The notes: generated by a model not told the origin, from the sequence alone. 33,051 nt of DNA from a virus (IMGVR_UViG_3300002091_000070:1-33051), one strand, 5' to 3'; positions 1 to 33,051 are shown, numbered from the stretch's first letter. A program made the numbers and translations.

Positions 1-837
1 ATGCCTGTAACTTTGGAGTTTGAGGATAATATGTATTTGCTTAAAAAAACGCCTATGATTAACAAATCATACAACGGAAGCCAATCTATTGAAAGCATAT
101 TAAACGAAGCTTTACAAGTAACAAATAGCACGTTTGGAACTAATTTTAAATGTGAAACTACTTCTAAAACCTTGGTAAGCTGGGATAATTCTTTATTGAC
201 GGCCGAAAATGAAACTTTAGCAACATTTTTAGCGAAATTAAAAAAGGATGCGTTTATATTTACTTATTTTCGTGGCGACACATTAAGAGTTGGGCGTTCA
301 GTTTATATTGATGCAGAAGCGCAAACAAAAACTTTTGAGTTCCAAAACAATATTATTAGTTCCGATTTAAGTTTTAAAAGAAAAGACGACATGGTACTTT
401 CTGCGGTTGCTTCAAATCATATTCAAGAACAAACAGGAACTACAAAAGACGGTAAAGCTAAAATTAAAAATTCACGCATTGAAGTTTTGGTAACTTTGCA
501 AAATGATAAAGTAATTTCAAAAGTTGTAAAATCAGGCGATAAACCCGATCCAAATACAGATGGAGAGAGAAGGACATTTACTTTTTTAGAAGCTAAAAGC
601 GAAGCCGATTTGATAAGATTAGCAACCGAAGCACTAAAAAAATACTATTATAGCGGACTGAAAGGAAAGTTTACAACTTTTGGAACTCCTTACGTTCAAT
701 TTGGGGATCAATGCCAAATTATAAATAATAAACTACCAGAACAAAACGGAGTTTATAAAATAAAAGGAGTAGAATATAGCGGAGGAGTTGAGGGAATGCG
801 ACAAATAATTCAGTTAGATTATAAAGTAAACATATGA
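1..837 (+). CDS. Baseplate hub protein (late control D / Mu gp44-like), probably 5'-truncated by the window
   Basis: C-terminal G(K)FTTFGTPYVQFGD...GVYKIKGVEYSGG..GMRQ pattern typical of hub proteins; directly upstream of spike and wedge genes. Confidence 0.7.
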   Translation: MPVTLEFEDNMYLLKKTPMINKSYNGSQSIESILNEALQVTNSTFGTNFKCETTSKTLVSWDNSLLTAENETLATFLAKLKKDAFIFTYFRGDTLRVGRSVYIDAEAQTKTFEFQNNIISSDLSFKRKDDMVLSAVASNHIQEQTGTTKDGKAKIKNSRIEVLVTLQNDKVISKVVKSGDKPDPNTDGERRTFTFLEAKSEADLIRLATEALKKYYYSGLKGKFTTFGTPYVQFGDQCQIINNKLPEQNGVYKIKGVEYSGGVEGMRQIIQLDYKVNI

Positions 838-1334
838 GTGATTTTAATATAATTTCAGTAATTCAAAACTTATCTGGAAATCAAAACGAGGATAAAGTAA
901 GGCTTTTACAATGCACTGTTAATAGTGTTGATTTAGGAAATAGAACGGCACACGTTACCACAATTACAGGACAAAGTACACTCGATTTCGACGTGCAATT
1001 ACAAGCAGGTGTGGCTGACGGTTTGGTTATCGAGCCTTTGGTTGGTTCTATGGTTTATGTTTTAATGTCAAAATATACGTTACCATTTATAATTCAATAT
1101 AGTGATGTAGTATCTTTGTCTATAAATGGAATCGAATTTGGTGGGCTAGTTAAGGTAATCGAATTAACTCAAAAATTGAATGCAATGGAAAATAAATTAA
1201 ATTCAATAATTACCGCTTACAATTCTCACGTTCACTCGGCTTTAAATACGCCAACAACTTCTTTAATAGTTGGTAATTTAACGCCAACGCAACAAAATGA
1301 AATCGAAAACACAGTTATAAAACACGGTGCATAA
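834..1334 (+). CDS. Baseplate spike (gpV/Mu gp45-like) with HxH metal-binding tip
   Basis: N-terminal OB-fold-like segment (CTVNSVD...P.VGS.V.V); C-terminal YNSHVH motif; position after hub. Confidence 0.75.
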   Translation: MSDFNIISVIQNLSGNQNEDKVRLLQCTVNSVDLGNRTAHVTTITGQSTLDFDVQLQAGVADGLVIEPLVGSMVYVLMSKYTLPFIIQYSDVVSLSINGIEFGGLVKVIELTQKLNAMENKLNSIITAYNSHVHSALNTPTTSLIVGNLTPTQQNEIENTVIKHGA

Positions 1335-1642
1335 TGGCTAGAAAAGATTTTGGATTAGATAAAAATAATGATATAGCTTTTGCGAATGGTGATTTTATAA
1401 TTATAGAAAGCGACCAACAGCATATAGCCGATACTATAAATGCTTATGTTGGTTGGTGGAAAGAATACCCTACAGATGGAGTAGGAATTGGTTATTATCA
1501 AAACTCAGCAGGAGGAGCGCAACAATTGGCTCGAAAGATTAAAATAGAACTTGAAAAAGATGGATATAAAGTTGATAATCCTGTAATAGAGTTTGGAACG
1601 GATGGCAAATTAAATATTTATCCAAATGCAACAATCGTTTAA
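1334..1642 (+). CDS. Baseplate wedge / sheath initiator (gp25/gpW-like)
   Basis: 102 aa, GWWKEYPTDGVG motif, position after spike. Confidence 0.7.
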   Translation: MARKDFGLDKNNDIAFANGDFIIIESDQQHIADTINAYVGWWKEYPTDGVGIGYYQNSAGGAQQLARKIKIELEKDGYKVDNPVIEFGTDGKLNIYPNATIV

Positions 1643-1952
1643 ACCAAGCATCGGAAGTACTATTTTAGATATTTGTTTGAATGTTTATAGTAGTTTAAAT
1701 ATGTTACCAAAATTAATAATTGATAACAATATTCAAAATTTAAATTTTGTAACAGGAATAAATGATACTTTTATATACGATACTGATTTTGTAGTAGATG
1801 AATTTTTACAAAATGATATTATAAAAAATGATTATAAATTTGTAACAGGTGATTTATACATACCAAATGCAAGTTTTACAAACGAAAACTATTTATTAAT
1901 TGAAAGCGGAGCGATTTTACAAAGCGATGCGGGTGATTTATTTTTAATATGA
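1626..1952 (+). CDS. Tail-associated protein (possibly LysM/tail X-like N-terminus)
   Basis: GSTILDICLNVYSS resembles tail X/LysM-like start; overlaps both neighbours. Confidence 0.45.
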   Translation: MQQSFKPSIGSTILDICLNVYSSLNMLPKLIIDNNIQNLNFVTGINDTFIYDTDFVVDEFLQNDIIKNDYKFVTGDLYIPNASFTNENYLLIESGAILQSDAGDLFLI

Positions 1953-3226
1953 GTAAAAAAATTAGTGAATTACCTCCTTATGTAGGAGCGCCAAATCCAA
2001 CAGGGGATATACCTATCTCCATAAACGGAGTAAGTTATAAAATCCAACCCGATTTATTTGGAGGAAATCAAACTTTACAACAGGTATTAGATAACAATCA
2101 CGAATTAGTTGATGATAATAACTTTCAAGGAACAATTGCTGGATTAGAGAATAGTGGAGTCCAGGTAAATGGATTTGGTGGTCAAGCAGCTTCTTATAAC
2201 ACAGGAAATAATGTCAATGCTTTAGGGGCTAAATCAGCTCAATCCAATACAGGGGGTTCTATTAATGCTTTAGGTACAGAATCAGCTCATGGCAATACAG
2301 GAAGCAATGTTAATGCCTTTGGAGATACAGCCGCTTATGGTAATACAGGAAACAATGTAAATGCTTTTGGCACAAGCTCGGCATTAGCTAATACAGGGGG
2401 TTATATTAATGCTTTAGGATTTGAGGCTGCTCTTAATAATACAGGTAATAATGTAAATGCTTTTGGGGTTGAGTCTGCCAAAGAAAACACTGGAAACAGT
2501 ATAAATGCATTAGGAGGGGAATCTGCTAAAAATAATAGCGGAAGTGATGTAAATGCTTTAGGGAATAGTTCTGCTGCTGAGAACACTGGGAGTTATATTA
2601 ATGCTCTAGGAATCTATTCTGCTGCTGAAAATGCTGGAAATAATGTAAATGCTTTTGGTCCAGATTCTGCTAGAAATAATACTGGGGGCAATATAAATGC
2701 TATTGGTGAAAGTGCGGCTAATGGCAGTATTGGGGATGATGTTAATGCTTTAGGAAGTAGTGCAGCTTCTACAAACACAGGAAACAATGTCAATGCATTA
2801 GGAAATAGTGCAGCATCAAATAATACAGGTGATGAGATAAATGCTTTAGGAAATAATGCAGCATTAAATAATACAGGTTATAGAGTAAATGCTTTAGGGT
2901 ATGGAGCCGCTAATGGTAATATAGGCAGTGCTGTAAATGCTTTAGGTCAAGCATCTGCTCAAGAAAATACCGGGAGTGGTGTTAATGCATTAGGAAATGC
3001 AGCCGCTTATGGTAATACAGGAGATAATGTTAATGCTTTTGGTGATAGCGCTGGAGCTAGCAACACAATATCAGGAGCTACAATATTCTCAAATACTTCC
3101 ATGCCTTCATATTTAGACTATGCTGCTGCATCTGCTGCTATAACCGTAGCTTTAGGAGGTTCTGCGGATTGCACATATTTATATCACGACCAAACAACAA
3201 ATTCAATAGGAGCAGTAAGATTATGA
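1949..3226 (+). CDS. Fibre/adhesin with 19 x 16-aa beta-roll-type repeats
   Basis: MSKKISELP N-terminus; repeat consensus NTGxxVNA(L/F)GxxAAxx; tail context. Confidence 0.65.
   Translation: MSKKISELPPYVGAPNPTGDIPISINGVSYKIQPDLFGGNQTLQQVLDNNHELVDDNNFQGTIAGLENSGVQVNGFGGQAASYNTGNNVNALGAKSAQSNTGGSINALGTESAHGNTGSNVNAFGDTAAYGNTGNNVNAFGTSSALANTGGYINALGFEAALNNTGNNVNAFGVESAKENTGNSINALGGESAKNNSGSDVNALGNSSAAENTGSYINALGIYSAAENAGNNVNAFGPDSARNNTGGNINAIGESAANGSIGDDVNALGSSAASTNTGNNVNALGNSAASNNTGDEINALGNNAALNNTGYRVNALGYGAANGNIGSAVNALGQASAQENTGSGVNALGNAAAYGNTGDNVNAFGDSAGASNTISGATIFSNTSMPSYLDYAAASAAITVALGGSADCTYLYHDQTTNSIGAVRL
2150..3061 (+). repeat. Degenerate 48-bp coding tandem repeat (19 units)
   Basis: Counted from translation, aa 68-371 of the 1949..3226 ORF. 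Confidence 0.85.
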
Positions 3227-3540
3227 TAGTACAAAACTTTACAGATTGTTTAAAAGGAGATAGCTTTGGAGCAAAGACCGTTAATATATCAATTGATATT
3301 ACAACAATTGATATTCGTTGCCAATTTAGACAAGGATCAAAAACAGGCGATTTAATGAAGGATGCCGTAATAACAAAAACTGGAGCAAATCAATTCATAA
3401 TAGGAGATTTTATAGTTGATTGGGATGCGGATTTAACATATTACTATGATGTGCAATTTATCTACGTAGGCGGTAAAACAAAAACTTATTTTGGTGGTTC
3501 ATTTAATGTTATACAAGATGTAACTCAACCCGTAATATAA
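3223..3540 (+). CDS. BppU-like / fibre adaptor protein (start likely ATG 3223, ATGA overlap)
   Basis: KGDSF...YYYDVQF...KTYFGGSFNVIQDVT pattern of BppU-like Ig folds; lies between fibre genes. Confidence 0.55.
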   Translation: MIVQNFTDCLKGDSFGAKTVNISIDITTIDIRCQFRQGSKTGDLMKDAVITKTGANQFIIGDFIVDWDADLTYYYDVQFIYVGGKTKTYFGGSFNVIQDVTQPVI

Positions 3541-5567
3541 TGGCAGAAGAAATTATTAACATCGAAATAGTAGAGGAAGTTGAAAATATTAACATCGTAG
3601 TTGAAGAAATTATTGAGGATGTTACTATTACTATTCAAGAACCTAGTAAAACTTCCGATTTAGTTAATGATGGTGCTGACGGTGTACATCCGTTTATTAC
3701 TTTGGAAGATATACCTACTTCTGCTCAAGATTTACAATCTGTTACAGATAATGGAAATCATACTACTAATGATATTATTGTAGAAAATGAAGCTTATTAT
3801 AGTTTAATTCAACCAAGCGATATTGGAACTGAAAATAAAACTACAGGTTCTTATACTTATTTAGGTGGTGATGGAGAAATTGGAATTAAAACTAATAATG
3901 TAGAGGGAGTTATTAAGACTACTAATTTATCAAATGGTTTAACTTTAGAATTCCCTGATAAAGTTGGAAGTAAAACTATTGCAACTACTGAAGATATTCC
4001 AAGTATTACAGGTTTGGCCACTACAATCTATGTAGATAATCAAGATGCTTTAAAAGTTGATAAGATAACAGGAAAAGGATTAAGCACAAATGATTATACA
4101 ACTGCAGAACAAACTAAATTATCGGGAATTCAAGCAGGGGCAGAAGTAAATATAAATGCTGATTGGAATGCTACAAGTGGTGATGCTCAAATTTTAAATA
4201 AGCCTACTATACCCTCTACAACTAATTTAGTACCTTACACAGGTGCTAATTCAGATGTTGATTTAGGTACAAAAAATTTAAAGGTTAATAATGTTTTTGA
4301 GGGATTTACTTCGGTAACTGCTTCGGGTACTCAAATAGTATTAATAACAACTTCAACCCCATCATATTTAGTTACAGGAAGTGGTGGGCAAACAATAAAA
4401 TTACCAAATGCCACAACTTTACAAAATGGCGCAATTTTTGATTTTAATAATAATCAATCAAGCGGTGTAATTTCAGTAAATAATAATTCAAACACTTTAG
4501 TCAAATCAATCCCGTCGGGGGGTTATTTAGTTTTAACATTAATAGATAATTCAACATCTGCTGGAAGTTGGGACGCACATTTTCAAGCACCATCTAACGT
4601 TAGCTGGAGTACTAATACTTTTGATGTTCCCGCTTCAATTACTTCGGCTACTTGGAATGGTGTATCTATTGCGGACAATAGAATTGCAAGTGCTACTACT
4701 TGGAATGCAAAAGAGGATAGTAGCAACAAAGTAACTACTTTTATAGGTAATGAAACAAGCACAATTAAATTCCCAGTTGTAAAAGCTATTTTAGATTATT
4801 TTTCTGCTGCAAATATTAAAACTATTTTAGGAATTACAATTTTGTCAGGCAGTAATACTGGTGACCAAGATTTAAGCGGATATGTTCCAACAACTAGAAC
4901 AATAAATAGTAAAGCGTTAAGTAGTAATATTACATTAACCACTGCTGATATTGCAGATAGTACAGGTAAAAGATACCAAACTGAAAATCAAAATAGTTAT
5001 AACGATGCTACTAGTTCTATACAAACGCAATTAAATAGCAGGCTTTTAGGTGTTCACACAATTAAAAAACCTTATACTGGACAAAAAATATTACCTATTG
5101 TTAATGCTAATCCTACAGCTGCAGCTCTTGGTGTTGCAAATAGATTAATAGCAATTCCTTATATTCCAAATATATCATATACTTCAGCAGATTTATATAT
5201 AAATATTCTTACACTATTAGCGGCTTCAAATGCAAGAATATTGATTTATTCCGATTTAAACTTTTCTCCTGACCAAAAATTGTATGAAAGTGCGAATTTA
5301 GATTGCTCAACAATTGGAATTAAAACAGCTACAACTTCTTTTTCTTTTGTAGCAGGAACAGTTTATTGGTTGTGCGTTCATAGTTCATCTACCCAAACAT
5401 TTACTGGTTTAAATCCAATAGGTTTAATGTGTATAGGTTCATCAGGAACTGCTTTTTACACAAATGCAATAATTACTCCAACATTTGGCTCTGCGCCAAC
5501 AACATTTGGAACTCCATCCTATAACTCATCAGTAACACCTTATTTAGTAGGTATAACACCAGCATAA
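3540..5567 (+). CDS. Long tail/head fibre protein
   Basis: Thr/Ser/Gly/Asn-rich; contains KVDKITGKGLSTNDYT...KLSGI...ADWNATSGDAQILNKP and LSGSNTGDQDLS fibre modules. Confidence 0.7.
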   Translation: MAEEIINIEIVEEVENINIVVEEIIEDVTITIQEPSKTSDLVNDGADGVHPFITLEDIPTSAQDLQSVTDNGNHTTNDIIVENEAYYSLIQPSDIGTENKTTGSYTYLGGDGEIGIKTNNVEGVIKTTNLSNGLTLEFPDKVGSKTIATTEDIPSITGLATTIYVDNQDALKVDKITGKGLSTNDYTTAEQTKLSGIQAGAEVNINADWNATSGDAQILNKPTIPSTTNLVPYTGANSDVDLGTKNLKVNNVFEGFTSVTASGTQIVLITTSTPSYLVTGSGGQTIKLPNATTLQNGAIFDFNNNQSSGVISVNNNSNTLVKSIPSGGYLVLTLIDNSTSAGSWDAHFQAPSNVSWSTNTFDVPASITSATWNGVSIADNRIASATTWNAKEDSSNKVTTFIGNETSTIKFPVVKAILDYFSAANIKTILGITILSGSNTGDQDLSGYVPTTRTINSKALSSNITLTTADIADSTGKRYQTENQNSYNDATSSIQTQLNSRLLGVHTIKKPYTGQKILPIVNANPTAAALGVANRLIAIPYIPNISYTSADLYINILTLLAASNARILIYSDLNFSPDQKLYESANLDCSTIGIKTATTSFSFVAGTVYWLCVHSSSTQTFTGLNPIGLMCIGSSGTAFYTNAIITPTFGSAPTTFGTPSYNSSVTPYLVGITPA

Positions 5568-5571
5568 AAAT

Positions 5572-5724
5572 ATGAAAACAATAAGAAACGAAATATACGA
5601 TGATAACGGACTTGTAAGAGTTGAATTTATAGAGGTTGAAGAACAAACAACAGAAGAAATTTTGGCTGAAAAACAAGCTGAATTATTAAAGATTTATAAA
5701 GAAATACAAGATTTACAAAAATGA
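5572..5724 (+). CDS. Small protein, possible fibre assembly chaperone (50 aa; not in ORF track)
   Basis: MKTIRNEIYDDNGLVRVEFIEVEEQTTEEILAEKQAELLKIYKEIQDLQK; follows fibre; ATGA overlap with next gene. Confidence 0.55.
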   Translation: MKTIRNEIYDDNGLVRVEFIEVEEQTTEEILAEKQAELLKIYKEIQDLQK

Positions 5725-5894
5725 TACAAAAAACTAATATACAAGGCATAATAGCTTTAATAATTATAGCCGTTGGTTTATATATTTTAGGATGGACTTC
5801 TCCTGAAAATGATGTTAAAATAGCTGTAGTAGGTTTAATGGGTTCTGTTATTGGTTATTATTTTGGAAACTCTAAAAAGCAAAGCAATGAATAA
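5721..5894 (+). CDS. Holin-like two-TM protein (57 aa; not in ORF track)
   Basis: MIQKTNIQGIIALIIIAVGLYILGW...IAVVGLMGSVIGYYFGNSKK; two hydrophobic helices, GYYFG motif, basic tail. Confidence 0.65.
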   Translation: MIQKTNIQGIIALIIIAVGLYILGWTSPENDVKIAVVGLMGSVIGYYFGNSKKQSNE

Positions 5895-6084
5895 TCACGG
5901 ACATAGCTTTTTAAGTATATTTTTTGGAGCAGGATTAAGTATTTTTTCTTATATTGCCGAAAATCCACTTATTCAAGACGCGCAACAACTGTTTAAGGTT
6001 ATGATTTTTGGTATATTAGGGGGTGCATTTGGTTATTTTGGAAAATTAATAGCAATTAAAATTCATAAACAATTTAAAAAATGA
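5887..6084 (+). CDS. Second two-TM membrane protein (holin/antiholin candidate); start likely ATG 5887
   Basis: Two hydrophobic segments and basic C-terminus (KIHKQFKK); upstream of endolysin candidate. Confidence 0.55.
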   Translation: MNNHGHSFLSIFFGAGLSIFSYIAENPLIQDAQQLFKVMIFGILGGAFGYFGKLIAIKIHKQFKK

Positions 6085-6254
6085 AAATAGGTGATTTTTA
6101 TTATGATGAAATTTTAGGATATTGTGTGATTGTAGATATTTTTAAATTTAATAAAATAAAAATAAAATATAATAGCTTGAATTTACAAGGATTTAACGAA
6201 AAAAGAACTAAAATAATTACACAATATGAAACTACTTTTAAAAAGACTGCATAA
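6081..6254 (+). CDS. Hypothetical protein (57 aa; not in ORF track)
   Basis: ATGA overlap with previous gene; MKIGDFYYDEILGYCVIV...; fills the gap before the endolysin candidate. Confidence 0.4.
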   Translation: MKIGDFYYDEILGYCVIVDIFKFNKIKIKYNSLNLQGFNEKRTKIITQYETTFKKTA

Positions 6255-6618
6255 AACAGATAATTCTACAATCGGAGAATTATCAATAGACGGTAAATTT
6301 GAATGTTATACACTTGAAGATGTAGAAAGAAAAGAAAAAGTTTTCGGAAAAACTGCTATTCCTAAAGGAACTTATGAAGTTATAATGACAATGAGTAACA
6401 GATTTAAAAAAATGATGCCTTTGCTTTTAAATGTACCAGATTATGCAGGGGTAAGAATTCACTCAGGAAATAAAGCAGAAGATACTGAAGGATGCATACT
6501 TTTAGGACAAACAAGAAGCAATGATTTTATAGGTGGCTCACGTGATGCAATAGCTAAATTTTATCCTAAATTAGAAGCAGGTTTAAAAGTCGGTAAAGTT
6601 TACCTAACAATCGAGTAA
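6226..6618 (+). CDS. DUF5675-family protein, putative endolysin
   Basis: STIGEL...CYTLE...IPKGTY...VRIHSGN...DTEGCILLG; next to holin-like genes. Confidence 0.75.
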   Translation: MKLLLKRLHKTDNSTIGELSIDGKFECYTLEDVERKEKVFGKTAIPKGTYEVIMTMSNRFKKMMPLLLNVPDYAGVRIHSGNKAEDTEGCILLGQTRSNDFIGGSRDAIAKFYPKLEAGLKVGKVYLTIE

Positions 6619-7824
6619 ATGCCAAAACCATCATTTAGGTTAAAGCCATACGAAGCGATAGCTTTAGGTTTAAAAGTTAAAGACAGGTCTACTAATTCTT
6701 ATCCAAAATATTATTTAAATGAGCAAGAAGTAAAAGAACTTTTAAAACTTCGTAATTTACACAAATCAGAATTTAAAGAGGTTAAAAGAACTTTAAACAA
6801 AGATGGAGAAGTAATTACAAAGGTTGAAAAATTAACCTCAAAGGAATTAATTGATATACCTTTAAACCATCAAATTAAAAGGGTTAGTACAAATGTAGGG
6901 ACTAATCAGCAGTGGGTAATTACTGAACCTATAAAAGAAATTGATGTTGAAAAAGAGATTGATTTTTTAAGCATTTTTAAGGATAAAATAGAAGCTATCC
7001 AAATAAATAACAAATCTAAAAATGTAGCGAAATTTGATAGGGCTGTAATTACAGATGTACATATTGGAATGGATGTAAACAAAGACGGATTTAGTTTATA
7101 TAATGGGTTATGGAATGAAGAACAGATATTTAAAAGACTTGAAATTTTTGTAAATGAAATAATTAAAAATAAAAAATCAAATACTTTATTTTTAAATGAA
7201 TTGGGTGATTATTTGGATGGATGGAATGGAGAAACTACAAGAGGTGGCCACAAGTTACCGCAGAATATGGATAACCAAAAAGCATTCGATATTGCTTTAT
7301 TGTTTAAAATCCGTTTAATAGATGCTTTATTTTTATATTATAATAAAATAAAATTTGTAAATATCTGTAATGATAATCACGCTGGAAGTTTTGGATATAT
7401 CGTTAATTCAGCATTTAAAACTTACATAGAGTTGAAATATCCTAATAATATAGAAGTAATTAACCAAAGGAAATTTATAGACCATTACATAATAGATAAT
7501 CGTTGCTTTATACTTTCGCATGGGAAAGATGATAAAAGCCTTAAATTTGGCTTTAAACCTAATTTAGATGCTATACAGATTGAAAAAATAAAAAACTATA
7601 TTGATGAATATAAATTATACGGCTACAAAATAGAATTTAGTAAAGGAGATAGTCATCAGCTTTTATTTGACCATACAAGCAGCACAGCTTTTGAATATCA
7701 AAACTTTGGAGCATTTAGTCCGCCATCGGATTGGGTTAAAACCAATTTTAAGAACACATTAAGTAGTTTCACAACTTTTAATTATTATGAAACACAAAAA
7801 ACAATTAACCACTTTATTTTTTAA
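6619..7824 (+). CDS. Calcineurin-like metallophosphoesterase with N-terminal extension
   Basis: Motifs TDVHIG, LGDYLDG, NDNH, SHG, GDSHQ in canonical order. Confidence 0.7.
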   Translation: MPKPSFRLKPYEAIALGLKVKDRSTNSYPKYYLNEQEVKELLKLRNLHKSEFKEVKRTLNKDGEVITKVEKLTSKELIDIPLNHQIKRVSTNVGTNQQWVITEPIKEIDVEKEIDFLSIFKDKIEAIQINNKSKNVAKFDRAVITDVHIGMDVNKDGFSLYNGLWNEEQIFKRLEIFVNEIIKNKKSNTLFLNELGDYLDGWNGETTRGGHKLPQNMDNQKAFDIALLFKIRLIDALFLYYNKIKFVNICNDNHAGSFGYIVNSAFKTYIELKYPNNIEVINQRKFIDHYIIDNRCFILSHGKDDKSLKFGFKPNLDAIQIEKIKNYIDEYKLYGYKIEFSKGDSHQLLFDHTSSTAFEYQNFGAFSPPSDWVKTNFKNTLSSFTTFNYYETQKTINHFIF

Positions 7825-7826
7825 TT

Positions 7827-7988
7827 ATGAATAATATCCCAGAACCGATTAAGAATTTACTAGATGGAGCAGCCACAGAATATGCTTCAAGTCCTTCAAC
7901 AACAAACGCAGGTTTCTTTTTACGTTTGATTTGTAAGTTTATCAAACCTACAACGATAATAAAAATGTTTGCTCACAAATTAAGTTAG
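7827..7988 (+). CDS. Hypothetical protein (53 aa; not in ORF track)
   Basis: MNNIPEPIKNLLDGAATEYASSPSTTNAGFFLRLICKFIKPTTIIKMFAHKLS; starts 2 nt after upstream stop. Confidence 0.55.
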   Translation: MNNIPEPIKNLLDGAATEYASSPSTTNAGFFLRLICKFIKPTTIIKMFAHKLS

Positions 7989-8076
7989 TTATTTGATGTA
8001 ATCGGGAATGAATACCGACAAGGGTAGCACGTTGCAAATACTGCAATTTATAAGGGTTCGAATCCCTTAATGACTA
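7987..8076 (+). ncRNA. tRNA-like element (non-canonical D and anticodon arms)
   Basis: Acceptor stem AGTTATT/AATGACT; T-arm AAGGG-TTCGAAT-CCCTT; TTGCA/TGCAA stem; extra TCGG/CCGA hairpin in D-loop. Confidence 0.6.
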
Positions 8077-8079
8077 ATT

Positions 8080-8106
8080 AAACCACTCTTTTAGGGTGGT
8101 TTTTTT
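8080..8106 (+). terminator. Intrinsic terminator ending late/lysis transcript
   Basis: AAACCACTC/GGGTGGTTT stem followed by T-run. Confidence 0.8.
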
Positions 8107-8163
8107 ATATCTATTTACGTATAAAATCAAGATTTATAAGGCTTTTATATTCATTTACGTATA
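8103..8163. repeat. Two 21-bp direct repeats, 40-bp period (TTTTATATnnATTTACGTATA)
   Basis: 8103-8123 and 8143-8163; each contains the palindrome TACGTA. Confidence 0.7.
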
Positions 8164-8171
8164 GTATCACT

Positions 8172-8190
8172 ATTTATAATCATTATAAAT
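8172..8190. promoter_or_regulatory. 19-bp palindrome ATTTATAAT-C-ATTATAAAT (Fur-box-like operator)
   Basis: Perfect 9-1-9 inverted repeat upstream of the early promoter; near-identical to 28373-28391. Confidence 0.55.
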
Positions 8191-8223
8191 TATCTATTAA
8201 ATGCAAAATAATTAGTAAATAAT

Positions 8224-8253
8224 TTTTGCGCATTAAATTATTGTCTATATTTG
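8224..8253 (+). promoter_or_regulatory. Bacteroidota housekeeping-sigma promoter for early genes
   Basis: TTTG near 8225 and TATATTTG at 8246-8253 (-33/-7 consensus). Confidence 0.75.
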
Positions 8254-8285
8254 TACTCAGATAACAACAAATAAAAAATAATCAA

Positions 8286-8375
8286 ATGAAACACTTTTTA
8301 CAGCACAAAAAACCGCAATTAACATTTGCATTTATTATTTTAATTTATTTTATAACTCAAATCGTAAGAATATGA
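8286..8375 (+). CDS. Small single-TM peptide (29 aa)
   Basis: MKHFLQHKKPQLTFAFIILIYFITQIVRI; first ATG after promoter with A-rich leader; ATGA overlap with next gene. Confidence 0.5.
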   Translation: MKHFLQHKKPQLTFAFIILIYFITQIVRI

Positions 8376-8518
8376 AAAAACCCGTAGGACGCCCCAAGAA
8401 GTGGCAAGAAAAAACAGAACTAAAACGCTTTCATCAGTACCTACCATTAAAAGCGTTCCCCGAAATTTTAAAAGCAATAGATGTAATTTGTAAAACATAT
8501 AGAAATGACAAAATATAA
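8372..8518 (+). CDS. Small DNA-binding protein with AT-hook-like GRPKK (48 aa)
   Basis: MKKPVGRPKKWQEKTELKRF...; early position. Confidence 0.55.
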   Translation: MKKPVGRPKKWQEKTELKRFHQYLPLKAFPEILKAIDVICKTYRNDKI

Positions 8519-8741
8519 AAACGATCCGACAGAAGATTACGACTTCGAGCCAAGCGTATCAGACAATTTTTGGCTATCTCAAGACGACCAAAGCGATGAA
8601 GCTAAAGAATATGTAAACGAGTTAGAAAAAAAAATTAGAGATGCTAAAAACGACTTAAAATTCCTTTATGATTTAGCAAAGCAAACGGAACTTACTTACT
8701 ACGAAAATAAAATAAATCAAATAATCAATAAATTAAAATAA
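8505..8741 (+). CDS. Hypothetical protein (acidic N-terminus, coiled coil)
   Basis: ORF track; tightly packed with neighbours. Confidence 0.6.
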   Translation: MTKYKNDPTEDYDFEPSVSDNFWLSQDDQSDEAKEYVNELEKKIRDAKNDLKFLYDLAKQTELTYYENKINQIINKLK

Positions 8742-8742
8742 A

Positions 8743-9915
8743 ATGACTAAAATAGAAATTAAAAATATTTTTGGAGATGTCCTATTTACTTACGAAGCGG
8801 AAAATGCAACTATAAAAGATGCAGTTGAAAAAGCAGTTGAAGATAAAATTCCTTTGCGTTCGGCTGATTTGAGTTCGGCTGATTTGCGTTCGGCTAATTT
8901 GAGTTCGGCTGATTTGCATTTGGCTAATTTGAGTTCGGCTAATTTGAGTTTGGCTAATTTGAGTTCGGCTGATTTGCATTTGGCTAATTTGCGTTCGGCT
9001 AATTTGAGTTTGGCTGATTTGCATTTGGCTAATTTGCGTTCGGCTAATTTGAGTTTGGCTAATTTGAGTTCGGCTGATTTGAGTTGGGCTGATTTGCGTT
9101 CGGCTAATTTGAGTTCGGCTAATTTGCGTTCGGCTAATTTGCGTTCGGCTTATTTGAGTTCGGCTAATTTGCGTTCGGCTAATTTGAGTTCGGCTGATTT
9201 GCATTTGGCTAATTTGCGTTTGGCTAATTTGAGTTTGGCTAATTTGAGTTCGGCTGATTTGCGTTCGGCTAATTTGAGTTCGGCTTATTTGAGTTCGGCT
9301 AATTTGAGTTCGGCTAATTTGAGTTCGGCTAATTTGCGTTCGGCTAATTTGCGTTCGGCTTATTTGAGTTGGGCTGATTTGAGTTCGGCTAATTTGCGTT
9401 CGGCTGATTTGAGTTCGGCTGATTTGAGTTCGGCTAATTTGAGTTCGGCTAATTTGCATTTGGCTTATTTGAGTTTGGCTAATTTGAGTTCGGCTTATTT
9501 GAGTTGGGCTGATTTGAGTTCGGCTAATTTGCGTTCGGCTGATTTGAGTTCGGCTGATTTGAGTTCGGCTAATTTGAGTTCGGCTAATTTGAGTTCGGCT
9601 GATTTGAGTTCGGCTAATTTGAGTTCGGCTAATTTGAGTTTGGCTAATTTGCGTTCGGCTAATTTGAGTTCGGCTAATTTGAGTTTGGCTAAAAACAAAG
9701 AAACTGCATATTTACCCTTATTTTGTAAATGGGATTTTTCAATTTTAGGAGATAAAATACAGATAGGATGTGAAAAAAGAACTATTGAAAATTGGGATTT
9801 ATTTTTTGCAAGTAATGAAGAATTAAGTACTAAAAGAGGTACAGAAGAATTTAAACAAATTCAAGCGGTTTATAATGCTTGTAAAGCATATTTATTAACT
9901 TTAAATCAAGAATAA
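8743..9915 (+). CDS. Pentapeptide repeat protein (A[N/D/Y]L[S/R/H][S/L/W])
   Basis: 55 consecutive pentapeptides between short N- and C-terminal domains (IQIGCE...W). Confidence 0.9.
   Translation: MTKIEIKNIFGDVLFTYEAENATIKDAVEKAVEDKIPLRSADLSSADLRSANLSSADLHLANLSSANLSLANLSSADLHLANLRSANLSLADLHLANLRSANLSLANLSSADLSWADLRSANLSSANLRSANLRSAYLSSANLRSANLSSADLHLANLRLANLSLANLSSADLRSANLSSAYLSSANLSSANLSSANLRSANLRSAYLSWADLSSANLRSADLSSADLSSANLSSANLHLAYLSLANLSSAYLSWADLSSANLRSADLSSADLSSANLSSANLSSADLSSANLSSANLSLANLRSANLSSANLSLAKNKETAYLPLFCKWDFSILGDKIQIGCEKRTIENWDLFFASNEELSTKRGTEEFKQIQAVYNACKAYLLTLNQE
8854..9690 (+). repeat. 15-bp tandem minisatellite (GCTAATTTGAGTTCG consensus), about 55 units
   Basis: 8863-9687 = 825 nt = 55 units with no indels. 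Confidence 0.95.
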
Positions 9916-9916
9916 A

Positions 9917-10102
9917 ATGAAATAATGGATAGAAGAATGCGAAAGTTTTAAAAATTGGTTTTCTAATCTTGGAGGTAACATAGCAAATAACGAGCAAATG
10001 ATGGAAGCCTATACTAGAATTGAAGCAAAAATAATAAGTGATGATAAATTAACAATGATTTTAAAACAAGATAAAATTAACCAAATAGAAGTTACACTAT
10101 GA
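9917..10102 (+). pseudogene. Small gene with TAA at codon 3 (MK*WIEECESFKNW...)
   Basis: ATG 1 nt after upstream stop; TAA 9923-9925; frame then open to TGA 10100-10102, which overlaps the next ATG. Confidence 0.5.
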
Positions 10103-10334
10103 TTACATTTTTAGAATTTACCGAAGTATTAAAGTATTAAAATATGAAGCCGATGTAATGCGTTACACAAAATTAAGCGTTTACGAAAGATGGGCAATAG
10201 CACAGGAACGAAGTTTATGTTTACAACAGGATGGTAGAAAATCCTATTTAAGTAAAAAGACTTATGCAAAATGTGAGGAACTTTTACAAGAGATTAAAGA
10301 AACTAACTGGACAAGAACATGGAAACTTACTTAA
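10099..10334 (+). pseudogene. Small gene frameshifted by an 8-bp tandem duplication (AAGTATTA x2)
   Basis: Removing one copy of 10124-10131/10132-10139 gives a continuous 75-aa ORF MITFLEFTEVLKYEADVMRYTKLSV...WKLT. Confidence 0.55.
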
Positions 10335-10414
10335 TTTATGCAATAGGCTTCCTTATGGGAGCTATTTGCTTTGCAAGTTCAGAAAAAATAATTGAACAAT
10401 TTAAAAAGAAATAA
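10319..10414 (+). CDS. Small single-TM peptide (31 aa)
   Basis: METYLIYAIGFLMGAICFASSEKIIEQFKKK. Confidence 0.5.
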   Translation: METYLIYAIGFLMGAICFASSEKIIEQFKKK

Positions 10415-10415
10415 G

Positions 10416-10619
10416 ATGAAACAAACAGCAGTAGAATGGTTAGTAAAAAATATTCCAAATATTTTTTGGGAAGATGATTATTGGGCAGACTTATTTGAAC
10501 AAGCCAAAGAAATGGAAAAGCAACAGATTATTGATGCTAGAGATAACGGATTTTTTTCCAGTGAAAATTGGAAAGGAGACTCAGAACAATACTACAACAA
10601 AAAATTTAAAAAGAAATAA
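10416..10619 (+). CDS. Small phage protein (MKQTAVEWL...EQAKEMEKQQIIDA type); start likely ATG 10416
   Basis: ATG 1 nt after upstream stop; pattern I recognise as common in Bacteroidota phage early regions. Confidence 0.65.
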   Translation: MKQTAVEWLVKNIPNIFWEDDYWADLFEQAKEMEKQQIIDARDNGFFSSENWKGDSEQYYNKKFKKK

Positions 10620-10621
10620 CT

Positions 10622-10699
10622 ATGGGAACGATTATAGCATATACAACGATTTTATTAGTATTTCTTTTTTTAAACTTTTTTGATAATGATAAAAGATAA
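10622..10699 (+). CDS. Small single-TM peptide (25 aa)
   Basis: MGTIIAYTTILLVFLFLNFFDNDKR; ATG 2 nt after upstream stop. Confidence 0.4.
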   Translation: MGTIIAYTTILLVFLFLNFFDNDKR

Positions 10700-10883
10700 A
10701 CTTTTAGAGATAAACAAAGAAACTTGGAACTCTGACAAATTAGAAAAAACTGAAATGTTTATAAAGGAGTTACTATTTGACTATTCAACATGGTTAATTA
10801 AATATAGACATTTAAATTCAGTTTCTTGGGGGTACACAGATAACGAACTTTTAGAAATTTACGAAAATGAAAATAGAAGATAA
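10686..10883 (+). CDS. Hypothetical protein
   Basis: ORF track (10680..10883), first ATG at 10686. Confidence 0.55.
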   Translation: MIKDKLLEINKETWNSDKLEKTEMFIKELLFDYSTWLIKYRHLNSVSWGYTDNELLEIYENENRR

Positions 10884-11205
10884 AATTACTAATAGCGTAA
10901 TGAGTTGCCAAATTGCACTAAACCAACTCGAGCAGATAAAATATACACCTTACTATAAACAAGCGCTTAAAAACAAATTAAATAGCGTTTTAGTTGAATT
11001 AATCAAGGCAGAACAAAACCACTATGATAAGTTTTTCGAACGTGATGACAATGCTACCGATGCAGTGTATTCAGTTTTCGATACGTTTATAAAAAAAGTT
11101 AGTGAAATAGCTATTTACGATATGGAGAATATTTGTTGTATCATAGATGCGTACCGGAAAGACCAAAAAAGTATTGAAGGAATTGTAAATAAAATATTAA
11201 AATGA
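10867..11205 (+). CDS. Hypothetical helical protein
   Basis: ORF track; overlaps neighbours. Confidence 0.65.
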   Translation: MKIEDKITNSVMSCQIALNQLEQIKYTPYYKQALKNKLNSVLVELIKAEQNHYDKFFERDDNATDAVYSVFDTFIKKVSEIAIYDMENICCIIDAYRKDQKSIEGIVNKILK

Positions 11206-11363
11206 TAACAAAAATTCAGATTATACGATTACATTTAAAAAATTGGAGTATTAACGATATAATCCAAGATACAAAATTAGAAATGCAAATTGTTTTAGAT
11301 GCAATAGAAGAATATCAAAAAGAAAATTATATAATTAGAGAATCAAAAATAAATTATAATTAA
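11202..11363 (+). CDS. Small protein, possibly HTH (53 aa; not in ORF track)
   Basis: MITKIQIIRLHLKNWSINDIIQDTKLEMQIVLDAIEEYQ...; ATGA overlap. Confidence 0.45.
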   Translation: MITKIQIIRLHLKNWSINDIIQDTKLEMQIVLDAIEEYQKENYIIRESKINYN

Positions 11364-11394
11364 TTTGCATTTAATTAATAAAGTATTATATTTG
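11364..11394 (+). promoter_or_regulatory. Bacteroidota promoter
   Basis: TTTG 11364-11367, 19-nt spacer, TATATTTG 11387-11394. Confidence 0.8.
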
Positions 11395-11403
11395 CAAAAC
11401 AAA

Positions 11404-11480
11404 CGACAAGTAAGGCGGTCGAACGAAATTAACAAATCCCTCTATTTATTCCAGCCTTACGGAATTTTTAGAGGGTATTT
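11404..11480 (+). ncRNA. Structured 5' leader, kissing-loop copy A
   Basis: Hairpin CGAC/GTCG with loop GTAAGGC; hairpin CCCTCTA..ATTCC/GGAAT..TAGAGGG with loop GCCTTAC. Confidence 0.7.
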
Positions 11481-11494
11481 ATTTAAAAAAAAAA

Positions 11495-11662
11495 ATGGAA
11501 ACATTAGTAAAAATTATTGAAGAAAAAATGTTATTAATTGAGCAGTTAGAGGCGCAATTAGTAAAAGCCAAAGAAGAAAGCAAAAAGCAAACAGAGAGTA
11601 TGCTTTACTGGTACGAAAAATTTACAGAATTATCAACTTCAAAAACTTTAGAAAATGAGTAA
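11495..11662 (+). CDS. Small coiled-coil protein (55 aa; not in ORF track)
   Basis: METLVKIIEEKMLLIEQLEAQLVKAKEESKK...; first ATG after leader, preceded by an A-run. Confidence 0.6.
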   Translation: METLVKIIEEKMLLIEQLEAQLVKAKEESKKQTESMLYWYEKFTELSTSKTLENE

Positions 11663-12092
11663 AGATTTATTTTTAATGATGAGAGAGCAGGAAATTCAAA
11701 CGAGCAATTTCCTGCCAAACAAAAAAGAGATACAATTTAGTAGTAAAAAATTTATAACTGATGTATTAGAGACAGGTGAAACCGATAAATTTGAGTTATT
11801 GGCACAGGCTAAAAGAATGCTCGAAGCATTGGATGTAATTAATACCGAACTTTTAAAAGTAATACCTCAAGAGAATTTTGAAGCATACGGACTTAAAGGA
11901 ACTTATAGAAGTGGAGGAGATACGGTTAATTACTCCGAGGATGCAATTTACACGCAGTTAAAAGCTGATTTAGATGCAAGGGCAGAATTATTAAAACTTG
12001 CTTTAAAACAACCTGTAATCGATGCCTACGGTAATGATGTCCCAAGAGTTTCGACAACACCAAGAAAAAGCAGTTTAGCAATATCATTTTAA
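11655..12092 (+). CDS. Hypothetical protein (recombination/replication module)
   Basis: ORF track; context upstream of SSB-like gene. Confidence 0.65.
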   Translation: MSKDLFLMMREQEIQTSNFLPNKKEIQFSSKKFITDVLETGETDKFELLAQAKRMLEALDVINTELLKVIPQENFEAYGLKGTYRSGGDTVNYSEDAIYTQLKADLDARAELLKLALKQPVIDAYGNDVPRVSTTPRKSSLAISF

Positions 12093-12103
12093 AAATAAAA
12101 ATT

Positions 12104-12274
12104 ATGAAATTATACACAGATAGCAAAATTGAAATAAGTAAATTTATTGAACAAAATAGAACGATGCTTATAAATTCAAGAAAAGAGGCAGAGGAGATAA
12201 CAAAATATAGAGGTTATTTTTATGAAATTTACGATGAAAATAAAAACTTTCTTTGTTACGGAATTCCAAAATAA
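12104..12274 (+). CDS. Hypothetical protein (56 aa; not in ORF track)
   Basis: MKLYTDSKIEISKFIEQ...FLCYGIPK; A-rich start context. Confidence 0.5.
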   Translation: MKLYTDSKIEISKFIEQNRTMLINSRKEAEEITKYRGYFYEIYDENKNFLCYGIPK

Positions 12275-12278
12275 TAAC

Positions 12279-12286
12279 TATATTTG
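12279..12286 (+). promoter_or_regulatory. Bacteroidota -7 promoter element for SSB-like gene
   Basis: TATATTTG; TTTG at 12252-12255. Confidence 0.65.
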
Positions 12287-12301
12287 CAACAACATAATAA
12301 C

Positions 12302-12334
12302 GAGGGTAAGGCTTTCGCCCTTTCATTGAAAGCC
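12302..12334 (+). ncRNA. H-type pseudoknot in the 5' leader of SSB-like gene
   Basis: Stem 1 GAGGGT/GCCCTT; loop GGCTTTC (12310-12316) pairs with GAAAGCC (12328-12334). Confidence 0.55.
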
Positions 12335-12350
12335 ATAAAAAATAAATATT

Positions 12351-13037
12351 ATGAGTACAACTTCAAACCGCAGACAAGCATTTGCAAAACCGCAAAGCAA
12401 CCCAGCAACAAAATTTATCGATTGGAAATCTAACGATAAATGTTTTTCTTACTACGACAAAGAAAATCAAATAAACGTTTCAATTCCTTTACCTTTTAAA
12501 TTTTTAGTCCTGGATGAACTTCATACCATTAAGGGATGGAACGATGCAACTTCAAGCGGTATTTATTCCAACGAAGTAAAATTTATTTCAAAAGAACCAT
12601 TAACAGTTAAACCATTTAAAGGTAATGAAATTGCTAAAGGTCTTTATAAAGATATTAAAGAAAAAATTGTAGCCGCTGGTGGCCACTATACTAAAAGCAT
12701 TTACATAATGCTCGAGGATGGCTCACTTGCAAACATACAACTAAAAGGTAGCGCAGTACAAAAATGGGGCGAATTTACGCAAAAAACACGTAACAGATTA
12801 CCTGATGAGTGGATAGTTGTTAAAAGTGCTTTAGAAGGTAAAAAAGGAGCAGTTAAATTCTTTACTCCAGAGTTTACATTTTTACAATCTTTGAACGATG
12901 ATGAATGTAATTTAGCAGATGAGGCTTTTAATACTTTGGAAACTTATTTAAAAGCCTATTTAATAAAAGTCGATGCAATAGTTGAAGATATTGATCCTAT
13001 TGGAAACGATGCAGATGGTGACGATTTAGAGTTTTAA
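12351..13037 (+). CDS. Putative single-stranded DNA-binding protein
   Basis: Aromatic/basic beta-rich core; acidic tail ending in Phe (DADGDDLEF) as in T7 gp2.5 and bacterial SSBs; upstream of primase-helicase. Confidence 0.55.
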   Translation: MSTTSNRRQAFAKPQSNPATKFIDWKSNDKCFSYYDKENQINVSIPLPFKFLVLDELHTIKGWNDATSSGIYSNEVKFISKEPLTVKPFKGNEIAKGLYKDIKEKIVAAGGHYTKSIYIMLEDGSLANIQLKGSAVQKWGEFTQKTRNRLPDEWIVVKSALEGKKGAVKFFTPEFTFLQSLNDDECNLADEAFNTLETYLKAYLIKVDAIVEDIDPIGNDADGDDLEF

Positions 13038-13061
13038 TAATTTGTTTATTTTATTTGGTTA

Positions 13062-13090
13062 AAACCCTGCTATAATGGCAGGGTTTGTTT
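13062..13090 (+). terminator. Intrinsic terminator
   Basis: AAACCCTGC/GCAGGGTTT stem then T-rich tail. Confidence 0.75.
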
Positions 13091-13284
13091 ATTTTCAATA
13101 CTAAAGTATTGAACTTAAATGACCGTTTTTATATTTATGCAACGCAAAATGACCTCTTTCTATATACCCTATAGACCTAATAAATATTTTTTTAGGGGGG
13201 TGGTAACTAATTGAGAATTTTATCGTTTTATCGTTGCGTTTTAAATTTTTTAAAGTTTTTGTTAGTTTATTAAAATAATATTTT

Positions 13285-13292
13285 TATATTTG
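13285..13292 (+). promoter_or_regulatory. Bacteroidota -7 promoter element for primase-helicase
   Basis: TATATTTG; TTTG at 13258-13261. Confidence 0.7.
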
Positions 13293-13296
13293 TACA

Positions 13297-13372
13297 CTCT
13301 CTGAATTTAAGGAAAATATTATATTAATCCCATAATGAAACAGAAGTCAGAGAGCTGTGGATTTATGGGATT
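13297..13372 (+). ncRNA. Structured 5' leader, pseudoknot copy B
   Basis: CTCTCTGA (13297-13304) complementary to loop TCAGAGAG (13347-13354) of hairpin AATCCCATAA..ACAG/CTGT..TTATGGGATT. Confidence 0.7.
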
Positions 13373-13392
13373 TCTTATTAAAAAAAAAATAA

Positions 13393-15738
13393 ATGGAAGT
13401 AACTGTATTTAAAGACTTATTTAAGTCTAAAGACGTGCCTTTTCACGTTCCATTAGAAAAAATTATTAAAAGAATTCAAACAGGATATTCTAAAGATATT
13501 ATTGAAAAAATAAGATTATCGGAAACTAAAATTGAAAGGGATTTTATAAAAAAATCTTTGCCCTGCATTTTATTTAATGGAACTTTTAGCGAAAGAAACT
13601 CAAATAGTTTAATTCAGCACTCTGGTTTAATGATTGTGGATTTTGACAAATATAAAACTGATGTTGAGATGTTTGATAACTTGCACGAACTTAAAAAAAA
13701 CAAACATTTTCTTTTATTATTTATAAGCCCCAGTGGTAATGGAATTAAAGGCGTTGTAAAAGTATCTAACGAATTAGATAAAATAACACACCCCAAAATA
13801 TTTACTCAATTTCAAGAAGATTTTAAGTTTGATTATTGGGATGCTTCGAATTCAAATGTGGATCGAGTTTGTTTTGAGAGTTATGATCCTGATATTTATG
13901 TGAATTATAACTCTGTAATTTATGAGCCAATTATTAGCGATAAAGGATATAGCGTACAGGAAAAATCGCCATTAATACCAATTACAGATGAGGATAAAAT
14001 CATTGATAAAATAATGAATTTTAATTGGGGTAAAGGGTTTAATGATGGAGAGCGAAATTCTTTTATATTTGATATTGCTGGGGCATTTTGCGAATATGGA
14101 GTTAGTCAAAGCACTGCCGAGGGATATATTTTAAATAACGTTGTAATTGGTGATTTTTCGGAAAGAGAAGCAACCACAACTATTAAAAGCGCATATAAAA
14201 AAAGAAATTTTGATAGTAAGTTTTTTGAAGACTACACCAAAATAGAAAAAATAAAAACCGATATTAAAAAGGGTAAAAAAGAAGTTACTAAAAAATACGG
14301 CATTTCGGAGGATGTTTTTGATGAAATAAAGGAAGAACAAGAACACGACGACTTTTGGTTTTTAAACGAAAAAAATAAAGTCCAAGTGGATTTATTAAAA
14401 TATAAATTATTTTTAGAGCGCAACGGGTTTAAAAAATTTTTTCCTGCAGATTGTCAAAAACCTACTTGGGTAAAAATTATATCAAATAAAGTAACTGAAA
14501 CCTCTATTGAAAAAATAAAAGATTTTGTTTTAGATTTTTTATTAAAAAGAAAAGAAATTGAAACTTGGAAATATTGTGCTAATTATCCGAATTTATTTTC
14601 AGATAAAATGTTGTTAATGCTGGATAGTGTTGAATTAATGATGTTGCGAGATACTAAATTTAAGAGTTATTTTGCTTTTAAAAATGGAATTTTAGAAGTA
14701 GATAAAGACAAATATAAATTAATTGATTTTATTGATGTTCACGGGTACATTTGGGAATCACAAATAATTCAAAGAGATTGGGATGGATTGGAGTTTTTTG
14801 AAAATGAATACCAACAATTTGTAAAAAATATATCCAACAATGAGCCTATAGCAATTGAGTGCTCTATTGGTTATTTATTATCTACTTATAAGAACAAAAT
14901 GAACAATAAGGCGATAATTTTAAATGATGAACTTATTAGCACCAACCCAGAGGGGGGGACTGGAAAAGGTTTGTTTGTACAAGGATTGCGACAAATTAGA
15001 AAAGTATCAATTTTAGATGGTAAAACTTTTGATGATAAAAAATCTTTCCCATACCAAACTGTTAGCCCAGAAACTCAAATATTAGTATTTGATGATGTTT
15101 TAAAGAACTTTAATTTTGAAAATAAATTTAGTTTAGTAACTGAGGGGATGACTTTAGAGCGTAAAAATAAGGATGCTATCAAATTAAAAGTAGAGGATAG
15201 CCCCAAGATGGTTATTTCAACAAATTACGCAATTAAAGGAGAGGGAAATTCGCACGATAGAAGAAGACACGAATTAGAAATAGCGCAATATTACGGCAAG
15301 AATTTAACTCCTTACGATGAATTCGGAAAACAATTATTTGACGATTGGGAGTTAGAAGACTTTAAGAAGTTTGATAATTATATGATTTATTGTTTAATGG
15401 CTTATTTAAAAAATGGGTTAATAAAACAAAATTCTAAAAATTTAAAATTGCGTAAATTCATAGCAGAAACGCAAATGGAGTTTTACGAATTTGCAGAAGA
15501 TATGGAGTTACTGCCAAGAAACAAAAGAAATAATAAAACAGAACTTTATAATAAATTTATTGACGAATATCAAGATTTTAAAAAATGGCTACAGGTTAAA
15601 ACCTTTGTTAAGTGGATTGATAAATATTGTAAATATAAAGAATTTGAATTTTTAGAGGGCAACACTCAAGGCAACCGTTGGTTTGAAATAGTGGATAAGA
15701 ATTTAGAAACGGAAGAAGATAACGATATAATTTTTTAG
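13393..15738 (+). CDS. Primase-helicase (BT4734/VirE N-terminal-like primase, PriCT-like domain, SF3-type helicase)
   Basis: LPCILFNGTF, HSGLMIVDFD, FISPSGNGIK, DRVCFESYDP; GERN; Walker A EGGTGKG, Walker B LVFDD, sensor ISTN. Confidence 0.8.
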   Translation: MEVTVFKDLFKSKDVPFHVPLEKIIKRIQTGYSKDIIEKIRLSETKIERDFIKKSLPCILFNGTFSERNSNSLIQHSGLMIVDFDKYKTDVEMFDNLHELKKNKHFLLLFISPSGNGIKGVVKVSNELDKITHPKIFTQFQEDFKFDYWDASNSNVDRVCFESYDPDIYVNYNSVIYEPIISDKGYSVQEKSPLIPITDEDKIIDKIMNFNWGKGFNDGERNSFIFDIAGAFCEYGVSQSTAEGYILNNVVIGDFSEREATTTIKSAYKKRNFDSKFFEDYTKIEKIKTDIKKGKKEVTKKYGISEDVFDEIKEEQEHDDFWFLNEKNKVQVDLLKYKLFLERNGFKKFFPADCQKPTWVKIISNKVTETSIEKIKDFVLDFLLKRKEIETWKYCANYPNLFSDKMLLMLDSVELMMLRDTKFKSYFAFKNGILEVDKDKYKLIDFIDVHGYIWESQIIQRDWDGLEFFENEYQQFVKNISNNEPIAIECSIGYLLSTYKNKMNNKAIILNDELISTNPEGGTGKGLFVQGLRQIRKVSILDGKTFDDKKSFPYQTVSPETQILVFDDVLKNFNFENKFSLVTEGMTLERKNKDAIKLKVEDSPKMVISTNYAIKGEGNSHDRRRHELEIAQYYGKNLTPYDEFGKQLFDDWELEDFKKFDNYMIYCLMAYLKNGLIKQNSKNLKLRKFIAETQMEFYEFAEDMELLPRNKRNNKTELYNKFIDEYQDFKKWLQVKTFVKWIDKYCKYKEFEFLEGNTQGNRWFEIVDKNLETEEDNDIIF

Positions 15739-15740
15739 TT

Positions 15741-15848
15741 ATGAGAGTTTTAAGAGATTATCAAATAAGAATTTCAACTGATGCTGCCGAAACTCTCCAA
15801 CGTAAAAGGTTAGTTTGTTTTTTTATGGAGGTTTTATTTTTTTATTAA
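15741..15848 (+). pseudogene. Orphaned original 5' end of the SF2 helicase gene
   Basis: MRVLRDYQIRISTDAAETLQRKRLVCFFMEV matches 18 of the first 31 aa of the 16457 helicase and breaks off just before Walker A. Confidence 0.8.
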
Positions 15849-15859
15849 AATATAATTTG

Positions 15860-15867
15860 TATATTTG
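15860..15867 (+). promoter_or_regulatory. Bacteroidota -7 promoter element of the HNH cassette
   Basis: TATATTTG in AT-rich context. Confidence 0.65.
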
Positions 15868-15872
15868 CAGAA

Positions 15873-15951
15873 GTAGAGTCGTCGCTACAATAACAATATT
15901 ATAAAATTCCAACACTGATAAAGACGACGACCTTTTGATGTGTTGGTTTTT
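15873..15951 (+). ncRNA. Structured 5' leader, kissing-loop copy C
   Basis: Hairpin GTAG/CTAC with loop GTCGTCG; hairpin CCAACAC..AAAG/CTTT..GTGTTGG with loop CGACGAC; T-run follows. Confidence 0.7.
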
Positions 15952-15957
15952 ACATTT

Positions 15958-16464
15958 ATGGAAGTTTGGAAAAAAATTGAAGGTTTTGAAAATTATGAAG
16001 TTTCTAATTATGGAAACGTAAAAAGATTAGATAGTTTAGTTTATCAATTAGGTAAATTTTATAAATACAAAGGTCGTATTTTAAAACAAGAAACAACAAG
16101 AGGATATAAAAGAGTTACTTTAAGTAAATTAAATATTACTAAAAGATTTTTAGTTCATAGATTAGTTTCTGTTTATTTTTTAGAAAATACAAATGAAAAA
16201 CCTTGCGTCAATCATATTGATGGTAATAGATTAAATAATAATTATTTAAATTTAGAATGGGTAACGTATTCAGAAAATGAAAAACATTCCTATAATATTT
16301 TAGGTAAAATAAATCCAATTAGGAAACTTACAAGTGAACAAGCTAATTATGTAAAAATAATAGGTATTAAAGGCAAAAAAGGAAATATAAAAGAATTAGC
16401 AAATAATTATAATGTTGATGTTTCTACTATTTATAATATATTAAATAATAAGTATTATGTTTAA
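15958..16464 (+). CDS. NUMOD4-HNH homing endonuclease with C-terminal HTH; start likely ATG 15958
   Basis: MEVWKKIEGFENYEVSNYG (NUMOD4); VHRLV...VNHIDGNRLNN...NLEWVT..EN (HNH); KELANNYNVDVSTIYNI (HTH). Confidence 0.9.
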   Translation: MEVWKKIEGFENYEVSNYGNVKRLDSLVYQLGKFYKYKGRILKQETTRGYKRVTLSKLNITKRFLVHRLVSVYFLENTNEKPCVNHIDGNRLNNNYLNLEWVTYSENEKHSYNILGKINPIRKLTSEQANYVKIIGIKGKKGNIKELANNYNVDVSTIYNILNNKYYV

Positions 16465-17755
16465 AATTAGAGATTATCAGGTACGAATAGCGAATAATGC
16501 TACTGAAATTTTAGAAAGAAAAAAATTAGTTTGCATTTTTGCCGAAGTCCGTTGTGGTAAAACTATAATGTCTTTAGAAACTTGTAAAAAGGTAAATGCT
16601 AAAACAGTTTTATTTATTACAAAAATTAAAGCGTTTTCAAGCGTTACAGATGATTACTATAATTTCGGTTACTCTAATAAATTTGAGTTAACAGTTATCA
16701 ATAGAGAGAGTTTGCACAAAGTAATTACAAATGATTTCGATGTAGTTATAATTGATGAAGTACACGGTTACGCATCCTATCCGAAACCGAGTAAATTCCA
16801 TAAGGATATTAAACAACGCTTTGGTAATTTACCTATGATATTATTATCAGGTACACCAACTCCAGAGAGTTACTCGCAATACTATCATATTTTTAATCTA
16901 TCCAATTACTCACCATTTAAACACGCAAATTTTTATAAATGGGCCAATGATTACGTAGATATTAAATTGAAATATTTAGGTTACGCACAAGTCAAAGATT
17001 ATAGCAACGCAAGAAAAAAAGACTTTTGGCATCATATACGTTACTATATTTTAACTTTTACACAAGCCGAGGCAGGGTTTACTACTTCGGTTAACGAAAT
17101 GTTGTTGGAGTGCGAGATGAAACCTATTACTTATAAAATTATCGACAAACTTAAAAAGGATTTAGTTGTTACCTCATCCACTACAAAAAAGCAAATAATA
17201 GCCGATACAGGGGTGAAGTTACAGCAGAAAATACACCAACTTTCAAGCGGAACTATTAAATTTGAAGATGGATCAATACAAGTAATTGATGACAGCAAAG
17301 CACAATTTATAAAAGAGAAGTTTGCAGGAGTTAAGATAGGGATATTTTATAATTTTGTTGCTGAATTACAAATGTTAAGTCAAGTTTTTGGAGCAGAAAA
17401 CTTGACAACTGACTTACAAGAATTTAATACAACCGATAAAAATATTGCTTTGCAGATTGTAAGCGGTAGGGAGGGAATAAGTTTAAAAGCAGCGGAGCAT
17501 TTAGTATTTTTTAATATTGCTTTTTCGGCTGTTAGTTACTTTCAAGCAAAAGACCGACTTACAACTATGGAGCGCAAAGAAAATACTATTTTTTGGATAT
17601 TCTCAAAGGGTGGAATTGAAGAAAAGATATACAAATCGGTGCAAGGTAAAAAAGATTATACACTTTCAACATTTAAAAAAGACTATGGAATTAGAACAAC
17701 AGATACAAAAGAGAATAACAACCAAATTAGAGCAAGAAGGTTACTTCGTACTTAA
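16457..17755 (+). CDS. Superfamily 2 (SNF2/DExH-like) helicase
   Basis: Q-motif RDYQ, RCGKT, IIDEVH, LSGTPT, GREGISL, QAKDRL. Confidence 0.85.
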   Translation: MFKIRDYQVRIANNATEILERKKLVCIFAEVRCGKTIMSLETCKKVNAKTVLFITKIKAFSSVTDDYYNFGYSNKFELTVINRESLHKVITNDFDVVIIDEVHGYASYPKPSKFHKDIKQRFGNLPMILLSGTPTPESYSQYYHIFNLSNYSPFKHANFYKWANDYVDIKLKYLGYAQVKDYSNARKKDFWHHIRYYILTFTQAEAGFTTSVNEMLLECEMKPITYKIIDKLKKDLVVTSSTTKKQIIADTGVKLQQKIHQLSSGTIKFEDGSIQVIDDSKAQFIKEKFAGVKIGIFYNFVAELQMLSQVFGAENLTTDLQEFNTTDKNIALQIVSGREGISLKAAEHLVFFNIAFSAVSYFQAKDRLTTMERKENTIFWIFSKGGIEEKIYKSVQGKKDYTLSTFKKDYGIRTTDTKENNNQIRARRLLRT

Positions 17756-17942
17756 AATTATAAAAGCAAACAAAAATGGTTATCCTGATTTGATTGCTAT
17801 TAAAAATAATATTACTACATTTGTAGAAGTGAAACGTCCAACAGGTAAATTATCAGAATTGCAGAAGGTAAGAATACAAGAATTAAGGAGTAAAGGTATT
17901 AACGTTAAAGTATGGCAAGATTATGATAAAGATTTCAAATAA
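17685..17942 (+). CDS. VRR-NUC domain nuclease (resolvase-like); start likely ATG 17685
   Basis: EQQIQKRI...GYPDLIAI...FVEVKRPTGKLSELQ PD-(D/E)xK pattern. Confidence 0.85.
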   Translation: MELEQQIQKRITTKLEQEGYFVLKIIKANKNGYPDLIAIKNNITTFVEVKRPTGKLSELQKVRIQELRSKGINVKVWQDYDKDFK

Positions 17943-18162
17943 TGTTAGTTTAGATTTAACACTTAACGAGCAAACCTCGACAACTGGGAGGCCTATACGC
18001 CTATCGGGTATTGCAAAGAATTTACAAATAGCAGAGAAGTGGGTTAACAAATCGTTTAAAAATCATTGGATTTACACCTTTAAGTATTTAGATGCTTACG
18101 ATGAATTTGTGAGTTTTGAATTTGATTATAACAATAAATTTGTAGGTATATGTCGGACATAA
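17923..18162 (+). CDS. Hypothetical protein
   Basis: ORF track; overlaps neighbours. Confidence 0.6.
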   Translation: MIKISNNVSLDLTLNEQTSTTGRPIRLSGIAKNLQIAEKWVNKSFKNHWIYTFKYLDAYDEFVSFEFDYNNKFVGICRT

Positions 18163-18371
18163 CAATGTGTACAGGGTTAATTTGTAACAAAAAAGAAACT
18201 TGCTATAGGTACAAAGCCGAAGCATCAACTCACCAACAGAGTTATTTTGTAATACCTCCGCATAAGAATGGACAATGCGATATGTATTTGCAATATTGCC
18301 CTAAATGCAATCAATATAATGGAGTGCATAAAATGGGATGCGAAACAAGAAAAGTAACTATAAAACTATGA
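18150..18371 (+). CDS. Small Cys-rich, probably Zn-binding protein
   Basis: DITMC...C....TCYRY and CPKC...HKMGC. Confidence 0.6.
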   Translation: MSDITMCTGLICNKKETCYRYKAEASTHQQSYFVIPPHKNGQCDMYLQYCPKCNQYNGVHKMGCETRKVTIKL

Positions 18372-18610
18372 CACCAAAAGACAAGGCAAGGGAGTTAATA
18401 AATAAATTCAATCATTTTCACGATACTGAAAAAAAAGAATATATTTTATACCAAAATCCTGCCGAGAGCATCCGTTGCGCTTTAATAGCAGTTGAGGAAG
18501 TTAGGAATTTTCACACAAATTTATTTTACGCAGCAAAAGGCAGTATATTTGATATTTATTTGGATAACGTTAAACACGAGATTGAGATATATGAAAATAC
18601 AAAGATTTAA
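18368..18610 (+). CDS. Small phage protein (MTPKDKARELI type); start likely ATG 18368
   Basis: ATGA overlap; MTPK.KA.EL...CALIAVEE pattern. Confidence 0.6.
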   Translation: MTPKDKARELINKFNHFHDTEKKEYILYQNPAESIRCALIAVEEVRNFHTNLFYAAKGSIFDIYLDNVKHEIEIYENTKI

Positions 18611-18713
18611 ACCTATCGTAAGAATTAAAAGAGTAATGAATTTTTATTACAATAGAGGCATCAATTCCGAGAGAGTAAATAATTTATACCGTAAAATAAT
18701 ATGCAAAGAATAA
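18591..18713 (+). CDS. Small basic protein (40 aa)
   Basis: MKIQRFKPIVRIKRVMNFYYNRGINSERVNNLYRKIICKE; overlaps both neighbours. Confidence 0.5.
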   Translation: MKIQRFKPIVRIKRVMNFYYNRGINSERVNNLYRKIICKE

Positions 18714-19891
18714 AATTAAATGAAATTAAATTAAATCCGAATAACCCAAGGTTAATAAAGGATGATAAATTTAAAAAGTTAGTCCAGTCTATTAAAGACT
18801 TTCCCGAAATGCTCGATATTAGGCCTATTGTAGTTAATAAAGATATGATTATTTTAGGCGGTAATATGCGATACAAGGCCTGCAAAGAAGCTGGATTAAA
18901 AGAGATACCAGTAATAGTTACAGATTTAAGCGAGTAACAACAAAGAGAGTTTTTAATTAAAGATAACATAAGCAGCGGCGAGTGGGATTGGGAAGTATTA
19001 GCAAATGAATGGAACGCAGAAGAATTAGATGCGTGGGGGTTAGACTTACCAGTTGATTTTAATACCGAAGTATTAGAAGCCGAAGAAGATGACTTTGAAG
19101 TCCCTGAAGGCGGAATTGAAACGGATATTGTACTTGGAGATTTATTTGAGATTGGTGAGCATCGTCTTATATGTGGAGACAGTACACAAACCGATACATT
19201 TGAAAAATTAATGAATGGGCATCTTGCGGATTTAGTTATAACAGATCCGCCTTATAACGTTGCTTACGAGGGTAAAACAAAAGACAAGCTAAAAATTGAT
19301 AATGATAATATGTCAAATGGAGATTTTTATCAATTTCTTTATGATTTTTACACTGCTCTTGGAGCTTATACAAAAAAAGGAGGGTCTTGGTATGTTTGGC
19401 ACGCTGATAGCGAAGGTGCAAACTTTAGACTTGCAATGGCCAATGCTGGGATAATGGTAAAACAATGCCTTATATGGGTAAAAAATATCATGGTAATGGG
19501 AAGACAAGATTATCAATGGAAACACGAACCTTGCCTTTATGGATGGAAAGAGGGTGCTTCTCACGGATGGTATTCTGACAGAAAACAAACAACAGTTTTA
19601 AACTTTGATAGACCTTCAAGAAATGCTGAACACCCAACAATGAAACCTGTTATATTGTTTTCATATCAAATAGAAAATAGCAGTAAGCAAGGAGATATTG
19701 TAGCAGATGCATTTGCAGGAAGCGGAACTACAATGGTGGCTTGTCAACAATTAAATAGAAAGGCTTATGTTGTAGAGTTTGATCCTAAATATTGCCAAGT
19801 AATAATTGACCGAATGATTAAACTTAATCCAACAATAGAAGTAAAACGAAATGGTATAAAATATGAAAGTAATACAATCACAACAGAATAA
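18701..19891 (+). pseudogene. ParB-like N-domain fused to N4/N6 DNA methyltransferase, interrupted by in-frame TAA 18935-18937
   Basis: NPNNPR..RPIVV..GGNMR (ParB); frame continues DLSE*QQREFLIKDN...HRLICGDS into DPPY, HPTMKP, DAFAGSGTT; 18701 and 19211 ORFs share a frame with no other stop. Confidence 0.8.
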
Positions 19892-20033
19892 TATAATCAA
19901 TACTTTTTCATCTGTAACCGATGCATCAAAGAAATTAAATATAAAAAGAGATTTGATTTTAAGATGTTGTCAAGATAAACAGAAAAGCGCAAAAGGATAT
20001 AACTTCAATTACGATGGCATACGACAGGATTAA
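19863..20033 (+). CDS. Stand-alone NUMOD1-like DNA-binding protein (56 aa; not in ORF track)
   Basis: KVIQ...IINTFSSVTDASKKLNI....ILRCC..KQKSAKGYNFNY fits NUMOD1 pattern. Confidence 0.65.
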   Translation: MKVIQSQQNNIINTFSSVTDASKKLNIKRDLILRCCQDKQKSAKGYNFNYDGIRQD

Positions 20034-20388
20034 AATATTTGAACAAGCAAAAGAGGTAATAGTAAAACATAAGTTATTCTTCGTGGATGATATTGTGGCT
20101 TTTTTGCCTTGTTCAAAGCAAACTTTTTACGATTTTTTTCCTGTTAATTCTGACAAACTTGACGAGCTAAAAGAATTATTAAACCAAAATCGAACTACTC
20201 TAAAAGTATCAATGCGGTCAAAATGGTATACTTCAAACGCTCCAGCTTTGCAAATGGCATTGATGAAATTAATTGCAACACCAGAGGAATTGAAAAAGTT
20301 ATCGATGCAATACATCGAGAGCGAGAATACAAATAAAAACGAGAACACCACAACAATAAAATGGGGTGATAACGAGGTAAAAGTTTAA
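20014..20388 (+). CDS. Terminase small subunit (putative)
   Basis: N-terminal HTH-like (FLPCSKQTFY); TAATG coupling to TerL. Confidence 0.65.
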   Translation: MAYDRIKIFEQAKEVIVKHKLFFVDDIVAFLPCSKQTFYDFFPVNSDKLDELKELLNQNRTTLKVSMRSKWYTSNAPALQMALMKLIATPEELKKLSMQYIESENTNKNENTTTIKWGDNEVKV

Positions 20389-21752
20389 TGGAGTTAACAC
20401 CAAAGCAAACTGAAGCAATGCAACTGCTACAAAGTGAGCAGTATAATTTCATTTTGTATGGTGGCGCAATTCGTGGAGGCAAATCTGTTTGGGGTTTATC
20501 CGCTTTGCTTATTATGTGCGAGGTATTTCCTCGTTCAAGGTGGTGCGTTATTAGGGAGGACATGGAGAAAATCCGAACTACTACTATACCTTCGTTTAGA
20601 AAAATAGAGCCTAGTGGAACGGTTAGGCAATCGCCTTACGAATATCATCACCCAAACGGTAGCGTTATACTTTTTAAATCAGAAAACTACTCACAGGATA
20701 AGGATTTAGATTGGATGAAAGGGTTAGAGGTCAACGGTTTTTTATTCGAGGAGATAAACGAATGCCAACAGCAAACTTTTTATAAGGCTTTTGAGAGAGC
20801 GGGTAGTTGGATAATAAAAGACAGCATTCAACCCAAGCCAGTTATTTTAGCAACTTGTAATCCTACATTTGGCTGGGTAAAGACTTTAATATACGACAGA
20901 TGGAAGGATAACACTTTACCTAACGAATGGGTTTATATTCCAGCAAAGATAACCGACAACCCATATTTGCCTCAGGCTTATCTTGATAACCTTAAAAACC
21001 TACCTACTTTTGAGTATATGGTTTTCGTTGAAGGCAATTGGGATATACAACTAAAAACGGGCGGAGAGTTTTACAAATGTTTTGAAATTGATCAACACGT
21101 TAAGCATACAGCTTATAACCCAGCTTTACCATTACATATCAGTTGGGATGATAATGTTAACCCTTATTTGCCTTGTGGTATCTTCCAAATAGAGGGCAAA
21201 GAATTACGAATGATTGATGAGATAAGCGGAGTATCACCAAACAACACCGTTAAAGCGGTATGTAATGAGATTATCCGTAAGTTTCAAGGCCACGAGAGCG
21301 GAATGTTTGTTTATGGTGATGCTACAGCCAATAAATCAGATACTAAACTCGAACACGGGTATAACTTTTATCGATTGATATTAGATAACCTTGCTCAATT
21401 TAAACCTCGCAATAGAGTGCAAGACAGTAACCCAAGCGTGGTAATGCGTGGTAATTTTATTAACACTATCTTTGAAAAGAATTTCGACGGAATTAAAGTT
21501 ATTATAGGAGAGAATTGCAAGACGGCAATAAGTGATTTGATAGGCTTAAAAGAGGCAAGCGATGGAACTAAACTCAAAGAAATGGGTACAAATCCACAGA
21601 CAGGAGCGAGGTTTCAAAAAATAGGACATTATTCTGATTTATTTGATTATATTTGTTGCACGGCATTTAGTGTTGAGTTTCAAAATTATCAAAGAGGTAG
21701 TAAAAGTATGGGAATTTCAATAGGTAGAAACAAATCAAAAAGCGGATATTAA
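20388..21752 (+). CDS. terL: Terminase large subunit
   Basis: LTPKQ, YGGAIRGGKS Walker A, FLFEE Walker B, ATCNP, DNPYL, nuclease ISWD...YGD...HYSD. Confidence 0.9.
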   Translation: MELTPKQTEAMQLLQSEQYNFILYGGAIRGGKSVWGLSALLIMCEVFPRSRWCVIREDMEKIRTTTIPSFRKIEPSGTVRQSPYEYHHPNGSVILFKSENYSQDKDLDWMKGLEVNGFLFEEINECQQQTFYKAFERAGSWIIKDSIQPKPVILATCNPTFGWVKTLIYDRWKDNTLPNEWVYIPAKITDNPYLPQAYLDNLKNLPTFEYMVFVEGNWDIQLKTGGEFYKCFEIDQHVKHTAYNPALPLHISWDDNVNPYLPCGIFQIEGKELRMIDEISGVSPNNTVKAVCNEIIRKFQGHESGMFVYGDATANKSDTKLEHGYNFYRLILDNLAQFKPRNRVQDSNPSVVMRGNFINTIFEKNFDGIKVIIGENCKTAISDLIGLKEASDGTKLKEMGTNPQTGARFQKIGHYSDLFDYICCTAFSVEFQNYQRGSKSMGISIGRNKSKSGY

Positions 21753-21756
21753 AAAT

Positions 21757-21945
21757 ATGTACTACATAGTCAATAAAAAAACAGGCGTAATTTCTAATTT
21801 TGTAAAGGTTAGAAGCGCGGCGAAATTCCTTAAGGAATTAAAAGGAGATAAAACCGAGGTTAAAAAAGATGAGATTATAGACCTTTGCAATATCTTTGCA
21901 AAACATAAAAATAAAATTGCAATAGATTATGAGTTACCTAAATAA
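21757..21945 (+). CDS. Small protein, weakly NUMOD1-like
   Basis: YIVNKKTGVISNFVKVRSAAKFL resembles NUMOD1/IENR1 start. Confidence 0.45.
   Translation: MYYIVNKKTGVISNFVKVRSAAKFLKELKGDKTEVKKDEIIDLCNIFAKHKNKIAIDYELPK
21891..21898 (+). promoter_or_regulatory. Possible -7 promoter element for the head operon
   Basis: TATCTTTG 30 nt upstream of the 21929 ATG with A-rich leader. Confidence 0.45.
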
Positions 21946-22336
21946 CAAAGATTTTCTTTTATTAATACAGGATGTAAACCTGCAACAAATAATAAACGAA
22001 AACGAAGCAATTAGACAACAAGCAGAACTAACCGCAATCGGTGAGGCTCGTTCCTATTTAATTCAAAAATATTTATTTGATGACGAATTAGCGAAAGTTG
22101 GAACAGCACGTGATCCGCAATTATTAAACTACATCATTGATATTGCTCTTTATCATTTACATAGCAGAATTGCACCGAGAAACATTCCGGAATTACGTAT
22201 CACTCGTTATGATAACGCTATTTCTTGGTTAAAAATGTGTGCGCTTGGTGAGGTTACTCCTAAATTGGAGTTACAACCAACATCAGGCAGAATGATACAA
22301 TGGGGTAGTAATGAACGAAATACAAACATTTACTAA
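21929..22336 (+). CDS. Mu gp36-like (DUF1320) head-tail connector
   Basis: AIGEARSYL..KY; DIALYHLH.R; RYDNAISWL. Confidence 0.8.
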   Translation: MSYLNNKDFLLLIQDVNLQQIINENEAIRQQAELTAIGEARSYLIQKYLFDDELAKVGTARDPQLLNYIIDIALYHLHSRIAPRNIPELRITRYDNAISWLKMCALGEVTPKLELQPTSGRMIQWGSNERNTNIY

Positions 22337-23653
22337 ATGGCATCAATTAAAAATATGTTACCAAAAGGCTTTCTTTGGTTCGGGCAACCAAATGTACCGA
22401 ACATCCTAAGAAGCGAAGAAGCCAAATCCCATTTATCGAAAACTACTCTACCGATAAGGTTGGCTCGTATAAAACAAGACACTCTATCTTGGCGTACCGC
22501 TTGTGAGGAAGCAGAGAGACCTTTTAACCCGTTTAGAGTTTTGATGCAACAAATCTATATCGACACTATTTTAGACGGTCATGTAAAAGCTTGCGTTGAA
22601 CGTAGAAAAGATTTAACATCTTTAAGAGATTGGCAGATAGTAGATAGTAAAGGAGAGGTAAACGATGACGTTGCTAAACTTATTAATAAACCTTGGTTTA
22701 ACCGTTTTATTTCACACTCTTTAGATACTATTTTCTATGGATATAGTTTGATTGAGTTAGGCGATTGCGTAGATAACCAATTTAAAGATTTAAAAGTCAC
22801 AAAACGTTGGTATGTTTCTCCAGACAGATGTGTTGTTTCTAACATGGCTTATAACTTATCCGGTACACCGTTTAAGGACGAACCTTGGAGTGATTGGCAT
22901 GTTTATTTAAATACCCCAAACGAAATAGGTACTAGCGATAGTGGATATGGGTTATTTTATGAGGTGGCGGTATATCAAATATTTTTACGTAATATTTTAG
23001 GATATAATGGCGACTTTTTAGAGTTATTCGGTCAACCTATTAGAGTTGGTAAAACAAACAAAACAGAATTAGCAGAACGTGAGAACTTTGCAGAAGCCTT
23101 AAGAGATATGGGTTCAGCAGGCTGGGTGTTAATGGATGCTATTGATGACCAAATAGAACTTATCGAAAGCGGTAATGTTGGTAGTGCTTGGCAGGCTTAT
23201 TCTAACTTTGAGAAACGTTTACAAGGTTTAATATCAAAACTTATTTTAGGTCATGCCGATGCTTTAGATAGCACAGCGGGTAAATTAGGAGCAACACAAG
23301 GAAGTGAAAGCCCTAGCGAGCAGGCAATGGAGGATAAACAGTCTAAAGACGGGGTGTTTATTACTGATGTTATTAATAGCGAGTTGTTTCCTAGATTAAG
23401 AAAGTTTGGATTTAATATTCCAGATGATTGTACTTTTGAGTTTAAGAATGACAGAGAAGTACACGAAAATAACGACAGGGTAATAGGTCAAGCGGTTGAG
23501 ATTAAAAAAGCAGGGTTACAAATGGATAAAGACTATTTCGAGGAGCAAACAGGTATTAAATTATTTGATTTACCAGCCGTTCAGTCAAGTCCCGAACCAA
23601 TACAAACGCCAACTACAAGCATAAAAGATAAACTTAAAAATATGTATAGATAA
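22337..23653 (+). CDS. Portal protein (DUF935 / Mu gp29-like)
   Basis: DGHVKACVERRK, FYGYSLIEL, FLELFGQP.RVGK, ISKLILG. Confidence 0.85.
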   Translation: MASIKNMLPKGFLWFGQPNVPNILRSEEAKSHLSKTTLPIRLARIKQDTLSWRTACEEAERPFNPFRVLMQQIYIDTILDGHVKACVERRKDLTSLRDWQIVDSKGEVNDDVAKLINKPWFNRFISHSLDTIFYGYSLIELGDCVDNQFKDLKVTKRWYVSPDRCVVSNMAYNLSGTPFKDEPWSDWHVYLNTPNEIGTSDSGYGLFYEVAVYQIFLRNILGYNGDFLELFGQPIRVGKTNKTELAERENFAEALRDMGSAGWVLMDAIDDQIELIESGNVGSAWQAYSNFEKRLQGLISKLILGHADALDSTAGKLGATQGSESPSEQAMEDKQSKDGVFITDVINSELFPRLRKFGFNIPDDCTFEFKNDREVHENNDRVIGQAVEIKKAGLQMDKDYFEEQTGIKLFDLPAVQSSPEPIQTPTTSIKDKLKNMYR

Positions 23654-24153
23654 TGAAACCAAATACTTTAAATCAATCGACAATAGATGCGTTATTAGTT
23701 AGACTAAAAGACGAGTTCACAGCTTATTATTTTTATCGTTCCGCATCCAATTGGTGTAAAAATGTAGGCTTCGGCAAGGCTTCGGAATACTTCGCAAACG
23801 AAAGCGCAGACGAATTAGTACACGCCAAGAAAATCGAAAACTTTTTAGTTGATTGGAATGTTGATGTAACGCTTCCTGTTATTAATACGCCACAAAGTAC
23901 ATTTTTAAATTTAGTAGATGTAATCGAAAAGGCCTACAATTTAGAATACACGCTTTATCTTGGATATGAATTTACAAGCGATGAGATTATCACGCGCAAG
24001 GAACACACAACTTATGGCTTTCTACAATTCTTTAGAGATATACAATTGAAGTCAGTTGCAGAATATAGTGATATGCTTAATCTATTGGATGGTGTGGATA
24101 TAAGAGATAAATCGAAATTGTTGTTATTAGACGAGCATTTATTTGGTGAGTAA
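23653..24153 (+). CDS. Ferritin (non-haem FtnA-like four-helix bundle)
   Basis: E21, Y28, E54, H57, E98, Q131 spaced as FtnA ferroxidase residues; WC...GF...YF..ES.DE..HA.KI motif. Confidence 0.8.
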   Translation: MKPNTLNQSTIDALLVRLKDEFTAYYFYRSASNWCKNVGFGKASEYFANESADELVHAKKIENFLVDWNVDVTLPVINTPQSTFLNLVDVIEKAYNLEYTLYLGYEFTSDEIITRKEHTTYGFLQFFRDIQLKSVAEYSDMLNLLDGVDIRDKSKLLLLDEHLFGE

Positions 24154-24896
24154 TGAAATATACTGAAAAGCAAATTAACAATCTATTGGAGGGCATCTAC
24201 GCAGGTGATATTGATGTGGATAGTCTTCCAGTAGACTTGTATAAAGCTATTTCAGCATTTTTAGTTAGCGGGCTTGGTAAAATTGACGGAACTATAAGTA
24301 AATCGATGTTATCAGAATTAACTGCTAATTTAGAGATTTTTTCGGGGTGTAAAGTTTACCATAGCGTTAGAGAAATGAGTTTGTTAAAAGATGACGAAAC
24401 ATTAAAAACGTTTAAGGAATTTTCAGTAGAAGCCGAAAAGACTTTTGACCAATATTACAAACAATGGGCGCAAACAGAATACAGCACAACAATAGGTCAA
24501 GCGCAAATGGTGGAGCGTTGGGAGCAAATCGAACAACAAAAAGAAACATTACCGTTTTTAAGATATAGCGCCGTAATCGATAGCCAAACAAGTGATATTT
24601 GTTTACCTTTAGACGGGATTTGTTTACCTGTAGCAGATAGCTTTTGGGATAGCAACACGCCGTTAAATCATTTTAATTGTAGATGCACTATTGAGCAGTT
24701 AGACGAATTTGATGCAGTATTAACACCACAAACCAAAGCCGATGAAGTCAGTAAAGAAATGGACGACAAAAGAGAGGATTTATTTAACTCTAATCCTTAT
24801 CGTGATAAAGCTATATTTAATGAAACACACCCTTATTTCGATATTCCGAAAGAAGGTTTAGATAGTGTTTTAAAATTGGTAGACGATGGCGAATAA
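24153..24896 (+). CDS. Minor head protein (Mu gpF / SPP1 gp7-like)
   Basis: QTEYSTTI, LRYSAVID, FWD...PLNHFNCRC. Confidence 0.85.
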   Translation: MKYTEKQINNLLEGIYAGDIDVDSLPVDLYKAISAFLVSGLGKIDGTISKSMLSELTANLEIFSGCKVYHSVREMSLLKDDETLKTFKEFSVEAEKTFDQYYKQWAQTEYSTTIGQAQMVERWEQIEQQKETLPFLRYSAVIDSQTSDICLPLDGICLPVADSFWDSNTPLNHFNCRCTIEQLDEFDAVLTPQTKADEVSKEMDDKREDLFNSNPYRDKAIFNETHPYFDIPKEGLDSVLKLVDDGE

Positions 24897-25356
24897 ATTT
24901 AACTTTGGGCAAATAGCACGTAAATTCAAATCTTTGGATTTATCTTTGGATATTGCCAACACGGCAAAAATGGAGTTTATACAGAATTTCAGAAACCAAA
25001 GTTTTAACGGTAAAAAATGGGCAGAAGTTGAGAGAAGAAAACCCGAAAGCGAATGGTACAAACGAGGAACTCAAAGCGATAGAAACAGAGCAATTTTACA
25101 AGGTAAAGGAAGCGGACAACTTAGAGGAGATGTTGAAAACTCCGTTAAAGAAGGGCACAAAAACGGAAATTTAAGTTATACCTTAGTTGTAAATAACAAA
25201 TATGCAGCGGTACATAATGAAGGATTGAACGCTAAAATTTACGGTAAAAAATCTTTTAAGATGCCACAAAGACAATTCGTTGGAATGACACCCGAATTAA
25301 ATAAAAAACTATTAATGAAAATTAATCAAAAAGTAATGAAAATATGGGCGATATAA
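24886..25356 (+). CDS. Virion morphogenesis / neck protein (Mu gpG-like)
   Basis: YAAVHNEG...MPQRQFVG. Confidence 0.8.
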   Translation: MANKFNFGQIARKFKSLDLSLDIANTAKMEFIQNFRNQSFNGKKWAEVERRKPESEWYKRGTQSDRNRAILQGKGSGQLRGDVENSVKEGHKNGNLSYTLVVNNKYAAVHNEGLNAKIYGKKSFKMPQRQFVGMTPELNKKLLMKINQKVMKIWAI

Positions 25357-25814
25357 TTCAACAAATAATAGACAGACTAAAATTAATAGAGGAATTTAAA
25401 TTCGTTACTATTTGGAATAATCAATTTCAATATATGAAGGATGGTTCGCTTTATTCCTTCCCTATGCCGTGCGCATTAGTAGAGGTGCAAACAAACGATA
25501 CCCAAGCAATAGGCGGATATATTCAAGGCTCGGATATTGATTTGATTATTCATATAGGGCAAGATTTTTATAACGGAACTAATATGGACGAAAATTTTAA
25601 TATATTTGTTTTGCGTGATTTAGTAGTTAAATCACTTTCTCATTTTAAATCAATTAAAAGTAGTATATTTACAAAAATTAGTGAGGAGCAAGATTTTGAA
25701 CACTCAAACGTTTACCATTATAAGGTACAATTTAAAACGCAATGGATTGACGAAACAGCGAAACCACAAGAATATTATACAACAGGATCAACTAATTTAG
25801 AAACGAATACATAA
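25344..25814 (+). CDS. Tail terminator / completion protein (Mu gp37-like)
   Basis: IWNNQ...FPMPCALVE; position after gpG-like gene. Confidence 0.6.
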   Translation: MGDIIQQIIDRLKLIEEFKFVTIWNNQFQYMKDGSLYSFPMPCALVEVQTNDTQAIGGYIQGSDIDLIIHIGQDFYNGTNMDENFNIFVLRDLVVKSLSHFKSIKSSIFTKISEEQDFEHSNVYHYKVQFKTQWIDETAKPQEYYTTGSTNLETNT

Positions 25815-26659
25815 TGGCAAGAACGATTGAACAAATCCAAGCGAGTATAATCGCAAACATACAAAATACTCCCGAATTAGTAGAAGCTAATAGCACTAGT
25901 ACTCGTGCGATTTGGCGTTTATTTTCTTATGTTGTAGCTGTAAGTATTTTACTTTTAGAGCAAATCATTGACGTATTTAAAACTGAAAACGAAATTGCTT
26001 TAAGTAAAGCAATTCCAAATACTGCAAGTTGGTTAACTAAAAAAATATTTGAATTTCAATATTCAGCTATTAACCCACAAATAATACAATTAAATAATTT
26101 AATACCGTCTTACAATGTTGTTGATACTTCTTTAAGAATTATTACCCGTTGCTCTGTAGTAACAACAATATCAAATAAAGTAACAATTAAAGTAGCAAAG
26201 AATGAGCCTCCAGTTGCTTTAGCTACAGCGGAACTAGGAGCGTTACAGGGATATATTAACGCTTTAGGAGTTGCTGGCATTCAATACAATTGCATTTCAC
26301 AAGACGCTGACAGGATTTATATTAATGCCGATATTTTTTATGATGGTCAATATAGTTCAACTATTCAAGGTACTGTTATAAACGCTATTAAATTATTTTT
26401 GGCAAACTTATCTTTTAACGGTCAATTGAAAATATCAGATTTAGAATTAGCAATTAGAAATATAACGGGGGTTAATGATGTTTTGATTAAGGACGTTAAA
26501 GTAAGAGATAGTTTCACAACTTTTGCAAATGGCACTTATCTTATACAAAACAAAACAACTATAAGTAGATTGTTCCCAACTATCGCAGGATATATTATCG
26601 AGGAAGATACAACAGGTCAAACATTTACAAACTCTTTAAACTTTGTTTCAAATGTATAG
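25814..26659 (+). CDS. Baseplate J-like wedge protein
   Basis: MARTIEQI...S..AIWRL; L.FNG.L..SDL..AI..I.GV.DV. Confidence 0.7.
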   Translation: MARTIEQIQASIIANIQNTPELVEANSTSTRAIWRLFSYVVAVSILLLEQIIDVFKTENEIALSKAIPNTASWLTKKIFEFQYSAINPQIIQLNNLIPSYNVVDTSLRIITRCSVVTTISNKVTIKVAKNEPPVALATAELGALQGYINALGVAGIQYNCISQDADRIYINADIFYDGQYSSTIQGTVINAIKLFLANLSFNGQLKISDLELAIRNITGVNDVLIKDVKVRDSFTTFANGTYLIQNKTTISRLFPTIAGYIIEEDTTGQTFTNSLNFVSNV

Positions 26660-27311
26660 TATCGACTATAATCAAAAAGTGGTAGAAACGCTTGTTCCTG
26701 ATAAAAGACAGCCTAAAACAACGGCTTACCTTCAGCAATTAGCAAGAGAGGTAAGCGTAAATCATAACCAACTTTTTAATATTTATAAACGCTATCAATT
26801 AGCGGTAGTTTGGACTGCTGGTTCTTATTCAAGAAATAGCAAAGTGCGTTATGGTAAAGCAATTTATGTAGCAGTAGAGCCTACAAGTGATGAGCCTAGT
26901 TATAGCAATACTTGGGCAATGGTATCGCCTAATTTTATGGGTAATGATTTTAGGCAAGCGATAAGAGGAGAAAAATTAGTTTTGGAATACGCTTTAAATA
27001 CTTGGTTTGGAACTAACTTTAGACAATTACCTGCTATAAGTGATATTTATTTAACCACAAACACAATAATAGATAGCGTGTTTAGAGTTGGAAAAGTAGA
27101 GTTTGAAAGTTCAAACGTAGGAACAGACACGTCTAGCGAATTTGTTATAAATAACTATTCATTTGCAGATCAATACAATTTAACTATTAATTTACCAATT
27201 GCAACATTTAACTCTTTAGGAACTACTGACTCAATAAAAACTTCTATTGTTAGAAGTTTTGCAGATTTATACATCAGCGCAGGAATAACTTATAAAATAA
27301 TTACATACTAA
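26652..27311 (+). CDS. Baseplate wedge protein (tail I / gp48-like)
   Basis: LVP..RQP; LEYALN..F; C-terminal Y.SAGITYKII; follows J-like gene. Confidence 0.6.
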   Translation: MYSIDYNQKVVETLVPDKRQPKTTAYLQQLAREVSVNHNQLFNIYKRYQLAVVWTAGSYSRNSKVRYGKAIYVAVEPTSDEPSYSNTWAMVSPNFMGNDFRQAIRGEKLVLEYALNTWFGTNFRQLPAISDIYLTTNTIIDSVFRVGKVEFESSNVGTDTSSEFVINNYSFADQYNLTINLPIATFNSLGTTDSIKTSIVRSFADLYISAGITYKIITY

Positions 27312-28142
27312 ATGAAAAGATTAGACACAAGCGCAATAACAAGCGCAACGGCAATGCCTATAAAATCGGGAACGCTTGAATTTTTACAAGATGCTAATAA
27401 AGAAACGATAGCAAATGTAATAAAATCATTATTAGGATTTGTTCCTGATACAAATACTATTTATATTTTAAGCGGTTGTGTTAATTCAAACACAGCTCCT
27501 ACTTATAATGTAAGCGCAGGAGTTGTTTATTATAACGGAGAGATTTACGAAGTAGCCGCATTTAATTTCACTACTACAGGAACACAACAAGCTTATCCTA
27601 GTTTAGTGGTTACCCAATTTACAACTGATGCAGATCCTGTTCAGTTTACGGATGGAACGCCTAGAAACGTTCATAATATTAGGACTTTTGTTGTAAACGC
27701 TACCGATACTGCTACAGGAATACCTAGTTTTGGTAATTGGTTAAAATCAGGCCCTTGGATTTATGGAGATACAAAAGAAGTAGTTTGCGATAACACATAT
27801 ATGGGTATTCATTTTGATAGTACTGGACTAGGTAGGTTAGAGAGAAAAGGTTGGGCAATTATGAACGGCGCAAACGGTACACCAAATGATAACGGAAAAG
27901 TTGTTATTGCTTATGGAACTGATTATACAACTTTAGGAGCTACAGGCGGAAGCCGTGACGCGGTTGTTGTGGCTCACTCTCACCAAATAAAAGCAAGGAC
28001 AGGCGGATCTTCTACAGGAGACGGCGGGGCTGATTTCCCTGCGGGAGCGGACTCGTTTGTATCTACAGAAACTACAGGCGTGAGCGGTACAGGTAAAAAT
28101 ATGCAACCTTACATAGTTCGTTTAAGAATAATGAAAATATAA
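27312..28142 (+). CDS. Baseplate-attached short fibre (collar-like domain, HxH tip)
   Basis: ILSGC..GVVYYNGE; GWAIMNGANGTPN..G; GATGG....VAHSH...NMQPYIV. Confidence 0.7.
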   Translation: MKRLDTSAITSATAMPIKSGTLEFLQDANKETIANVIKSLLGFVPDTNTIYILSGCVNSNTAPTYNVSAGVVYYNGEIYEVAAFNFTTTGTQQAYPSLVVTQFTTDADPVQFTDGTPRNVHNIRTFVVNATDTATGIPSFGNWLKSGPWIYGDTKEVVCDNTYMGIHFDSTGLGRLERKGWAIMNGANGTPNDNGKVVIAYGTDYTTLGATGGSRDAVVVAHSHQIKARTGGSSTGDGGADFPAGADSFVSTETTGVSGTGKNMQPYIVRLRIMKI

Positions 28143-28144
28143 TT

Positions 28145-28303
28145 ATGAAAAACCAAACCTTGCAACGTAGAGTAACGGCTTATCCTTTGCCAAATACTCA
28201 CAGAAAATTAATGGCGATAGCAGAGCGACAAGGTCGAAGTGTTAGCGGTATAATATCGGAAGCGTTGCAAGAGTATGTAAATAAAGAAAAGCCACTTAAA
28301 TAG
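28145..28303 (+). CDS. Ribbon-helix-helix DNA-binding protein (52 aa; not in ORF track)
   Basis: RRVTAY...HRKLMAIAERQGRSVSGIISEALQEY fits Arc/CopG pattern. Confidence 0.7.
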   Translation: MKNQTLQRRVTAYPLPNTHRKLMAIAERQGRSVSGIISEALQEYVNKEKPLK

Positions 28304-28312
28304 TGGCTTTTT
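28287..28312 (+). terminator. Intrinsic terminator
   Basis: AAAAGCCACT-TAAAT-AGTGGCTTTT plus T-rich tail. Confidence 0.8.
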
Positions 28313-28372
28313 GTTTTGCTTCCATATCGCAAATATAATAAATAAAAATACATAACGTACTTTTTACCTATT

Positions 28373-28394
28373 ATTTAGAATTATTATAAATTTG
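28373..28394 (+). promoter_or_regulatory. Fur-box-like palindrome overlapping the -7 promoter element of the capsid operon
   Basis: ATTTAGAAT-T-ATTATAAAT (28373-28391) overlapping TAAATTTG (28387-28394); ATG at 28399. Confidence 0.6.
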
Positions 28395-28398
28395 TTGT

Positions 28399-29460
28399 AT
28401 GATATATTGCATAGACGAAACATTGGACGAACCAATAATGCTTATTAACTCACACATCGGTTTTGATGAGGAAGATGGTATGGGTATTGATGGAAATATA
28501 TTTCAAAAAGAATTGCTTTATTTAGATACTCTAGGTAAAAAAAGAATTCAAGTTTGGATAAACTCTATTGGTGGCGTTGTTATTGACGGCTATTCAATAG
28601 GTTCTACAATATTGAAAACTAAAACACCCGTAGATACTTATAACGTAGGTATTGCTGCAAGTATCGCAGGAGCGATTTTTATGTGTGGACGAAATAGAGT
28701 AATGATGGACTTTGCACAATTTATGATGCATCCAGTAAGTGGCGCAAACGATAAAAAAAGCGACAAATCATTTATGGATAGCATTTCTACTTTATTAAGT
28801 GCTAAATCCAATTTGACTCAAGAAGAAGTATCTGCGCTTATGACAGAAACAACTTGGTTAAACGCAGAGCAATGTTTAGAAAAAGGAATATGCACCGAAA
28901 TTGAAAAAACGGCAAACGTAAACAAAAAAAGGCTTTCAACAGCCAATATCGATAACTTTCTTCGGGAAGCTAATTTAATCACTAATAAATTTTTAAACAC
29001 AAAAAACAAAAAGAGTATGTTAAAAGTAACAAACAAACTTGGATTGAATGACGATGCAAACGAAGAAAGCATTTTAAAAGCAATTCAAGAAATCGAAAAC
29101 AAAGCAATGACTGCTAAAGAAAAAATGAAAGCAGAAATGGACGCTTTAAAAGAAAAAATGGAAGCAGACAACAAAGCTTTTGACGAATTGAAAGCTAAAT
29201 TTGAAGCAACTAAAGAGGACAATTGCAAAAACATGGTAACAGGTTTTGCAACACTTGGTAAAATTGCTAACGATGAAGCAATTATCAATAAATGGACTGC
29301 ATTAGCATCTAACGACTTTGATGGAACAAAAGAACTTTTAGAAAGTTTACCAGTTAACAAAGTAGCTAACAAAATCGAAACAGGTGCAGGAAACGTAAGA
29401 GAGCCGCAAGTTGGGGACTACATGAGCGACTTATTAAAAGGAATTAACAACAAAAAATAA
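28399..29460 (+). CDS. ClpP-like prohead protease with C-terminal scaffold
   Basis: INSIGG, GIAASIAG (catalytic Ser), FMMHP, ETTWLNAEQC; coiled-coil C-terminus. Confidence 0.85.
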   Translation: MIYCIDETLDEPIMLINSHIGFDEEDGMGIDGNIFQKELLYLDTLGKKRIQVWINSIGGVVIDGYSIGSTILKTKTPVDTYNVGIAASIAGAIFMCGRNRVMMDFAQFMMHPVSGANDKKSDKSFMDSISTLLSAKSNLTQEEVSALMTETTWLNAEQCLEKGICTEIEKTANVNKKRLSTANIDNFLREANLITNKFLNTKNKKSMLKVTNKLGLNDDANEESILKAIQEIENKAMTAKEKMKAEMDALKEKMEADNKAFDELKAKFEATKEDNCKNMVTGFATLGKIANDEAIINKWTALASNDFDGTKELLESLPVNKVANKIETGAGNVREPQVGDYMSDLLKGINNKK

Positions 29461-29470
29461 ATAAAAAACT

Positions 29471-30487
29471 ATGTCTTTAGTATTATCAACAGCGAATTAT
29501 ACGCAATTTGAAAAGGACTTCTTCATTACAGAAGCAGTCATTGGGTTAGACACAATCAACAACGGTTTAATGTATGTTGCTACAGGTGTAAAAAATGACC
29601 AATATGTATTCCCTAAACTTTCAGCTTCTCCAGAGTTAGTGCCGTTTACTTCTACTCCTTCAGGAAATGGAACAACTACACTTTCAAATAGAAGTGTAAC
29701 TTTAGGTAAATTCCAAGCATATGAGGAATTTGAGCCTTCATTATTTGAAAACCACTGGCACAAAGACCAATTAGCGGATCGTTTATTGGCTAGAACTTTG
29801 CCTGTAACTTTCCAAAACTATTTAACTACTTACTACACACAAAGAGCATTTGTTCCTGTTGAGTTAGGTATTTGGATGGGTTCAACTTCTTACGTAACTA
29901 CCTCAGGTGGTTCAGGAGAAGCAGGTGTTGGAGCAAACAGACAAATCAAGTATTACGATGGTATCATCAAAACTGCTTTAAACGCTACTACTCCAGCCTT
30001 GCAAGTTGCATCTCCTGGGACTATTACTTCTGCAAACATCATTTCTAAAATGGAAGCTGCAAAAGCAAAATTAGCTACTACTACATCAGGTATTGCAATC
30101 CTTGGTAAAGCAGACCGTTACAAAAGATTAAAATATGTAATGGGTGTTTTAGATTATCAAAAATTTGAGGACGCTTTAACTACTACTACATACAAAAATA
30201 ATGACACTACCGAAAAAGGTATCAATCGTTACAAAGGTTATGAAATCGTAGTTGTTGCAGGTTGTCCAGAAAATACTTTCATTTTCGCAGAATGTACAAC
30301 AGATTTAACATCTAACTTACAACTTTGTGTGACTGATATGGATAACCTATCTTTTGAAATCAATAGACTTCAAAATAATAGTACTTTGTATTTCTACAAA
30401 GCTATCATGAAAATGGGTGTAGGTATTGCTAAACCACAAGAGTTAGTAATTCATACAACTTATGTTTTAGCTGACTTTACAGCATAA
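29471..30487 (+). CDS. Major capsid protein
   Basis: 338 aa, directly after protease/scaffold, followed by a terminator; YDG..K motif. Confidence 0.75.
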   Translation: MSLVLSTANYTQFEKDFFITEAVIGLDTINNGLMYVATGVKNDQYVFPKLSASPELVPFTSTPSGNGTTTLSNRSVTLGKFQAYEEFEPSLFENHWHKDQLADRLLARTLPVTFQNYLTTYYTQRAFVPVELGIWMGSTSYVTTSGGSGEAGVGANRQIKYYDGIIKTALNATTPALQVASPGTITSANIISKMEAAKAKLATTTSGIAILGKADRYKRLKYVMGVLDYQKFEDALTTTTYKNNDTTEKGINRYKGYEIVVVAGCPENTFIFAECTTDLTSNLQLCVTDMDNLSFEINRLQNNSTLYFYKAIMKMGVGIAKPQELVIHTTYVLADFTA

Positions 30488-30496
30488 TAATTAATC

Positions 30497-30523
30497 AAAC
30501 CCCGATTAATTTCGGGGTTTTTT
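30497..30523 (+). terminator. Intrinsic terminator after capsid gene
   Basis: AAACCCCGA/TCGGGGTTT then T-run. Confidence 0.85.
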
Positions 30524-30537
30524 AAAACTCTTATTTT

Positions 30538-30696
30538 ATGTACAAAGAAGAATTAAAAGAGTTGCTTTTATCTAATACCAATATTTTATCAGTTTGGATT
30601 GATGAAAATAAAGATTGGCACACTTCCGATATTGATGGAGGTAAAGAAGTAACAAGGGAAGAAATTTTAAAATCAAAAAAAGCTAAAAATGAATAA
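30538..30696 (+). CDS. Small protein (52 aa; not in ORF track)
   Basis: MYKEELKELLLSNTNILSVWIDENKDWHTSDIDGGKEVTREEILKSKKAKNE; overlaps sheath start. Confidence 0.6.
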   Translation: MYKEELKELLLSNTNILSVWIDENKDWHTSDIDGGKEVTREEILKSKKAKNE

Positions 30697-32197
30697 TATA
30701 ACCTTTGTAAAAGGTCAAGGAGGATTAGGGCGACCTTTAGCGGGTAACGACTATATTTCTGGGCTTTTATTTTATACGGCAACTTTGCCGAGTGGTTTCT
30801 CATCTACAAATAGAATTAAACAATTTTTTTCTATTTCGGACGCAGTAACAGCAGGGATAAAAAATGACTACAGCGATGAAACACAAGCCGTAGGAGTTTA
30901 CACATTAACCGTAGCAGGCGCAACAGGAGATAGCATTACGCTAAACTTTGCAGAACCTACTAAAACGGTAACGTTAGGGAGTTACGTTAAGCTTTCAACA
31001 GACACAACGGTTACATTAGTTGCTAAAGGTATAGTAAACGCTATTAATGCACTTACTTATTCTCACGGATATGTTGCTACAAGTACAGCAGGCGCAATTT
31101 CAATCACGGCTCGTAAAGGTTTAGGTATATTCCCAAATAGTGGAACGCCTTTAACTGCTACAATAGTAGGTACAATTGCAGGAAGCGTTACTACTGAATT
31201 TGCAGGTGGTGTAGCTTCTAAATTAGCGGTATGGTATTACCATATTTCAGAATTTTTTAGAATACAACCAAAGGGTAATTTATTCGTTGGAATGTATGAT
31301 GTTCCAAGTACTTACGATTTTGCGGAAGTTCAAACAATGCAAACATCTACTTTAGTAAATGGAGCGATTAGACAAGTAGGTGTTTATGTAGATGCTACAA
31401 ACTACACTGCTTCATTAACAACAGCTTTACAGGTTCAAGCTACCGCATTAGATGTATTAAAAATGCCTTTATCTATTGCTTTAGGTACTAACATTTTAGC
31501 CGCTACCGATATAACTTCATTAACCGATTTATCTACTTTTACTAACAACAAAGTGAGCGTTGTTATATCTCAAGATAACGGAGGACAAGGTTTATCATTA
31601 TGGTACGCTACAGGAAAAAGCATTACGACTTTAGGCGCGACACTTGGAGCTGTTGCATTGGCTTCTGTTCACGAGGATATTGCTTGGGTTGGAAAATTCA
31701 ATTTATCAAATGGCGTTGAATTAGAAAGCGTTGGATTTTGTAACGGAACAAGCGGTCAAAGTTCAAGCGCATTAGATGCTATTGATTTGAAACGTTATAT
31801 TTTCTTACGTAAATTCCCGAACCTTGCAGGATCATTTTTCAATGACTCACATACTGCAATTTCTAAAAGTTCAGATTATGCTTATATTGAAAATAACAGA
31901 ACAATAGACAAAGCAATTAGAGGAATAGATACGGCTTTATTGCCATCGTTAAATTCTCCTTTATTGTTAAACGCAAACGGAACGTTAGCAAATAGTACAA
32001 TCGCTTTTCTTACAAGTCAAGCAACGGTTATTACTAACGATATGGTAAGAAACGGAGAAGCTTCTGCAATTGGTGTTTTAATCAATCCAGCGCAAAACGT
32101 AGCTTCTACTAGCAAAGTGATTGTTACGGTTAACATCGTTCCTGTTGGAGTTGCAAGAAATATACAAATTAACATCGGATTTAAAACCTCATTATAA
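30689..32197 (+). CDS. Contractile tail sheath (DUF2586-like)
   Basis: GQGGLGR...DYISGL; YIFLR; DYAYIENNRTIDKAIR; VPVGVARNI. Confidence 0.85.
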   Translation: MNNITFVKGQGGLGRPLAGNDYISGLLFYTATLPSGFSSTNRIKQFFSISDAVTAGIKNDYSDETQAVGVYTLTVAGATGDSITLNFAEPTKTVTLGSYVKLSTDTTVTLVAKGIVNAINALTYSHGYVATSTAGAISITARKGLGIFPNSGTPLTATIVGTIAGSVTTEFAGGVASKLAVWYYHISEFFRIQPKGNLFVGMYDVPSTYDFAEVQTMQTSTLVNGAIRQVGVYVDATNYTASLTTALQVQATALDVLKMPLSIALGTNILAATDITSLTDLSTFTNNKVSVVISQDNGGQGLSLWYATGKSITTLGATLGAVALASVHEDIAWVGKFNLSNGVELESVGFCNGTSGQSSSALDAIDLKRYIFLRKFPNLAGSFFNDSHTAISKSSDYAYIENNRTIDKAIRGIDTALLPSLNSPLLLNANGTLANSTIAFLTSQATVITNDMVRNGEASAIGVLINPAQNVASTSKVIVTVNIVPVGVARNIQINIGFKTSL

Positions 32198-32199
32198 TT

Positions 32200-32619
32200 A
32201 TGGCAACACCTTTAATCAATGGAGTTAATTACAGTTGGGCTAACGTTAAACTTATTTTGTTTGGCGTTCCAGTTGTAGGGATAACTAAAATTTCGTACAA
32301 AACGAAACAGAAAAAAGAAAACCAATACGGAGCAGGTTATGAGCCTGTAAGTAGAGGTTATGGAAATAAAGAATACGAGGGAAGTATTGAAATCTATACC
32401 GACGAATTGAAAAATATTATAGCATCGGCACCAAATAGAGATTTAATGGCTATACCTCCATTTAATATTCAAGTGGTATTTGAAGATGCTACAGGTGGCT
32501 TTTTAACACAGGATGATTTACTTTTTTGTGAATTTACTGAAGAAGGTTTAGAAGCATCGCAATCAGATACAAAATTATTAGTATCTTTACCGCTAGTAAT
32601 CGGTAAAATAACTAGATAA
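32200..32619 (+). CDS. Tail tube protein
   Basis: INGVNYSWA; YGAG.EPVSRGYGN...EGSI; after sheath. Confidence 0.85.
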   Translation: MATPLINGVNYSWANVKLILFGVPVVGITKISYKTKQKKENQYGAGYEPVSRGYGNKEYEGSIEIYTDELKNIIASAPNRDLMAIPPFNIQVVFEDATGGFLTQDDLLFCEFTEEGLEASQSDTKLLVSLPLVIGKITR

Positions 32620-32621
32620 TT

Positions 32622-32939
32622 ATGGAAAAAGTAGAAGCAAAAGCGCAAGAATTAAGCCTTAAATTGAATTGTACGGTATTACCTATCGTGTTTCACGATG
32701 AAGATACAAACGAGGATATTGTAGGATTTATTAAAGAACCTTCAAGAGTTGTAAAGTTAAGAGTTATGGATAAAGCGATGACCGCTCCTGTAACTGCTGC
32801 CGCTGAATTGTTTGAAAGTGTTTTCCTTGCGGAAGAAAGCGACAAAAGACTTATGTCAGATGACAAATACTATTTAGGCGCTACAATGGAAGCATTTAAA
32901 ACAGTAGAAATGGCTGTAAATACGTTTAAAAAAAAATAG
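32622..32939 (+). CDS. Tail assembly chaperone (gpG-like)
   Basis: After tube; ends TTT AAA AAA AAA TAG. Confidence 0.75.
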   Translation: MEKVEAKAQELSLKLNCTVLPIVFHDEDTNEDIVGFIKEPSRVVKLRVMDKAMTAPVTAAAELFESVFLAEESDKRLMSDDKYYLGATMEAFKTVEMAVNTFKKK

Positions 32940-33051
32940 ACGACTACACCATTAGTGAACAAAGTAGCGAAGAAACGAGAATGATTGCGTTACTTCGCTA
33001 CTTTTCTCATTTTAGCGTTGATGTCGATAATTTAAGCGATGACGAATTTGC
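32930..33051 (+). other. -1 programmed frameshift (A AAA AAA) and gpGT-like extension, open to window end
   Basis: -1 frame reads KKIDDYTISEQSSEETRMIALLRYFSHFSVDVDNLSDDEF with no stop. Confidence 0.7.

Follow-up and report, generated by a model that had tools for sequence, protein, structure and literature searches.

Promoter-linked leader RNAs with a predicted loop-loop pairing of variable sequence in a probable flavobacterial phage and its relatives

The window analyzed here is the whole of a 33,051-nucleotide stretch of viral DNA (IMGVR_UViG_3300002091_000070:1-33051), a 33 kb phage record that contains genes for sheath, baseplate, portal and terminase. The host is likely a flavobacterium, because homologs of the phage primase occur in two Flavobacteriaceae MAGs (and in one short contig from another bin) and because one of the three short leaders described here, leader C, has 80–90% matches in 34 records of cultured Flavobacterium phages, including an 84.5% match located before an endonuclease gene.

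All three leaders lie on the plus strand behind a predicted Bacteroidota sigma-A −7 box, at 11387–11394 (copy A), 13285–13292 (copy B) and 15860–15867 (copy C). With this box at −12 to −5 (PMC9723704), transcription is predicted from the sequence to start at about 11399, at 13297 and at about 15872, which places each start at, or just 5' of, the first structured base and not downstream of the 5' pairing segment. A TTG at −33 spacing is present upstream of copy A and absent from copy C. Leader A (11404–11475) consists of a 5' hairpin, P1 (11404–11421), a linker and a long hairpin, P2 (11438–11475), with a T-rich tail reaching to the ATG at 11495; the segment at 11410–11416 in P1 is complementary to a loop partner at 11454–11460 in P2. 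Leader C (15873–15946) is likewise built of P1 (15873–15888), a linker and P2 (15909–15946), followed by five T and the ATG at 15958, and its segment at 15878–15884 in P1 is complementary to 15925–15931 in the P2 loop. Copy B lacks the 4-bp 5' hairpin of copies A and C: the segment of leader B (13297–13369) spans 13297–13304, begins at the predicted first base and is followed by a linker, P2 (13329–13369, with the loop partner at 13347–13354) and a tail to the ATG at 13393. In all three leaders the partner lies within the apical loop of a hairpin built in two parts. The outermost G-C pair of this hairpin (11438/11475, 13329/13369 and 15909/15946) is 19, 23 and 11 nt from the ATG in A, B and C, respectively.

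The three leaders were first recognized in a preliminary description of this DNA, and its box, segment and partner coordinates all proved correct on re-check. The AAT(T)CC word that it placed at the end of the linker is present, as the foot of the long hairpin, but is not general in the family examined below. The U-rich tract reported behind the stem is indeed T-rich, but modestly so (T makes up 6, 5 and 5 of the 8 nt 3' of the stem in A, B and C), and a simple terminator scan of the window listed none of the three leaders. Taken by itself, the box is not enriched over chance in the window (124 matches with one mismatch versus 103 ± 11); among the 75 TAnnTTTG sites on both strands, a GC-rich complement of at least 7 nt is found only at A, B and C.

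The genes behind the leaders had been described as replication-type, which holds only for the gene directly behind leader B. Leader B precedes a primase/helicase-type protein of 781 aa with BT4734-like_N and PriCT_1 domains (13393–15738, plus strand), and a predicted compact intrinsic terminator (13062–13086, plus strand) after the upstream SSB-like gene sets its promoter apart from that gene. Behind leader A are two plus-strand ORFs (11495–12092) of 55 aa (11495–11662) and 145 aa (11655–12092) that belong to no known family, and behind leader C is a NUMOD4-HNH endonuclease (15958–16464, plus strand) that is followed by an SF2 helicase (16457–17755). The leader genes are DNA-handling in a wide sense, selfish nucleases and methylases included. 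Between the primase and leader C lies a 35-codon stub (15741–15848, plus strand) that resembles the N-terminus of the helicase, and in many relatives the helicase follows directly after the primase, which suggests that leader C and the NUMOD4-HNH gene form a cassette inserted at the helicase start, with the stub left behind and a second start at 16457. An HNH gene stands immediately before the helicase in seven other contigs.

Other parts of the window hold features of their own. At 18701–19891, a ParB-like ORF and a DNA methyltransferase ORF match phrog_498 in order (profile positions 35–112 and 218–434), and the TAA at 18935–18937 that ends the ParB-like ORF suggests either a single fusion gene that has been interrupted or an error in the sequence. 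A pentapeptide-repeat protein of 390 aa (8743–9915) is encoded by a long 15-bp tandem array of which the opposite strand is also open. In the intergenic region 7990–8110, a T-arm-like hairpin (8052–8068), which gives a weak match to a tmRNA end (E = 1.4), is followed by a compact terminator (8080–8102) and may represent a tRNA-like RNA or a remnant of one.

For comparison, 215 viral loci were collected by way of four window proteins; some of these loci overlap and one contig is nearly identical to the window. We ran a box-anchored descriptor of the whole layout on the window together with the first 117 of these loci, which yielded 160 matches (155 on the coding strand, 52 distinct segments) among 3183 boxes; only 2 of 700 shuffled leaders passed it. 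A promoter-blind scan gave 152 unique coding-strand matches, 139 of which have a TAnnTTTG box within 25 nt (background 3.2%), and 40 shuffled loci yielded 2 matches versus 51 in the real sequences. We also selected leaders by their downstream gene rather than by structure, counting only box-bearing upstream regions. The kiss (the pairing of segment and loop) was found in 59 of 66 box-bearing leaders of primase homologs (106 upstream regions), in all 17 of HNH homologs (20 regions) and in 15 of 19 of homologs of the 145-aa ORF (93 regions), and in none of the box-bearing leaders of SSB-like (0/8) and helicase (0/10) genes. Of the seven primase leaders that failed, six can be seen by eye to have a 7-bp match that contains just three G-C pairs.

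Covariation was assessed with a covariance model, R1, that contains the two hairpins only and leaves out the kiss pairs. R1 gave 98 matches in 99 sources, all 98 on the coding strand, with copies A (E = 0.001) and B (E = 0.00019) among them. All 67 unique non-seed matches pair over at least 6 bp with their own loop, and 59 over at least 7 bp, versus 21 of 4140 pairings with a different loop. Homologous leaders do show covariation, which the preliminary description had noted among the copies of one genome. R1 leans towards its seed families, and the fairer tests of presence are its non-seed matches, the gene-based selection and the homologous leaders of the SSB-like gene described below. In the seed alignment, all 7 kiss pairs change on both sides; its 19 rows were chosen for having the kiss, and this count, like that from 29 rows given below for a second element, describes variation and does not test presence. 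These results support a real, strand-specific and promoter-linked RNA structure. Among the 347 boxes of the cultured Flavobacterium phage mumin6-1, two (at 11666 and 12701 of MN812220.1) belong to copies of the element, one of which shares the code of copy C; the genus of this phage is described as lytic (PMC7077304).

On the host side, in narrow tests, R1 matched neither of the two MAGs with a primase homolog and just one among 151 genomes from that order, with only 27 candidates scored in each. By eye this single match has the hairpin but no kiss. The exact copy-C pattern, also a narrow test, was found in none of 401 genomes of the phylum.

A relaxed catalog comprised 196 unique elements in 180 of 219 sequences. 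Removing 25 elements whose span was overlong or whose stem was followed by fewer than four T left 171 unique elements, which form 68 clusters at 80% and have 79 different pairing codes, none of them self-complementary. In 49 of the 68 clusters the segment lies some bases inside the transcript in the loop of a 5' hairpin; the other 19 (~28%) lack this hairpin, and in such forms the segment begins at the predicted first base (offsets 3–5). The loop comprises 8 nt in 89 of 139 elements, with an unpaired A most often first, a size that, from known kissing geometry, would fit a 7-bp kiss with one bridging base. No base of the loops or the inner loop is invariant across subfamilies; the most conserved loop position reaches 36 of 62 (58%), and some subfamilies repeatedly show inner loops of the tandem G-A type. 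A and U make up 86% of the linker, which averages 20.6 nt (mostly 15–25 nt). The longest linkers contain an inner hairpin, suggesting that the unpaired length of the linker is limited. Extra A/U hairpins of this kind are seen in linkers of 29–37 nt at L005 9882, L125 3158, L129 5208, L004 2903 and L029 7099 (locus and position). In L180, L008, L156 and L200, two same-subfamily leaders share a genome, and their kisses differ at one or two base pairs, with compensation. The TTG at −33 accompanies 36 of the 68 clusters versus 25% of 2085 other boxes.

Across the family, 161 elements with an ORF precede 33 gene clusters. When one member of each was examined with Pfam, these included two primase types, helicases, HNH, GIY-YIG, methylases, DUF6291 and DUF3310, 21 of the 33 had no family and none was a transporter. 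The same code precedes different genes, up to 23 codes precede one gene and identical codes occur in unrelated phages. The first two of these observations indicate that the leader is a portable unit.

Although the leaders lie near replication genes, it is scarcely credible that the layout reflects a DNA-level structure, a target for a counter-transcript or chance. In pT181-type antisense attenuators a counter-transcript arises from an opposite promoter, but TAnnTTTG boxes on the opposite strand are present at only 7 of the 68 clusters versus a background of 20% and thus are not enriched. Structures at the DNA level would not account for the strand asymmetry (among 193 unfiltered elements, coding-strand stability of the hairpin exceeds that of the opposite strand in 165 and falls below it in 25) or for the many G-U pairs (118 of 1789), and the rarity of shuffled leaders with the layout argues against chance.

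The position of the structure between promoter and gene raises the question of what it controls. Behind the stem, the 193 unfiltered elements have on average 5.5 T in 8 nt, versus 2.5 at a like distance in 1015 other leaders; 81% have a T-rich tail (at least 5 of 8 T) and 53% an unbroken run of four T beginning no more than 3 nt from the stem. In most elements the ATG is 10–24 nt 3' of the stem, and in some the first ORF is 47–79 nt away. We favor, with slightly better than even confidence, the reading that the leader is an attenuator that needs no ligand, the kiss and the closing of a weak predicted terminator being alternatives in competition. The excess of T behind the stem and the greater stability of the hairpin on the coding strand both support an attenuator, as does the guanidine-IV riboswitch (GGAM-1), in which the same topology gives kiss-dependent antitermination: the proposal there is that the long-range kiss strains the linker and thereby keeps the outer pairs of the terminator from forming (PMC7736828, PMC11611296). 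That only 53% of tails contain a four-T run and that A, B and C escape a simple terminator scan argue against it.

The interrupted tails, the failure of A, B and C to be listed as compact terminators and the closeness of most start codons to the stem would also suit control of translation alone: the hairpin would not terminate, and the kiss, by opening or fixing the foot of the hairpin, would determine how accessible the start codon is in a host that does not use Shine-Dalgarno pairing. We consider this unlikely: the tail is T-rich where other leaders are A-rich, and a first ORF 47–79 nt away is difficult to reconcile with it.

Under the attenuator reading, the unit would consist of a predicted host-type promoter and a leader of 70–100 bases, portable between genes. 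Polymerase would start at the predicted box, and the 5' segment would be transcribed first and then wait until the hairpin loop clears the polymerase, by our estimate some ten bases before the T-tract. The emerged loop could then pair with the segment during transcription, and the kiss, acting through a taut A/U linker as in the guanidine-IV analogy, would keep the foot of the predicted terminator open, such that only some polymerases would read into the genes behind the leader. The opened stem may also free the ribosome landing zone, since the ATG lies just 10–24 nt behind it. The simplest input to shift this balance would be kinetic (polymerase speed, Mg2+ or temperature) and would set a level of read-through.

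The layout, its covariation, its strand preference, its link to the box, the T-rich tail and the portability between genes are seen directly; that polymerase starts at the box and terminates at the hairpin, that the kiss forms and that it competes with the stem through the linker are inferred. Linker length does not correlate with helical span (rho = −0.07, p = 0.55, 68 clusters), and since the ratio of span to linker reach is, as a rough estimate, only ~0.6, the kiss and the closed stem may coexist. A promoter with a fixed leak would also be a roundabout device unless modulated, and no regulatory input was found, which likewise weighs against an attenuator.

A closed, kissed fold could instead be a shape that is read by a protein or by RNA polymerase, with one factor, such as a phage antiterminator, serving all codes. 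The put-like RNAs, which act on the polymerase itself, offer a parallel. One fold with free sequence before 33 gene clusters is what such recognition would predict, the span and linker permit a compact fold, and the tandem G-A type inner loops of some subfamilies also speak for it. Nevertheless, no base of the loops or inner loop is invariant across subfamilies and we recognized no candidate regulator among the 41 window proteins scanned, and we regard this reading as very doubtful. Still more improbable is that the kiss simply tucks away the 5' end and stabilizes the mRNA or a short RNA against nucleases, with no switch. The forms without a 5' hairpin, in which the segment starts at the predicted first base, would suit such protection (copy B at 13297 is an example), but in 49 of 68 clusters the segment lies in a hairpin loop some bases inside, and the T-tail would go unexplained.

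The preliminary description proposed that distinct loops keep the copies from cross-pairing. This is true in the window, where duplex energies are −9 to −11 kcal/mol for a segment with its own loop and −1.6 or weaker for cross-pairs, but selection for it finds no significant support. Across loci, no cross-pairing of 7 bp or more occurs in 146 co-resident pairs; comparison of this result with a 6% null was set aside because that null mixes in orthologous copies. A context-matched test found no cross-match in 89 co-resident pairs versus 1.3 expected (P ~ 0.24).

Separation of the codes would be expected if the free loop of terminated leaders captured new 5' segments of the same code in trans and caused more termination, making each leader a timer or a sensor of genome dose. 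Each leader does contain both the target and an antisense loop, no core is self-complementary, and among co-resident pairs with similar stems none of 6 shares a code versus 21–60% between loci (p ~ 0.04, by hand). The CI RNA of phage P4 offers a precedent (PMC4825925), although here target and regulator would reside in one short leader. With gene context fixed, however, the lack of cross-matches carries little weight; closeness favors pairing in cis, a second copy of the target 3' of the leaders is absent, identical codes recur in unrelated phages, and the cultured carriers are described only as lytic (PMC7077304), which leaves no role in lysogen immunity there. We consider such feedback quite improbable. 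A repeat of the copy A segment at 12306 was considered as a trans target and rejected: it belongs to the pseudoknot of the SSB-like gene, the letters of which vary independently, and we regard the match as a coincidence. A combined form, a self-contained, loop-coded feedback switch in which a code of 7–9 bases determines in cis if polymerase gets past the terminator and released short RNAs compete in trans for that code, so that each promoter unit would count its own transcripts on a separate channel, is likewise an unlikely proposal. If true, it would mean that selfish nuclease cassettes carry their own channel and that lytic phages have a class of attenuator that is protein-free, ligand-free and freely recodable.

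If instead the attenuator proper is correct, competition between kiss and terminator, so far seen in one riboswitch class, would be a general, ligand-free means of expression control in a large group of Bacteroidota phages. Dozens of natural codes would then offer a ready collection of orthogonal RNA parts for use in Bacteroidota, as well as a clean setting in which to study how a loop-loop contact blocks termination, and a cultured pair for such tests exists in Flavobacterium sp. LMO6 and phage mumin6-1.

The locus also has a second covarying RNA, a separate plus-strand element at 12279–12350. Here a predicted −7 box (12279–12286) is followed by an H-type pseudoknot (12302–12334), an A/U-rich stretch and the ATG, at 12351, of an unannotated OB-fold protein of 228 aa with an acidic tail (12351–13037, plus strand). 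The pseudoknot is found in 85 of 93 homologous leaders, with 16 and 39 variants of its two stems, but in none of 465 shuffles and in few control leaders (1 of 110 for helicase, 3 of 87 for the 145-aa ORF), and it lies 14–22 nt from the ATG. In 29 rows chosen for structure, 10 of 12 pairs change on both sides. [quoted passage not shown] Foldseek gave no match at E ≤ 0.001, and a profile search of PDB sequences and the search for families were empty. Its only GenBank phage matches are hypothetical proteins in 55 mycobacteriophage records (29–35% identity), and in its Atlas clusters 17–32% of members carry the name Pam3_Gp34.

This second element resembles the translational operator of gene 32 in T4 and RB69, described as a compact pseudoknot and an unstructured A/U-rich stretch before the start of the SSB gene (PMC535899). 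The two differ in the gap from pseudoknot to ATG (14–22 nt here versus more than 40) and in that the 228-aa protein has no sequence match to gp32. By analogy, the 228-aa protein may repress its own synthesis as the gene 32 protein does.

The leaders themselves had not been recognized as a named RNA family. In support of this, Rfam 15 gave no match on any leader, either in the window (E ≤ 5) or in 10 loci (E ≤ 2). The P4 CI RNA immunity system, as described in PMC4825925, is similar in that a promoter-proximal segment is complementary to a later part of the leader and transcription stops prematurely before replication genes. Unlike P4, however, the phages examined here have no second target downstream of any leader, a pairing of only 7–9 bp and several independent units per genome, and the cultured carriers are described as lytic.

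Members of the family have probably been seen before without being named. Fremin et al. 2023 (PMC10690425) list, among anonymous IMG/VR candidates, DNAVirus_8377, 4940, 773 and 1203, under separate numbers and not as one family; these are freshwater candidates, 67–105 nt long and no more than 25 bp away from NUMOD4/HNH/GIY-YIG or VirE_N/PriCT_1 genes. DNAVirus_8377 (105 nt, 88 sequences, mostly freshwater, Bacteroidetes hosts) probably corresponds to leader C, with agreement in length, host, habitat and gene context, and 4940 and 773 probably correspond to the primase leaders, to judge from their descriptions. RNIE called DNAVirus_8377 a terminator, which supports an attenuator if the inferred identity is correct, and 4940, 773 and 1203 were RNIE-negative, which argues against one. 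The main text of that paper does not use the word 'kissing' or discuss these four candidates. Our literature search, which included word searches of PMC2864571 and PMC5737381, returned no description of the kiss in the text covered, and a bioRxiv preprint (10.64898/2026.07.01.735769) concerns other motifs, as far as its accessible text shows.

The closest known system is guanidine-IV with its variant Gd4v (PMC7736828, PMC9788692, PMC11611296), in which, according to the published descriptions, a loop-loop pseudoknot also joins two hairpins, the 3' one being terminator-like. Pairing of a 5' hairpin loop with a terminator-like 3' hairpin is likewise what we found in the 49 clusters that have a 5' hairpin, although the terminator likeness of the leaders is partial (a tail with at least 5 of 8 T in 81%, an unbroken four-T run in 53%, A, B and C unlisted by the simple scan). 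Unlike guanidine-IV, the leaders occur in phages, are fused to the start site, lack the 5' hairpin in ~28% of clusters and have no known ligand. They also have no conserved loop bases, with 79 codes and a best position at 58%, and neither sugE, another transporter nor a guanidine gene is among the 33 gene clusters (Pfam, one member each). Because of these last two differences, the leaders are not members of guanidine-IV. The claim of novelty therefore holds for the name but not for the topology, which is known, and the leaders represent a conserved, uncharacterized cis-RNA family of Bacteroidota phages that is new in its sequence-free form.
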